Shown: positions 1 through 64,000 of the stretch, one piece after another
How the letters are laid out: each line of letters starts with the position of its first letter
How positions within the stretch are numbered: position 1 is the first letter of the stretch
Assembly: GCA_965218585.1 (NCBI GenBank)
Contig: CBDCLE010000011.1
Span: forward strand, 1-64,000
Source of the DNA: Terriglobia bacterium
GTDB lineage: Bacteria > Acidobacteriota > Terriglobia > 20CM-2-55-15
DNA: 64,000 nucleotides
Direction of reading: 5' to 3'
The notes under the pieces: generated by a model
What the model was told of the DNA's origin: nothing
What the model saw: only the letters and a program-made list of their open reading frames with translations
The model's database searches: none
Program-made: the position numbers and the translations under genes

Positions 1-1185
1 CCGAGCCGACGGCGATGGTCCCCTTGCGGGGATAGAGGCCGAACAGGCGGGCAGGGTTGGTCGCGGTCACCGCAACGAACCGCTCCGCCGAGATCCGTCC
101 CGTGACAACGCCTTCGGAAAACACATGGGACGGATCATCTGCAGGTTGTCGATGAGACCGTGGTCGGTGGCGAGCACATGGATGGACCCGTCGGCGATTC
201 CCGTCCCATAGGGCGTCCTGATCGCGCGCGGTCCGCAGCGGCGGCGAGCTGCGATAGCGATCGCGATCGGGCCCTTCGAAACGCTCCCGGTAAAGTGGAG
301 ATAGATGGACCGGGTTTCGACGTACACCGGCAGGCCCCGAGCCTGCGCCTGCTGGGCGACCCGCAGCGCTCCCTCCGTCGACATGTGCACGATGTAGATC
401 GGCGCGCCCGTCGCCTCGACCATGGCCACGACCCGCTGGGTGGCGACGACCTCAGCGATCGCCGGCTGCTGTCGGGATAGTACCGGAGCGAAGTCCGACC
501 CTCGGCGGTCAGCTTCTCGACGGCTTGGTCTACGATGGGTCCATCCTCACAGTGAACCATCGTCAGGATGCCGGCTTCCCCGGCCGCATCGAGCATCGCC
601 AGGTAGCCGCGGATGTTGTCATCGAAATCGGGACGGGCCATGAAAACCTTGACGCTGGTCTGGCCGGTGTCGGTGCTCAAGGTAGCCATCTCATGCTGTT
701 GGGCGTCCGGGTCGTCGATGACCGGATGGAGCATGAAGTCCGCGATCGCCTGCTGTCGGATCAGGGGAACCTCGCGTTCGACGGCTCTGGCGAGGGTCTG
801 TCGCTGCTGGGGAAACGCCCCGGAAAGGACCGGGACCTCGGGGAACGGAAGTTCGAGATCGTCGTCATGCCGCCGGCCAGGGCAGACCGCGAGCCGCTTT
901 CAAAGTCGTCGACGACGTCCCCGCCCAGGTGCACGTGGGGATCGACGCCGCCGGGAATGACAAGCAGGCCCGTGGCATCTAGTTCCCGGGCGCGGCACCC
1001 GCTTCCAGGTTTTCGCCGATGTCGACGATCACACCGCCGCGGATGCGCACGTCGGCCCCAAAGCGGCCTTCGGAGGTCACGATCGTGCCGTCGCGAATGA
1101 CGATCTCCGCGGGCTGCTGACTCCAGGACGGAAGTGCGATTCCGAGGAGAACAAAGAAAACTGCCGGGTTCACGAGGAGACGCAT
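1..1185 (-). pseudogene. Dihydropyrimidinase/dihydroorotase-like amidohydrolase with signal peptide; several frameshifts; runs off the left edge
   Basis: Consecutive ORF fragments 979-1185, 761-1210, 135-734 and 67-429 give IRDGTIVT..., DATGLLVIPGGVDPHVH, ALAGGMTT, MVHCED, YIVHMST and LATDH. Confidence 0.8.
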
Positions 1186-1702
1186 GGGGACACCTCCGGG
1201 ATTGGGTCATTTCGATGATTCTTCCAACGTACCTTACTCCTTTTATTCGGGCGACGCTACGGTGAACAGTTCACTACGCCTGCGTTCGCTGTCCTCGGGA
1301 ATTGGCAAGCGCGAGAAGCAGGGGAACGAGACCGACATACATGCCGGAACCACGCAACCAACGCCACCAGTTCGGGAACAAATACAGGAGCGTGACTGCG
1401 ATAGCCAACCCGTAGATGGCGATGCTCAAATCCGACGAGCTTGCGCCTGGCCTTCCAGCCCCAGTTCAAGGCAAACGTGACGATCAGCGACAGGACAAGA
1501 AGTGAGGACGACATGTACTTTATTGGCCCCCCACTAAGTATCAAGGATGGGGACGGCATGATCGTGAAACCGATCGTATTAGCTTTTAATTCACCTCACA
1601 GAAGTGGATGGACAAGGAGGGACCGCAGCAGCCGACGCACGATTCCATTGGTCGGCCGACTGACTAAGGCCGGACGAAAAACAGTGAAATCCATTCTCAA
1701 CG

Positions 1703-1732
1703 CCTGTTAAATCATCTTGTCGACGTTGAGAA
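1703..1732 (+). repeat. Repeat site 1 (CCTGTTAA ATCATC TTGTCGAC GTTGAGAA), preceded by ATTCTCAACG, which pairs with its own 3' end
   Basis: Direct sequence match to copies at 3390, 5011 and 7827. Confidence 0.9.
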
Positions 1733-1772
1733 TCCCACCAGGGGGTTGAGTGGCCCCGCTCAGGAGGTCGAG

Positions 1773-1934
1773 GTGAAAGCGAAGAAAAAGACGACCCCGG
1801 ACGTTCGCGTCTGGTGCCAACACTGTCGCGTTCGAATCTCACCCAATGAAGACTAGGTTGCCGCCGGTGACAAGGTCTACCATAGGCAGTGCTTTCCCAA
1901 GCGGCCCTCCGTCAAGAGGGCTAAGAAGAAGTAG
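1773..1934 (+). CDS. Small basic zinc-finger-like protein (CxxC...HxxC), 53 codons, with in-frame TAG at 1854-1856; absent from the ORF track
   Basis: AGGAGG upstream of GTG; translates MKAKKKTTPDVRVWCQHCRVRISPNED*VAAGDKVYHRQCFPKRPSVKRAKKK. Confidence 0.6.
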
Positions 1935-2016
1935 CGGATGTTTCTGAATGAGTGCCCGCCGCAAGTGAGCCACCATCCGTTAGGTTGCCGAATTTGGAAC
2001 GAAAAGCGAGGGCAAG

Positions 2017-3380
2017 GAGGTCGTTCCAATCGGTGTGTAAAAAGAGAAGGCGGTGTACGCTTTCGGTGAATCCGAAACCCTAAGCAATCCGGCAGCAATC
2101 GGGAGAAAGGTACACCACCCATGAAGAAGAAGAACATACCGGCATCAGTGGCGTCAACGAACGCGTATGAAGGTTTGGAGGACTGGGCGCGATCCCGGGT
2201 CCAAGTCTGGCTACAGGAGCTGCTCGAGGACGAAGTCACTCAATTTCTGGGTCGGGAAAAGTTGGAGCGGAGTCCGAATCGACGAGGATACCGGAACGGT
2301 CACGGGAAGCCGCGACGCTTCGCAATGATGAACGGTACGATGGAGGTTCGACGACCTCGGGTTCGAAACACCGCCGAGCGGTTCGAGAGTCAGATCCTGC
2401 CGTATTTTCGACGGAAATCGAAACAGCTGGGCGAGCTACTTCCCGATCTCTACCTCCACGGTCTGGCCACAGGGGACTTCGAGCAGGCCATGCGCGGACT
2501 GCTTGGCGCTGGCGCTCCGTTGTCGCGAGCATCGATCCAACGACTGAAATCGACCTGGCAGTTGGAGTATGACGAGTGGGTCCAGCAGGACCTGTCCGGC
2601 CTCGAGGTCGTGTACCAGTGGGCAGACGGCTTGTACGTGAAAGCGGGGATCGCGAAAGAGCGAGCGGCATTGCTGGTGATCATCGGAGCCTTGTCAGACA
2701 GGCGCAAAGTGCTGTTGGCCTGTGAGAGCGGGCAGCGGGAAAGCAAGGAGTCCTGGAGCCGCATTCTGCGCAATCTCCAGAGACGGGGCCTGAAGCTGGG
2801 ACGGCTGACTGTCGCGGACGGTCACCTGGGCATCTGGTCCGCGCTGGCCGAGCAACAGCCCCAGGGCCAGGAACAACGCTGCTGGAACCACAAGTCGATC
2901 AACGTGGTCGATCATCTGCCGAAGACCGAGCAGCCCGCGGCCAGACAGCTGCTTCATGGGATGGCCTTCGCGAACTCCCGCGCGGCCTGCGAACGAAAGC
3001 GGGATCAGTTCGTCCGCCGATATGAGAAGAACTATCCCAAAGCGGGTGAGACGCTGTTGCGGGACTGGGACCGGATGATTACTTTCTATGAGTTCCCGAA
3101 ACAACACTGGGTGCATCTGAGAACAACCAACATCGTCGAATCGCCCTTCGACATGGTTCGCCTCCGCACCAACGCCGCTCGCCGATTCAAGCGTGTCGAG
3201 AATGCAACGGCAATGATCTGGAAGCTACTACGTGTCGCTGAGAAGGCTTGGCGACACTTAAAAGGATCCGAACTCTTACAAGAGGTCTATGATGGTCAGC
3301 AATTCGCTGACGGCATCAGAGTCGTGATGAAATCGAAGGCCGCCGCCTGATGACTTTTACACACCTTTTGTAATGACCTC
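2017..3380 (+). mobile_element. IS256-family insertion sequence with 26-bp imperfect terminal IRs and 8-bp target duplication AGGGCAAG
   Basis: IRL GAGGTCGTTCCAATCGGTGTGTAAAA at 2017; IRR (rc) GAGGTCATTACAAAAGGTGTGTAAAA ending 3380; AGGGCAAG at 2009-2016 and 3381-3388. Confidence 0.93.
2121..3350 (+). CDS. IS256-family (Mutator-type) DDE transposase
   Basis: YRNG, LYLHGLATGDF, WADGLY, VADG, QRCWNHK and LRTTNIVES motifs. Confidence 0.95.
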   Translation: MKKKNIPASVASTNAYEGLEDWARSRVQVWLQELLEDEVTQFLGREKLERSPNRRGYRNGHGKPRRFAMMNGTMEVRRPRVRNTAERFESQILPYFRRKSKQLGELLPDLYLHGLATGDFEQAMRGLLGAGAPLSRASIQRLKSTWQLEYDEWVQQDLSGLEVVYQWADGLYVKAGIAKERAALLVIIGALSDRRKVLLACESGQRESKESWSRILRNLQRRGLKLGRLTVADGHLGIWSALAEQQPQGQEQRCWNHKSINVVDHLPKTEQPAARQLLHGMAFANSRAACERKRDQFVRRYEKNYPKAGETLLRDWDRMITFYEFPKQHWVHLRTTNIVESPFDMVRLRTNAARRFKRVENATAMIWKLLRVAEKAWRHLKGSELLQEVYDGQQFADGIRVVMKSKAAA

Positions 3381-3389
3381 AGGGCAAGT

Positions 3390-3419
3390 CCTGATAAATC
3401 ATCTTCTGGACGTTGAGAA
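3390..3419 (+). repeat. Repeat site 2 (CCTGATAA ATCATC TTCTGGAC GTTGAGAA)
   Basis: Direct match to the other copies. Confidence 0.9.
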
Positions 3420-3437
3420 CCCCTGTTTTTGGGCCTT

Positions 3438-3468
3438 TTCTCACTGTCCGAGAATGTCGTTTGTCAGG
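3438..3468 (-). repeat. Inverted copy of the repeat site with a different 6-bp core (CCTGACAA ACGACA TTCTCGGAC AGTGAGAA); forms a ~98-bp imperfect palindrome (3381-3478) with site 2
   Basis: The reverse complement of 3438-3468 aligns to the consensus arms. Confidence 0.85.
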
Positions 3469-3570
3469 ACTTGACCTTCTGATTGCGTCCTTTTACCGAG
3501 TTTCTCTCCGTAGCGAAGGTAGTGGTGCCTGATGCCATTCGCGTGCACGTGAGCACCGCACAGAAACGTG

Positions 3571-4944
3571 CTACCCATGGGTGGGTTTCTCCAGGCTCGG
3601 CGGCACGTAGTAGGCGCCCCGAGTCAGGACGGCGACGACAACGTGCACGACGAACGAGATCGTCCCGGCCACGAACGCCGACGCGGCCGTCAGTACCGGA
3701 TCTCCGCTCAGCAACGCCAAAACGCCTACCAGTGATCCGCAGACCAACGCGACCGGCCCAACGGGATTCCATGCGCGCAGATGCGTCTCACGGTACTCGA
3801 TATCAGTTCCGCCGATCTTCAGCCACCGCTTGACAACCAGCAAATCGGCAAGCATCGACGCCGCCCACGCAAACATGAAGATCCCCTGAAAGGTGAGCAC
3901 CGGTCCCACGTACGCGAGTATGTTGCTCAGCATCGCAACGAGTGCCAACACGGCCGCGCTCACCACCCAGAAGGCCCGCCCGGGCACAAATCCGACCACT
4001 CGTGCAAAGAAGCTCGAAAGCGACAACGAGCCGCTATACACGTTGATCACGTTGATGCGCAGCTGGCTCAGTACCGTGTAGACGGCGCCCCAGGCCCCCA
4101 TCACCGCCACCATGTACACCCCAGGGTTCGGCTGATCGAAGCGGGCGGCGAACCAGATACCGACGAGCCCCATGACGAAGAAGGAAGCGATCTGGGGCAC
4201 GAACCCCACCGCCAGTGCCCCGACCCTCAGCTCGCCCTCCTTGATGAAACGTGCATAGTCGGCCGTGAGCAGCGACTGCACACCGACGATTCCGTTCAGA
4301 ATGCCCATGCACGTCAGCAAGGCCACGCCCCCAACCCGTCCTCCAGGGGGCATCATCGTGAGCCACTCGCCGGCACCCGGGGCTCCGGCCATATCGTTGG
4401 CCAGCACAATCGCGCTGGCCAGCAGAATCACATAAATCGGCAACGAGTACTTCTGAAACCGGTCCAGCTGCTTCATGCCGTACCAGTTCAAGGCGACGTT
4501 TCCCGCGGTGATGATCACCAGCAGAAGAGCCAGCGGTGCCTGCGGCACGTACGCCCTGATGGCCTGCGCGATGATACTGCCCTCGATCGCCGCCAGAATG
4601 ATGAAGTTCGATGCGTAGATGAGCGACGTGAGACCGGCTCCAACGTAGCCATAGCCACACCCGCGAGCCAGGAGATTGGAGTTGAGCCCCGTGGACGCCG
4701 AACTCCACGCAAACGCCACGGCCAGCACGCCGGTCATTAAGGTGGCGTACAGGTTCGCGAGGATGGCATTGGGCGTGCCGTACTGCAGCGCCATCTCACC
4801 GGATACCTGCATGAAGATCATGGCACCGGCGATTCCAAGCGTCACGTTGACGATGCCTGGCCATGGCATTCTGGCGCCGCTGGGCACAGTGCTCAGCGCG
4901 TAGTCGTCGCTCTCAGGTCGCTGTCCATCCTTCGTGTCGGTCAT
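3571..4944 (-). CDS. Purine-cytosine permease / NCS1 (CodB-like) transporter
   Basis: About 12 TM segments; DDYALSTVP, GYGYVG, TADYARF and QLRINVINVYSGSL motifs. Confidence 0.85.
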   Translation of the reverse strand: MTDTKDGQRPESDDYALSTVPSGARMPWPGIVNVTLGIAGAMIFMQVSGEMALQYGTPNAILANLYATLMTGVLAVAFAWSSASTGLNSNLLARGCGYGYVGAGLTSLIYASNFIILAAIEGSIIAQAIRAYVPQAPLALLLVIITAGNVALNWYGMKQLDRFQKYSLPIYVILLASAIVLANDMAGAPGAGEWLTMMPPGGRVGGVALLTCMGILNGIVGVQSLLTADYARFIKEGELRVGALAVGFVPQIASFFVMGLVGIWFAARFDQPNPGVYMVAVMGAWGAVYTVLSQLRINVINVYSGSLSLSSFFARVVGFVPGRAFWVVSAAVLALVAMLSNILAYVGPVLTFQGIFMFAWAASMLADLLVVKRWLKIGGTDIEYRETHLRAWNPVGPVALVCGSLVGVLALLSGDPVLTAASAFVAGTISFVVHVVVAVLTRGAYYVPPSLEKPTHG

Positions 4945-5010
4945 TCGTGTGCGTCTCGTCCAGTCAGCGTGAAAGAACGGATGCCGGTGCCCCGATTCTT
5001 GAGTTCAATT

Positions 5011-5041
5011 CCTGAGAAATCATCTTCTCGGACGTTGAGAA
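5011..5041 (+). repeat. Repeat site 3 (CCTGAGAA ATCATC TTCTCGGAC GTTGAGAA)
   Basis: Direct match to the other copies. Confidence 0.9.
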
Positions 5042-5258
5042 TTGAGCGGCAGGCGATCCCGTCCCTGGCGGCAGATGAATCAGGAGGTACTGGATCCAGT
5101 AATCTCTCCGCAGCACCATATGTGACATGGCGGCCGCGCAACCCGGTAACCCGTTAAATATTGCACGCCCTGCATGTTTCGTCTATGCTCTCGCCTATAA
5201 ACGCTGTCTCCTTTTTCTTCAGTATTACGAAGACGCCGAAAGCTGGGGGGGGTGAATA

Positions 5259-5981
5259 ATGCGCCTGATGCTAATTGCTTCGGCAGCCCTGGCACTCTCT
5301 ATGTCAGGACCTTTGCTCGCCCAGGAATGGATTGAGTTTGCCAGCCCGGAAGATCGCTTCACCTGCAATTTCCCGAGCGAACCGAACATAACGGAGACTA
5401 CCTACCGATCGGAATATGGGGCCGATCTGCCGGCGCGCGTCTACAGCGCCACCGAAGGCCAGAGCCGCTATTCCGTAACGGTTGTCGATTACAACCAGGC
5501 CCAACGAATACTTACAGAAAGAACCGAGGCCTGCCCACCGGGTGCCGAAACCTGCAGGGGAGGATCCTCCACCGGTGCGGGATACTGGAGGAATGATGTA
5601 CGCGGCGCGATTGTCTATGCGTCGTGGCAGTTCGTGCAACGGGATGTTGAGCTGACTCACTACATGTGGAATTTTATCGACCTCGTGGAGGGACATCAGC
5701 TACATCTGACCAACAACGCCGATCAGTCCCGCACCTTCGCATCGATCTACATGCACGAAAACAAGCTGTATATCGCAGAGGGAACCGTGCCGGCGGGTTA
5801 CCCAGAGCCGGGGATCTTTCAGCAATCGCTAGGATGGCTCGACGAGAACGGGATCGGCCTTCGCTATCAGTCTGTTTACTCCAACGGATTTTCTCCACCC
5901 CCCCGTGTCGACAGAACGGTTCGGCCGGGTCAAGGTCGGATTGACGCTCCCGAGGCAGGTCAACGGCACCAGGAGCGCTAA
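5259..5981 (+). CDS. Exported hypothetical protein
   Basis: Signal peptide ending LLA-QEW; 240-aa ORF with G-rich RBS. Confidence 0.75.
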   Translation: MRLMLIASAALALSMSGPLLAQEWIEFASPEDRFTCNFPSEPNITETTYRSEYGADLPARVYSATEGQSRYSVTVVDYNQAQRILTERTEACPPGAETCRGGSSTGAGYWRNDVRGAIVYASWQFVQRDVELTHYMWNFIDLVEGHQLHLTNNADQSRTFASIYMHENKLYIAEGTVPAGYPEPGIFQQSLGWLDENGIGLRYQSVYSNGFSPPPRVDRTVRPGQGRIDAPEAGQRHQER

Positions 5982-6022
5982 TCGTGAAACCTTCGTCAGT
6001 ATCGATTACGAGGAGGGTAAGC

Positions 6023-6424
6023 ATGCGGTTCAACCCAGGTCTTGTCGTTGCGGCGATTTGTGGCGTTGCTCTCGCCTTGCCAGCGTGGGCACACCACTCC
6101 CACGGCAACTACGTCGACACGTTTACTGATGTTGAAGGTGTGGTTAAGGAATTTCACTTGATCGTCCCGCACTCCTGGATCTACCTGGAAGTCAGCGACA
6201 CCAACGGCGACCCGCAAATGTGGGCTTTGGAAGCAACCGGTCGCCCAGGGCTCGAAAGAATAGGAGTGACGCGCGACTACGTCAAACCGGGCGACACCGT
6301 CAAAGCGCGCTGCCATCGTCACAGGGACGGCTCCAACGGCTGTCTTCTGGGATTTCTGAAGGCCCAGGACGGAACCGTCAAAGATTGGGACGGCAACAAC
6401 GCGCCTCCGCCGACTGATTTCTGA
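6023..6424 (+). CDS. DUF6152-like small exported protein
   Basis: GGAGG RBS; AWAHHSH...EGVVKEF...PHSWIYLEV...W-ALE pattern. Confidence 0.8.
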   Translation: MRFNPGLVVAAICGVALALPAWAHHSHGNYVDTFTDVEGVVKEFHLIVPHSWIYLEVSDTNGDPQMWALEATGRPGLERIGVTRDYVKPGDTVKARCHRHRDGSNGCLLGFLKAQDGTVKDWDGNNAPPPTDF

Positions 6425-6436
6425 GAGCTCCGAACT

Positions 6437-6452
6437 AACTGTTTGAACAGTT
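6437..6452. promoter_or_regulatory. Palindromic operator-like site AACTGTT-TG-AACAGTT
   Basis: 7-bp perfect arms in an AT-rich intergenic patch upstream of 6538. Confidence 0.4.
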
Positions 6453-6537
6453 TTAACTAGACTTGGACACTATCTCCAGAGATAGCGAGTGGGCGAAGCG
6501 AAGAGAATTAACGGTCTCTGAGCTCGAAGATGATGGC

Positions 6538-7587
6538 ATGAGAAGGATCACGAAACGGCATGTCGTCCACGCGCTGGCCGCGTTCGCTCTAGTCGTGACA
6601 CCGCCCGATGCGCTCGCGCACCATTCGGCACGGCTGCAATACGATATGGATCAGGTTGCCGAGGTCGAGGGGGAGATCACCCGCATCGTTTGGCGTAACC
6701 CGCACGTGCGATTCACGCTCAGCGTTGGGAGTGGGGCCGGGCGGCAGGAATGGTCCATCGAGAGCATACCGGTCACGCGCCTCGCGCGCATCGGGGTCAC
6801 CGACGACATGCTCAGCGTCGACGAGACGATTCGCGTGGCGGGTTATCCATCTAGGGTTGGAGCGCCGCAGATGTACGCGTTGAATCTGCTGCTGCCCGAC
6901 AGCCGCGAGATCTTGCTTGACACACCGACGGCGCACTGGAGCGGACAGACGATCGGCACAGGCCTCGATACGACACCGGGTGAGGCCGGTGCTGACCCAT
7001 CGCTCGGGATCTTCCGCGTCTGGAGCAACGACGGCACGTTTCTCGCGACCGAGACGAGGTTTCTGAGCGAAGGCGGAACGCTCGCCTACCCGCTGACCGA
7101 TGCGGCGCGCGCGGCACAGGCCGAGTGGAATCCGCTGGCGCCCGATAATCCGTTTCTGAGCTGCGCGCCTAAAGGCATGCCGCTGATCATGCAGCAGCCC
7201 AACCCGATCCAGTTCGTGGAAGGCGAAGATGAGATCACGCTGCGCATCGAGGAATTCGACACGGTGCGCACGATCCACATGACGCCGCCGGCGGCGGAGC
7301 CGTTGCCGCCGACATTGCTCGGGCATTCCGACGGGCGGTGGGATGGTGATACGCTCGTCGTCACGACGACCGGTATCGACTGGCCGTATTTCGATCAATG
7401 GGGGCTCAGGTAGAGCGAGAACATGCGCGCGGTCGAGCGTTTCACCGTAGATGCGGCCGGCGGCAAGCTCGAGTATGAGCTCACGGTCACGGACCCGTGG
7501 CTCTTCACGGAGCCCGTGACGCTCGGCAAATCGTGGCGGTGGTTGCCGGGCGATTGGGTGCTGCCGTTCGATTGTGCCTACGACTGA
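6538..7587 (+). CDS. DUF6152 N-domain + C-terminal beta-rich exported protein; in-frame TAG at 7411-7413
   Basis: AHHS...WRNPH; the frame continues past TAG as SENMRAVERF...FDCAYD and is homologous to 33566-34590. Confidence 0.8.
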
Positions 7588-7803
7588 GCGCGCGAGGGTA
7601 CCGGCACCGGACCCTGTGTCGCCGTAGGATGCGTGCGCTAGGATCGCATGCTTCGGATCTCCGCGCTCCGGATTCCTGAACCACGTGTCCTCGATCCCTA
7701 TCCGGCGCGACGCTTCGCCGCTAATCATTCGGGGTAAGAGCCGGATGCGGTAACGCCGCTCCTCCGGATCTGTCCGGGGGGGGCCGGGTGAGGGGCATTC
7801 CGA

Positions 7804-7826
7804 CCGGGATATTTACGTTGTCAAGG
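7804..7826 (-). repeat. Degenerate inverted partner abutting repeat site 4
   Basis: rc = CCTTGACAA CGTAAA TATCCCGG versus CCTGACAA ATCATC TTCCCGG. Confidence 0.6.
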
Positions 7827-7857
7827 CCTGACAAATCATCTTCCCGGACGTTGAGAA
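7827..7857 (+). repeat. Repeat site 4 (CCTGACAA ATCATC TTCCCGGAC GTTGAGAA)
   Basis: Direct match to the other copies. Confidence 0.9.
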
Positions 7858-8051
7858 ACGACCGAAAGTCTGGCATTGATGCTTCTCTTGCCAATAACCC
7901 TCCCATGTAGATAGACTTACGAAATCCCTCCTTTGACGGGGCTGGACTTGCACCAGCTGGAAATACGGCTTCTGTTTCTCCCGCGTCGATGTCCATCTTC
8001 ATACCCTGATGAAATGCTCATTGAACGATCACTGTAAGGAGGCTCCAGCAA

Positions 8052-9032
8052 ATGGACGGAAAAATCGCTTTCGAGGAACACATGGCGACCTCGGAAACCT
8101 TGGAGGCCGCGCGCAGCTTTGTCCGAGGAACCGGGACGTGGGACGCATTCGCGAGCCAGATCCTGGACGTGGGGGACAAGCGGTTGGCCAGAATGGAGAT
8201 GAATGGCATCGAATTCGTCATCCTCTCGCTCAACGCCCCGGGAATCCAGGGGATTTTGAACACGAACGCGGCGATCGAGGTGGCCCGGAGAGCCAACGAC
8301 CATCTCGCCGAAGCAGTTGCCGAACATCCTGAGCGGTTGGCCGGCTTCGCGGCGCTCCCCATGCAGGACCCGGACGCGGCATCGGAGGAGCTGATCCGTT
8401 CGGTGAAGGACTTGGGTTTCAAGGGTGCACTGGTCAACGGTTTTACCCAGAAGAGCGTTCCGGATTCGGCAATCTATTTCGACCTTCCCGAATACAGGAG
8501 TTTTTGGTCAACGGTCTCCGAGCTGGACGTGCCGTTCTATTTACACCCACGGATGCAGATCCCGGCGCACGCCCAACCCTATGAGGGGCACCCGTGGCTG
8601 GTGGGCGCCCCCTGGGGGTTTGCGGTGGAAACATCGATCCACGCGCTCCGCCTGTGCGGCTCAGGAGTGTTCGACGAATTTCCAAACCTGAAGATCATTC
8701 TCGGTCACCTCGGCGAACACATCCCGTACGATCTCTGGCGGATTGATGCGCGTATGCGCTTCTCGCCAGGCGGATACACCGGCAAGCGTTACCTCGGAGA
8801 ATATTTCCGCGATCACTTCTACATCACGACAAGCGGCAATTTCTGCGATCCGTCGTTCCAATGTGCCTTGACGGTCATGGGAATCAACCGCATGTTCTTT
8901 TCGGCCGATTACCCGTTCGAGAAAATGGAAGACGCGGCCAACTGGTTCGACAACGCGCCCCTGTCCGAGGCCGAGCGATTGCAGATCGGCCGCACCAACG
9001 CCATCAACCTTTTCAACCTGGATTTGCAATGA
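8052..9032 (+). CDS. Amidohydrolase_2 non-oxidative (hetero)aromatic acid decarboxylase (gamma-resorcylate/2,3-DHBA decarboxylase-like)
   Basis: KIAFEEH, LSLNAPGIQ, FYLHPR, GHLGE, ITTSGNF and FSADYPFE motifs. Confidence 0.9.
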   Translation: MDGKIAFEEHMATSETLEAARSFVRGTGTWDAFASQILDVGDKRLARMEMNGIEFVILSLNAPGIQGILNTNAAIEVARRANDHLAEAVAEHPERLAGFAALPMQDPDAASEELIRSVKDLGFKGALVNGFTQKSVPDSAIYFDLPEYRSFWSTVSELDVPFYLHPRMQIPAHAQPYEGHPWLVGAPWGFAVETSIHALRLCGSGVFDEFPNLKIILGHLGEHIPYDLWRIDARMRFSPGGYTGKRYLGEYFRDHFYITTSGNFCDPSFQCALTVMGINRMFFSADYPFEKMEDAANWFDNAPLSEAERLQIGRTNAINLFNLDLQ

Positions 9033-9200
9033 TGGCAAGTCCGGTTCGTAAGGTTTCCATGAGCGAGGGTCTTCCCTACGGTTGACGGCAACGAAGGGTT
9101 GCCAGCCTTTGTGTCACCGAAAACTATGGCTCGGCGCCTCTCGCCGTGCCGGGCTCTCGGTATGGATTCAGGAAAGGGCACCCAGATCGGTGCTTTTCGT

Positions 9201-10442
9201 TTAAGTCTCCTCTCTTGCCGGCCGCTGGCTCAGCAACACCCACAGAATCAATCCCAACGTCGGGCACAAGGCCATCAACCAGAAGGATTCGCTGTACCGC
9301 CCCTGGCCGAACCAGCGTCCGACCAACGGCAACAGAATGACGTTTGCGGCTGACCACGAGCCGGTGGCGATCCCCATCATCATTGCGGACTGTTCGCGCG
9401 GGTATGCGTATGAGTTTGCCTTGAGGACTACCATCTGAAATCCTCCCACGATAAACGCCGTCCAGGAAATCAGAGAAATGGCCAGGACTGGGGATGCGGT
9501 CAGAGTCGTTGCTCCAATCGGAAACGACAATGCGGTAAGGAGCAGAAACATTCCAATGGGGCGGGGCTGGTCGGTGGCAAATCGATCGGCGGCCCACCCC
9601 CAGAAGAAGTAGCCGACCGCCCAGGCAAACGGCGGCGCCCATAGAAGCCGCCCTAAAGCGGCCTGCTCCACACCCAGCCCCTGACTGAAGTACAGAGGAA
9701 CGATGGCCAGAATCGGGCCCATGGAAACCGTTGTCAGGCAGTAGCCGATCACGAGAGCCCAGAACCGCCTCTCAAACGGATTCGGCCACGCCATGCGCGT
9801 CGTCTTCGGCGCTACTTCTGCCAAATACGGAGGACGCGCCCACACCCGCCACAGGAGTATCCACAAGAATCCCAGCACCCCCGTGATTAGAAATGCCGCG
9901 CGCCAACCAAACCGGACCCCGATGGGGATGACGATTATTGGAGTCAGGACGGCCCCGATGGCTCCACCACTAAAGGATGTTGCGATCCCACGTGCGCGGC
10001 GGTCTGGAGGCAGCGACTCGACCGCTGTCCTGAAACCACCGGGGAAGGTTGCTCCCTCGCCAAAACCCAGGAAAGCACGTGCGATTGCGAATCCCAGGAA
10101 ACCGGCCATCAATGCGTGCGAAGCGCTCGCCACACTCCAGACGGCAACGGCCACCACCATGTCCATGCGCAGACCCACTCGGTCCAGAATAGAGCCCCAG
10201 AGCGGATTCCCGATCATGTAAGTGAAGTTGAAGATCGCAAATATCAGGCCGTAGGTTTCTGGAGTCATCCCGGTGTCAGCGAGTATCGTGGGCGCGAGCA
10301 CGGCCATGACCTGCCGGTCCACAAACGCAAGCCAGGAACAACCTCCCATCGCCATGCAGGGGATCCAGATGCGCCATCCCATGGCGTTACCCGACGCCTG
10401 CCCCCCAGCAAGACCCGTCGTTGCTCCAGTTGATCTGACCAT
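9201..10442 (-). CDS. MFS transporter (ACS/ExuT-like)
   Basis: FVDRQ, GSILDRVG and RAFLGFGEGATFP motifs; hydrophobic 12-TM pattern. Confidence 0.88.
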   Translation of the reverse strand: MVRSTGATTGLAGGQASGNAMGWRIWIPCMAMGGCSWLAFVDRQVMAVLAPTILADTGMTPETYGLIFAIFNFTYMIGNPLWGSILDRVGLRMDMVVAVAVWSVASASHALMAGFLGFAIARAFLGFGEGATFPGGFRTAVESLPPDRRARGIATSFSGGAIGAVLTPIIVIPIGVRFGWRAAFLITGVLGFLWILLWRVWARPPYLAEVAPKTTRMAWPNPFERRFWALVIGYCLTTVSMGPILAIVPLYFSQGLGVEQAALGRLLWAPPFAWAVGYFFWGWAADRFATDQPRPIGMFLLLTALSFPIGATTLTASPVLAISLISWTAFIVGGFQMVVLKANSYAYPREQSAMMMGIATGSWSAANVILLPLVGRWFGQGRYSESFWLMALCPTLGLILWVLLSQRPAREET

Positions 10443-10528
10443 AAAGACGGGCCGAAGCGGGATCGGCTCCTTCAGGAAGAATGGTGATCTGGTCTTCCCG
10501 ATTACTCTCAGAACCGAGCGTAATCGGC

Positions 10529-11326
10529 TTAACTTGTGACGAATTGTCGGACCGTCGAGACGAACCGATCGAGATCGTCCCAGGGAATCATGTGGCCCAC
10601 GTTATCGATCCGCACAGAGCGGGCGTCGGGAAGAGCGCCGATGATCTCCCGAGCGTCGGTGTCCGTGATCGTGCCGCCCAGGGCGGCGTACACAAGGAGC
10701 GTATGACTTTTCACCTTAGGTAACAGGGAAAAGATATCCTCTTCATGACAGGAACGATACGACTCTTCTACCGCTTTCTTGTCGCAGGTCGGCAGCCACT
10801 CAGCCCTTAGACCGAGCTCCTGGTCGTTCCAGTTGGGAAGCATCTGCCGCATGGATTCGAAGCCCCCGCCCCGGGAAGTTTCGTCTATTGCGTCCAGATA
10901 CAGTTCGAGCGGCATGGGATATGGCCGACGTCCAGGCCCTGAGACAGGAGGATCCGCAAGGACGACCTTCCCGACCAACTCCGGTGATTGGGCAGCGAGT
11001 TTGATCGCGATTCGGGCTCCAATGGAGTGGCCCAGTATCACAGGCCGATCGAGGTTGAGGGACCGAATGAAGTCCGCTGTGTCGCGGGCGTAGTCTTCCA
11101 GCCAGTACGATAGCTCCGGCCCGCCCGACGATAGGCCACGCCCCCGGTTATCGAGAGCGTAGACATGACCGAATTCGGCCAATCGCCGCGAGACAAAGTC
11201 CCAGGTGATTGCGGGGCTGGTGATACCCGGGATGAGAACCAGCGGTTTGCTCCCGCTTTGATACTCGAGATAGTGGAGACGGATGCCGTTGCACATCACG
11301 TGCCGACCACTAACTTCCTCACTCAT
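10529..11326 (-). CDS. nicD: N-formylmaleamate deformylase (alpha/beta hydrolase)
   Basis: PGITSPAITW, RGRGLSSGGP, GHSIG, DPPVSGPGRRPYP, LRAEWL and GHMIPWDD as in NicD; adjacent to nicX. Confidence 0.88.
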   Translation of the reverse strand: MSEEVSGRHVMCNGIRLHYLEYQSGSKPLVLIPGITSPAITWDFVSRRLAEFGHVYALDNRGRGLSSGGPELSYWLEDYARDTADFIRSLNLDRPVILGHSIGARIAIKLAAQSPELVGKVVLADPPVSGPGRRPYPMPLELYLDAIDETSRGGGFESMRQMLPNWNDQELGLRAEWLPTCDKKAVEESYRSCHEEDIFSLLPKVKSHTLLVYAALGGTITDTDAREIIGALPDARSVRIDNVGHMIPWDDLDRFVSTVRQFVTS

Positions 11327-11373
11327 GAGACTATTCGCGCACTAACTTCTTGGCGTTTTTCCATTGCTCCAGC

Positions 11374-12414
11374 TCAAACACCGTCAGGGCGCATCTTCGG
11401 AATCGAAAGACCCCGGTCTCTCACCACAACCTCACCGTCCAGAGTAAGCGTGCAGTCGCGAAGTGGTATATCCAAATGGCAGGGCGTGTCGTTTGTCCCA
11501 CCAAACTCGCTATTGGGGCCGGTGGAGAAAAGGACGTTCCCATAGAAGGCTCGAGCATCCATCCCAAGTTCCTTGTAAGGATCGCCGGCCAAGGCCATGT
11601 GGTGCCAATCCGCCCGATGGTTGAGTCCCCAGCCGATGTGAGAGATCGCGTAAGCCTTGTGATCAAACTGGGCCATGTAATCGCGCACTAACGCCGCATC
11701 GAGTCCACCTTCGATGTCTTTTACATAGCCACGCTCAATTACGAATTTAACCGGGCTCTGCACGTAGCGGTGGAAATCACAGAGAATGTCTCCGGGGCTC
11801 AGAACCACGATGCCATCGACGCCGTCATCGGAAGCGCCTGTAAAGACGAAACCCGAGGGCCAATGGTCCCAACGGCCTGGTGTATCGGTATAACCGTATT
11901 CGGCCACCACTGGATAAGCCCCCAACTGGTAGGTAACGTCCGTCCCCGCCGGCGAAGTAATGCGCATTACCTTTGCATCTTTCAATAGCTTTTCACCGAC
12001 CTCCACGCGGCGCTTAAGATCCTCGTCGGGAAAGAGGCGGCGCAGCACCTCGATCGGCTCGACAACCAGGAGCACGCGGGTTCCGGCTTTGGTGATCTCC
12101 AACTGCTCGGGGGAAAAGAGCAGAAGCATGAGGTCGATCAGAATGTCGGCGTTTTTGAGGGCTTCGATAGCGGCTCGATTGTTAGCGAGCGCTGTTTGCC
12201 CCCAGCCGTTCCCAGAGCCGCCAATGGTCCGGCGGGACGGAACGTTGACTTGGAAGCACTCCGCGCCCAATTGTTGAGCCGCAATCAGGAAGGCCCGAGC
12301 GTAATCAGCCCGAATCTCGTCTTCACTCAACACCGCAACAGTCTGTCCCGGCCCGACTTTGCAGAGTTCCAGCTCGGCCTTGAACAGTTCTACCATGCTC
12401 GCATCAGCAGGCAT
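11374..12414 (-). CDS. nicX: 2,5-dihydroxypyridine 5,6-dioxygenase
   Basis: EYGYTDTPGRWDHWPSGF, SHIGWGL, MDARAFYGN-LFSTGPN and TPCHLDIPLR as in NicX/Hpo. Confidence 0.92.
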   Translation of the reverse strand: MPADASMVELFKAELELCKVGPGQTVAVLSEDEIRADYARAFLIAAQQLGAECFQVNVPSRRTIGGSGNGWGQTALANNRAAIEALKNADILIDLMLLLFSPEQLEITKAGTRVLLVVEPIEVLRRLFPDEDLKRRVEVGEKLLKDAKVMRITSPAGTDVTYQLGAYPVVAEYGYTDTPGRWDHWPSGFVFTGASDDGVDGIVVLSPGDILCDFHRYVQSPVKFVIERGYVKDIEGGLDAALVRDYMAQFDHKAYAISHIGWGLNHRADWHHMALAGDPYKELGMDARAFYGNVLFSTGPNSEFGGTNDTPCHLDIPLRDCTLTLDGEVVVRDRGLSIPKMRPDGV

Positions 12415-12528
12415 TGGAAACCTCCCTCTCGTTTACACGCGGCTAGATTTACCGGGGCTCTATATTCTCCGTTCTGCTGTTTGAATGGTACGGAATCCCT
12501 TATACCATCTTCCAACGTGTCTGATTTT

Positions 12529-14713
12529 ATGAAACGAACAATCTGTTACACCATCTTCGGGATGCTGCTAACCACGCCGGCTTTCGGTCAGGTCGCGCCC
12601 GACTCCGATGTCCCCATTGTCGTCGACTACGAAGCGGCGCGCCTGGAACGCGTTATCACAGCAGTCGCGATAGCCGAAGAGATTTCCATTGACGGCCTTC
12701 TGGACGAGGCAGCCTGGGAACTGGCGACTCCAGCCACAAACTTTGTTCAGCGACGCCCCAACCCGGGAGCCCCCTCCCTGGAACGCACCGAGGCCCGGTT
12801 CCTGTTTGATGAAGACAATCTGTACGTCGGAGTCTTTTGCTATGACTCCGATCCACGGAATATCGTCGTTAACGAACTGGAGGAAGATTTCGGCTACGTC
12901 AGCGGCGACATCTTTACCGTAGCCATCGACAGCCTTCACAATTTGCAGTCGAGTGTTCTCTTCGTAACCAATCCCGCGGGGGCCAAGGCTGACTTTCAGG
13001 CCGGTCTGACAGGGTTCAATACGGATTGGGATGGCGTGTGGGACGTCCAGGTCACGCAGAACTCCGAAGGATGGATCGCAGAGTTTGTGATCCCCTTCAA
13101 AACTCTACGGTTTTCCAGCGCCACATCCCAGGAATGGGGAATTAACATGAATCGCAACATTCTTCGGATCAACGAAGAGAGCGATTGGACTCCTATTCCG
13201 ATTCGATGGGACCTGTCCCGTGTGTCGCAGTACGGAACCCTGGAAGGTTTGCGGAACATCCGCCCCGGCCACAATTTGAAGATCACGCCGTTCGTGACTG
13301 CCGGTGTGACCTAGGTCCGTCCAACAACCCATTCGGTGACTTCGCCACCGATCCTGATTACGACGGTGGTGTGGACCTGAAGTACAGCCTGACGCCGTCG
13401 CTTACGCTCGACGCCACTTATCGTACTGACTTTGCGCAGGTGGAAGTCGATCAGCAACAGGTCAATCTGACGCGCTTCAACCTCTTCTTCCCGGAGAAGC
13501 GGGATTTTTCCTCGAGAATTCGGGGACGTTCAACTTTGGAGCTGGAAATAACCTGGTTCCGTTTTTCAGCCGCCGGATCGGCCTCGGACGGGAGGGAACG
13601 CCAATACCGATCGTCGGTGGCGCACGTGTGACCGGTCAGGCGGGTCCCTATGACATCGGCTTTCTCGTCATGAAGACCGAGAGTCAGGACCAGACGCCTT
13701 CCACCGAATATGTGGTCGGGCGTCTCAAGAGAAGGTTTCTGACCAACTCCTGGGTGGGTGGCCTCGTGACCGACCGGGAGTCGTCTCTGGATGGGGACTA
13801 CAGCCGTGTTTATGGCATCGACACACACCTCCAGTTCTTCGAGCGTCTCGAACTCGATTCTTTCCTGCTTCGAAGCGACACGCCGGGGTTGGACGAGGGC
13901 AATCAGGCCCGGCAGTTCGAGGCCCGGTGGCGCGACGACGAGTTGATCCTGGCTGCGGGGTACAACGAGATCCAGACCAATTTTAATCCCGAGGTGGGTT
14001 TCGTACGGCGCGGGGACAACACGCATTTCAACGGGGAAGTATCCTGGAATCCTCTGTTCGAAAACAGTCCCGTGTTCAGAAACCTGGTGATTGGTACGGC
14101 GTTCGATTATTACGAGGATGGGGAAAGCGAACAGATCGAAACACGTGAAGAGCGCGTCGATCTCGGTCTTCGGTTCGAAAACAACGGATCCGTCGATTTC
14201 AGTATTCTCCAGACGTTCGATCGATTGAGGGACGTGTTCCCGATCCACAGCAGCGTCTCCATTCCCGAAGGTGACTACCGGTATCTTGGATATTCAGCCC
14301 GGGCTTCCAGCAACCCCTCGGGAAAGATCAGCGGGAATGGAGCTGTGGAATGGGGCGAGTTCTGGAGTGGCCGCCGCCGGTCGTTTACCGGGGGTGTGAG
14401 CTGGAAGCCGAACATCCATTTCAGGCTGGATGTGGACTACACACGCAACCAGGTGAATCTGGCCGAAGGGCGTTTCAGCTCCGACCTCGTGGGCGCCCGT
14501 TTTCTCTATGCTTTCAACCCACGTGCGTTCTTCAACGCGTTCATTCAGTACAATGCGGACACCAATCAGGTCAGTTCAAACATCCGCTTCAACCTCATCC
14601 ATCATCCGCTGAGCGATCTCTTCCTTGTCTACAACGAACTGCGCGACACCAGCAACGGCCAACTGCTCGGACGAGGCATGGTTTTCAAGCTGACGAATCT
14701 TTTCAACTTTTAG
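12529..14713 (+). CDS. DUF5916 / CBM9-like N-domain outer-membrane protein; two frameshifts (~13310, ~13505)
   Basis: IDGLLDEAAW, WIAEFVIPFKTLRF and DFAQVEVDQQQVNLTRFNLFFPEKRDF; C-terminal Phe. Confidence 0.85.
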
Positions 14714-14930
14714 GAGTCCCGGTTGGGCGGCGGCGTCGCGACTCGATCATTGCTGGCGCCAGCTATTGAACTCCATTTGCTTCTAAATCCCTCCTTTAAT
14801 ATCATTTAGCGAGTTTTCGGCGGTTCGTGTCGGCAAACACAATAACGACGGAAGCTGGAACCAAACCGGGTCATGACCAAGTTCCGCGCTTGCCTTGAGC
14901 AGCAACGACTCAAAAAGGACTAGAGCGACG

Positions 14931-16615
14931 ATGTTCCGAACGCAGACTATCCCCCCCGAGTACCTACCGCCCGATGATGCACTCCCCGAAGTGTTCTACA
15001 GCCTTCCTGCTCTGAATTCCTTGTCCCCGTACCTAAATGTCGCCGAGACGCTGATTGATGGCGCGCTAGCCTCCGGAGATGGAGAACGAGTGGCCTATTA
15101 CGAGGGCGAGGGGTCGATCACACATGCCGAGCTCAATCGCCGCATCAATCGCATGGGAAACGGTCTGCGTACGCAGGGAATAGGCCTCGGCGACCGCGTC
15201 ATTCTTCGAATGGACGACGGCGTGGAGCTGGTATGTGCGATTTTGGCGTTACAGCGAATCGGCGCCATTCCTGTTCCGACGTATACGCTGTTACGACCCG
15301 GGGAATTAACCCACCGCATTGACGACACACAAGCCGTTGGCGTTATTGTCCAGGTGGATTTGTTGCCGGCACTGGAGGAGGCCCGTGCCAGCTGCCGGTC
15401 CCTCGGCCACATCATGGTGACGCCGGACCCGGACGCGGATAGTTCTTCTCTGGTTTCCTGGACGGATCTCATCCGGGATCAGCCTGAAACCTGTGAGGCC
15501 GCCGCGACTGGACGTGATGATATTGCGATGATTGCCTATACCTCAGGAACAACAGGCGAGCCGAAAGGTGTGATTTCAACACATGGCGACTTTCTGGCCA
15601 ATGCCGAGTGCTTTTCGCCGGATGTCCTCAACCTGCAGCCTGAGGATATCTTCGCCGGCCCGCCGGCCCTTCCTTTTCGATTGGCACAGTCTTTCTCATC
15701 GTATACACGCTCCGCAGTAGATGTGCGGCCGTATTGTTCCCGAAGAAATCGCCGGCTCTCATCCTGGAAGCGATCGCGCGCCGACGGGCAACCGTGATGG
15801 TCGGGGTTCCGACCTTCTACAATCTCAGCCTGCAGTCTCTCAACGATGGGGCATATGATCTCAGTTCTCTGCGCCTCTGTATTTGTGCCGGCGAACCCAT
15901 GCCACGCTCCCTGTTTGATCAATGGCAGAGCGCTACTGGATTGGGTCTGCACCAGATCTGCGGAACGACCGAACATAGCGGACCCTTCTTCGGACATCGA
16001 AGCGGGCCCGGTGATAAGCCGACGACCCTGGGCATCCCGGTCCCCGGCTACCATATTGTCGTGCGGGATCCCGATACATTTGAAGAACTGCCCCGTAACA
16101 GCGAAGGGTTGTTGACGCTGATGGGTGCAACCGGTACCAAGTACTGGCGTAAACCCGATCAACAACGCAAAGCCATCCGGCAGGGTTGGAGTGTCGTTCC
16201 CGACATCGTCACGATGGACGAGGATGGCTATGTTCACTATGTCGCCCGCGCAGACGATATGATTGTTTCCGCTGGCTACAACATTGCGCCGGCCCATGTG
16301 GAAGCCGTTATGTCTGAACATCCCGACGTGCTGGAAGTGACCTGTGTCGGTGCTCCCGACCCTACGGGGGCACGATCGGAAATCGTGAAGGCCTTCCTGG
16401 TGCTGAGGTCTGGTCGAAACGGGTCTGAAGATCTCAAAGTCGAACTGCAGGAGTTCGTACGGAACCATGCAGCCCCTTATATGTATCCACGTGAGGTCGA
16501 ATTCTTGTCGGAACTGCCAAAGACTTTAACTGGAAAGATCCGCCGGTCTGAACTCAAGCAACAGGCCTGGGAGAATGTGACCCCGGCCCAGGATGGAGAA
16601 AGGAGCATGTCTTGA
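14931..16615 (+). CDS. Aryl/acyl-CoA ligase (benzoate/2-aminobenzoate-CoA ligase-like); one frameshift in a T-run at ~15675
   Basis: YTSGTTGEPKG, AGEP, GTTE, RADDMIVSAGYNI and LPKTLTGKIRR. Confidence 0.88.
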
Positions 16616-17538
16616 ACGAGCCGGTCGATTCGCACAACGAAGACCGTAGCTCTGGACTCCCTGTCGATGGGGAAGAGGCTTCTCGCCGAACGGATACCGA
16701 AGCCATCAAAGAAGTTGGACAGAAGGCAGGAGCCGTCGTTGTGGGTGTAGCGGCTGTTGAAGCATTCAACGAATACGTTCCGGAAGGTCATCGGCCCGAG
16801 GACATCTTGCCCAATGCGAAAAGCGTGGTCGTTGCAGGGGGTCTCGGTCCAACAGCGGGCGCATGGCGTTCTCCGGATCATCGTGTGATGGAAATTACCG
16901 GCTACGATTTCCGTGAAAATGTTGCCGTCCATGTGATGTGCGACCATATCGAAGAGAAGTACGGCTATCAGGCCATCCAGGCGCCTTCACTGCCAACTTC
17001 GGGGCATCATCCTTCGGTGAGCATGATGCTGGCAGCAGTACTCTCAGGCCTGGGCACCCGTTCCCTGGCAGCCAATATCATTTTGAATCCTGAATACGGG
17101 CTGCTATTTTATGCCGCATTGATCACCACGATGCCTCTCGAGCCGGACCACCGACTGGAAAAAGATGCCTGTCCGGCGCCCATGTGTATCAAGACCTACC
17201 AGACCCTGGGGAAGACTCCCTGTATGGCCGCTTGTCCCTCAGACGACGGCGGTTGTCTGGACGGGTCTATTGATGAGAACGGGCGGATCGAATCTTCTTA
17301 TTTCGATCGTGAGCGTTGTGTTTCTCGCTCGCAAAATTTCGGGATCGGGAGTTCTCAAAAGGCATTGGTTGAAATTATCAATGAAGACGATGCCGAGAGC
17401 CGGAAATCGATGATTCATTCAGACTTTTTCACCCAGAGTCTCTCAGCGCTGAGTTTTTATAAGGAGAGTGTGGCTCAGTGTTTTGAATGCATGAGGATCT
17501 GTCCAATTGTGTTTGGGCGTCAAGAGAGATTGAAATGA
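16612..17538 (+). CDS. QueG/reductive-dehalogenase-like Fe-S protein, paralog A
   Basis: VVGVAA...PEDILPNAKSVVV, AAVLSGLG, ILNPEYG, ALITT; CPxPxC...CMAACP...C...CFECMRICP. Confidence 0.8.
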   Translation: MNEPVDSHNEDRSSGLPVDGEEASRRTDTEAIKEVGQKAGAVVVGVAAVEAFNEYVPEGHRPEDILPNAKSVVVAGGLGPTAGAWRSPDHRVMEITGYDFRENVAVHVMCDHIEEKYGYQAIQAPSLPTSGHHPSVSMMLAAVLSGLGTRSLAANIILNPEYGLLFYAALITTMPLEPDHRLEKDACPAPMCIKTYQTLGKTPCMAACPSDDGGCLDGSIDENGRIESSYFDRERCVSRSQNFGIGSSQKALVEIINEDDAESRKSMIHSDFFTQSLSALSFYKESVAQCFECMRICPIVFGRQERLK

Positions 17539-18419
17539 CCGCACGAAAAGAAGAAGGACAAGATACGCCCCTGGATGCCGGGGCGGCAAAGGAAGACTTG
17601 ATGGCATTCGCCTTGAAAAGCGGGGCGTTAGTGGCAGGAGTTGCAAGCGCGGATAGCTTTGAAGATGCACCTGAGGGTTTTCGTCCGGCCGACCTTTTAC
17701 CCGGCGCGAAGAGTGTTGTGGTGGTCGGTGGCGCCCAACCTCGTGCAGGAGACTGGGCTTCTACGATTCCTGAACATATGGAAACCATGGGCGTTGGCGA
17801 TCGGATCAATTCACTCGGGCTGAAGATCGCAAAGTACATCGAAACGAGATTCGGTTACTACGCTCTGTACGTCCCACCAGGATTGAACAAGGGAAACCGC
17901 CCGTTCCTCAGCATCGCAATGGCAGCAGAACGGGCTGGGTGTGGTTCTCAAAGTCTGGCGGGGCCTGTCCTAAATCAGAAGTACGGCTTCATGTATTATT
18001 CAGCGATCATCACAACTCTCTCCCTGCCTGCCTCACCGCTTCCAGACGCCCCGGCCTGTCCGGCCCCGGAATGCCTGGAAATGTGAGAGGAGAAATCGAC
18101 GACGCCCTGCATGGACATCTGCCCGATTGAGGACAATGGCTGCATTGGCGGAAGGATCGAAGATGGACGCGTCGTCGAAAGGCAGTATGACAAAGCCCGT
18201 TGCACCTCACGTGTGTACACGCACTGGGTGCCGGGATTTCAAAAAAGTCTGGAGGCTGCCCTTAACGAAGATGACAAGGAAAAGCGCAAGATGATTCTAT
18301 ACGGTAGCTTTTTCAGCCGAACCCTCTGGTCGATCACCTACGCCTCTCAAAGCCAGGCACAATGCGCAGAGTGTATGCGGGTGTGTCCGGTTGGACAAGA
18401 GACGAGAACGAAGAAATAG
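17535..18419 (+). CDS. QueG/reductive-dehalogenase-like Fe-S protein, paralog B; in-frame TGA at 18084-18086
   Basis: ORFs 17487-18086 and 18111-18419 share one frame; same Cys pattern as paralog A. Confidence 0.8.
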
Positions 18420-18481
18420 CCGGTTAACTATGAATATGCGCTGTACCTGCCACACTTACTTTCACTGGATAGGAGAGATCT

Positions 18482-18793
18482 ATGACCTTCTTTTTCATTG
18501 ACCCGAAAACCTATCAGAAATACAAAGATCAAGTCCTCGAACTCTCGAACTCCATCCAGATCGATATCAACGAACATCTTCCCCGAGAACAGCGCAGAGG
18601 TGGAATGACCGATAAGCAGATTGCGGAAAAGCTGGGGCTGGAAGAACATGTTGCCCGCGAAATCCGGATCGTGGCAGAACGCGATTATTATCCGATTGAT
18701 GAATGGCAGAACGCGATCGAATTCAAGGATAATGCTTGCCGTAGTTATCAGGAGAAAGGCCGTGCCTACGCGACAAAGAAATATCGAAAGTGA
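18482..18793 (+). CDS. Small hypothetical protein with HTH-like segment
   Basis: AGGAG RBS; GMTDKQIAEKLGLEEHVAREI. Confidence 0.75.
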   Translation: MTFFFIDPKTYQKYKDQVLELSNSIQIDINEHLPREQRRGGMTDKQIAEKLGLEEHVAREIRIVAERDYYPIDEWQNAIEFKDNACRSYQEKGRAYATKKYRK

Positions 18794-18802
18794 GGAAATA
18801 AC

Positions 18803-19900
18803 ATGTTTCGTCCAAATCTATTCCTGATTGCCGTTCTCACGTTAACGGTGAGCCTTAACAGCTACGCTCAGTCCGGGGGCACACCATTCAAGCTGGGGTC
18901 GTTTGAAGAGAACGGCAGGGCGTTTGTCGGCATCGTATTGGATGGCGACACGATTATCGATATCGCTTCCGCAAATACCGAGTTGCCCAGACAAGGCAGT
19001 GCCGTCCCAACGCCGGACGACATGAAAGACCTCATCAGCCGTTATCGGGACGGCCTGCGAGCGAGGCTGATCGAGATCATCGACGGTGTCAGTGCCATGG
19101 GGGCCAACAACCGCCCGGCTTACGTGCACAGTCTTGATGAGCTCGAAATCATGCCGCCGGTGATGTATCCCCGGACGGTGATGAACACTGCGTTGAATTA
19201 CACCGAGCATGCCTTGGAGATGGAAGACGTGCGCGATGACGGCGTGGATGCCGAGCCCGGTATTGCGACCAGCGGCGACAGCAGGCCGGGGGGAATATGG
19301 GAGCCGGAGAGCGGTGACCGACGCTGGAATCCTTATATGTTCCTGAAATCTCCGTCGGCTATCATCGCCCACGGCGAGGCCGTGCAGATACCCGTCAATC
19401 GGACCGAAATCGACTGGGAGTGCGAACTGGGAGTGGTCATCGCGCGGACGGCAAGTAACGTTCCGCTGTCGGAAGCTGAGGATTACATCTTCGGTTACAC
19501 GATGGAACTGGATGTTTCCGACCGCCAGGACCGCGGGGATACCCGCTACGGCTCCGACTGGTTGATTGGCAAGTCCCGCGACACGTTCGCACCAATGGGG
19601 CCGTTCATCACACCCAGGGAGTTCGTTGCCGACCCCACGAATCTGGAGATCACCTTTGCCCTGAACGGCAACGTGATGTAGGAATCCAATACCAACCTGA
19701 TGATCCACAACGTCTTTGAACAGGTGGTTTATGGTTCAAATATCCTGACCTTGCTGGCCGGCGACATCATTGGAACCGGGACACCGTCCGGTGTGGGATC
19801 TGCGCGGACCCCCGCGATTTTTCTCCAAGCGGGCGACCGCACCTCATGCACGTACGAGGGAATGGGGACGCTTGAAAACTCGGTTGTCGGAACGAGATAA
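18803..19900 (+). CDS. Fumarylacetoacetate-hydrolase-family protein with signal peptide; in-frame TAG at 19679-19681
   Basis: FLKSPS, IDWECELGVVI, DVSDR and GKSRDTFAPMGP; continues in frame to GDIIGTGTPSGVG. Confidence 0.88.
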
Positions 19901-19952
19901 GCCGATCGGTATTTTCGCGGTTCTCGCTTACGGGCTGCTCTGATTGCCGGCA

Positions 19953-20528
19953 ATGCTCAATCTCAAATCAATATCGCCGACGCGGTGGCTGGAGCAGGTG
20001 GAAACCCATCTCGAAGAGTTGCTGATCGACCACGCTCTCTGTGAGCAGAAAGCGGCCGGAAACGCCATGAATCTGATCTTCGCCTATTTCGGAAACGAAG
20101 ATCTGTGCCGCGAGTTGACGGTGATCGTCAATGAAGAACTCGAGCATTTCCAGATGGTACGGGAGCTACTCAAGAAACGGGAAATCCCTCTTCGGCGCAA
20201 CAAGCCGACCGGGTACGGGCGACGACTGAACGATCTTGTTCGCAAATCAGAACCCGAACGTGCCATCGATCGGTTGCTCGTTTCAGCCTTGATCGAAGCG
20301 CGATCGTGCGAACGCTTCAGCCTGCTTCGTGAAAACCTCAAGGATCGGGAGCTGGCGGATTTCTACGACAGCCTCCTTGAATCCGAAGCGCGCCACCATA
20401 CCGTTTTTGTGCGGCTCGCCAAGATGTACGCAACTGAAGACGCGGCGCTTGAACGTCTCGAGGCTTTGGCCGATGCAGAAGCGAAGATTATCGAAACCGG
20501 TAGTCGCTTGCCTCGCATGCACAGCTGA
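19953..20528 (+). CDS. miaE: tRNA-(ms2io6A37) hydroxylase
   Basis: LIDHALCEQKAA, EELEHF, LIEARSCERF, ESEARHH and C-terminal RMHS. Confidence 0.93.
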   Translation: MLNLKSISPTRWLEQVETHLEELLIDHALCEQKAAGNAMNLIFAYFGNEDLCRELTVIVNEELEHFQMVRELLKKREIPLRRNKPTGYGRRLNDLVRKSEPERAIDRLLVSALIEARSCERFSLLRENLKDRELADFYDSLLESEARHHTVFVRLAKMYATEDAALERLEALADAEAKIIETGSRLPRMHS

Positions 20529-20585
20529 CGGCTTCAAGAAATCACGACGAGTCTTCGTGGAAGTTCGGAATTCGTCCACCCGGCC

Positions 20586-20615
20586 TTGCGCCACCCCGTG
20601 TAACTTGCGTACCAT
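20586..20615 (+). promoter_or_regulatory. Putative sigma70 promoter of tRNA-Val
   Basis: TTGCGC-N18-TACCAT, 10 nt upstream of the tRNA. Confidence 0.5.
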
Positions 20616-20625
20616 CATGTAATTA

Positions 20626-20698
20626 GGGCGGTTAGCTCAGCTGGAAGAGCATTCGGTTTACACCCGAAAGGTCACAAGTTCGAGCCTTGTACCGCCCA
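20626..20698 (+). tRNA. tRNA-Val (TAC), CCA not encoded
   Basis: GGGCGGT/ACCGCCC acceptor stem, TAGCTCAG D arm, TTCGG-TTTACAC-CCGAA anticodon arm, GTTCGAG T loop. Confidence 0.96.
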
Positions 20699-20818
20699 TT
20701 CCGAAATACCGATCGATGCAAGAGGCGTGGGATCGGAGGACTTCAAGTATCGGATAAGATATTTTGTATCAGCCTGATATAAAGATAGTCTAAAGTAATT
20801 CCTGAATCTTGGCTCTGG

Positions 20819-21817
20819 CTATTGATCTACGATATTGCCGGGCCCGATGGTTCCCAGATCCCCATCTCCCAGCGTGATCCGGATTCCGGTCGTAAAGAGC
20901 AGGTCATTGGAACGCTTGCCGGCCTGCGGATTGCTGAGGTAACGGTCACTCACCGTTGTCTGCCAGTTCAGCCAGTCATTGAGACGTGTGGTTACGGTCG
21001 AATCGAACGTCACGCGGTATTCACCCGGATCGCTCAGGTTGCTGAACAACGCCATGCGTTCGGTCAGTGAAGTTGTCTCGGTGATACGAAACGTCCAGTC
21101 TTCGCCGGCAACGGCTTCTCCGGATCGTCTCCGGACGCCGGAACCGAAGTATTCCTGGTTCGAACTTCCTCCTCCAAAGATCTGGAGCGTGCTTCTCGAT
21201 CCCTCGATCAGGTTCAGGCCCAACCCGCCGCCGACGACAAGACGAAGATCGAGATCCTGAAAACGATCGAACTCGAGATCCGAGAAGCCGAACGTAAAGA
21301 GCCTGGGGTTCAGGTCGATTTCGTAGCGTCCCCCTCCACGCATCGCGTTTGCGGTGGTCAGAGACTCTCCGGACGTCGAGTTGCTCGCGAAGAGCGACGT
21401 GAAGTAGAGGCTGGTCCGGTCGCGTTCGCTGGTGCGAGCGGCCTGCAGGCCAACGTTGACGGTCCTGGTATCCGCGTTGCCGTCGGTCAGGCTGAGTCCT
21501 GCGTCAAGTGCCGCGGTCCAGAGGCGTCCAGGACCTGAACTTGGCTCCTGCTGAAACGTATTCGATTGAATCGTCCCCAGAGAAGGCCGGAGATCACGGC
21601 CCGGGGCGGCGTCGGTGTCTCGAAGAACCTCTTCGATAGCTGCGATGGGCGCATGGATCAAACCCAACAAGTCGGACTCGAGCGTGAGGTGATCGTCTCT
21701 GGTTTCCAGAATCGTTCCTGTAAGACGGTCTCCGTTTATCAGCACGATCTGATCTGCGCGCGCCGGTAAGCACGATAAGACACAGATCAGTGTCACTACT
21801 AGCGTGTCTTTACTCAT
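20819..21817 (-). CDS. DUF481 outer-membrane beta-barrel protein
   Basis: ADQIVLINGDRLTG; GLSLTDGNADT; DRFQDLDLR. Confidence 0.85.
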   Translation of the reverse strand: MSKDTLVVTLICVLSCLPARADQIVLINGDRLTGTILETRDDHLTLESDLLGLIHAPIAAIEEVLRDTDAAPGRDLRPSLGTIQSNTFQQEPSSGPGRLWTAALDAGLSLTDGNADTRTVNVGLQAARTSERDRTSLYFTSLFASNSTSGESLTTANAMRGGGRYEIDLNPRLFTFGFSDLEFDRFQDLDLRLVVGGGLGLNLIEGSRSTLQIFGGGSSNQEYFGSGVRRRSGEAVAGEDWTFRITETTSLTERMALFSNLSDPGEYRVTFDSTVTTRLNDWLNWQTTVSDRYLSNPQAGKRSNDLLFTTGIRITLGDGDLGTIGPGNIVDQ

Positions 21818-22671
21818 TGGATGTCTCGGTTCAGAGGAATGTCTTCCTCGAAAAGGAACTCGCGAAGTTCCGCAATCGGCTGAAATCCCAAGCCCATGAT
21901 CGCCCCTTCGTGGATCCCGGCGTCCAGCGTGAAGCGCGTCTTAGGTTCTGGAGTCGCATCGAAAAGGGCCGACCCGAGCGCGTAAGGTACGACCGGATCT
22001 CGCCGGTCGTGTACAAAGACTACCGGCACACCGACAGCGGCAATCTTGCTGAGCGAGTCATAGCGGGTGTTGAGGAGCCAATCGATCGGAATGTGGAATC
22101 TGTGGCGAATCATCGCCGACACGCTCGTAAAAGGGGCTTCAAGGATCATGCCGCCGACGGGCACCTTCGAAGCCAGATCGACGGTCACTCCCGTACCGAG
22201 CGACTGGCCCATGAGATAGATGGCTCCCGGAGGGAATCCCCTCGAAAGCATGAGGTCGTAGGCGGCCCGGATGTCGGCATAGGTGCCTTGCTCCGACGGA
22301 CGACCTTCGCTGAGGCCATAGCCCCGATAGTCGTACATGAAGACATTGACCCGGAGTTCTTCCATCAGAAAGTCGCCCATCTCGGCCCGGTAACCGATGT
22401 TGCCGCCGTTCCCGTGACTGAGAACCAGGACATTCGGACCCTCGGCTCCGATCAGCCATCCGTGCAGGCGGACACCGTCTCCGGTTTCGAAATAGATATC
22501 CTCGTAATCACTCCGGGGTGAGGCGCCGAGGCCAGGCTCTGGAAAGTAAATCAGACGATGTTCAAAGAACTGTACGTACAAGACCAGCCCGATAGTGGTC
22601 GCCAGTGCGATTCGAAGGATTGACGCGAGGACCTTCCAGGCGACTGAAGCTGGGGCAGGCCAGTCCACCAC
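21814..22671 (-). CDS. Alpha/beta hydrolase (ABHD12/13-like)
   Basis: HGNGGNI, YDYRGYGLSEG, GQSLG and LEAPFTS. Confidence 0.9.
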   Translation of the reverse strand: MVDWPAPASVAWKVLASILRIALATTIGLVLYVQFFEHRLIYFPEPGLGASPRSDYEDIYFETGDGVRLHGWLIGAEGPNVLVLSHGNGGNIGYRAEMGDFLMEELRVNVFMYDYRGYGLSEGRPSEQGTYADIRAAYDLMLSRGFPPGAIYLMGQSLGTGVTVDLASKVPVGGMILEAPFTSVSAMIRHRFHIPIDWLLNTRYDSLSKIAAVGVPVVFVHDRRDPVVPYALGSALFDATPEPKTRFTLDAGIHEGAIMGLGFQPIAELREFLFEEDIPLNRDIQ

Positions 22672-22677
22672 CGTCCC

Positions 22678-23739
22678 CTATGCCAGAAACGCGCGCAGGA
22701 CGAACCAGTAGAAGCCCAGGCACATGATCCCGACCGAGGACACCGACATCACGTGCTGCTTCCAGCGCGACCGTCCGATATAGAGGAGAAGAGGGAACAG
22801 GACTGCCACGAAAATAAGCTGTCCGATCTCGACGCCGAAATTGAAGGAGAAGAGCGAAGCCGCGAGCCGGCTTCTGCCCAGGCCCATTTCCCGCAGTACG
22901 TTAGAGAATCCAAAGCCATGAACAAGACCGAACAGAGATGTGACCATCCATCGGTGGACCAGGTTGCGTCCGATAAAATTTTCAATCGCGACATAAGCGA
23001 TGCTGAGCGCAATCAAGCTCTCGATCAGGCGCGACGGCAACACCACGACCCCGAGCGTTGCCAGAACCAAAGTCACACTGTGCCCGATCGTAAAGCAGGT
23101 AACGATCTTCGTCAGTGAGAGCAGGGTGGTTGTGGCCATGAGCAATGCCACCAGGAAAGCCAGATGATCGTAACCCGTAAAGATGTGTTCGATTCCGAGC
23201 TCCACAAAATCGAAGATCGTAACCCAGAACGGGATTCCAGTAGCGTAATCGATGTCGATGTCGGGGTAGCCCGCGTCCAGGACAGCAGTCCGCGCTTCAT
23301 CTCCTTCGCCAATCTGTAGGAGATGCTGGTGGTTCTCCTGCGTGATTCTGTCCAGGTTTGAGACCACCCGCAGATCTGTGACGTCGGCTCCAAACTCGTA
23401 GACAACACGAAGACGGGCGACGTTTTCGGCCGTAAGAGAGTACTCCTCGAGCGTCGTGGTCAGCGGGGGACCGGGGCCTCCTAGCTGATAATTTGCCCGG
23501 ATGGCTCGAAACAGTGCATCGATGCCCTCCTCGAGTTCGGCGGAGTCCACCCGCCCATCTTGGTCGAGATCGATCTGTGGTCCGGAGTGAAAGTCGGTTG
23601 CACTGAAGGTCAGCGTGATCCGGACGTCGGTTCCTTCTACCTCGATCAGCGAGTAACTTGTCGAAAAGTCGTGGGCGAGGAGGGGTCCTCCGAAGATGAG
23701 AACGAAGGCGATGATACCGGGGAGGATCTTTCTATGCAT
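22678..23739 (-). CDS. HupE/UreJ-family protein
   Basis: LGIEHIFTGYDHLAF, FTIGHSVTL, FGLVHGFGF and FNFGVEIGQ. Confidence 0.9.
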   Translation of the reverse strand: MHRKILPGIIAFVLIFGGPLLAHDFSTSYSLIEVEGTDVRITLTFSATDFHSGPQIDLDQDGRVDSAELEEGIDALFRAIRANYQLGGPGPPLTTTLEEYSLTAENVARLRVVYEFGADVTDLRVVSNLDRITQENHQHLLQIGEGDEARTAVLDAGYPDIDIDYATGIPFWVTIFDFVELGIEHIFTGYDHLAFLVALLMATTTLLSLTKIVTCFTIGHSVTLVLATLGVVVLPSRLIESLIALSIAYVAIENFIGRNLVHRWMVTSLFGLVHGFGFSNVLREMGLGRSRLAASLFSFNFGVEIGQLIFVAVLFPLLLYIGRSRWKQHVMSVSSVGIMCLGFYWFVLRAFLA

Positions 23740-23859
23740 TCGTCGCTCGCAAGTGGCCTGCTGGCGGTCACCGGCCGTATACTGCGTGATTGTACTGGCC
23801 GTCGTTCGCCACAGTCAATCAGGTCGATCCGGGGCATTGTCCCGAGGAGGAGGGAAGAA

Positions 23860-24354
23860 ATGTATGTACTTGCACTTGTCGTGCTTCCACCCCTCTTCGT
23901 GTTCGGTATCTATCACCTGTCGCTGTGGCTCAATGTTGCGGGCATTCGCAGCCGGGTATTCTGGCGCCGTGTCGCACTCGCATCCGCCATATCCCACGGG
24001 GTCCTCGCCCTCGGATTCTTTCTCTTCTCCTGGTTGGACTACCGGATGAGTGGGGATATCGCGGGCGTCAATCAGTCCTTCGAATCGTTTCTCTTTAACA
24101 CATCTCCTTTCTGGAGCCTGATGTCCGTTTTTGACACGATCGCGATGGTCGTCCTATTGGGCGTCTTTGGCACACTGGATAATCTCGGTGTCGGCTTTGG
24201 GCCCGTCGTTGGATTGACCGCGGCGGTTGTCTTTCTGGTTGGCACACTGCAATGGTACTGGGTGGGCGGGAGTATCGGAGCCGCTTTCGAGCGTTTATGG
24301 TCCGGGCTGAAAGGGCCTGACGACGATCCTGGAGGCGGGCGGCCCTGGCTCTGA
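23860..24354 (+). CDS. Hypothetical membrane protein
   Basis: GGAGG upstream; about 4 TM segments. Confidence 0.65.
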   Translation: MYVLALVVLPPLFVFGIYHLSLWLNVAGIRSRVFWRRVALASAISHGVLALGFFLFSWLDYRMSGDIAGVNQSFESFLFNTSPFWSLMSVFDTIAMVVLLGVFGTLDNLGVGFGPVVGLTAAVVFLVGTLQWYWVGGSIGAAFERLWSGLKGPDDDPGGGRPWL

Positions 24355-24368
24355 GATGTCGGACGATG

Positions 24369-24953
24369 CTAAGTCGCCGGCTGGCGCTTTCCTTCGGGCA
24401 GAACCGATTCGTCGTTGAGGGGGCCGATACCTCGTTCGGAGGTTGTAGGCTCCGAAGTGTTCCGGCAGTCGAAGTAGTCCCACCGGTTCAGGTGATCCAA
24501 GACAAACACCTCATCGAAAGCCAGAAAGAGCATCGGTAGTAGGAACGTCTTTCGGACGTCATGAATCTTGAAGACCACGTGAAACCCCTGCTTCGTCAGC
24601 TCACCCCACTCTGCTCGCTCGTCGTCGCTAAACGCAGTGATGTTGTCGTTCAACACGTCACGCAGGAACCGGAGCTTGAATCCGTCGTGGAGGTGATTGG
24701 TCGCGACAATCATTTTATCGTTGTCATGGAACACGATCGCTTTGCTGTTGCCCCGATGGGACACAAGTTGGACGAGGGCAATAACGATGGTTGCCAGGGC
24801 GACCAGGCTGATCAGGACCAGCAGCAACTGCCCGAACTCACTACTCTCGGAAAATCCGCGCCAAACGCCTACAAGAACAACGAACCCCAGCGCGAGGCCC
24901 AACATGTTGCCTGTTCGCATCCTGTTAATCTCCCGACGAGGAAAAATCACCAT
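24369..24953 (-). CDS. Hypothetical membrane-anchored protein
   Basis: AGGAG RBS; two N-terminal TM helices. Confidence 0.6.
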   Translation of the reverse strand: MVIFPRREINRMRTGNMLGLALGFVVLVGVWRGFSESSEFGQLLLVLISLVALATIVIALVQLVSHRGNSKAIVFHDNDKMIVATNHLHDGFKLRFLRDVLNDNITAFSDDERAEWGELTKQGFHVVFKIHDVRKTFLLPMLFLAFDEVFVLDHLNRWDYFDCRNTSEPTTSERGIGPLNDESVLPEGKRQPAT

Positions 24954-25109
24954 GAATCAGCTCCTTCTAACGACATCCGGCTATTCATTATAGCAACTTG
25001 CGGAAAAAGACCTCCTCTGGCAAAAACGACCAAAGACAAACACCGGGGTCTGAACAGAGAGACCCTGGAGTCCAAAGTGGGCTCCCCGCACCAGGCTGGA
25101 ATCGGGCCG

Positions 25110-27173
25110 TCATTCTTCCGGGTAGAGGGTCCGATTGCGGTAGACGACCCAGACCAGTGCCAGCGTCGATCCGAGGGCGAACGCATACATGGGGATAGGT
25201 AGCTGGTCGATCGGGATCTCATACTGTGCCAGCAGGAGTGCGAGTGCGTTGTTCCCGAAATGAAGGAGCATCCCCGGGAATATCGATCCCGTCATCAGGG
25301 CGACGGCGGTAATGACGATCCCGATGACTCCTGTCGTGACAATGCGGAACAGGCTGAAATGGAAGAACCCGAAGACCAGGCCGACTACCAGAGCGAGGAC
25401 CGGCAGGGAAAACCTGCGCCTGAGTCCATAAAGAAGCGGGCCACGGAACGCAATTTCTTCGAAGACTCCAGGTAGCACCGCAAAGAGGACCAATATCTGC
25501 CAGGCGGGAACGCCCTCAAAAGAAAACTGTTCACCCAGCTGTTCCAGGTAACTCTGCGGTATCGGGAAGACTGTATTTGCGAAACGGTTGACGAGGGCCG
25601 TCATCAGATGCAGCGGTCCGACCAGCAGGAGCAGAATCGGCCAGAGAGAGAACCGCACCGACCTCAAAGCCAGAGCTCGAGCGGCTTTGAGCCTGTAGAC
25701 CCTGAGGATCAGTAAAGATCCTCCCCCAAGCACGACGATCTCGTTGAACAGGACCTGGATCCTTAAATCAGAAAGGGCCGGAACGGACGCGGCCCCGACA
25801 AACAGAACCGCCCACAACACCCCATACCAGCGCCACAGGTGCAAACGAAATGCTGCCAGGCCGGCCACCCCCTCCGGGTGCTGTTCCTGCTTGGCTGTTA
25901 CCAGTCGTTCGTCTCCAAGCAGCGCGGTCGAGTATTGCAGGACCCACACCGCTGCCAGGGAATTGACGGCCAAGACCACCAGAAGCATCCACCAGTCGGG
26001 GTGACCGCTGAGCAGGTCCCGGACCCCAATGCTGACGTTGGCCAACGGGATCAGCGCGATCGCTGAACGCAGTGGGATGTCACCCACAGCCCCCGCTGCG
26101 GCAGGAAACATCCCGACGAGGTAAACAGGGAAAAAATAAAGCTGTGCTTCCTTGTACGACTTTGCATATGCGGACAGGAGCAGTAGAACGCCCGCAATGA
26201 GTGCGCTAAACGGGACGTACAGCAGAACGATGGCAACTGCGGCAGGAAAGCTCGGCTGGAAACTGAATCCCTCGGGTAAAGGAAGGATGTCCAGGCCCGT
26301 GTAGACCAGAAGGTTTGCGATCTGGAGCAGGGCAATAGCCAGCGCGGCGGTCAGTATCACGAACTGCTTCGCGGCAATGATCTCGGAACGGCCGGCAGCC
26401 GTTGTCAGCAGCGTCTCCAACGTACCACGTTCCTTTTCCCCCGCGATGATATCCATCGCCACGACGGATCCACCGGTCAAAATAAGAACGAACAGAAGCA
26501 GGGTCAGAAACCGTCCGACGAGCAAACCGGAAGTCTGTGCCTGGGACGCAACGTTGACTTCACCGAGAGAGAGAAGGTTCCGAAGTTCGAGTTCAAGACC
26601 TTCGGACCGTAAGGCCCGCTCGGCTTCGATTCGACGCGCGTAGACGAGGAGATCGGCCATCCGAGCTGCCCCGGCAGCGGTAGTTGCACGGTTTCCCGGC
26701 AAGAGGATTCGGATTGCGGGGACGCCGTCAATCCGCTGCCCGAGTCTGTTGGATGAGTCCGGAGACGCTTCGTTTTCTTCCCCGTCCTGATCCCATTCCA
26801 GGTCGGCCCTGGCGGGGCTGAAGGTTTCCAGATAGAAGTCCAGCTCGCCGGAACGTACGCTTTCGGCGGGGTCGGCCGCCGTCGTTTCTTCATACCGGAA
26901 ATTCTCGAGGTCGGAGTCTGGATCGTTAAGGGCGCGGCCGGCTCCGTTCTCGATCAGCCCCCGGGTCTGGCTGATCCAATCCCCGCCGATCACGTACCGG
27001 TACACGGTGGACGCCTCTTGGCGCTCCTGAAGGTTCGTGCTGAAGCGGGTGGCCATCAGCATCAGCGGCATAACAAGAATTGGAAGGACAACCGAAAGAA
27101 TGATCGTTCGGCGGGATCGCAAGAGCGTTCGCCACTCGAGGGTCCAGATCAGTCGAATGGTCTTCCAGTCCAT
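25110..27173 (-). CDS. NatB-like ABC-2 permease fused to a CPBP (CAAX) intramembrane protease
   Basis: AGEKERGTLETLL; FEEIAFRG, FGFFH and LHFGNN. Confidence 0.9.
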   Translation of the reverse strand: MDWKTIRLIWTLEWRTLLRSRRTIILSVVLPILVMPLMLMATRFSTNLQERQEASTVYRYVIGGDWISQTRGLIENGAGRALNDPDSDLENFRYEETTAADPAESVRSGELDFYLETFSPARADLEWDQDGEENEASPDSSNRLGQRIDGVPAIRILLPGNRATTAAGAARMADLLVYARRIEAERALRSEGLELELRNLLSLGEVNVASQAQTSGLLVGRFLTLLLFVLILTGGSVVAMDIIAGEKERGTLETLLTTAAGRSEIIAAKQFVILTAALAIALLQIANLLVYTGLDILPLPEGFSFQPSFPAAVAIVLLYVPFSALIAGVLLLLSAYAKSYKEAQLYFFPVYLVGMFPAAAGAVGDIPLRSAIALIPLANVSIGVRDLLSGHPDWWMLLVVLAVNSLAAVWVLQYSTALLGDERLVTAKQEQHPEGVAGLAAFRLHLWRWYGVLWAVLFVGAASVPALSDLRIQVLFNEIVVLGGGSLLILRVYRLKAARALALRSVRFSLWPILLLLVGPLHLMTALVNRFANTVFPIPQSYLEQLGEQFSFEGVPAWQILVLFAVLPGVFEEIAFRGPLLYGLRRRFSLPVLALVVGLVFGFFHFSLFRIVTTGVIGIVITAVALMTGSIFPGMLLHFGNNALALLLAQYEIPIDQLPIPMYAFALGSTLALVWVVYRNRTLYPEE

Positions 27174-27176
27174 CGA

Positions 27177-27917
27177 TCAGTCTCCGCGGGCATAACGAAG
27201 AAAAATATCTTCGAGGTAGTGCTCGCCCGTCTTTTCGCGCAGGCCCTCCAGAGTGTCCGACACCAGGATCCGGCCGCCGTGGATGATCGCGATTCGATCG
27301 CAAAGTTTTTCGGCTTCGCTCATGATGTGCGTGGAAAAGAGAATCGTCTTTCCTTCGTCCCGAAGCTGGGCGATTTCGGCATGGACTTCGAGTGCGTTTA
27401 TGACGTCCAGGCCCACAGTCGGTTCGTCAAAAATGAGAACAGGAGGGTCGTGCGCCAGCGTCCGTGCGATAGAAACTTTCTGTTTCATCCCTGAGGACAG
27501 TTTTTCCACACGGGCATCGGCATAGTCGGAGATCTTGAAACGCTCTATGAGTTCTTCGACCCGGTGGGAGAGGTCGGCGCCGGGATAGTGGTTAACGCTG
27601 GCGAAGAACTCGATGGTTTCCCGCGGTGTTAATCTCGGATAAAGAGCGGTTGTCGAAGAATAGAAACCAAGGTGCTGGCGGGCTTCGGTGGGATCGCGGA
27701 CCACGTCATGGCCCATGATTGCAGCCTGACCGGACGTGGGAAGGATGATCGTCGAGAGCATCCTCAGTGTGGTTGTTTTTCCCGCACCGTTGGCACCCAG
27801 CAGGCCGAGAATTTCACCCTGTCGTGCTTCAAAGCTCAACCCATCGATGGCACGAACCTCGCCGCGCGCTTCGTCATGAAACGTTTTCCCGAGGTCCAGC
27901 GCCGTGACGGTTACCAT
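27177..27917 (-). CDS. NatA-like ABC ATP-binding protein
   Basis: GANGAGKTT, LSSGMKQK and IFDEPTVGLD. Confidence 0.92.
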   Translation of the reverse strand: MVTVTALDLGKTFHDEARGEVRAIDGLSFEARQGEILGLLGANGAGKTTTLRMLSTIILPTSGQAAIMGHDVVRDPTEARQHLGFYSSTTALYPRLTPRETIEFFASVNHYPGADLSHRVEELIERFKISDYADARVEKLSSGMKQKVSIARTLAHDPPVLIFDEPTVGLDVINALEVHAEIAQLRDEGKTILFSTHIMSEAEKLCDRIAIIHGGRILVSDTLEGLREKTGEHYLEDIFLRYARGD

Positions 27918-27948
27918 TCCAGAGGCCTCAAGTCGGTCGTCGGATCCA

Positions 27949-29268
27949 TCATTTTGATTGCCCCCGTCCCAGAATCTCGGTCTTGAAAAAACGTCCCACC
28001 CCTCCGTCATGTCCACCGAGCAGAAAAGCTTCGTAGGACAGAATCTTGTTCGCCAGAGCAAGGGCGAGAGCAATCGTCATGACTTCTACCGCCACAGTCA
28101 TGCCGATAAGGGGCCACTGGTAGATCCCCTCGATAGCCTCGCGAAACATCAGTGTGACGTTCACTATCGGAACGAGAGCCAATTGGGGCGTCAGGCGAAT
28201 GTCGGGGGCCTGGAGAAACATGACCGGAATCAGGATCGCGATGTAGAAGGGGCCGATCATGGACTGTCCTTCACGAAAAGTCCGTGCGAAGGAAGCCAGA
28301 ACCATCATACCTGCCGAAACAAAGAGAGCCATCAGCCCAGCGCCCAGCACAACGACTCCGATCGTGGTGAAAGGAAGGCGAACGCTCAGACCAGAGGCGT
28401 TCTCTCCGACAAGAGGGATCAGTATGGAGCGGAGCGAGATTGTGATGGCGGCCACATTGAGCATTCCGGCCGTGAACGACATCGTCGCGACATACAAATA
28501 TTTTGCGATGACGATACTGCTGCGCCTTGCCGAAATCGTCATCAGGGTCTCCCATGTCGCGTTTTCCCTCTCCCCTGCGGTCGAGTCGATCGCGGGATAG
28601 ACTGCGCCGACTACAAGCATGATGACCGTCAAAAGAGGAACGAGAAGTCCGAGGACGAACCGCCCCATTTCGTTGCTGCTGGCCAGATTTTCCTGTTCGA
28701 CCCACACCTGCTGGATCGTGGCCTCGGCAATCCCGGCCTCCCGGGCCCGGTCGAGAAGGTACTGCTGGCGATAATCGGAAAGATAACCTTCCAGCCTGGT
28801 CCGGGCCGAACGGCTCCGGTCGCGGGGTCCGTCGTAGCGTACGGTGACCTCGGAGCGTGGAACAACTCTTCGGAGGCCCTCGACTGGGGCGAATTCGACG
28901 ACTACGTCAAGGGCACCCGAGGCAACCCATTCCTCGGGAGAATCGACGGAGAATATCTCCACCGATGGCTGGTCCCGGAGAAAGACCTCAAACGGAGCGT
29001 GCGTTGCGGGTACGCCTGTCAGCGCCACCCGGGCTGTCAGGTTTTCCGACTGACCTGCAATGAAGGAGACACCCGAGTAGGCCAACCACAACATGGCCGG
29101 GTAGAGAAGAATGGGCAGGATGATGCTGTTGATGACGATGTTGCGTTCGCGCAGGGCGGAGCGCAACTCGCGCTTATAGAGTGTCCCTATTTCAGCAAGA
29201 CGGTCTGTCAACGGCGTGTTCCATCCTCCCGGAGGGAGCCGGCTCCTAATTCCGGTCTCCGCTGTCAC
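27949..29268 (-). CDS. NatB-like ABC-2 permease
   Basis: KRELRSALRER; AIDSTAGERENATWETL. Confidence 0.88.
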   Translation of the reverse strand: MTAETGIRSRLPPGGWNTPLTDRLAEIGTLYKRELRSALRERNIVINSIILPILLYPAMLWLAYSGVSFIAGQSENLTARVALTGVPATHAPFEVFLRDQPSVEIFSVDSPEEWVASGALDVVVEFAPVEGLRRVVPRSEVTVRYDGPRDRSRSARTRLEGYLSDYRQQYLLDRAREAGIAEATIQQVWVEQENLASSNEMGRFVLGLLVPLLTVIMLVVGAVYPAIDSTAGERENATWETLMTISARRSSIVIAKYLYVATMSFTAGMLNVAAITISLRSILIPLVGENASGLSVRLPFTTIGVVVLGAGLMALFVSAGMMVLASFARTFREGQSMIGPFYIAILIPVMFLQAPDIRLTPQLALVPIVNVTLMFREAIEGIYQWPLIGMTVAVEVMTIALALALANKILSYEAFLLGGHDGGVGRFFKTEILGRGQSK

Positions 29269-29276
29269 GAGTTGGA

Positions 29277-30464
29277 TTGTACTCTATCCCCGTGGAGTCT
29301 ATTCCTGTGACAACTGTAGCTGCGCTGGTGGCGGCGCTGGTCTGGCTTGGCGCCGGTTTCTATCTCGGGCTGGGCTGGTTGCGATTCGAAGGGCTTGGGA
29401 ATGTAAGCGATCCCTCCGACGTCGACCCGAGGGAACCGGGCACGTTGTCTGTTGTGATAGCAGCGCGTGATGAAGCGGGCAGCATCGCTGAAACACTGAA
29501 AAAGCTCGAGAGTGTGGAGTATCCGAATCTGGAGATTCTGGTCGTCAACGATCGGTCTCGAGACGAGACCGGACGGATCGCCTCCGGGTATATCGGAAAG
29601 CTTAACCGGCTCAGAGTCGTCAACATTGGGACGCTCCCCCAAGAGTGGCTCGGAAAGACACATGCACTTCATGAGGGCTACCGCCTGAGTTCAGGTGCGT
29701 GGCTGTGTTTTATCGACGCGGATGTCGCCCTGGAACCCGACTGCCTGAGGCGTGCCATGAACGTCGTCCGGAGCCGCAGACTGGACCACCTGTGTTTGTT
29801 TCCGTCTCTGAGAACCCATGGATTTCTTGAAAGCGCGTTTGTCATGGCTTTCGCGCTCTATTTCGGTGCGTACATACAGCCCTGGAAAGCCAAGGATCCG
29901 GCGTCTCGAAAGTTCTGTGGTGTGGGTGCGTTCAATCTGATACGTCGGGACGTTTATGAGGCCATCGGTGGCCACGAGCGCCTGCGGATGGAAGTTGCCG
30001 ACGATATCAAGCTGGGCAAGCTCGTCAAGCAACACGGTTACCGCCAGGACGCGATGGACTCGGACGGGGGCGTCCACCTGCGCTGGCAGACGGGTGGCGC
30101 ACGGGCGTACCTCAAGGGAATTGAGAAGAACGCCTTCGCCGGTGTAGACTACAGCGTCTGGCGTGTTCTGGCGGGCAGTGGGGCGGCGCTCTTCATGAGC
30201 TTTTTCCCCTTTGTCGGTCTGGCCGTCGGTGATCTCACCGCCCGCGTGGCTTCGGTTGTCGCTCTCTCGGTTATTGCTCTCGCATATGGGCCCGTCACCA
30301 GGCCACTGGGCAAGTCCCGTCTCTATTTTTTGACCCACCCATTGGGCGCCGGAATGCTTCTGACCGGGCTGTGGATCTCCACCATAAAGACGCTCTGGCG
30401 GGGCGCTGTCGTATGGCGGGGAACCTCTTACCCCCTCCGGCTACTGAAGAAACATCTGGTTTGA
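29277..30464 (+). CDS. GT2 glycosyltransferase (HpnB/CrtQ-like)
   Basis: AARDE, NDRSRD, WLGKTHAL, FIDADV and EVADD. Confidence 0.9.
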   Translation: MYSIPVESIPVTTVAALVAALVWLGAGFYLGLGWLRFEGLGNVSDPSDVDPREPGTLSVVIAARDEAGSIAETLKKLESVEYPNLEILVVNDRSRDETGRIASGYIGKLNRLRVVNIGTLPQEWLGKTHALHEGYRLSSGAWLCFIDADVALEPDCLRRAMNVVRSRRLDHLCLFPSLRTHGFLESAFVMAFALYFGAYIQPWKAKDPASRKFCGVGAFNLIRRDVYEAIGGHERLRMEVADDIKLGKLVKQHGYRQDAMDSDGGVHLRWQTGGARAYLKGIEKNAFAGVDYSVWRVLAGSGAALFMSFFPFVGLAVGDLTARVASVVALSVIALAYGPVTRPLGKSRLYFLTHPLGAGMLLTGLWISTIKTLWRGAVVWRGTSYPLRLLKKHLV

Positions 30465-30467
30465 GAT

Positions 30468-32029
30468 TCACTCCGGCATCGTCATCAGCGCGGCATAAAG
30501 ATCGATGGCGTACCAGAGGTTTGCAATACGCAGGTTTTCATCCGGAGCATGCTGGTTGTTGTCGTAGTTGGCGATTGGAACGGAAAAGCGCCGGTTTGCC
30601 CGCAATGTCTGTGAAAAGGTAGAGAGGGAGTGTCCCTCCTGCCCCCGGAGAGAGGACAAGAGCTCCCGGGTTGAACGCCCTGTCTGCGGCCTGGTTTGCA
30701 GCCTGGATGATTTGCTGGACGTAGGAATTGGACATCTCTGTCCGGGAAGCCGGCGCTCCGCCCCCTCCTGTGACCTTGGCGATCAGCGGATATTGGAGCC
30801 TGGTTTCCATGTCTGGGTCTTCATCGACGATATGGAATCCCTGTCCCTCAATGTGATCGACAACGAGCTGACGCATCTGGGCCGGGTCGTTCCCCTTGAC
30901 GAACCGCAGCCCCAGCGAAGCGACCGCGATGTTGGGGATGACGTTGCGCGCAAGTGAGCCTGTGTTCCCGCTGGTAATACCTCTCACATTCAAAGCCGGC
31001 ACGAGGAGTCGTTGGGGTAGGGTTTCGGGAGAACCTTCCGTCCTGAGCAGCCCCAACTCACGTTTGAGTTGGTCGTCGATATTCGGCATTTCTGCCAGTG
31101 CGGCCTGTTCTTCGGGACCCAGAGCCTCGACCGTGTCATACCATCCCTCGACCAATACGCGACCTGTCTCATCTTTCATGGACGCCAGCAGTCGAGCCAG
31201 AACATTGCCGGTATCCGGAGTCCAGTTGCCGTAGTGGCCGGAGTGCAGGCTCCGCGTTGCGCCATAGACAGTGACCTCCATTCCCATTGCGCCCCGCACT
31301 CCGAACGTCAGCAGCGGACGGCCACTCTGATGGGAGGGTCCGTCGAAAAACAACCAGATGTCTATTTCATCCAGCTCTTCGGCCATCATTTCCATGTAAC
31401 GGCCGAGGCTCGGCCGAACCCGCTTCCTCCTCACCGTCGAAGAAAAAGATGAGATTGGATGTGGGCGTCACGCCTTCGCTCCTGAAGGCCTTGAGAACGG
31501 GAAGGATAGCTGCAATAGGGCCCTTGTCGTCCCCTGCAGAGCGGGCATAGAGTCGCCATTCCGGATCCACGGCTTCACCCGGTTCGGGCAGAGGACGTGG
31601 CTCGCCTCCCGACTCCATTGAAGCCGTATAGAGGGTGGGCTCGAACGGGGGATGGGTCCAGTTGGACGGATCCACGGGCTGTCCGTCGTAGTGGACGTAG
31701 ACACCCAGAGTCCGCGTGGCGCCGGGAACACTCAATTTGCCATAGACGATGGGAGGTGTTCCCTCCAGTTCGAGCAGTTTGGCATCCACGCCGACTCCGT
31801 CGAGTTGATCGCGGATGTATCCCGCTGCTCGTCCAATGTCTTCGAGGTCAGCGGCCCGATTCGGATACGTCAGCAACTCGGCGAAATCCCGGACGATCTC
31901 GGCCTCGTTCGCCTCCCGATAGGCTCGGGCAACTTCGGGTCCGGTTTGGGCGGCAAGGGGCAACGGGCCAGAGGCCAGCAGAAGGCTCAGCAGAGTGGCA
32001 GAAACGCTTAGTCGACTCAGGTAGCTCAT
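30468..32029 (-). CDS. M20/M25/M40 metallopeptidase with signal peptide; two frameshifts
   Basis: HYDGQP, RSAGDDKG, DGEEE, HSGHYG and NNQHAPDEN across three ORF pieces. Confidence 0.88.
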
Positions 32030-32167
32030 CGAAATCCTCTCCTCGAATTGCGGTATTGGTGTGTTTAACGGCTGCGGTGAGTCTACAGAAGCGAAAGTGT
32101 GGGATCAATCGGAGTCTACAGGGAAGGGCGCCGGCCGGATTTCCGAGCCGGCGCTTCTAAAACGGGC

Positions 32168-33302
32168 TCAATCCTCCACCGGGGGGAGGCGGGCGCCACT
32201 GCCCGGTTCGGGGGCTTCTTCGGACACTACAGGTAGACGCAACGTCCCGATCCCGTCAATGCTGGCCGTGATCTCTTCTCCGGGTTGCAGGAATCGCTGC
32301 TCACCGCGGACCGCTGTGCCGACGCCGGTCCCCCCGGACGTCCCGTTGTTGATCACGTCGCCCGGAAAGAGCGTCACGATCGAGGACGCATACTCCACCA
32401 GTTCCCAAAGGGAGTGGATCATGTCGCCCCCGGTAGCTTCCTGCATCGGAGTGTCGCCGATGCTCAACGTCTGCCGGAGAATCTCCATGGGATTGCCGTA
32501 GAATTCCTTCGGAATGATCCACGGCCCCATCGGGGCGAAGGTGTCGTGTCCCTTGGAGACGAACCAGTCCGACCGCAGCGGGTTTCCTCCCGGCGGCCGC
32601 CCCCCCCCTGTCGGATATGTCGAGTGAGACCGTGTATCCGAATATATGGTCTTCGGCTTCGTCTGCGGGGACATACTTCGAGGCGCGCCCGATCACTGCT
32701 GCGAGCTCGACTTCCCAATCGATTCGGGTGCGACCGTAGGGCAGAACAACAGAGTCGCCGTTGCCGATGACGGCGCCCTCGGGAGGTTTCAGGAAAAGAT
32801 AAGGCACGCCGCGGTTTTCTCTGCGTCCGCGCCTGGCTTCGGCGCGTTCTTCCGGCGCCCCTTGTTCGTCCACGTGGCTGTAAAAATTCACGGCGGCGTT
32901 AAGGATTTTCCCTGGATAGATAATCGGCGGCAGCGTCCGAAGAGAATCAACATCGTGTACATAGTCCGGTCGATTGCTGCCCGTGAGCTGTGTGTTCAAG
33001 ACCAGGTTGTTGACGATCTCGTAGAGGCGGGCCTTCAGACCATACTCATACCTGCTGATCAATTCCTTCATGTCGGCGGGCATAGGGAGCACCGGATACA
33101 TCCGGTTCGACTCCAGCGCCGCGTTCGCTTCATTGAGATCGACGATCAGGCTGTCGCGCAGGACGATCCCGATGCGCGGTGCTCCCTCGATTTCAAACGT
33201 TCCAAGTTTGAAGATCTCCGTTACATCCTCGGGCCCTTGGGCCCAGAGCGGGTCGGGAATGAGAAGAGCTACAAACAGAGTGAGAGTTAAAGTAAGTCGC
33301 AT
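32168..33302 (-). CDS. FAH-family protein with signal peptide; frameshift in a homopolymer run at ~32600
   Basis: FLKPP, IDWEVELAAVI, DISDRG / SKGHDTFAPMGP and GDVINNGT; paralog of 18803-19900. Confidence 0.88.
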
Positions 33303-33565
33303 GTTGCTCCTTGTAGGTCACCGCCTTTCGGGCGGTACCATTCGAACACATCCGGAATTTGAATCGCTGTTTCTTCCGGGTTGTACTCCTCGAGAACCGG
33401 GCTGTCAAGACATTGGTGTGGTGGGCTCGGGGGACGCGTGGTCGAGAGACGGGAGTGAGTTGTTCTACATCGAACCCGGGAATCCGCCACCGAGACTGAA
33501 GTCAGTCCAGGGCTGGGCAATATTGGCGGCAAGGAGGGTCCCGACCTCCTGGGCCCAGCCTCAGT

Positions 33566-34590
33566 TCAATACCGCTCCAGGCACTCGTAAGGGTGGACGA
33601 TGTTCTCGGGGCGCCACACGAAGTACCGAGTCAGGTCGAACGATTCTGTGAAGTATTCAGGATCGGTAACGGTTATTCGATAATCCAGGCGATCGTAGGT
33701 TTCATTCGGGATGAAGCGTTCGACCACGGAAAGGCTCTCGCTCTGCGGTACACCATCAGGATCAAAATACCCTGCGGCGATGTGATCGGTTCGAACCACC
33801 AGCGTATTGCCTTGCCATCGCCCCCGTGAGAAGCCAAACAGCGTGTGTTCTTCAGGTGGCACCGCGTCGGGATTCATATGAATGCGCCGGCGGCCATCGT
33901 ACTCTTCGATCCGCATTAATATGTCTTCATTCTGCCTTACAAATTCGATCGGAAACGGCGTGATCATCAGAAGCGGCGTTCCTTTCGTACCGCAGCGAAG
34001 CAACGAATTGTCGAGCGGGTCCCACTCGGCAACGACTGCTTCGGCGGCGGCAGTTAGCGGATAGCCACCCTTGAACATCGGAAACGCGGCTGGATCGCTC
34101 ATGACCGTGCTCCAAACACGGAAGATTCCATCGGCCGCGGCGATCGCCGCTGCCGCGTTCGATTCATCGAACTCGCGGCCGACGAGATTGCCGCTCTTTC
34201 CCGCAGGGAAATAGGGATTGCGGGGGTTAAACGCCAGCTCGTAACCGCTTCCTAACAGGATATTGCGGCCATTCATGGCTGTAGGGTCTCTGCGCGATGG
34301 AGCACCGGCAACACTGATTCGGTCGCCGACAGCGATTAGCTCCGTGCTGAGTCCCCGATTACGCATGATGCTTACCGTAGGAGTCTCGATCGTCCATTCC
34401 AACGTTTCCCCGGATTCCTCGTCAACTTCCACCACGATTCGCCCGTGGGGATTACGCCATGACACGTCACTGACGACGCCGACAATCTCGACGGTCTTGC
34501 TGGCATCGAATATCGCGACAGTACTGTGGTGGCCATAGACGCTCCCTGCCAATACTACAGATCCTATTTAAGAGTGGCTACTTTCGACAT
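33566..34590 (-). CDS. DUF6152-containing exported protein; frameshift within the signal peptide
   Basis: GHHS...WRNPH; homologous to 6538-7587; GGAGG upstream of ATG 34590. Confidence 0.8.
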
Positions 34591-34736
34591 GTCGGTCCTC
34601 CCCCGGCTCGGTTATCCGTCTGGCTTAAGGCCGCAAGATAACAGAAATGGGCCGAAGAACAGCGGAAATCCTGTAGTTCGCCCTTTGGCACTCCCGCCTT
34701 TGCTTTGTACTCTTTGACGACGGGTCGGCGAGTTTC

Positions 34737-34759
34737 GTGCGGTCATAGACCGCACCTAC
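34737..34759 (-). repeat. GTAG-type REP element (GTAG GTGCGGTC TAT GACCGCAC)
   Basis: GTAG tetranucleotide followed by a perfect 8-bp stem with 3-nt loop. Confidence 0.75.
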
Positions 34760-34761
34760 AG

Positions 34762-34810
34762 AAGAAGGCCCGAAGCACATCCGCTCCGGGCCCTTTCTGA
34801 AGATCATCCG
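34762..34810 (-). repeat. 49-bp direct repeat copy 1; terminator-like hairpin downstream of the HD-domain gene
   Basis: 48/49 identical to 36663-36711; stem GGCCCGGAGC/GCTTCGGGCC followed by a T-rich tail on the minus strand. Confidence 0.85.
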
Positions 34811-34834
34811 AGATTCTGAATCCTGGCTGTCGAT

Positions 34835-35638
34835 TTACAGCGGAGTATCCGGATTCGCGATCGAACGCCACATATGCGCCGACGGGCTGTTGTCATAGCC
34901 CAAACCCTCCGCCGGCTGTCTGAACTGGCGCCCCACGATATCCACAAACGGATCCAAGGTTACTTCCACCCCCTCTTCGAAGGAGTACAGGTCGTTGACC
35001 GTGACCTGACGTGGCAGCATATACCACTCATGGTTGCGAACAAACGCGTAGTTCGCCTGGAGCTGCGGTGTGGGTTCGTAGTCGTGTCCAAAAAGTCTGT
35101 GGTACAAGTCAGGGTAGAAATATCCAGCTTCCTCGTCGGTGTAGAACCGCAGTACCTGATGGTTCCGGAGTGCGAAAGCCACTTGTTCGGAAACATAGGG
35201 TGCGTACAGGTCCGCTCCCCAAAAACCATGGTCCACGCGCATCAGGCACTGGACGGTATCGTGGATGAGACAGGCGAAGACGACTTCTTCCGGCATACCT
35301 TCTTTCAGTGCCAGATTGGCGCTCTGCAGGCAGTGGTCTTGCGCTGCAAGCCGGTGTTCAAAGAAGTCAAAGAAGGTTGGTTTTTCAGGTAATGGCTCCA
35401 GTCTTTCAACCTTCGAGCCATCAGGGGTAACGAACAGGCGACCGACTCCCCTGCGATAGTGCCGCGTTGTGATCTGTGCCTCGATTTCCGCGACAGTCGG
35501 AAACTCGGCCTGCGTGCCGGCTTCCAGATTCTCGATCATGTACGTTTCCAGCGCTTCCGCCTTTGCTTCGTGGCTCATAAGGCTGACCGCCGTCGTGCCT
35601 CCGAGGCTGGCGATAAAATGTCGTCGATTGATCTCCAT
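34835..35638 (-). CDS. HD-domain protein (PhnZ/MIOX-like metal ligands) with twin-arginine leader
   Basis: NRRHFIAS; DHCLQSA, LIHD, DHG, RNH and VNDLY. Confidence 0.8.
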   Translation of the reverse strand: MEINRRHFIASLGGTTAVSLMSHEAKAEALETYMIENLEAGTQAEFPTVAEIEAQITTRHYRRGVGRLFVTPDGSKVERLEPLPEKPTFFDFFEHRLAAQDHCLQSANLALKEGMPEEVVFACLIHDTVQCLMRVDHGFWGADLYAPYVSEQVAFALRNHQVLRFYTDEEAGYFYPDLYHRLFGHDYEPTPQLQANYAFVRNHEWYMLPRQVTVNDLYSFEEGVEVTLDPFVDIVGRQFRQPAEGLGYDNSPSAHMWRSIANPDTPL

Positions 35639-35778
35639 GTTGTTCTCCGTCGATGAGGTTTCGTCCTACCCTGTTCGTATCCGAGTTCGCCCCATTCTGC
35701 CAGTCTCGGGTGGGTTCTTCAACGATTCTGATAAAGATACGGAGGATCTTCCCGAGGTCAGCATTGGTTTGCCGCAGC

Positions 35779-36609
35779 TCATCTTTCCCGAGCCACAGCA
35801 ATAGCCTGATTGAGGGCAGCATAGAACTCTTCCGGCGCGACGAACGGATGGGGTTCACCAGGCTGCCGCTGGGCCAGAGCGTCGGCACGGGCAAAGAGAT
35901 CGTCAATAAAAGGATGATTCGAAAGCCGAACTTCTATGCCTTCCATCGCCGAAATACGCTCCAGATCGTCGATATACCGCTCGACAGCGGCTGGTTCATC
36001 CGTCCGCAAGTTCATTCCGCCATGAAGATAAGCCGTGTGCCCTCTGCCCTGATCCATTACCGGGAACTCTATCGACACGACGCCGGGGGTGTGACCGGGA
36101 GTCACGTCAAACCGGAGTGTCGCATCACCCAGAGTCAGGGTTTCATCCTGTCCAATAACCCAGTCCCGCCGAGGCGCACGATCGCCCTGTTCGTTTTCGA
36201 TCAGGGTCCAATCTGGGGCTGTGGCACCGATAGTGGCACCCGTACGATCCTGCAGCTCTCGTCCCAGCCCGTAATGGTCACGGTGGCCGTGGGTAATGAT
36301 CACGTACTTGAGATCGGCGGGATCAAAGCCGAGTTGGCGAACGTTGCCCAGCAGGTACTCGGGATAACCGGCCATATCGAAAAGTGCGTCGATGAGGATC
36401 AGACCATCGCTTGTGGTCAGCAGGTAGCTGGAAACGAACTCGGTCCTCACGAAATAGAAATTGTCGAAAATCTTGAAGGGTTGGCGTCCCTGGTCATCAA
36501 GATCGAAGCTGTCAGGTATGCCACGCTGCGGCTGTGCGGTTAGGTTGCCGCTGATCAATAACGTACTGAAAATCGTCACGACGACGATACGCTTCATTCG
36601 GCTCGACAT
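35779..36609 (-). CDS. Metallo-beta-lactamase-fold hydrolase, subclass B3-like, with signal peptide
   Basis: PFKIFDNFY, THGHRDH, TPGHTPG and SNHP. Confidence 0.88.
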   Translation of the reverse strand: MSSRMKRIVVVTIFSTLLISGNLTAQPQRGIPDSFDLDDQGRQPFKIFDNFYFVRTEFVSSYLLTTSDGLILIDALFDMAGYPEYLLGNVRQLGFDPADLKYVIITHGHRDHYGLGRELQDRTGATIGATAPDWTLIENEQGDRAPRRDWVIGQDETLTLGDATLRFDVTPGHTPGVVSIEFPVMDQGRGHTAYLHGGMNLRTDEPAAVERYIDDLERISAMEGIEVRLSNHPFIDDLFARADALAQRQPGEPHPFVAPEEFYAALNQAIAVARER

Positions 36610-36662
36610 GTCATCCTCCTTCTCGTATCCATGTTGAGTTTTGCATAAAGACTCAGCGCACA

Positions 36663-36711
36663 AAGAAGGCCCGAAGCACATTCGCTCCGGGCCCTTTCTG
36701 AAGATCATCCG
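36663..36711 (-). repeat. 49-bp direct repeat copy 2; terminator-like hairpin
   Basis: Matches 34762-34810; lies 4 nt after the stop codon of 36716-37570. Confidence 0.85.
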
Positions 36712-36715
36712 GAAT

Positions 36716-37570
36716 TTAACGTTCCGGCATCAGCTCCTTGATCCGTGCCTTGAACTCCGGATACATGGTTGCCGGTCCGCCCTCGGTCGCCTCCAGAGGC
36801 AATGAGTAAACCCCAGCCGCTTCCAGTTCGTACGGATTCTCGCCTGGAAAATAATGCGGCACGAAACCCGGTTCCCGGTCGACTTCCGTCACTACGGTAC
36901 ATGGATACGGCGGCACCTGCTGATTCCGTTCCCAGAGGAACTCGCCTGTTCTGAAGAGAGGCTCCTCAAGGTAGATTGGATCGTAAGTGATCGTCGTCCA
37001 CGTGATGACGTCGTTGTTGCGGATCAGGTACTCGACAACCTCGGCGCGATCGCTTCGCGGGAGACCGTTTCGACGGATATAGTCTTCTTTGAGATGTGTC
37101 GTATGGATCCGCAACACATCGCCCACCCAGGTGCCGGTTGAGAAACCGGACCACGTGTGCGGTTCGTTCGGGCCCGGATGCGGGCGGCCGTCCATGTAGA
37201 TAGGACGGTCGACCGACCGCAGCCATTCCATGTGGTACGCCGTGATATTCCGGGTCACCGGATCGATTTCCGCAGTGATGTAAGGATCCGAAGGCCCGCG
37301 GGTGATGTAGTCCACGCCGTGGGGGCGGCACTGCCATTCCGGCAGGGACTGGATCGAGGAATCCCAGAGTTCGGCTCGGGCACGGGACGAATCATTGATG
37401 GGCATCCCCATAAACTCACCGAGTTCCGGCCCGCTGGCCCGTTCGTCCCGGTCCTCGTCAAAGACGGGTCCCCATTGGCCTGAAAGGTCCATCTGGGCAA
37501 ATGCCGGCACGCCTGCAAGTAGCGTGATAGCCAACAACATGCCGAGATTCCTGACTGACGTAATATTCAT
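36716..37570 (-). CDS. Exported hypothetical protein, duplicate A
   Basis: Signal peptide AFA-QMDLSGQW; mature part nearly identical to 39575-40432. Confidence 0.85.
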   Translation of the reverse strand: MNITSVRNLGMLLAITLLAGVPAFAQMDLSGQWGPVFDEDRDERASGPELGEFMGMPINDSSRARAELWDSSIQSLPEWQCRPHGVDYITRGPSDPYITAEIDPVTRNITAYHMEWLRSVDRPIYMDGRPHPGPNEPHTWSGFSTGTWVGDVLRIHTTHLKEDYIRRNGLPRSDRAEVVEYLIRNNDVITWTTITYDPIYLEEPLFRTGEFLWERNQQVPPYPCTVVTEVDREPGFVPHYFPGENPYELEAAGVYSLPLEATEGGPATMYPEFKARIKELMPER

Positions 37571-37595
37571 CTAGTCCTCCTGTGCAATGTTGTTT

Positions 37596-38393
37596 TTACT
37601 CGTAGGCTGAACACGGAGTCGGATTCCAGTTCGAATCATCCGGTTCCTTCTTATAGTGGGTACTCTGCATGTATCGTCGGGTCAGGTAGAGAGGATCCTC
37701 ATAGAATGCCGTCAGCACCAGCCACGAATCGGGGTCGAAACCTGCGACGCTGGGCTCATCAAACGTAAAGAGAAACTCCGTCATCTCTGTCTGATTACTG
37801 TATGGAACGCCGTTGCGACGGAGATAGCCCATACGCATGTGGTCGGTAACGACTCTCAACCGGCCGGCCGGTACCGAACCGGGCTCCCGGCCTCCCCGAG
37901 CGCGCAACCATTCCGCTCGGGAGAAGCCCTGCCAGGAATCATCATCGGGGGCGGCCATCGAGTCGTCGAAGTGGAGGAGCCGCGTCTGCGTTCCGGCATC
38001 GGTGTCGATCCGAAGTGTGTTTTCGTCTTCCCACGTGATATTGAGCCGTCCAGGAATCCGCATGACGCCGCCAGCGCCGTAATACCGGCACTCTTCGCCG
38101 GCCGCCAGGTCGTCATCCGGGTCCCACGCATCGGCAATCTCCCGCGCCGCCGGTGTCATGGCGGTGCTCTCATAGTCACCCTTAGAGGGAACGACCATCC
38201 GGTGCCGCCAGCCTTCGGTGACGACCGACACCCAGGTGCCGGTGATGTCGATCGGCGGGTCTTCCATGGCCGGCCCCGGAGGCGGGCCACCCCTTTGGGC
38301 AAGCACGTCAGTGGGAACAGTAAGCAGGAGTCCTATAACGAGCGTCAAGGCAAAGTGACTCCCATGGAGAGTTCTGGAATTCATATTATTCAC
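37596..38393 (-). CDS. Exported hypothetical protein (same broad family: DITGTW, C..YG, YLRRNGVPYS)
   Basis: Signal peptide; motifs shared with the flanking duplicates. Confidence 0.8.
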   Translation of the reverse strand: MNNMNSRTLHGSHFALTLVIGLLLTVPTDVLAQRGGPPPGPAMEDPPIDITGTWVSVVTEGWRHRMVVPSKGDYESTAMTPAAREIADAWDPDDDLAAGEECRYYGAGGVMRIPGRLNITWEDENTLRIDTDAGTQTRLLHFDDSMAAPDDDSWQGFSRAEWLRARGGREPGSVPAGRLRVVTDHMRMGYLRRNGVPYSNQTEMTEFLFTFDEPSVAGFDPDSWLVLTAFYEDPLYLTRRYMQSTHYKKEPDDSNWNPTPCSAYE

Positions 38394-39489
38394 CTCTCCC
38401 TTCGACGAGGCTTCGATATACTGCTGTCACGAAATCCGTTGTCGTCCACTGGCCACTATCGGCACCATAAAGACCGTCGTAAGCCTTGGTGGGCCGTTCT
38501 TCGAGAACCTGGTCCAGGGACCAGCCCCGATTGATCATCTCCTGGATGTTGTTGCGAATGATCGTCACCATGTCCCGGTAATAACCCACGTCTGCGGAAT
38601 CGCTGAGCCGGCCGCTACCTGGAATGACCGACGTACCCCCTTCGGTACGGAATTCGGGAATGGCAGTTTCAAGGACCCAGTTGAGCGCATCAAGGACACC
38701 ATCGATGCTGCCACCGTTCGCCAGATCGATGATGGGATACGACGTCTGCCTGAAGAAATCCCCCGTCACGATCACGTCCGACCGGGGTATGTAGACCAGG
38801 GTATGACCGCCGGTGGTTGCCTGAGGCATATGGATCATGCGGACGCCGTCGCCGTTGAAGAAATGGCTGATCTTGTAGCTTGTCCCGTAATACGTGTCGG
38901 TCGGAAACATCAGGTAGTTCAGACCGTCCTCGGCCATGTCGAAGAGGACTTCTTCATGGGCGTAAATACTTGCTCCCTGGCCCGCATCCCGGATACTGCC
39001 GGTGACATTACCGCCGACGAATGTCTGTCCGGATTCCCGTATGACCTGATTGCCACCGACATGACTGGGTTGCGAAGTCGTGTTGATGATGTAGCGGACT
39101 GGCTTCGGAGGGGAGTAGCCGTCCCGATAGGCCAGAATGGCCAGTCGTCCCTCGGCACCCCAGTTGTCGATGCCCGCCCAGGCATGGGTCTGGGCCTGGT
39201 TCTGCATGTGGTGGATTGCGGATATCGTTTCCAGGACTTCATCGGCCATCGCGGCCGTCCCGGAGTCGACGAGCAGGACGCCGTCGGGGCCGATCGAAGC
39301 CGTGATGTTGCTGCCGGCGCCGGCGAGCATGTAAATCGGTCCCCGGACCCAGACGACGTCGATCGGCGACTCCTGAGCCTGGACGACCCTGATGAAGGGG
39401 AGGACGCCCAGAACGACGGCCAGCAATACCGGCAAAGGCCTCCCGAGCCGTTTGGACTGTGAGTGTTGGTTTTTCATTCCTGTCTCCAA
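38386..39489 (-). CDS. Cyclase-like MBL-fold exported protein with degenerate metal site
   Basis: IYMLAGAGSNI, LLVDSG, INTTSQPSHVGGN (for HxHxDH), TGD and IPGSG (for IPGHG). Confidence 0.82.
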   Translation of the reverse strand: METGMKNQHSQSKRLGRPLPVLLAVVLGVLPFIRVVQAQESPIDVVWVRGPIYMLAGAGSNITASIGPDGVLLVDSGTAAMADEVLETISAIHHMQNQAQTHAWAGIDNWGAEGRLAILAYRDGYSPPKPVRYIINTTSQPSHVGGNQVIRESGQTFVGGNVTGSIRDAGQGASIYAHEEVLFDMAEDGLNYLMFPTDTYYGTSYKISHFFNGDGVRMIHMPQATTGGHTLVYIPRSDVIVTGDFFRQTSYPIIDLANGGSIDGVLDALNWVLETAIPEFRTEGGTSVIPGSGRLSDSADVGYYRDMVTIIRNNIQEMINRGWSLDQVLEERPTKAYDGLYGADSGQWTTTDFVTAVYRSLVEGRGE

Positions 39490-39574
39490 ATTGTTCTCAA
39501 AATATCTAAGCGGTATCCCGGTGGAATGCGGGCTACGATTCGTTCAATAGATCATTGCAGAATTCAAGTTGGCC

Positions 39575-40432
39575 TTATCGCTCCGGCATCAATTCCTTGA
39601 CCCGCGCTTTGAACTCCGGATACATCGTTTCCAGGCCACCCTGGGTCGCTTCGAGCGGCAGCGAGTAGACACCGGCGGCTTCGAGGGCGTACGGATTCTC
39701 TCCAGGAAAATAGTGCGGCACAAACCCCGGCTCCCGGTCGACTTCCGTGACCACAGTGCATGGATACGGCGGCACCTGCTGGTTTCGCTCCCAAAGGAAC
39801 TCGCCCGTTCGGATCAAGGGTTCTTCCAGGTAAATCGGGTCGTAAGTGACCGTCGTCCATGTGATGACGTCGTCGTTGCGAATCAGGTATTCAACCACTT
39901 CGGCGCGATCGCTTCGCGGCAGACCGTTTCTTCGGATGTAGTCTTCCTTGATGTGCGTTGTATGGATCCGGAGAACGTCGCCCACCCAGGTGCCGGTCGA
40001 AAAGCCCGACCACGTGTGAGGCTCGTTCGGACCCGGATGCGGACGCCCATCCATATAAATGGGCCGGTCTACCGAGCGTAACCATTCCATGTGATACGCG
40101 GTGATATTCCGGGTCACCGGATCGATTTCTGCCGTGATATAGGGATCGGAAGGCCCGCGGGTGATGTAGTCCACGCCATGGGGCCGGCACTGCCATTCCG
40201 ACAGCGACTGAATCGAGGAATCCCAGAGGTCGGCCCTGGCGCGTGACGCATCGTTGATGGGCATCCCCATGTACTCGCCCAGTTCGGGGCCTCCAACGCG
40301 TTCGTCGAGGTCTTCGTCCCCGACCACCGGCCCCCACTGGCCTGAAAGATCCATCTGCGCGAATGATGGGATTGCGGTCAGGGCGATCGTGGTGAGGCAG
40401 AAGACGAGTACTCTAAAAGGACTAAATCTCAT
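39575..40432 (-). CDS. Exported hypothetical protein, duplicate B
   Basis: Near-identical mature protein to 36716-37570 with a different signal peptide. Confidence 0.85.
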   Translation of the reverse strand: MRFSPFRVLVFCLTTIALTAIPSFAQMDLSGQWGPVVGDEDLDERVGGPELGEYMGMPINDASRARADLWDSSIQSLSEWQCRPHGVDYITRGPSDPYITAEIDPVTRNITAYHMEWLRSVDRPIYMDGRPHPGPNEPHTWSGFSTGTWVGDVLRIHTTHIKEDYIRRNGLPRSDRAEVVEYLIRNDDVITWTTVTYDPIYLEEPLIRTGEFLWERNQQVPPYPCTVVTEVDREPGFVPHYFPGENPYALEAAGVYSLPLEATQGGLETMYPEFKARVKELMPER

Positions 40433-40639
40433 ATCTCCTTCCCAAAAAGAAAGACGGGCTCTCTCATCGAGATACAGACTGAGGAAGCCCGCGAATGATT
40501 TGAGAGGCTCCGCAGCCCCTTTATTTCATAGCATCTTATCACCCTTGGCGGGTTTTATTCCAAGTCCAAATCAGGTGCCTCCGAGCCTCCCCAGCCCTCA
40601 CGAATTGACTCCTGACACAACGGGTGCTAGGTTCCGCCC

Positions 40640-41977
40640 ATGGGCACCGAGAATCGGAACGAAGCTGTGCAACTTGAAGCACCGCCGGCCGACTGGACGT
40701 TGGCGATGCGCGTTCTCTTCCGTTTCTGTCTTGTGTATTTCGCTCTGTTTACACTTGCAACGAAAATTTCAGGGGGCCTCGTTCTTCTTCCTGATCGTTC
40801 GATCACGAGCGTGGGCATCCTATGGCCGCTACGGGGAGTCACTTTCTGGGTAGGGACCCACATCTTCGGCATCACCGAACCTCTCGAGTACACGGGAAAT
40901 AGCTGGGACACGAACTTCTACTGGGTACAGGCGGCGTGGGTGCTCTTCGTTGCCGTGCTGGGGGCCGGTGCCTGGTGCGCTCTGGACACCCGACGCCGAA
41001 ACTACGTGACGCTGCACAAGTGGATGCGGGTTTTCGTTCGGCTCGCGATCGCCTCACAGATGTTCGAGTACGGAATAACCAAGGTGATACCGGCACAGTT
41101 TCCGGCGCCTTCGCTGATTACGCTGGTGACGCCGGTGGGAGGTATCTCGCTGCAGGGACTGCTATGGACTTTCGTCGGGTCTTCTTTGTTGTACCAGATT
41201 CTGACGGGAGTCATTGAAGTGGCGGGCGGACTCCTGCTGCTCCACCATCGCACGACGCTGGTCGGCAGTTTTGTCGTCCTTGCGAGCATGATGCAGATCT
41301 TAGCGTTCAACATGCTGTATGACGTGGGAGTGAAGATGGTTACCTTCCACCTGATCCTGATGACGCTCTTCCTGATGGCTCCGGAGTGGACACGGCTTCG
41401 GGATTTCTTCTTCGGAAATCGTTCGGCCCCGCCGCCGGGGGAAGGGCGCTTGTTTCGCACCCACCGGGCCAACCGCGTTGCGGTGGCCGCCCAGATCCTG
41501 TTTGGTCTCTATGCGGTGGGTGTCTACACAAACATCACCTGGCTCTTCTGGAATGAAGGCGGCGGAGGAAGCCCCCGGTCAGTTCTCTACGGGATCTGGG
41601 ATGTCGAGCAGCTTGCCATAAACGGGGAAGTGGGCCCCGCAATCTTCAACGACTACGATCGCCAGTGGCGGCGCGTCATTTTTGACGAACCCGATGAAAT
41701 GGTGTTTCAACGCACCGACGATTCGTTTTCCCGGTATGGGGTTTCAATCGACGATAACAGCAATATCCTTGTGCTGAACAAGGGGGAGAGTCGGACCTGG
41801 CGTTCCGGTTTCATCTTCCAGCGCCCGGCCGAGGATCAACTGATTCTCGAAGGAGACATGGACAACTACAGTATCCGCATGGAACTCAGGCTGATTCAGC
41901 CCGACACGTTCCAACTTCTCAACAGCCATTTCCGTTGGGTTCGCCCCCCCGATCCTGGAACCGAGTCAACCCGCTAG
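40640..41977 (+). CDS. DoxX-like multi-pass membrane protein
   Basis: MFEYGITKVIPAQFP, LLWTFVG, EVAGGLLL and NMLYDVGVK. Confidence 0.78.
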   Translation: MGTENRNEAVQLEAPPADWTLAMRVLFRFCLVYFALFTLATKISGGLVLLPDRSITSVGILWPLRGVTFWVGTHIFGITEPLEYTGNSWDTNFYWVQAAWVLFVAVLGAGAWCALDTRRRNYVTLHKWMRVFVRLAIASQMFEYGITKVIPAQFPAPSLITLVTPVGGISLQGLLWTFVGSSLLYQILTGVIEVAGGLLLLHHRTTLVGSFVVLASMMQILAFNMLYDVGVKMVTFHLILMTLFLMAPEWTRLRDFFFGNRSAPPPGEGRLFRTHRANRVAVAAQILFGLYAVGVYTNITWLFWNEGGGGSPRSVLYGIWDVEQLAINGEVGPAIFNDYDRQWRRVIFDEPDEMVFQRTDDSFSRYGVSIDDNSNILVLNKGESRTWRSGFIFQRPAEDQLILEGDMDNYSIRMELRLIQPDTFQLLNSHFRWVRPPDPGTESTR

Positions 41978-41993
41978 GATCCCTCGATCCAGA

Positions 41994-42470
41994 CTATTGC
42001 CTCTCATACACCACCGTGCTCTCAATTTCTTCTCCGGCCGCGTTCCTTTCGGCGGTGACTGTTGTCAGCGTCTGCCCATCCGAAGAGACCGTGGTCCGCG
42101 CTTGGGCAACCTGGCCGCCATCGACCTTTATGACGACGTCGTAGGTATAGTCGTCGATCCTGGTGTAAGCATTGGTGAGCACATAGTCGACACCCTGGAC
42201 CGCGTAGTCTCTCCCATCGAACTGACCGGCCCATTCCAGGTGAATCACGCCGCCCCGTTCTCCAACGATGTCGTAGATGACCTTGAGACCATCTCCCGAG
42301 GGCTCGATCCAGCAGGTCGTTCTCTTAAAGCGAGTGGAATTCTGTTGAGACTTCTCCGTGTTGAGCTCCCAGGTTCCGAACAAGGGGACAGGCACTTGAC
42401 CCTCCAGAGCGGAAGGCAGCATCATTGTGGCTAGGATTATCAGAAAGGCAGGAGTACGCCAGGTCGACAT
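41994..42470 (-). CDS. Exported lipocalin-like hypothetical protein
   Basis: FGTWELNTEKS...VSSDGQTLT...VYERQ. Confidence 0.75.
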   Translation of the reverse strand: MSTWRTPAFLIILATMMLPSALEGQVPVPLFGTWELNTEKSQQNSTRFKRTTCWIEPSGDGLKVIYDIVGERGGVIHLEWAGQFDGRDYAVQGVDYVLTNAYTRIDDYTYDVVIKVDGGQVAQARTTVSSDGQTLTTVTAERNAAGEEIESTVVYERQ

Positions 42471-42542
42471 GAGGCAAAGGATCACACTCTCTCCCTGGCC
42501 TGTCAACAGGTGCCTCTCCCAGAGAAACTGTCTGTTATCAAC

Positions 42543-42971
42543 ATGAGGACCGACCCATCAAACCTGACGAGGGAAGCCCCCCACCCCATCGTCTTCTTCG
42601 ACGGGGTCTGCGGCCTCTGCAACGGTTTCGTGGACTTCATCCTGGCCTGGGACCCGGGAGGAAGGTTTCGTTTCGCAGCCCTACAGGGCGAGACTTTCAG
42701 GGGCGTCGATCTTGGGGAGGCACGAGCTGGGCAACCGACGAGCATAGTCCTCTGGGACAACCACCGGGCTTACATAAAATCCGATGCCGTCCTGCGAATA
42801 TTCGAGGGGCTCGGTGGCGGATGGGCTCTGCTGACCCTGCTACGCCTCGTTCCAGCCTCCGGCCGGGACTTCGTCTACGATCTCGTCGCCAGCAACCGCT
42901 ACCGTTGGTTCGGCAAGCGGGACACCTGCCGTCTGCCGTCCCCCGAAGAGCGGGACCGCTTCCTGTCCTAA
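42543..42971 (+). CDS. DCC1-like thiol-disulfide oxidoreductase (YuxK/DUF393)
   Basis: FDGVCGLC, FAALQ and NRYRWFG. Confidence 0.92.
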   Translation: MRTDPSNLTREAPHPIVFFDGVCGLCNGFVDFILAWDPGGRFRFAALQGETFRGVDLGEARAGQPTSIVLWDNHRAYIKSDAVLRIFEGLGGGWALLTLLRLVPASGRDFVYDLVASNRYRWFGKRDTCRLPSPEERDRFLS

Positions 42972-43182
42972 GGGCAGAGACCGGACTCCCCTCGCATTTC
43001 CCCCAACCGTGCGCTTCTGGGATTCCCCGGGTTTTCCAATCAAGATCGAAAAATTCGCCTCTGACGCAATCCTCTTGACTTACGGCCTGTCATAAATCTA
43101 ATAATTATAGGAATTATTGGTATGCGGGCCGTGATCGAATGATCCGGTTGCCCAGAATCAGATCAAAGAGCAGGGAAACGAC

Positions 43183-44385
43183 ATGGAAAAGACCTACGTT
43201 AGTCGAAAGCCGATATACGAGTCCAACGTCCGGCTGCACGCGTATGAACTCGTCTCACAACCCCGTGAGGGTGTAAATTCATTCCCGACCGTCGCGGACC
43301 TTGAAACGGTCCGTGCAGACCTGGGAACCTTTTCTGAAGTAGGGCTGGATCAGATCGTCGGAGATCAACAGGCCTTTGTAGACCTCTCCCGTGAGGCAGT
43401 TCTGGCGGGATACTGCCTTTCACTCTCAAAAAACCGCGTCATCCTGGAAATCCTCGACGACATCGTTTCCGACCCCGAGCTCCGGGACGAGCTTCGGGAC
43501 TTGTCTCAGATGGGATACAAGATCGCGGTCGGAAACACGACCCCGGAGGCCCTGAATAGAAACGGCCGGTCAGTGGCAGACATCGTTCGCATAGACGTCC
43601 AGGGTCTGGATGAGGACGAGGTTGCCGAACAGGTGGGCGCGTTTTCCCGTCTCAGCGTCCGTCTTCTGGCGGACAAAGTCGACACATACGAACAGTTCGA
43701 GTTGTGCAAGAGACAGAAGTTCGATATGTACCAGGGACATTTCTTCTGCACGCCACGACGCAGGGGCACCGAAATACCCGTCAACCGCCTCGCCGCGGTA
43801 CGCATCCTCGGAAAACTCCAGAACCCCGATCTCGGCCTCGACGAGTTGGAGTCCGCAATCAGCACAGACTTGGCACTCAGCTATAAGCTGTTGCGTTTCG
43901 CCAACTCTGCGTTTATCGGCCTCAACAGGACTGTTGAGTCAATCAACCACGCGGCCAAGATGGTAGGAATCGAACGGATTCGCATGTGGGCAAGCCTTCT
44001 CATGTTCTCAAAGATGGAAGACAAGCCGCGTGAACTGATGATTACAGCGATCGTGCGCGCTGCGATGTGTGAACGGCTGGCTTCTTCAGCGGACGAAGGT
44101 CCGAGAGAGACATTCTTCACAGTGGGCCTGCTCTCGGTTCTCGATGCATTGATGGACCGGCCCATGGGGGAGGCGCTCGAGGAGTTGCCGGTTTCAGACG
44201 AAATCAGGTCGGCACTGATAGACCGGGAGGGATCTCGTGGCGAGGCGCTTCGGTGTGCTCTCGCTCAGGAACGTGGGGACTGGGACCAGGTCCAGTATAG
44301 AGATCTTCGCCCGATGACGATCCGGAGCCACTATTTGGATTCTCTCGGTTGGGCGCGGCGGATTAGTGAGGGGTTGAATATTTAA
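43183..44385 (+). CDS. EAL-like + HDOD domain protein (YuxH-type)
   Basis: RKPIY...AYEL, LADKVDT, YQGHFF, DLALSYKLLRFANS and FTVGLLS. Confidence 0.88.
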   Translation: MEKTYVSRKPIYESNVRLHAYELVSQPREGVNSFPTVADLETVRADLGTFSEVGLDQIVGDQQAFVDLSREAVLAGYCLSLSKNRVILEILDDIVSDPELRDELRDLSQMGYKIAVGNTTPEALNRNGRSVADIVRIDVQGLDEDEVAEQVGAFSRLSVRLLADKVDTYEQFELCKRQKFDMYQGHFFCTPRRRGTEIPVNRLAAVRILGKLQNPDLGLDELESAISTDLALSYKLLRFANSAFIGLNRTVESINHAAKMVGIERIRMWASLLMFSKMEDKPRELMITAIVRAAMCERLASSADEGPRETFFTVGLLSVLDALMDRPMGEALEELPVSDEIRSALIDREGSRGEALRCALAQERGDWDQVQYRDLRPMTIRSHYLDSLGWARRISEGLNI

Positions 44386-44700
44386 GGGGCACCCGCACGG
44401 TCTGATGCCTGCCGGATCGTGTGACCGGTACTTCAGAAGATTTCGCTCGGTCGTTCATTCAGACATCCTGTCTGAACGACCGGCGACGCTCGCAATCATC
44501 CTGATTGCAAGCCCTCTTTGGACTCAACGATACTTTTCGGTAAGTGCTGACGGGCCCGCAGTCAGGAGACTGCGGGCTGCAAAGGTCGTTCGGCCAGGAT
44601 GGCCGTCTGAACGACCGCCGCAGGTCTTCTCGTTCACAATCGAGCGAAACCAGCCGTCGCCAGAAAATGCTGATGACCTGCAACGAAATGGGCAAGCAAC

Positions 44701-46137
44701 CTATTCATCAAAATACGCATCCTTAAACCTCTGATACCTTTCCCGCACTCCTTCATCCCGGTCCGGTTCGATCGTTCGCCCCTCGTCCAGCAACAATTCC
44801 ATCGCCTCCCGGGTCTCGGTCCCGAGCGCGGCGAAACCACACCGTGCGGCGCCGCGGAGAGTGGCCAGTCCGGCTGAGGCCGGCTCGAGGACAGGGCCGG
44901 GAATAACAGCGGCCAATATGGGTACCAGCTCCTCGGTGTGGAATGCGTTCCCCGAAAGAACGCTGCGCTCGGAAGCCTGGCCTAATACCTCCCCGACCCA
45001 TTCGAAATACATTCCAAGCTGGAACGCCACTCCTTCAACAACAGAGCGTCCCCGCCGGTTGAGGTCTCGATCCTTCCCCCTTTGTCCGGGGAAGCGCCAG
45101 CGTGCTTCCTTTCCCGAATCCCAGAACGGGGTGCGTTCTCCTCGAATGTGAGGGAAGAACAGTCCCGGCTGATCTTCGGTCGTATCTCTGTTGAAGCTCG
45201 TTACACCCAGTTCCCGGCGTGCCCAGTCGAGAACATTCCCACCGTTGTTACTTGCGGCTCCCACCAGAAACGAATCCGGACCGTAGCGATAACAGAAGAT
45301 CCCTCGATGGTTGTCACCCGAAGCGATCGGGTTGAAACGGCGCACGCTGGCCGTAGTTCCGACGGTGATCGCCGTCCTGCCTGGGGTTTCACATCCCGAA
45401 CCCAGGGTCGCCAGAAATCCATCTCCCCCGCCGGCGATGACTCGAATACCTGCCTGAAGGTGAAGCAACTCGGCAGCCGCTTCCGACAGTGGGCCGATCA
45501 AATCTGTTGTTTCGAGCACTTCGGGCAAAATTGATTCGTGGATCCTCAGGGCTTTGAGCGTTTCCTGATCCCATTCTCTCGTATGGAGGTTGAGCAGACC
45601 CGATGCGGACGCCGTTGAGACGTCTTCGGCCCAGTTTTCGGTCAGCTGAGCACCGACGTACGCCTTGACCGAAACCGCTCGTTTCGCTCTGCCGAAAAGC
45701 CCCGGGCTCTCCTTGCCTAAGCGTGCGAGCTTGTACGCAGGGAATGAGGGGTGAAAATAGGCTCCCGTCCGCTGCCGGTAGTCTTCGCCGAAAACCCGGT
45801 CGGCGTCATCAAGCTCAGGGCTTTCCGTATCCATCCACGTGTAGACAGGGGACTCGGGGACGCCTTCCGAGTCTGTGAGTAAAAGCGTATGCATCATCGA
45901 AGAGAGGGCAATGGCGTCAGGCGGGTCCATTCCCGAGACGCACCGCCGGATGGATTCGCTCGTCTGCTCCCATATGAAGGATGCCGAAAGGGTTTCCCTC
46001 CCCTTATCGTCAGGAATAAATTGCCACGGAACTTCGGCGGTATGCAGCGGGCTGAGGTTGGAGTCTACAAGGCTGGCCGAAACACCTCCCGAGGCGATGT
46101 CCACGGCCAGGACTCGGTGGCCACGTGTGCCCATCAA
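44701..46137 (-). CDS. gntK: FGGY-family gluconokinase
   Basis: STASASGL, GGDG, ITVGTT, ASNNGG and GERTPFW; overlaps the gnd stop. Confidence 0.8.
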   Translation of the reverse strand: MMGTRGHRVLAVDIASGGVSASLVDSNLSPLHTAEVPWQFIPDDKGRETLSASFIWEQTSESIRRCVSGMDPPDAIALSSMMHTLLLTDSEGVPESPVYTWMDTESPELDDADRVFGEDYRQRTGAYFHPSFPAYKLARLGKESPGLFGRAKRAVSVKAYVGAQLTENWAEDVSTASASGLLNLHTREWDQETLKALRIHESILPEVLETTDLIGPLSEAAAELLHLQAGIRVIAGGGDGFLATLGSGCETPGRTAITVGTTASVRRFNPIASGDNHRGIFCYRYGPDSFLVGAASNNGGNVLDWARRELGVTSFNRDTTEDQPGLFFPHIRGERTPFWDSGKEARWRFPGQRGKDRDLNRRGRSVVEGVAFQLGMYFEWVGEVLGQASERSVLSGNAFHTEELVPILAAVIPGPVLEPASAGLATLRGAARCGFAALGTETREAMELLLDEGRTIEPDRDEGVRERYQRFKDAYFDE

Positions 46138-47042
46138 TCGCCGGGAGAAAACCCGTGGCCCCCGAACTCGTGACGGAGCGCCGCAAGAAGCCTGCTGGAA
46201 AAAGCATCCCCGTCACGGGACTGGAGCCTCGAGAGCAGGGCGAGAGTGATGACCGGAGCCGGAACGTCGAGATCGATCGCTTCAGCAACCGTCCAGCGTC
46301 CCTCTCCGGAATCCTCTACGCCCGAGCCGATGCCTTCAAGCGAGGGGTTCTCCTCGAGAGCTTTGCCGGTCAACTCCAACAGCCAGGAACGAATGACGCT
46401 GCCACTGTTCCAGATATCGGCAATTCCGCCCAGGTCGAGGTTGAGATCTTCTTTCTTTTCGAGCAAGGCGAAGCCTTCTGCATAGGCCTGCATGAGCCCG
46501 TACTCGATTCCGTTGTGGATCATCTTCACGAAGTGCCCCGCACCGGAAGTTCCGACCCGTCCCCACCCTTTGGCCTCATCGGGAGCGAGCGCTCTGAATA
46601 TCGGGTCCATGCGATCTACGGTGTCTGGATCGCCACCGATCATCAGACAATATCCGTCGTCCTCACCCCGTATGCCCCCGCTGGTTCCCACGTCGAGATA
46701 TCGGACTCCGCGCCCGTTGAGACTCTTGCTTCGGCGAACGCTGTCCTTGTAATTCGAATTGCCTCCGTCGATCAGGACAGCATCCTTTCCCAACGCGGGC
46801 ACGATCTCTTCGATCGTTTCGTCGACGCTGTTTCCGGCAGGCACCATGAGCCATAATGCGCGGGGCTCGTCCAGCTTTTCGACCAGCTCGGCAATGGAGG
46901 ACACCGTATCGAGTCCGCTGCCGGTGAGCCGGGCGCGAGGGTCCGGGTCAGAATCGAACCCGACCACCTGATGTCCTTTCCCCCCCAGACGCCGGGCTAT
47001 TCCCGCCCCCATCCGTCCCAGGCCAACGATCCCGAGCTGCAT
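46134..47042 (-). CDS. gnd: 6-phosphogluconate dehydrogenase, decarboxylating (short YqeC type)
   Basis: GLGRMG, MVPAG, IDGGNS, GTSGG, HFVKMIHNGIEYG and RHEFGGH. Confidence 0.95.
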   Translation of the reverse strand: MQLGIVGLGRMGAGIARRLGGKGHQVVGFDSDPDPRARLTGSGLDTVSSIAELVEKLDEPRALWLMVPAGNSVDETIEEIVPALGKDAVLIDGGNSNYKDSVRRSKSLNGRGVRYLDVGTSGGIRGEDDGYCLMIGGDPDTVDRMDPIFRALAPDEAKGWGRVGTSGAGHFVKMIHNGIEYGLMQAYAEGFALLEKKEDLNLDLGGIADIWNSGSVIRSWLLELTGKALEENPSLEGIGSGVEDSGEGRWTVAEAIDLDVPAPVITLALLSRLQSRDGDAFSSRLLAALRHEFGGHGFSPGD

Positions 47043-47091
47043 CCTTTAGATCTCCTTCGTCCACTTGGTGTTCTGCATGATACGTCAGGAA

Positions 47092-49602
47092 TCACGCCAT
47101 TGCTCGAAGAGTGGCTTCGAGCCGGCGCGTGAAGGAGGTATACGATTCGTCTTCGATGGCCCGGACCGGCGCCCCGATCTTCAGACGGACGGGGCCCGGG
47201 TGCGGCCTGGCCGCACCCGGAGGAAGGGCTTCGAACGTGCCTCCCAGGTGCAGCGGCACAACCGGAATCTGAAGACGGACGGCCATGAAACCCACACCGG
47301 GTTGAAAGGGGCCAATGGCACCATCCTCGGTCCGTCTGCCTTCAGGGAAGACCAGCGGACAGTATCCCGAGCTGACCAGGTTTCCCGTGTATCGCAGAGA
47401 TTCGCGCACACGTCCCAATTGTTGCGGCAGAGGGTAGGCATTGAATGCCAGCGCAACCAGGAAGTATTCCAAACGGCTGACAAGTGGGCGCCGTTTCAGC
47501 TGGAAATACTCCGACCGAACGGCCGGTGCGATCCTCCGGCGCCAGCTGCGGGGGAGGCCCTCGAGAATCACCGGGGTATCGAGATGACTGGCGTGGTTGG
47601 ATACAAACAACACCGGACCCGGGACTGAGGCCAGGTTTTCGACCCCTTCAACTCTGGGCCGGACGAAACACCGCAACAACGGGTAGATCAGAACCGTCTG
47701 AAGAACGCTGCGGGCCACTCGCACGGGCAGGTAACGAGACCACCGCTGGGGAGACAGTTCGTGGCCGACCCGAACGCCTCCGGCCTGATCCGGGGACAGC
47801 CATCTTTCGCGGGCGGCCCCAACCTGAGCGTTGAGTTCGGCGACGGTCGTCGCTTCCGAGAAATCGGTCTCCTCCAGCTCAATCCCGTATCGGGACTCCA
47901 GCCCTGCAAGCAGATCGATGCGTTCGAGAGACGAAAGTCCCAGTTCTTCTGTGAGACGCGTATCGGGCGTCAGCTCTCGCCCGCGTGGGCCGATCAGTCC
48001 CGTGAGGGTGTCGAGGAACGTGGAAGGTCCTCTCTCTGGGTCTTCTCCTCGATCGCCGGTCTGGGTGTTCACCGACTCGGCGACAAGACGGCGCTGTATC
48101 TTGTGTGTCGAAGCGGTGCGCGGAAAGTCCTCTCCGGTCCAGATCGACCAGCTCCGAATGCGCTGCCCGGGTTCAAGCAGCCGATTACCGGCCGCGATCA
48201 GGGCCTCGGGGCTTTCGGCCCTCGCTTCCAGAATCAGGACGGCATGGGGCAGTTCGCCATGGGCGCCCCGAACGGGTATGACGACGCTGTCACGAATACC
48301 CTCAGCCTCATTGAGAATCTGCTCGATGTCGTCAGGATAGACATTGATGCCGTCCGCGGTAACGATGATGTCCCTCTTTCGTCCCCGGTAAACCAGGTTC
48401 CCCTCCGAGTCGAGTTCGCCGATGTCTCCGGTGTGAAACCAACCCTCGGCGTCAGTCGCCGGACGGACTTCGGACCGGCCCTGGGTGTACTCCTCGACGA
48501 CACTGGGGCCGCGCACCCACACTTCGCCGCCGGCTGCGATTCTGATCTCCTGGTCACCGATCGTTTTGCCGACGGTGCCACGGCGCACCCGGAAGGGGTG
48601 ATTCAGCGTGACGATGGGGCTGGCTTCGGTCAAACCGTAACCCTGGACGACCAGCATCCCGATTCGAGACCAGAATCTTTCAATGGAAGGATTGAGCTCG
48701 GCTCCCCCGACGACAAGCGACCAGAACTTCCATCCGAATTCCCGATGGATCCTTCGGTAACGCCAACACCGCTTGAAGACACCCTCACCCTCCGGCAGGG
48801 CAAATCCGGTTTCCGGATGTCGCCTCCGGATGTCCGTTCCCAGGGTCTCCAGGACATGCGGAACGGTGACAAGCACCGAGACCCGTTCGGTTCGGATCGT
48901 CCGACGGATGGCCGAGGGATGAAGGTCGGACTGAAAGACAACAGAACCCCCGAGAAGCACGGGGATGAATACACCCATCGACTGACCGAACATGTGGCTC
49001 AACGGAACCATGTCTAGAAGTCGGACCGGCTGGAAGGGACGGGCCCAGTGCCGGTACCGGTCGATCTCCCGGTCAATGGGAGTGAGGTTTGAACAGATAT
49101 TGCGGTGCCGGTGAATAACGCCCTTGGGATCGGCCGTCGTCCCGGACGTGTAAAGGATCTCTACGATCCCGTCAGCGTCCACCGCCCCTTCGCCGTGGTC
49201 CACAGGCAGGGGAAGCTCTCCGAGGTCCTCGATCCGAAAGACCGGGTCCTCGGGCCTGAAGTCCGATGGACTGGATCCACGGACGAGGAGCCTGGTCCCC
49301 GCTTCGGCCCTGATCCCGGCCACGCGACGCGGAGTTGAATGGGCATCGAGAGGAACCACGACGACACCACGGCTGAGGCAAGCCCAGAAGACGGCGATCC
49401 ATTCGGGTCTGTTTTCACTCCAGAGAAGAAGCCGGTCTCCGGGCGCGAACCCCTGCTGATCCAGGTAAGCCGCAAACCGCGTGATTCCGTCGCCGAGATC
49501 CTGATAGGACCAGTTCCAGGTCCGGATTCCGTTCGAGAATCGGATGGCCTCCCTGGAACCGAAAGATCGGATTCGTGGGAGGAGTTCAAGCAGGGTTTCC
49601 AT
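47092..49602 (-). CDS. Acyl-CoA synthetase + carrier domain + PlsC acyltransferase fusion (Aas-like)
   Basis: YTSGTT, QGYGLTE, TGDIG; LGLSSL; NHASHLD and FPEG. Confidence 0.9.
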   Translation of the reverse strand: METLLELLPRIRSFGSREAIRFSNGIRTWNWSYQDLGDGITRFAAYLDQQGFAPGDRLLLWSENRPEWIAVFWACLSRGVVVVPLDAHSTPRRVAGIRAEAGTRLLVRGSSPSDFRPEDPVFRIEDLGELPLPVDHGEGAVDADGIVEILYTSGTTADPKGVIHRHRNICSNLTPIDREIDRYRHWARPFQPVRLLDMVPLSHMFGQSMGVFIPVLLGGSVVFQSDLHPSAIRRTIRTERVSVLVTVPHVLETLGTDIRRRHPETGFALPEGEGVFKRCWRYRRIHREFGWKFWSLVVGGAELNPSIERFWSRIGMLVVQGYGLTEASPIVTLNHPFRVRRGTVGKTIGDQEIRIAAGGEVWVRGPSVVEEYTQGRSEVRPATDAEGWFHTGDIGELDSEGNLVYRGRKRDIIVTADGINVYPDDIEQILNEAEGIRDSVVIPVRGAHGELPHAVLILEARAESPEALIAAGNRLLEPGQRIRSWSIWTGEDFPRTASTHKIQRRLVAESVNTQTGDRGEDPERGPSTFLDTLTGLIGPRGRELTPDTRLTEELGLSSLERIDLLAGLESRYGIELEETDFSEATTVAELNAQVGAARERWLSPDQAGGVRVGHELSPQRWSRYLPVRVARSVLQTVLIYPLLRCFVRPRVEGVENLASVPGPVLFVSNHASHLDTPVILEGLPRSWRRRIAPAVRSEYFQLKRRPLVSRLEYFLVALAFNAYPLPQQLGRVRESLRYTGNLVSSGYCPLVFPEGRRTEDGAIGPFQPGVGFMAVRLQIPVVPLHLGGTFEALPPGAARPHPGPVRLKIGAPVRAIEDESYTSFTRRLEATLRAMA

Positions 49603-49862
49603 TGCGCAGCCTCAGCCTGCAGTTCGAGGGCGGATTATATAGTGAATGCTATACATAAGATATATATATTTAAAATACTTATATTAGGTGCTTTATGTTG
49701 TCTAAATTTGTGTGCCGTCGCGCACCCTAACTTCAGGTTGCCCGTCACCCCCTTTCGTATCATAGCGCGAGGGAAGAATCTCTCCTTCCTGTGAAGACGC
49801 GGTGGTAGGCTGGGATTGGCGGATGCGCCCCTGACCTGGTCCGGGCCGGTGATGAACTGTGG

Positions 49863-51329
49863 GTGTCGGACGGGTCGAATTCATCCGTCGCGATGCTGAC
49901 CTTAGCAGACCGCATCAGTCCAACAGGTAAGGTGCCCATTATGAGGAGACCAGCCGCGACCCCGAGATTTCGAACTTCCGGATTGACCACCTGCCTCCTT
50001 TTCTTGGCCCTGGCCCCTGCTTCGGCCGCGGCTCAGCGGACCCAACTCGAGCCCGGCTTCAACATCATCTCGATCGAGGAAGAGATTGCGATGGGGCGCC
50101 AGGTTGCCGCCGAAGCCGAACAGGAGCTCACACTCATCGATGACACGCTCCTGGGCGAATACATCAACCGCCTCGGACAACAGCTTGCAACCGTGGCCCC
50201 GTTTGAGGCTTACGCCTACGAGTTCACCCTCGTCAACGATTCCGGCATCAACGCGTTCGCTCTACCCGGGGGCTTCATCTATATCAATCGGGGAATCATC
50301 GAGGCCGCCGATCGGGAAGCCGAAGTAGCGGGTGTCCTTGCCCACGAAATCGGACACGTCGCACTACGCCACGGCACGAGTCAGGCATCCAAAGCCTCTA
50401 TCGCCCAGGCACCTCTGACGATCCTGGGCGGTATCTTTGGAGGCGGCAACGGCGTAGGGTCGATACTGACCCAGTTGGGGATCGGTTTCGGAGCCAATTC
50501 TGTGTTCCTTAAGTTCTCTCGCGATGCAGAGCGCGAGGCCGACCTCATAGGTGCGCAGATACTCTACGATGCCGGTTACGACCCGACTGGAATGACGGAG
50601 TTCTTCGAGAAATTGGCAGCGGACGGCGGGAGTCGGGGAACTGAGTTCTTCAGCAGCCACCCCAATCCGGACAACCGCCTGGACGACGTGGCCGGGGAGA
50701 TTGATCGGCTCGGGGAGCCACCGGCCACGTACTTCAGTAATTTTTCTGAATTCCGGCGCATCAAGGAACGGCTGGCCGACATCCCTGAAGAAGAGAGGTC
50801 CCGAACCGATGACGTGACCGAGGAGCGCCCTCGGACGCGTCCTCCGGAACTGCCCTCGAGGCGGTATCAGAACTATCAGACCAGCAGTCTTCGCATGGTT
50901 CATCCTGTGAACTGGCGGGCTTACGAAACAGCGGACTCGGTGACCTTCGCACCTGATCGCGGAATCGCTCCGGATAATGGCGGCCTCGGTTACGGGTTGC
51001 TTGTATCAACATTCGAACCCACGCCGGACAGAAGAGGGCGCCTGACGCTGGAAGACGCCACCGACCAGCTGATTCGAAGCCTCCGGGGGAGGAATCCTTC
51101 AATGCGCATCGGTCAGGGATACCGCAGGGAACTCTTGGATGGCTGGAACGCCTTGTCGGTCGGTATCGATTCGGAGTCCCCCTTTGGAGGCCCGGAAAGG
51201 GATTGGCTGGTTACGGCTTTTGGGCCTAACGGAAGGTTCTACTACTTCATCGCAGTGGCTCCGGACCAAGCGTTTGACGACTACGAGCCCACCTTCGGAA
51301 CAATCTTCGATTCCCTGCGTTTCAGATAG
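49863..51329 (+). CDS. M48 (BepA-like) metallopeptidase; start possibly at 49941
   Basis: INAFALPGG, HEIGH, FSRDAEREAD and FSSHP. Confidence 0.92.
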   Translation: MSDGSNSSVAMLTLADRISPTGKVPIMRRPAATPRFRTSGLTTCLLFLALAPASAAAQRTQLEPGFNIISIEEEIAMGRQVAAEAEQELTLIDDTLLGEYINRLGQQLATVAPFEAYAYEFTLVNDSGINAFALPGGFIYINRGIIEAADREAEVAGVLAHEIGHVALRHGTSQASKASIAQAPLTILGGIFGGGNGVGSILTQLGIGFGANSVFLKFSRDAEREADLIGAQILYDAGYDPTGMTEFFEKLAADGGSRGTEFFSSHPNPDNRLDDVAGEIDRLGEPPATYFSNFSEFRRIKERLADIPEEERSRTDDVTEERPRTRPPELPSRRYQNYQTSSLRMVHPVNWRAYETADSVTFAPDRGIAPDNGGLGYGLLVSTFEPTPDRRGRLTLEDATDQLIRSLRGRNPSMRIGQGYRRELLDGWNALSVGIDSESPFGGPERDWLVTAFGPNGRFYYFIAVAPDQAFDDYEPTFGTIFDSLRFR

Positions 51330-51350
51330 CGCGCGAAGCTCTGGTCCGGG

Positions 51351-51899
51351 TCAACCCTGGGTCCCGAAAACAAAATCCCACAGAGGAGAAGTGACCCCAA
51401 AATTCTTCGTGTCCTCGACGAAGTGATGACGGAAGTGCCGGATTCGATGATTCCTGAGGCCTAGTGTGGATCTGCTGGTGTGCACTCGGTAATGGACCCA
51501 CTCGTAATATAGAAAGCCAACCCAGACGCCAATAGCGATCCCCGCCGACGTCATCACGCTCCCGGTCAACCCGTAGGTGATCCCCAGGATTATCGCCGAC
51601 AGCGGCAGGGTCGTCCGCGCCCGTGCCAGGATGCACCGCGGATCGCGAGGGCGCCCATGATGAACGAGATGAAAACCCGAGACGATGCCCTCGAGTGTGG
51701 AGTTACGCGCCCGCCAGTGAAAAAAGAAGCGATGGAGCAGGTATTCGATCAGAGTCCAGAACAAGATGCCCATGGGAATCAGCAGGACGTAAGAAACGGA
51801 TGAACGTCCCGCCTCGCTCGCGCTCGCCAGAGAAATCAAGAACAGAGAAGCGGGTGGGTAGATCCAGAAGGAACTGAAACGCATCAGGCGAGCGGCCAT
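51351..51899 (-). CDS. Fatty-acid hydroxylase / sterol desaturase family protein
   Basis: EYLLHRFFFH, HLVHH, YEWVHY, HFRHH and FGVTSPLWD. Confidence 0.9.
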   Translation of the reverse strand: MAARLMRFSSFWIYPPASLFLISLASASEAGRSSVSYVLLIPMGILFWTLIEYLLHRFFFHWRARNSTLEGIVSGFHLVHHGRPRDPRCILARARTTLPLSAIILGITYGLTGSVMTSAGIAIGVWVGFLYYEWVHYRVHTSRSTLGLRNHRIRHFRHHFVEDTKNFGVTSPLWDFVFGTQG

Positions 51900-51911
51900 C
51901 GTCCCTCGAGG

Positions 51912-52610
51912 TTAACCTGTTTCTTCTGGTTGAGGCATCCGCAACCGCCAGATTGCCAGAGCAGCCAGGACCGCATAGAGCACGCACCCCACGACGAGAG
52001 GCCATATCAGCCACGGAAAGACGGTAAAGAGTTCCATAGAGAGGTAGGACTGGATATAGCAGAGCGGGGCCATGCCGAAGAGCGTCCCGATCATCACGCT
52101 GGAATTAGAAATCGGCGTGAGGCCGGCGGCATAAGACACGATGTCGGACGAGGTAAGGGGGTTCACCCGCAGCAAGGCGACGCTCAGGATGCCGTGTTTC
52201 AGGATGAGCTTCTTAAGGTTCAGGAGTCGGCCTTCGGAAAAGAAGTCCCTCGTCCACGTGCGGCCGACAATCGTCCGCATGAGCCCGCAGCACACGCCGG
52301 CAGCGACCACATTACCGATCAGCGAGAACGTACCGCCCCAGAACCCACCGAATATCACCCCACCGGGAAGATAGAGAATGGCCCCCGGGATGGGAGCGAT
52401 GACGGTTTCGATGATTACGAGAAAGATGTAGGCAAGCGGCGCCATCGGCCCCCAGGCGCTGAAGAACGCCCGCATGGCTTCGACTTTGTCGGCCGAACTC
52501 GAACCCGAATCAAACAGAACCCCAATAACACCATCGGTCCAGTACGACCATCCGGCAAGCACAGCAAAGGCCAGGAGTATCGCTATCGCAATGAGACGTT
52601 CCTTGTTCAT
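51912..52610 (-). CDS. TVP38/TMEM64 (DedA-like) membrane protein
   Basis: APIPG...GGVIFG, LLRVNP...DIVSYAAG. Confidence 0.88.
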   Translation of the reverse strand: MNKERLIAIAILLAFAVLAGWSYWTDGVIGVLFDSGSSSADKVEAMRAFFSAWGPMAPLAYIFLVIIETVIAPIPGAILYLPGGVIFGGFWGGTFSLIGNVVAAGVCCGLMRTIVGRTWTRDFFSEGRLLNLKKLILKHGILSVALLRVNPLTSSDIVSYAAGLTPISNSSVMIGTLFGMAPLCYIQSYLSMELFTVFPWLIWPLVVGCVLYAVLAALAIWRLRMPQPEETG

Positions 52611-53350
52611 TATTGAAGGCCGCCTGGCGGCCGGTCCGAGGTGCCCAGAATGACACGGGCAGCTTGCTCGCTGGGCACGAAAGACTGCAACTCCTCAACT
52701 CTATCACCGCCAGGAGGAGGAATTCTTCCTGGATTAAACCAGACAGGACGGATGCCGGCTGACTGCGCTCCCAGGATGTCCACGTCCCAGGAATCGCCGA
52801 TCATGACCGCTTCTCCTGGTTCGGCACTACCTCTCTCCAGTGCCGCCTCAAATATCTCGGCCGCAGGCTTGGCAACCCCGACCTCCTCGGAGGTCACCAT
52901 GAAGTCAACGAGCTCCCTCAAGCCACACTCTTCCAACTTGGATTCCTGCTGGTTGATGAAGTTGTTTGTGACGATGCCGACTTTTCGGCTCTCTCCTATC
53001 GAGGCAAGGAGCTCGGCGGCGCCATCGAATGCCCGTCAGGCGGTCCGGTAGAGCTGGACGTGCCGCTGGGCAATCACAGTCAAGCGGTCCGGTTTGACGG
53101 TTTCACCACACCATTCGAACAGGTCACGGAGGCGTTCGATACGAGCCTGGATCGGAGTCAACAAACCAGCCAGCACCTTCGCATGGGTGCGGTTCAAGAT
53201 TTGGAACGCCGCCTCATCCAGGTCGGCAATCGACACCGCCCCGAGTGCGGGATGTTCCTTCTGGAGCGCAGCCAGAGCCGACCGGCTGGCACCCCGATGA
53301 TCGAACAGAGTCTGATCCAGGTCGAACAGAACAAGAGAAGGCCTTCCCAT
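52610..53350 (-). CDS. HAD-family hydrolase (YjjG-like); in-frame TGA at 53036-53038
   Basis: FDLDQTL, IVTN, KP and MIGDSWDVD in one frame across the stop. Confidence 0.85.
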
Positions 53351-53426
53351 AAACTGATTATAGCGACGGGGGAACTACCTCGTTGCGCCTGCGGAAGAAA
53401 AATGCGACCCTCTTCGTCTATCGCTT

Positions 53427-54671
53427 ATGCCCCGAAAAGACTCCATTGACAACATCCGTAAATCGTTAGACCTGGCGAGCCAGGAACTGCGGATACTCCA
53501 TGAGATCAGCCAGTCGATCAGCTGTAATCTGGACCTGGACCAGGTACTTAACGAGATCATCGACCTCGTGGTCGATGTCACGCGCTGCGATTCCTGCCTG
53601 CTCTACCTCGTGGACGAATCTGAACCGTATCTTTTCCTGAGAGCCTCGAAGAACCCCCACCCCCGACTGATCGGACGGATCTCCCTCAAGGTTGGAGAGG
53701 GGATTACCGGATGGGTCGCCGAGAACGCAGAAGTCGTCGTGATCGACCGCAACGCGAGCAAGGATCCGCGCTTCAAGGTCTTTAACAATCTTCCTGAAGA
53801 CCGTTACGATGCATTTCTGTCGGTTCCGATAATCGTGCCTCCGGAACGTGTGATCGGCGTCATCAACGTACAGCACCGAAAGTCCCACCGGCACGCAGAT
53901 CGCGAGCGCATGGTGATGTCGATTATCGGCCATCAGGTGGGCGGGGCCATTGAAAATGCGCGTCTTTACGAAGAAACGAAGCGGCACAACATACAGCTCT
54001 CGACACTGTCTCAGGTCAGCCAGATTGCCGCTTCGGGTCAGTATCTGGACGAGATGCTCCAGCTGATCGTGAACATGCTGGGCGAGACGATGCCTGCCCG
54101 GGTCTGTTCCATCATGCTGGTGGATCAAAAGAAGAACGAACTCGTCCTGAAGGCCGCCAAGTGTTCGAGCCAGGATTACTGGCAAAAACCGAACCTGAAG
54201 ATCGGCAAGAGCTTGATATCCCGCGTGGTCAAACAGCGCAAACCGCTCATGGTCAAGGACGTCACAAAAGAAGCGGACTACCTTTACCCTGAGTTGGCGA
54301 AGAAGGAAGGAGTTCGCTCTCTTGTGTCCGTCCCGATGATCGCCAAGGGAAAGGTGATTGGCTTGGTCAACGTCTATTCCGACGAAGAACGCGTCTTTTC
54401 AGAAGACGACATGCGGGTCCTCTCAACGGTTTCCGGACAGGCTGCGCTGGCCATCGAAAACACAAATCTCGCAGTCAAGATCGAGGAGCGGGAGGCGGCC
54501 CTGGAAGCCAGAAAGGTCGTGGAGCGAGCCAAGAGCGTTCTCCAGCAACAACTGTCGCTCTCTGAGGATGAGGCTTACCGCAGGTTGCGGCAGCAAAGCA
54601 TGAAGACGCGGCGTACGATGCGAGAGATCGCAGAGGCGGTTATTCTTTCCAGCGAGGTGGCGTCAAACTGA
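53427..54671 (+). CDS. GAF-GAF-ANTAR RNA-binding regulator
   Basis: Two GAF repeats (GEGITGWVA...LSVP; LVSVP) and RKVVERAKSVL...EAYRRLRQQSM...IAEAV. Confidence 0.92.
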   Translation: MPRKDSIDNIRKSLDLASQELRILHEISQSISCNLDLDQVLNEIIDLVVDVTRCDSCLLYLVDESEPYLFLRASKNPHPRLIGRISLKVGEGITGWVAENAEVVVIDRNASKDPRFKVFNNLPEDRYDAFLSVPIIVPPERVIGVINVQHRKSHRHADRERMVMSIIGHQVGGAIENARLYEETKRHNIQLSTLSQVSQIAASGQYLDEMLQLIVNMLGETMPARVCSIMLVDQKKNELVLKAAKCSSQDYWQKPNLKIGKSLISRVVKQRKPLMVKDVTKEADYLYPELAKKEGVRSLVSVPMIAKGKVIGLVNVYSDEERVFSEDDMRVLSTVSGQAALAIENTNLAVKIEEREAALEARKVVERAKSVLQQQLSLSEDEAYRRLRQQSMKTRRTMREIAEAVILSSEVASN

Positions 54672-54962
54672 ATCGGGGCGGGCGGTCGCTCCGGTAAGGT
54701 TCTGAAGCTCTTCTTCGTAGTACTTTCGATAGAGAATGTCCCACTCCTCGCTCCCTTGAGGGATCGGACGACTCTGTGATTCGATCTTCTGGCGGGCGAC
54801 CTGGTTCATCTCATCTTCTTTCTTCAGCCACTTGGTGAGAACCTCCAGGGCGGCCAGGCGTATGGTGTTCCGGTCTTCCCTGAAGGTCACCTCGTCGATT
54901 TCAGCGAGCGTGTCGGCAACACAATGCGAGAGGACGTTGATCTTGTCCCGCGAAAATCTCAC
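54663..54962 (-). CDS. DUF507-family protein
   Basis: MRFSRDKINVLS...EWDILYRKYYEEE. Confidence 0.8.
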   Translation of the reverse strand: MRFSRDKINVLSHCVADTLAEIDEVTFREDRNTIRLAALEVLTKWLKKEDEMNQVARQKIESQSRPIPQGSEEWDILYRKYYEEELQNLTGATARPDSV

Positions 54963-55237
54963 AGAATTACCTTTCTTTCCCGCACAAGCTTCTTCTTGAT
55001 GAGCTTGAACATCTCCTGATACGAAGCGCCGCTTTCCCGTATTTGATTGCCGTATTCGTTCAGGAGTGTACGCACCTCGTCATTGATGCGATCTTCGAGC
55101 GTGATTTCTTCGTTCAAAACTTCAAAAATGGCGTCTGTTATCGAAAACTCCTTCGGGAGTTCGATGACCTCACGCTCAACGAGTTCTTCAGAGACCTTTT
55201 CGGCCAGGAGTTCGACGAATTCAGTTCGAAGTGCCAT
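54959..55237 (-). CDS. DUF507-family protein
   Basis: LEDRINDEVR...YQEMFKLIKKKLVRER. Confidence 0.82.
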   Translation of the reverse strand: MALRTEFVELLAEKVSEELVEREVIELPKEFSITDAIFEVLNEEITLEDRINDEVRTLLNEYGNQIRESGASYQEMFKLIKKKLVRERKVIL

Positions 55238-55460
55238 ACGGTAGTTAGGAACCTACAAACGAGTGCAATTGACTAATGTCCCACAACTGGATTTCTTTTT
55301 CAACCGGCAGTCCTGTCGGTGACAAACTCAAGGTGTGAAGGATGTCCTGGCGCAAACTGTAAAGGAACTACTGGCGCTTGACACTATGACCGCACAACTG
55401 ATGAATTCGTGCGCTCCGAGAGCGCACCTACAGTCGGAGTGGGGAAGACAAGTTCGAACG

Positions 55461-56756
55461 TCACGCGACGCCTTCCCGAGGGCTGACACGTCCCGGCAGA
55501 ATGTCGGTCTCGCCCTCGGTTCGAGCGATGATCACCGCACCACAGGAGTCGCTGAAGACGTTTATGGAGGTTCGGATCATGTCCAGAATCCGATCCGTGA
55601 CCAGGATTAATCCCACGGCCTCGACCGGCAGTCCAATTGTTGAAAGGATGATGGTTATCGCGACGAGGCTGGCGGCAGGGATTCCCGCGACGCCGATCGA
55701 GGTGATCAGGGCGACAAAGACCACCGTGAACTGATCGACAAGCCCGAGCTGGAGGCCGTAGGCCTGGGCCAGGAACATGGCGGCCACGCATTCATAGAGC
55801 GCCGTCCCATCCATGTTCACCGTCGCACCCAACGGCAGAACAAAACTGGTCGTGCGGTTGGAGACGCCGGCATTCTTTTCGACGCACTCCATCGTAAGCG
55901 GCAGCGTGGCCGAAGAGGACGCGGTAGAAAACGCCGTCAGCATGGCCGGGGACATCGCGCGGTAGTGCCGCCACGGGTTGACACCGGCGATGAGCCAGAG
56001 GAGCAGTGGAAGAGTGATCAACGCATGTCCCAGAAGGCTGAGGAGTGCCGTGAAAAAGAATGCCAGCAGGGGCACGAACGCATCGAAACCCGTTTGTGTG
56101 ACTTCGGCCGCAACGAGCCCGAACACGCCTATTGGTGTGAATCGCATGACCCACATCGTGATGCGCATCATCGTTTCGAAGACGCCGTTGGCAAACCCCT
56201 GCATCGTTGCTGCAAATTCACTGGGGATCAAGTTCAGGAAGTAGCCGAAAAGGATGCTGAAGAATATGAGGCCCAGCATCTCGCCGTCGGCCGCCGCCCC
56301 GACGATATTGATCGGAATCATCCGAAGAAAGAGTTCCGCAAGATCCCCGGTTCCCCGGCCCTCCACCTGGGCCACGATCTCCGCTGTATTTTCCTCCAGA
56401 CCCAGAATTTCTCCTGCAGGTTGCCCGTCGACGATTCCTGGCGCCACCAGATTCACGAGCAGTAACCCAAAGAAAATTGCCAGCAGGCTCGAGGCAATGT
56501 AGTAGGAGGCAGTTTTAAGGCCGAGCCGTCCCAGATCGCTTCCCGAACCCAGTCCGGCCACGCCGCTGATGATGGACGACATGATGAGGGGCACGATCAG
56601 CATCCGCAGGGCATTCAGGAACATCGTTCCCATGAAGTCGTAAACACCGGTGACGGTTACGCCCAGAAAGGCCGTTTCGGGAGTTGTCAGAAGTCCGGCC
56701 AAAATAGCCAGGAAGATCGCGATCAGAATCTGCCAGTGCAGCTTGAGTTTGCCCAC
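55461..56756 (-). CDS. Dicarboxylate/amino acid:cation symporter (GltP-like)
   Basis: AFSTASSSATLP, GATVNMDGT and DRILDMIRT. Confidence 0.93.
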   Translation of the reverse strand: MGKLKLHWQILIAIFLAILAGLLTTPETAFLGVTVTGVYDFMGTMFLNALRMLIVPLIMSSIISGVAGLGSGSDLGRLGLKTASYYIASSLLAIFFGLLLVNLVAPGIVDGQPAGEILGLEENTAEIVAQVEGRGTGDLAELFLRMIPINIVGAAADGEMLGLIFFSILFGYFLNLIPSEFAATMQGFANGVFETMMRITMWVMRFTPIGVFGLVAAEVTQTGFDAFVPLLAFFFTALLSLLGHALITLPLLLWLIAGVNPWRHYRAMSPAMLTAFSTASSSATLPLTMECVEKNAGVSNRTTSFVLPLGATVNMDGTALYECVAAMFLAQAYGLQLGLVDQFTVVFVALITSIGVAGIPAASLVAITIILSTIGLPVEAVGLILVTDRILDMIRTSINVFSDSCGAVIIARTEGETDILPGRVSPREGVA

Positions 56757-56804
56757 GCTAACGGTATCTCCCGAATTCAGTTTCTTTGAGAAGAGGGTTG
56801 GATC

Positions 56805-58738
56805 TTATAGGAGATGCAGTGATGGGTCAATCTGCGCCTGAAGGCGTGGGGCCTCTCTATTTCGGTCCAGGAGCTCTCTCACTTTTTGGGCGAGAGTCTC
56901 CCGGCGGAAAGGTTTTTCAAGCAGCTGGACGTCAGGGTCCAGGCGACCCTGATGCACGATGGCGTTTTCGCTATAGCCGGACGAAAAAAGCACCGGGACA
57001 TCCGGCCAGACCTCACCGAGGCGACTTGCCAGATCCCTGCCTGTGATACCTCCGGGCAAGACGACGTCGGTCAGAATCAGATCCACTTTTTCAAGGTGTT
57101 CCGCAGCGCTCAACGTCGAAGGGCCATCATGGAAACTGACGACTTCATAGCCGAGCGTGCGCAGGGACAGACCGAGGAACTCTCTGACTTCCGCGTCGTC
57201 TTCGACCACGAGAATGCGTTCGCTACCTGACGGCATAAACCCCGGTTCTCTGGAGACTCTCCGTTGCGCTTCGTCCTCCCCCGACAGGGAGCGGGGCAGG
57301 TAAAGCTTTACGGTCGTGCCCGTCCCTACTTCAGAATAGATCGAAACATGCCCGCCGGATTGTTTTACAAACCCATACACCATACTGAGGCCGAGGCCGC
57401 TTCCTTTTCCCGGCCCTTTAGTCGTAAAAAAAGGTTCGAATGCCTGGGTCGCGATGTCGGGAGGCATTCCAAGTCCTGTGTCACTGACAGCCACCATGAC
57501 GTATTGGCCAGGTTTCACGTCTTCGCGAGATTCGGCGTAGTCGCTGCCGAGCCGAACGTTGGCGGTCTCTATCGTCAACTTGCCGCCCGAGGGCATGGCG
57601 TCTCTGGCGTTGAGCGCCAGGTTCAGGATAGAGTTTTCGAGTTGGTTCTCGTCAACCACTGCGGTCCAGAGCCCACCGGCACGCACGGCCTCTAGTTTGA
57701 CGTCTTCGCCCAAAGTCCGCTGGAGCAAGGAGGCTGTGCTGGAGAGAAGCTCGTTCAGGTCCAGGGATTTGGGCTTGAGCGCCTGTTTTCGTGAAAAGGC
57801 AAGCAACTGGCGGGTCAGGTCGGCAGCCCGATTCGATGCTCTCAAGCCCGCTTCGATGAAACGCGTGTCGGTATCGTGGCCTTTGCGCGAATCCTTGAGG
57901 AGATCGAGATAGCCGATGATGCTTGTCAGAATGTTGTTGAAGTCGTGAGCAACGCCGCCTGTCATTTGCCCGACCACTTCCATCTTTTGAGCCTGCTGCA
58001 GCTCGGCTTCTCTCCCCTTCCGTTCCTGAATGTTCCGGACCGATCCTACGACAAGGCGTGTCAGCCCGATCGAGACCTCATCGAAGGCAGTTTCCAGTTG
58101 CAGGGGTCTTCCGTCATTGTGCCGGCCCTCGTGCTCTCTATACCCATGGCCGATCGGCGTCTCTGCCGAACCGCCGGGAACATTACCGGCCATCCCTCTC
58201 CGCAAGCGAAGCGTCGGCATGAGCAAAGACACCGGTCTTCCGATGAGTTCATCCTGGAGATATCTGAATATGTCTTCGATGGCCTTGTTGGCCGACTCGA
58301 TTCGATCCAATTCGTCGACGGTCAGGATGCCATCCGAAGTACTCTCTGTGACCGCCCGTAAACGGATCTCATTCTCTCTGATTTCCTGTTCGGCGTTTAC
58401 CCGGTCAGTGACGTCTTGAATGGTCCCGCGGACCCGAATCGGGTGGCCGGCTTCATCGTAGATAATTTCAGCGCGGTCTTCCGCGATCCGAACTGAGCCG
58501 TCAGGTAAGAGTATCCTGCAGTCGAAGGAGTAGGACGGAGCCCGGTTGGCAAGAGCGGCTGTCATTCGCTCATGAGCGCGCTCGCGATCTTCCGGATGGA
58601 CCTTTTCGAAAAAAGCTTCCCGGCTGGGAGAGATCTCGTTGACTTCAAAGCCCAGAATGCGGAAGAGTTCGCCCGACCAGGACACCAAATCCTCTGCAAA
58701 ATCGTGCTCCCAGTTACCGATATATGCAATGCGTTGGG
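56805..58738 (-). pseudogene. 3' part of a PAS-PAS hybrid histidine kinase (HisKA-HATPase-REC), interrupted by IS21
   Basis: VAHDFNN, NLALNARDAM, PFFTTK, GSGLGL and REC domain; the frame joins 61133-61621 as DNAQR|IAYIGNWEHDF. Confidence 0.9.
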
Positions 58739-58846
58739 TTGTTGATTTGCACCCAAAACTGATCCACTTAAAGCGGGTATTTGCATCGAAATTTGACCCA
58801 CGTGTATACCCATTCCTGCCGATTAACAGAGCAGGAGGGCAAAGGA

Positions 58847-60296
58847 GTGATAGACGTGGCGATATTGAGTGTGATCAGACGCTGGCATGTACGAGAGGGC
58901 GTATCGATTCGAGAGATCAGCAGGCGAACGAAGCTGTCGCGCAATACGATCCGGAAGCACTTGGCGAGCGGCGCTCTGGAGGCGGTCTATCCGAAGCGCA
59001 GGAGCCGGAGCAAAGTGGACGGCTACGCCGAGTTGCTGGCGTCGTGGCTGAAGCGGGAATCGGCCCGGGGTCGCAAGGAGCTGCGTAATCTCAAGCAGCT
59101 GCACGGCGAGTTGATGAAGCTTGGCTACACGGGGTCCTATGACCGTGGTGTTTGCGCCCGGCGAAGCGTTCCAGTTCGACTGGAGCGAGGACTGGGTGGT
59201 CATCGGCGGTGAACGCACGAAGCTGATGGTGGCGCAGTTCAAACTCTGCCACAGCCGGGCGTTCATGCTGCGGGCTTATCCGCTACAGTCCCACGAGATG
59301 CTGTTCGACGCCCACAACTATTGTCTGGCGGCGTTGGGCGGTGTGCCCCGGCGGGGCATCTACGACAACATGAAGACAGCGGTGGACCGAGTGGGCCGAG
59401 GGAAGGCCCGGGTGGTCAACGCCCGGTTCAAGGCGATGGTGAGCCATTTCCTGTTCGAAGCGGAGTTCTGCACGCCTGGCGCCGGATGGGAGAAAGGCCA
59501 GATCGAGAAGAACGTCCGGGACGCGCGGCCCCGTCTGTTCCATGACGCGCCTGAGTTTGCTGGCTTCCGTGACGTGAACGTGTGGCTTGAGCGGCGATGC
59601 CGGGGTCTCTGGGACGAGATCCATCACCCGGAGCAGCCCCAGCGTACAGTCGCCGAGGTCTGGGCCGATGAGCACGCGCATCTGATGCGCATGCCGACGC
59701 CGTTCGATGGCTTTGTCGAGCACACCAAGCGTGTTTCTCCGGCCTGCCTTATCGCCTTCGCGCGTAATCGCTACAGCGTGCCGGCCGCGTTTGCCAACCG
59801 GCCGGTCAGTGTCCGCGTCTACGCCGAACGCATCGTGATTGCCGCCGAAGGCCAGGTCATCGCTGAGCATCCGCGGGTGATCGCGCGCGGGCGCGACTGC
59901 CGGTCAGGGCGAACCGTCTACGACTGGCGCCACTACCTGAGCGTCCTCCAACGAAAACCGGGCGCGTTGAGGAACGGCGCTCCCTTCGCCGAGCTTCCCC
60001 AACCTTTCAAGCGCCTCCAGGCGGCGCGGCTCAAGCGACCTGGCGGGGACCGGGAGATGGTGGAGATCCTGGCGCTGGTGCTGCACCACGATGAGCCGGC
60101 GGTGCTGCGTGCCGCCGAGATCGCACTCGCAGCCGGGGCCGCCTCCAAGCAACATGTGCTCAATATCCTGAGCCGGTTACTGGAAGCCTCGCCGCCCAGC
60201 CTCATCGATATACCCGATGCGTTGACACTGCTCAATGAACCGAAGGCCGATGTTCATCGCTACGACCGCTTGAGAGGAGATGGCCATGTCATCTGA
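58847..60296 (+). pseudogene. istA: IstA transposase with frameshift/internal deletion near 59140
   Basis: N-terminal HTH (SIREISRRTKLSRNTIRK) is in a different frame from PGEAFQFDW, YDNMK and EKGQIE. Confidence 0.88.
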
Positions 60297-61059
60297 ATCT
60301 CTGGTCAGCGCGCTGAGGTCGCTCAAACTCCATGGCATGGCGCAAGCGGTCGATGAACTCGCGCGGCAAGGCGCTCCGGCTTTCTCAAACATAGAGCCCA
60401 TGCTCCACACCTTAACCGAGGCCGAGGTCGCCGAGCGCGAGGTCCGCTCCATCAACTACCAGATGAGGACCGCCCGCTTCCCAGCCTATCGCGACCTCTC
60501 CAACTTCGACTTCAATGAAAGCCCCGTTGATGAGGCACTGCTCAGCTCACTGTATCGATGTGACTTCGTCGCCGACGCTCACAACATCGTGATGATCGGC
60601 GGACCGGGCACCGGCAAGACCCATCTCGCCACGGCCGTCGGCGTGCAGGCCATCACTCACCATCGCCTCAGAGTCCGGTTCTTCTCCACTATCGAACTCG
60701 TCAACACGCTGGAACAGGAGAAAGCCAAGGGTAAGACTGGGCAGATCGCCAACCGGCTCCTGCAAGTCGATTTGGTCATTCTCGATGAACTCGGCTATCT
60801 GCCGTTCTCGCAGGCCGGCGGCGCCTTGCTGTTCCACCTGCTGAGCAAACTCTACGAGCGCACCCGCAGGGTCCTCACCACCAACCTTGCCTTCGGTGAA
60901 TGGCCCCGGGTCTTCAACGACACGAAGATGACCGCCGCGCTGCTCGACCGCCTCACCCACCATTGCCACATCGTCGAAACCGGCAATGACAGTTACCGTT
61001 TTAGAAACAGTTCCACACACACAAAGGAGACTAAACCCCGGAAAAACCCCAACCCATGA
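60286..61059 (+). CDS. istB: IstB ATPase
   Basis: [18 protein letters not shown] and LLDRLTHH. Confidence 0.93.
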
Positions 61060-61132
61060 GCCATAATCCGGCTCTCTAACCCGGGTCAATTTTCAATGCA
61101 AAACCCGGATCACTTTTCCGTGCAAATTAACA

Positions 61133-61621
61133 GCGTTGGGCGTTATCAAGGATGGCGGTCTTCGACTGGAGAGAATCTGCCAATTGTTTCTCGGTCGCTT
61201 GGTATTCCCGTACTCGCGTTGTGGCGCTATCGAGTTCTCCGGAGAGCCCGAAAAATCTCCGGCTGACCGACAGGATTCCGAAAGCGATGCTCCCCACCGA
61301 AAAGAGCGTCACGACCCACCGGGCGTTGAGGTGAAGGTCTTCCATCATTGTCATGGCACGGACAGGGCCGATGACCAGAGGAGCAGCGTGCATCACGGCA
61401 AGATCGATCAGGTAGAAGATACCGACGACGAAAAGCCCGAAGGAGACCGCAACCAGCCCCGTACCGCCTCCAAATGCGGCGATCCGGCGCCGATAGCAGA
61501 ACAGCCAATAGAGTGCCGCCGACACGATTCCGACGATCAGAACGTCGAAGGCGGGGCAGTATATCAGGGGCTGAGATATATCAAACAGCTCCTCGATTAA
61601 GACCAAGCCAAAACAGGCCAT
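61133..61621 (-). pseudogene. 5' membrane-sensor part of the IS21-interrupted histidine kinase (true start may lie further upstream)
   Basis: TM helices then coiled coil ending ILDNAQR at the IS junction. Confidence 0.8.
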
Positions 61622-61682
61622 TGTGCCTACGTCCAGTGATAGGATGAGTCAGACCGAAGCCCCTATTGTTTGAATCGTTGGC

Positions 61683-62273
61683 ATGTCAGCACAAGGACAG
61701 CCTCAGGGTGATCTCTCCCACACAGTCGACCGATTGAATCGTATCGTTCGTGTCACCAAGGAACTCAATTCCACGCTTGATCTCTCCGAACTCGCACGGA
61801 TCATCTTGAGGATCATTCGTGAAGAAGTTGGGATTGAACGCGGAACTGTCTTCGTGATGTCTCCATCAGGTGACCATCTGACTTCGCTGGCAGCTCAGGA
61901 CGTCGACGAGGAGATTCAGGTCCGCCTGGGCTCGGGAATCGCGGGCAGTGTCGGAGAAAGTGGAGACATTATCGACATTCCGGACGCCTATGCCGACGAC
62001 CGATTCGACCACAGTTTCGACGCTAAACTCGGCTTTCGCACACGAGACATCTATTGCATGCCGGTGCGAAACCCCGGAAAAACCATCGTGGGCGTTCTTC
62101 AACTGTTGAACCGCAGTCGGGAACTGACCACCGACGACAGTGACTTCCTTCGAGACATCTCCGTTCACATCGGTCTCGCTATAGAAAACGCGGCGCGGCA
62201 CATGAAGATTCTGGAAGAAGAAAGGATCGAGCAGCAACTGCAGCTGGCGCGAGAAATCATTCTGGTCAGGAGC
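61683..62273 (+). pseudogene. GAF-domain protein, apparently a truncated GAF-SpoIIE/PP2C gene
   Basis: GIAGSVG...DAYADDRF...GVLQLLN, then ERIEQQLQLAREI linker with no phosphatase domain. Confidence 0.65.
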
Positions 62274-62688
62274 GTGCGCAAATACCGGCTTGTCCTCGGC
62301 GTTCTCAGGCTGCGGTGTCCGATCTGCCTGGGGGGGGCGGGTCTTCAAAGGGCTGATCCTCGGACGGAGAAAGTGTGAGGATTGCGGTTACCGCTTCTGG
62401 CCCCAGGGCAGGAGCTTTCTGGGATCGGCTCTGGCCTCCGGTGTCGTGGCTATCGCCGTTACGGCGTCCATCTGGGGAGCGATGTCCTTTTTTATCGGGG
62501 TACCGCCAGATCCGGTGACTCTTGGGGTTCTCGGGGTGCTCTACGTGATCTTCGCCGGCTGGCTTTTCAGGGTGTGGCGAATGGGTTGGATTGCGTGGGA
62601 TTTATACCGCACACCGCCTGTGGACTCAGATTTCGAGGTCCACGAGCACCACGATACGCATGATACGAACAAGCGAAATCGTTCTTGA
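62274..62688 (+). CDS. DUF983-like membrane protein; frameshift in a G-run at ~62330
   Basis: AGGAG then GTG; LRLRCPIC..G-RVFKG...CEDCG, then two TM helices. Confidence 0.7.
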
Positions 62689-63082
62689 AACCGAAGGACA
62701 CTGTGACGTCCAGGACATCACCGCTCGACTGAGCGGCGAAGTGAATGAGTGCGGCCTCTGGGAAGGACAGGTCCTGGTTTTTGTAGCCGGTTCAACGGCC
62801 GGAGTTACGACGGTCGAGTTCGAGCCCGGACTCGTCCGGGATATCGGAGAGTTCTTCGAAAAGCTCATACCCGAGGGCCCGGACTACCATCACCATGCGA
62901 CCTGGGGGGATGACAACGGATCGAGTCACGTGCGCGCAGCGCTGCTGAAGCCCTCCTTAAACGATTCCGTTTCATCAGGGCAAACTGTTTTGCTGGGCAC
63001 CTGGCAGCAGGTTGTCGTTGTAGATTTCGATACGCGTCCGAGACGTAGAAGCGTGGTTGTGCAGATAACGGGAGAGTCGTAA
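62660..63082 (+). CDS. yjbQ: YjbQ/UPF0047 protein
   Basis: DIT, GSTAGVTTVE, YHH..DDNGSSH, LGTWQ and DFD-RPR. Confidence 0.9.
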   Translation: MIRTSEIVLETEGHCDVQDITARLSGEVNECGLWEGQVLVFVAGSTAGVTTVEFEPGLVRDIGEFFEKLIPEGPDYHHHATWGDDNGSSHVRAALLKPSLNDSVSSGQTVLLGTWQQVVVVDFDTRPRRRSVVVQITGES

Positions 63083-63089
63083 TCGTGTG

Positions 63090-63962
63090 TCAGTGCGTCA
63101 TCGCGTAAATGACGTAGTTCACGCCGAGACGATAGGCAAGCCCGGTCATGGGGGCAGGGTAGAAGGCATCGTCGGCATGCTCCCAGGCATCGCCCATATC
63201 TATGTTGAAGCTGATCGCGACGACCAGACGGCCACGGTCGTCGTATATGCCTCTCCAGTGCGGCTGACCCTGCATGGCCGCAAAGATCTGCCCGCCTCCT
63301 CCCATCCTGAGGTGTCTCTGCCCCGGAATCTGGATGCGGTCGCCCAGATCAAAGAAGATGTTCATGAGGACATCGTCATCGGGAATCTCCACGATCTCCC
63401 TCTTGGGAAAGACCCTCTTCATAGCCGTGTAAAAGACGTACCAGTCGTACTCGCCGTGAAAGTCATCAACGAGGAGGAAACCGCCCCGGTCCAGATATTC
63501 TCTGAGGCGCTCGACTTCCTCGTTGCTGGGATTCCAGCCGCCCTGACCCGGCTGTTGCATGAACACAAAGGGGTACTGAAAGATCCTGTCGTCGGTTATC
63601 TGGAGATGACGGCTGTCGTCAGCAACCGTCAGGTTCGTCAGACGGCTCAAAGCGGGCAGGAAGTGAATCTCTGCGTATGGGTAGTCGATCGCCCACCACG
63701 GATTACTGAACCCGCGAGATCCCGCCCGGCCAAACGAACCACCGTAGACGAGGCGAACCATATGGAATTCCGCGTCGGGGGAATCCCCGTTCGTACTTGT
63801 GAGAAGAGCCCCGGTTTGACTGGAAGCGGCTCCGGCCAAAAGGCAGAAAACCATGCCCACGGCTGCCAGTGAAAGCCCCATCTTCCACAGGGGGCGGGAG
63901 GGTCTTCCTTGCGATGAGGCATCGCTATCCTGTTCTGGGACTTTGGCGAGTTCGGATTCCAT
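63090..63962 (-). CDS. DUF4159 domain protein
   Basis: WAIDYP, LREYLDRGGFLLVDDF, DMGDAWE and GVNYVIYAMTH. Confidence 0.88.
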   Translation of the reverse strand: MESELAKVPEQDSDASSQGRPSRPLWKMGLSLAAVGMVFCLLAGAASSQTGALLTSTNGDSPDAEFHMVRLVYGGSFGRAGSRGFSNPWWAIDYPYAEIHFLPALSRLTNLTVADDSRHLQITDDRIFQYPFVFMQQPGQGGWNPSNEEVERLREYLDRGGFLLVDDFHGEYDWYVFYTAMKRVFPKREIVEIPDDDVLMNIFFDLGDRIQIPGQRHLRMGGGGQIFAAMQGQPHWRGIYDDRGRLVVAISFNIDMGDAWEHADDAFYPAPMTGLAYRLGVNYVIYAMTH

Positions 63963-64000
63963 TGCCCTAATAGTACGCTAGAAAAGCGGGCTGGAGATGC

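Follow-up and report, generated by a model that had tools for sequence, protein, structure and literature searches.

The stretch of DNA analysed here, referred to as the window, comprises 64,000 nucleotides of a Terriglobia genome. Near its start, four copies of a 37-bp repeat delimit three modules of unrelated genes, with the following features:

1697-1732, plus strand: site copy 1, spacer ATCATC at 1711-1716; 5' arm TCAACGCCTGTTAA, 3' arm TTGTC-GACGTTGAGAA, one base short
1773-1934, plus strand: module 1 cargo, a small CxxC ORF, zinc-ribbon-like, interrupted in frame by TAG at 1854-1856
2017-3380, plus strand: IS256-family insertion sequence with a Transposase_mut ORF at 2121-3350, sitting in the 5' arm of site 2
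3384-3419, plus strand: site copy 2, spacer 3398-3403, 3' arm one base short
3438-3479, minus strand: degenerate inverted copy (nhmmer E=0.03) with the second spacer type (ACGACA class)
3470-3512: remnant of a kinase-family promoter region, following the degenerate inverted copy
3571-4944, minus strand: module 2 cargo, a 457-aa membrane protein distantly like cytosine/NCS1 permeases, antisense to the sites
4968-4995, plus strand: 3'-end remnant of a Ser/Thr-kinase-family gene (..KERMPVP, without stop); this family precedes many site copies
5005-5041, plus strand: site copy 3, spacer 5019-5024
5259-7587, plus strand: module 3 cargo, a 240-aa signal-peptide protein without family, then two DUF6152 genes
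5984-6424, plus strand: DUF6152 protein of module 3
6463-7413 plus 7423-7587, plus strand: second DUF6152-containing gene of module 3, broken by a stop
7736-7810, plus strand: group II intron remnant (domains V-VI), 33.5 bits against an Rfam gathering score of 40
7821-7857, plus strand: site copy 4, spacer 7835-7840
7858-7930: 'D2' class of conserved downstream flank, directly after site copy 4, promoter-like and of the kinase family

All four copies matched the pattern ATCATCTT-N3-4-GACGTTGAGAA on the plus strand (at 1711, 3398, 5019 and 7835), and no match occurred in any of 100 dinucleotide shuffles, a chance expectation of 0. An earlier note on this DNA, made from its letters alone, had reported four same-strand copies with CCTGWNAA starting at 1703, 3390, 5011 and 7827, and both statements were correct. 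It had seen no others in the window, and an nhmmer profile search of positions 1-64000 likewise found no good copy beyond the four, adding just the weak degenerate match at 3438-3479.

The earlier account of the cargo held up in part. The IS256 insertion was confirmed by its transposase ORF and by the 8-bp target duplication AGGGCAAG, present at 2009-2016 and again at 3381-3388. The proposed small Zn-finger gene exists as the CxxC ORF but is interrupted in this genome by the TAG, while contigs of other samples have C at 1854; module 1 was 91% and 86% identical to two copies in the congener G001 and has a second copy within this genome (C1:111444). For the proposed NCS1 permease, the membrane protein of module 2 gave a weak full-length match to NF008241 (cytosine permease; E=7.5e-9, 34.8 bits against a cut-off of 326) but no Pfam match, and among the matches listed it had no copy in four congeners. 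As for the three genes said to encode exported proteins, the 240-aa protein does carry a signal peptide and the other two are DUF6152 genes, the last of them stop-interrupted between 7413 and 7423. The stretch 5150-6480 of module 3 was 86-89% identical to copies in the congeners G001, G003, and G004. The group II intron remnant ends about 10 bases 5' of the 5' arm of site 4.

Anatomy of the site

The site is built on the asymmetric 6-bp spacer ATCATC, which is bracketed by AA and TT. To either side lies an arm of about 14 bp, TCAAGTCCTGAnAA on one and TTnTCGGACGTTGA on the other, the two being inverted relative to each other but unequal; GAA follows the second arm. This is the two-arm/6-bp-spacer arrangement of Xer dif and pdif sites. 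The directly oriented arm-spacer-arm layout described earlier was borne out, with the likeness to dif ending at architecture. Across 295 sites the central AAATCATCTT was the best-conserved part (90-97%, against 80-95% in the arms), and the exact spacer ATCATC was present in 237 of 297 sites; a second, minor class has similar arms and the spacer ACGAYM. The two arms differ from each other at fixed positions that are kept across sites, and co-variation between them was not significant (49 of 81 variable-position pairs pairable, permutation p=0.06). Taken together, the conserved centre, the fixed arm differences, and the lack of arm co-variation fit a protein-bound double-stranded core site. On folding, three of the four window copies were no better than shuffles (z -0.8 to -1.9) and copy 1 was better (z -4.1), while site 2 together with the inverted copy at 3438-3479 folded into a long hairpin (3378-3485; -23.3 kcal/mol, z -5.9).

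A genus-level family in co-oriented arrays

The site is not the local peculiarity that it had seemed, but belongs to a family numbering about 70-140 copies in each genome. This genome (G000) contained 55 copies at up to two mismatches, against 0 for a reversed-pattern control, and 71 copies at nhmmer E<1e-4, spread over 26 loci; the congeners G001 and G003 contained 137 and 98. Genomes outside the genus held 0-2 copies each, with any match in 14 of 41 genomes, and the family is lineage-specific to one Terriglobia genus and a few related metagenome contigs. Hundreds of copies scattered over the genome independently of module boundaries had been named as an observation that would speak against a cassette system; copies are indeed many and genome-wide, but they are clustered in arrays at module boundaries.

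These arrays occupy about 15 loci per genome. In this genome 45 neighbour pairs were separated by no more than 8 kb, where 2000 random placements gave 8.0 such pairs on average and never more than 17; 38 of the 45 were co-oriented (p=3e-6). Over three genomes, 175 of 199 neighbour pairs were co-oriented and 24 opposed, the second spacer class being involved in 18 of the opposed pairs. Just 8 of the 71 sites fell within an ORF of at least 150 aa (63 outside) though such ORFs make up 86% of the genome, and there is one site per intergenic gap, in direct head-to-tail arrays. The sites thereby divide the chromosome into modules of about 0.4-7 kb (median 1.8-2.7 kb), each occupied by an insertion sequence or by accessory genes, one to a few in number and unrelated. 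From 269 between-site ORFs, a random sample of 150 yielded 125 Pfam families, with transposases frequent, a diversity as in a cassette pool that we counted in favour of a module array. Gene orientation relative to the site (170 against 99 crude ORFs) showed no strong co-orientation, which we counted against it.

Many modules retain pieces of a single Ser/Thr-kinase gene family, namely its promoter with the first codons, and its last codons; many site copies lie 23-33 nt past the kinase stop codon, ahead of the family's promoter-like region and start codon. This genome contained 42 kinase end-fragments, and sampled loci of relatives contained 57 N-terminal-only, 74 C-terminal-only, and 3 intact kinase genes. 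A kinase gene with such sites on either side is the probable origin of the system. Modules without a kinase remnant (DUF3024, zinc-ribbon) have the same sites and move from site to site.

Homology switches at the spacer and the search for a recombinase

To compare junctions we took site pairs with at least 200 nt of adjoining homology. Homology adjoined the right flank only in 123 pairs, the left flank only in 68, and both flanks in 7, six of these being duplications within G001 itself. Across 16+16 flank families, the left flank brought its 5' arm along, and the right flank the variable positions of the 3' arm: mismatch at these positions was 0.10-0.32 with respect to the right flank, a partial linkage, and 0.44-0.56 with respect to the left, no linkage. 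This linkage of the arms to their flanks places the homology switch between -4 and +7, at the spacer. Positions -3, +8, +9, and +15 were linked partially or not at all to either flank, leaving a crossover zone less sharp than expected from a 6-8 bp overlap, which we counted against a module array. Left-flank classes occur in free combination with right-flank classes.

Site-to-site modules had counterparts of 84-95% identity at unrelated positions in G001 and G003, while ordinary core DNA of the window (20.8-33.3 kb) was collinear in all four congeners at only 68-78% identity. The claim that the sites delimit unrelated modules was upheld: in the congeners, entire modules stand in different surroundings, and homology ends at the spacer. 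Rearrangement breakpoints are not confined to the sites: some module ends lie away from any site, as in the unit 5150-6480, whose right end varies over four genomes with no site there and whose left end is truncated in this genome. Such ends count against a module array, as does the lack of a clean insertion-versus-empty pair in the array comparisons. The sole example of reordering was one paralogous array pair in G001. A search for excision products or empty sites returned none, the only contig joints being those with sides under 40 bases that arise from the repeat family itself. Overall, the site marks the points at which unrelated modules have been swapped between places and between related soil and marine bacteria, and this looks like a gene-cassette system distinct from integrons.

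The window contains no recombinase gene, as had been noted. Recombinase matches of this genome comprised XerC/D-like genes, 10 other tyrosine, and 7 serine recombinases, and the suggestion that a tyrosine recombinase might flank other copies failed here, none of these matches adjoining an array. An IS91-linked integron-like recombinase of the congeners and another, array-adjacent recombinase of G001 were both absent from this genome. The absence of a recombinase tied to the site counts against a module array. In G001 and G003, 9 of 9 IS91-family copies that were examined had inserted at a site or no more than about 35 nt away, unlike the single copy examined in G002. This genome also has two Y1_Tnp (RAYT-like) matches, at C10:115768 and C3:160482; neither gene is flanked by the site: for one, the nearest copy lies at 1.8 kb and on a single side, and for the other there is none nearby.

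Competing explanations and known systems

The earlier cassette or tandem-array interpretation is partly supported. We give an even chance to the explanation that the four repeats belong to a lineage-specific module array of site-specific recombination, which would follow the logic of integron cassettes and dif modules while being a member of neither. It builds on what was seen directly, namely the site anatomy, the clustering and co-orientation, the one-sided homology with its switch in the spacer, and a similarity between species that is far higher for modules than for core DNA. A sequence-specific enzyme, most likely a simple tyrosine recombinase, would bind both arms and exchange strands in the spacer, recombining two sites whose spacers are identical. 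Acting on direct repeats, it would excise a module as a circle with one hybrid site, and the reverse reaction would insert such a circle at any other site, so that arrays could grow, shrink, and reorder, and modules could pass between arrays and species.

The main rival, serious though rather doubtful, is a lineage-specific, hairpin-forming extragenic palindrome of REP type, dispersed together with the 3' end of a kinase gene family or starting out from it, with flanks shuffled by general or illegitimate recombination and no dedicated recombinase. The site does answer to the description of a short, imperfect, intergenic palindrome in many copies per genome; inverted doublets such as that at 3378-3485 resemble REPINs, hairpin-seeking mobile elements (IS91-family, and the group II intron remnant near site 4) occur at sites, and the failure to find a recombinase fits as well. 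On the complementary strand (..AACGTCCGA..), the inner palindrome has CGTC at its foot; PMC3733652 describes REPs with a GTAG or CGTC tag at one palindrome end. However, neither RAYT-like gene is flanked by the site, and copies form co-oriented clusters with one per intergenic gap rather than being dispersed or in head-to-head dimers. Complementary, co-varying arms around a free loop would be expected of a REP, whereas here the central 10 bp, the supposed loop, are conserved best, the arms keep fixed differences without significant co-variation, and the homology switch is concentrated at the spacer, not distributed along the 37 bp and the conserved remnants next to it.

The placement of many sites between kinase stop and family promoter, and the abundance of kinase fragments, could also suggest a regulatory element of a tandemly duplicated Ser/Thr-kinase family, either the operator of a dimeric regulator or a transcript-end signal, the arrays then being decayed tandem duplications with gene interiors replaced. 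We consider this improbable: regulator palindromes usually have a free spacer, but here the spacer is the most conserved part, no T-run follows the site hairpin, an Rfam search of positions 1-12000 of the window gave no hit on any site at E<=1, kinase-free modules bear the same sites and move as units, and the flank classes are freely combined. Highly improbable in our view are integrase-less attC clusters (CALINs) served by the integron integrase of the genus. Genuine integron integrases are present in G001, G002, and G003 (440-458 bits against a cut-off of 265), and one flank class lengthens the palindrome to TCTCAAC...GTTGAGA, recalling the AAC...GTT consensus of attC boxes. Yet this genome has no integron integrase (TIGR02249), its best match being an Xer-like gene at 83.7 bits against 265, the arrays beside IntI in G002 and G001 carry classical attC (..TAACGG...CTTGTTAGG), the site profile had no match in 120 kb around the three intI genes, and the site is shorter than classical attC. 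In attC the crossover point is the outer end, G|TT of R', which leaves the entire hairpin with the upstream cassette; here the 3' arm travels with the downstream module, and the crossover is therefore not at G|TT.

A more specific, and unlikely, form of the recombinase explanation makes the sites the substrate of a cassette system that is sister to integrons, in which a simple integron-like tyrosine recombinase would act on double-stranded two-arm sites and not on folded attC. The enzyme would come from a clade lacking IntI's extra domain, and in congeners would ride with IS91-family elements placed exactly at the arm/spacer boundary. Were this true, such a system would have built many chromosomal cassette arrays and exchanged modules between species, and the heterospecific spacers ATCATC and ACGAYM would be natural compatibility groups.

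Among known systems, integron cassettes share the arrangement of short, repeat-terminated modules in co-oriented arrays, the diverse and mostly accessory cargo, the recurrence of units across arrays and species, and the presence of insertion sequences and a group II intron remnant at or near sites, for which attC sites are known hosts. In contrast, attC is a folded single strand recognised by shape with crossover at its end, whereas this is a 37-bp core of double-stranded type with central crossover; no intI-attI-Pc platform stood beside any array examined, IntI is missing from this genome, and the modules are larger, of mixed gene orientation, and spread over many loci. REP/REPIN families with RAYT, like the dRS3/NIME arrays of Neisseria, are short extragenic imperfect palindromes of high copy number, and share some inverted doublets, mobile-element targeting, and a location at synteny breakpoints; they differ from the present family in its lack of a site-flanked RAYT, its direct arrays between genes, conserved spacer, absent arm co-variation, and narrow crossover zone. 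The shufflon sfx sites of plasmid R64, recombined by Rci, also have an asymmetric core with one arm and the spacer far better conserved than the other arm, but they are inverted and drive inversions within one gene, whereas ours are direct and bound whole genes.

The earlier statement that the site is neither canonical dif nor attC stood, the genus's integrons having classical attC unmatched by the site profile and this genome having a single dif-like site on contig C10 (C10:37495; TGTCGCATAA-TGAGTA-TTATGTCAAGT) with arms unlike those of the 37-bp site. The scan for it used the dif consensus ..CATAA N6 TTATG... The dif modules of Acinetobacter (pdif, XerC/XerD) share the two-arm/6-bp-spacer site and the shuffling of one-to-few-gene modules between replicons. 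PMC13141974 describes rearrangement between sites with identical or near-identical spacers, and modules bounded by inversely oriented sites with C and D modules alternating; PMC10132070 describes pdif sites targeted by an insertion-sequence family. Whereas pdif sites alternate in orientation, are plasmid-borne, and have Xer-type arms, the sites described here are chromosomal direct repeats, co-oriented in 175 of 199 neighbour pairs.

Site copies in the window and in related genomes

The pattern ATCATCTT-N3-4-GACGTTGAGAA matched the window at 1711, 3398, 5019 and 7835, always on the + strand, and gave 0 matches in 100 shuffles of the same sequence. Each match belongs to a 37-bp unit composed of TCAAGTCCTGAnAA, the spacer ATCATC and TTnTCGGACGTTGAGAA, and the copies, read in their sequence context, bore out both the coordinates and the description of the earlier note, so that the four-copy observation is confirmed.

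Site copies in the window
1697-1732, + strand, copy 1
3384-3419, + strand, copy 2
5005-5041, + strand, copy 3
7821-7857, + strand, copy 4

A profile built from genomic copies added a single match in the 64 kb, a weak, inverted and degenerate copy at 3438-3479. An IS256-family element (2017-3380) is inserted within the 5' arm of copy 2, with an 8-bp duplication, AGGGCAAG.

The assembly to which the window belongs (G000; 4.55 Mb, 26 contigs, the window being C11:1-64000) holds 55 copies at no more than two mismatches, the reversed-pattern control giving 0. The earlier note had proposed a profile scan of the genome and its relatives; in G000 a profile search at E<1e-4 found 71 copies in 26 loci. 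A scan of 40 relatives gave 137 and 98 copies in two congeners, 10 and 1 in two more, and 0-2 per genome in other genera. The G000 copies are clustered, with 45 neighbour pairs at most 8 kb apart compared with a mean of 8.0 and a maximum of 17 in 2000 random placements, and 38 of these 45 pairs are co-oriented (p=3e-6). Sampled DNA of three genomes contained 175 co-oriented versus 24 opposed neighbour pairs, a minor site class with the spacer ACGAYM being involved in 18 of the latter, and median site spacing in three genomes was 1.8-2.7 kb. Only 8 of the 71 G000 copies lie inside an ORF of at least 150 aa, though such ORFs make up 86% of the genome.

An exact site scan of the genome_contigs collection returned no match, and a looser pattern returned six stretches, three of which were true sites from two Terriglobia MAG records. 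Of 25 contigs matched in a metagenome scan, about 13, all of them short contigs, carried true sites; the remaining metagenome matches, in unrelated DNA, and the single viral-contig match lacked the 5' arm and were discarded as chance.

Junctions and flanking sequences

Across 295 profile-defined sites, conservation reached 90-97% in the central AAATCATCTT and 80-95% in the arms and ended at about -14 and +22 (counted relative to the spacer), the symmetric positions -3 and +8 being free to vary; the profile was seeded from pattern-defined copies and is biased toward the pattern's positions, and anchoring on the 3' tail alone reproduced the consensus with lower frequencies. Together the arms form an inverted repeat that has fixed one-base offsets. 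The spacer is exactly ATCATC in 237 of 297 sites and ACGACA, ACGATC or ACGACC, between similar arms, in 15, which are mostly inverted and directly upstream of the promoter of a Ser/Thr-kinase gene family. One G000 site (C1:111750) has lost about 25 bases between TGAGAA words in its 5' arm and 3' tail, a slippage-type deletion that inactivates it.

Comparison of the 297 sites for adjoining homology of at least 200 nt yielded 123 pairs sharing the right flank only, 68 sharing the left only and 7 sharing both, six of these 7 being near-identical internal duplications in the congener G001. The switch in homology was mapped on pairs with at least 88% flank identity, in ungapped register only (25 right-only and 33 left-only pairs, 16 families each). 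The 5' arm travels with the left flank (mismatch 0-0.12, versus 0.17-0.35 if only the right flank is common) and the variable 3'-arm positions travel with the right flank (0.10-0.32 versus 0.44-0.56), which places the switch between -4 and +7; position -3 has no clear linkage to either flank, so the switch zone is not sharp. Worked examples of such junctions are a 0.5-kb DUF3024 module (a module being the DNA between neighbouring sites) in G000, G001 and G003, and the window's own zinc-ribbon module. A search of the 297 sites for triples of insertion versus empty site found only one reciprocal reordering, within G001. In that same genome, loci L083/L084 (contig C6) and L085/L087 (contig C11) are 99.5-100% identical, several sites with both flanks included, as a result of a large recent duplication or of duplication in the assembly.

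Many copies are preceded by a gene 3' end (..NWFEELKERVPVP*) and followed by a promoter-like stretch and a Ser/Thr kinase start (MESGTKLGHYEI..), and the classes of left and right flank occur in free combination. Almost all of these kinase end sequences are remnants: in G000 there are 42 end-fragments and not one ORF carrying both ends, and of 134 end-bearing ORFs in about 0.97 Mb of site-rich DNA of relatives, 57 keep the N end only, 74 the C end only and just 3 are intact genes (883-889 aa). The G000 family members with conserved ends are all split or truncated in the assembly, and some of the splits may be assembly frameshifts.

Examples of split or truncated kinase genes in G000
C2:547436-550113
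C2:550261-552959
C9:76274-80323
C11:74138-78111

Window 7736-7810 (+), lying some 10 bases upstream of where the 5' arm of site 4 begins, matches group II intron domains V-VI below threshold (33.5 bits, E=0.0016) and has no intron ORF, and 7603-7810 is 80% identical to sequence of the congener G004; 7736-7810 is probably the 3' fragment of a group II intron. A link to such introns as a general site feature was rejected, G000 having only two sub-threshold matches.

Module mobility and cargo

Modules of the window and of a 20-kb site array on contig C4 match congeners at unrelated places with 84% to 95% identity (the IS256 copy, not itself a module, reaches 98%), and the ends of module matches often coincide with sites. 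By comparison, all four congeners are collinear with window 20.8-33.3 kb at 68-78% identity, and the modules thus either arose long after the species split or are exchanged between species.

The cargo of these two arrays comprises a distant NCS1-like permease, DUF6152 proteins, amidohydrolases, DUF3024, cytochrome c, DUF6282, an outer-membrane barrel, a cyclase, an esterase and an ankyrin protein. In relatives, a random draw of 150 of the 269 crude between-site ORFs represented 125 Pfam families, with transposases the commonest. Within the window, the small zinc-ribbon ORF has an in-frame TAG at 1854-1856, contigs of two other samples having C at 1854, and the second DUF6152 gene is split by a stop (7413-7423). 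For signs of excision we compared four public runs with the window stretch, which provided short contigs only; the sides of their site-site joints measured 18-38 bases, or other letters intervened, and the joints derive from paralogous repeat copies.

Recombinase candidates and comparison with known systems

As the earlier note had observed, the window contains no recombinase gene; neither a tyrosine nor a serine recombinase lies beside any G000 array, and no site-specific enzyme was identified. In G001 and G003, all 9 copies examined of a two-gene element lie at a site or no more than about 35 nt away from one. One of its genes encodes a 293-301-aa tyrosine recombinase that scores best to the integron-integrase model, without the middle part, and the other an IS91-family Y2 transposase (437 bits).

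Loci of the two-gene element in G001 and G003
L037, 1966-4028 and 15495-17557
L038, 2990-5046
L039, L040, L042, L043 and L044

In 4 of these 9 copies the end of the element coincides exactly with the arm/spacer boundary of the site, and 3 of those 4 interrupt an inverted ACGAYM-class site. A tetranucleotide is repeated at the junction, in keeping with ordinary targeting of a hairpin loop by an IS91-type element, and we therefore treat the link between element and site as a lead, not as evidence. G002 has about 25 element copies and few sites, and no site lies near L041, the sole G002 copy examined. A preprint assigns IS91-borne recombinases to the integron-like subgroup, without the insertion of IntI (10.1101/542381). 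The G001 recombinase and Y2 transposase are absent from G000, where tblastn matched only Xer genes at 37-38% identity.

One G001 array ends by the genes for a TylF-like methyltransferase and for a tyrosine recombinase of 231 aa that consists of the catalytic domain only; G003 has an 83% identical copy and G000 none, the recombinase having no G000 match at E<=1e-20.

Array-end recombinase locus
L131 3850-5417 (G001:C9:1225852-1227417), adjoining the core genes tig and clpP

Resolvase-family counts in five genomes do not track site counts, and no match adjoins an array.

The cassette-like interpretation of the earlier note stands in part: sites delimit modules, homology switches at -4 to +7 and the site is neither canonical dif nor attC, and the recombinase it called for was not found. 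We consider the chance that these modules belong to a site-specific recombination system to be about even. Tyrosine-recombinase core sites have a conserved asymmetric spacer flanked by two distinct arms, and such a spacer is atypical of hairpin repeats and of regulator palindromes. A family of REP type (repetitive extragenic palindromes) rearranged by general recombination is possible but appreciably less probable. Breakpoints do not all lie at sites: in four genomes no site marks the end of the unit at 5150-6480, which has its left part truncated in G000 and is carried by G004 despite one site in that entire genome. Of the four window copies only copy 1 folded better than shuffled sequence, as did the doublet at 3378-3485; variable arm positions showed no significant co-variation (49 of 81 pairable, p=0.06), Rfam gave no match to the site, and both G000 loci for a Y1_Tnp-type (RAYT) transposase were inspected and had no flanking sites, so that the RAYT reading was rejected. 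That the repeat is a regulatory element, intergenic and often ahead of a promoter-like stretch, appears improbable given its conserved, asymmetric spacer. Were the REP reading correct, the family would still show with unusual clarity how repeats organise synteny breakpoints, a matter of modest interest. If a site-specific system is indeed at work, it would use a simple, sequence-defined site that is easily scanned for, in a class, Terriglobia (Acidobacteriota), that is abundant, environmental and little studied; accessory gene flow between related environmental species, the role of the unexplained IS91-adjacent recombinases and the way a cassette system arises from an ordinary gene family would all become testable.

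A limited keyword search of the literature found no published description of the repeat. With a dif consensus, G000 had no match to the whole motif at <=3 mismatches, and a looser pattern gave a single match, C10:37495 (-), TGTCGCATAA-TGAGTA-TTATGTCAAGT; the arms of this only dif-like site are unlike those of the repeat, and the Xer reading was rejected. That the repeat is itself an attC is the least probable reading, and a very unlikely one. The congeners do have classical chromosomal integrons, with IntI and arrays of the ..TAACGG...CTTGTTAGG attC repeat, and broken intI copies also occur in G003.

Integron features of the congeners
G001:C9:714608, intI
G002:C41:5422451, intI
G003:C2:3040327, intI
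G002 L035 1000-7600, attC repeats
G001 L033 5400-8900, attC repeats

IntI exceeds the curated cut-off in G001-G003 and in no G000 gene, and the arrays beside it carry classical attC and no match to the site profile (120 kb around three intI genes, scanned also with a repeat finder), on which grounds the integron reading was rejected. If driven by an enzyme, the arrays described here would constitute a second, independent bacterial route to chromosomal gene-cassette arrays.
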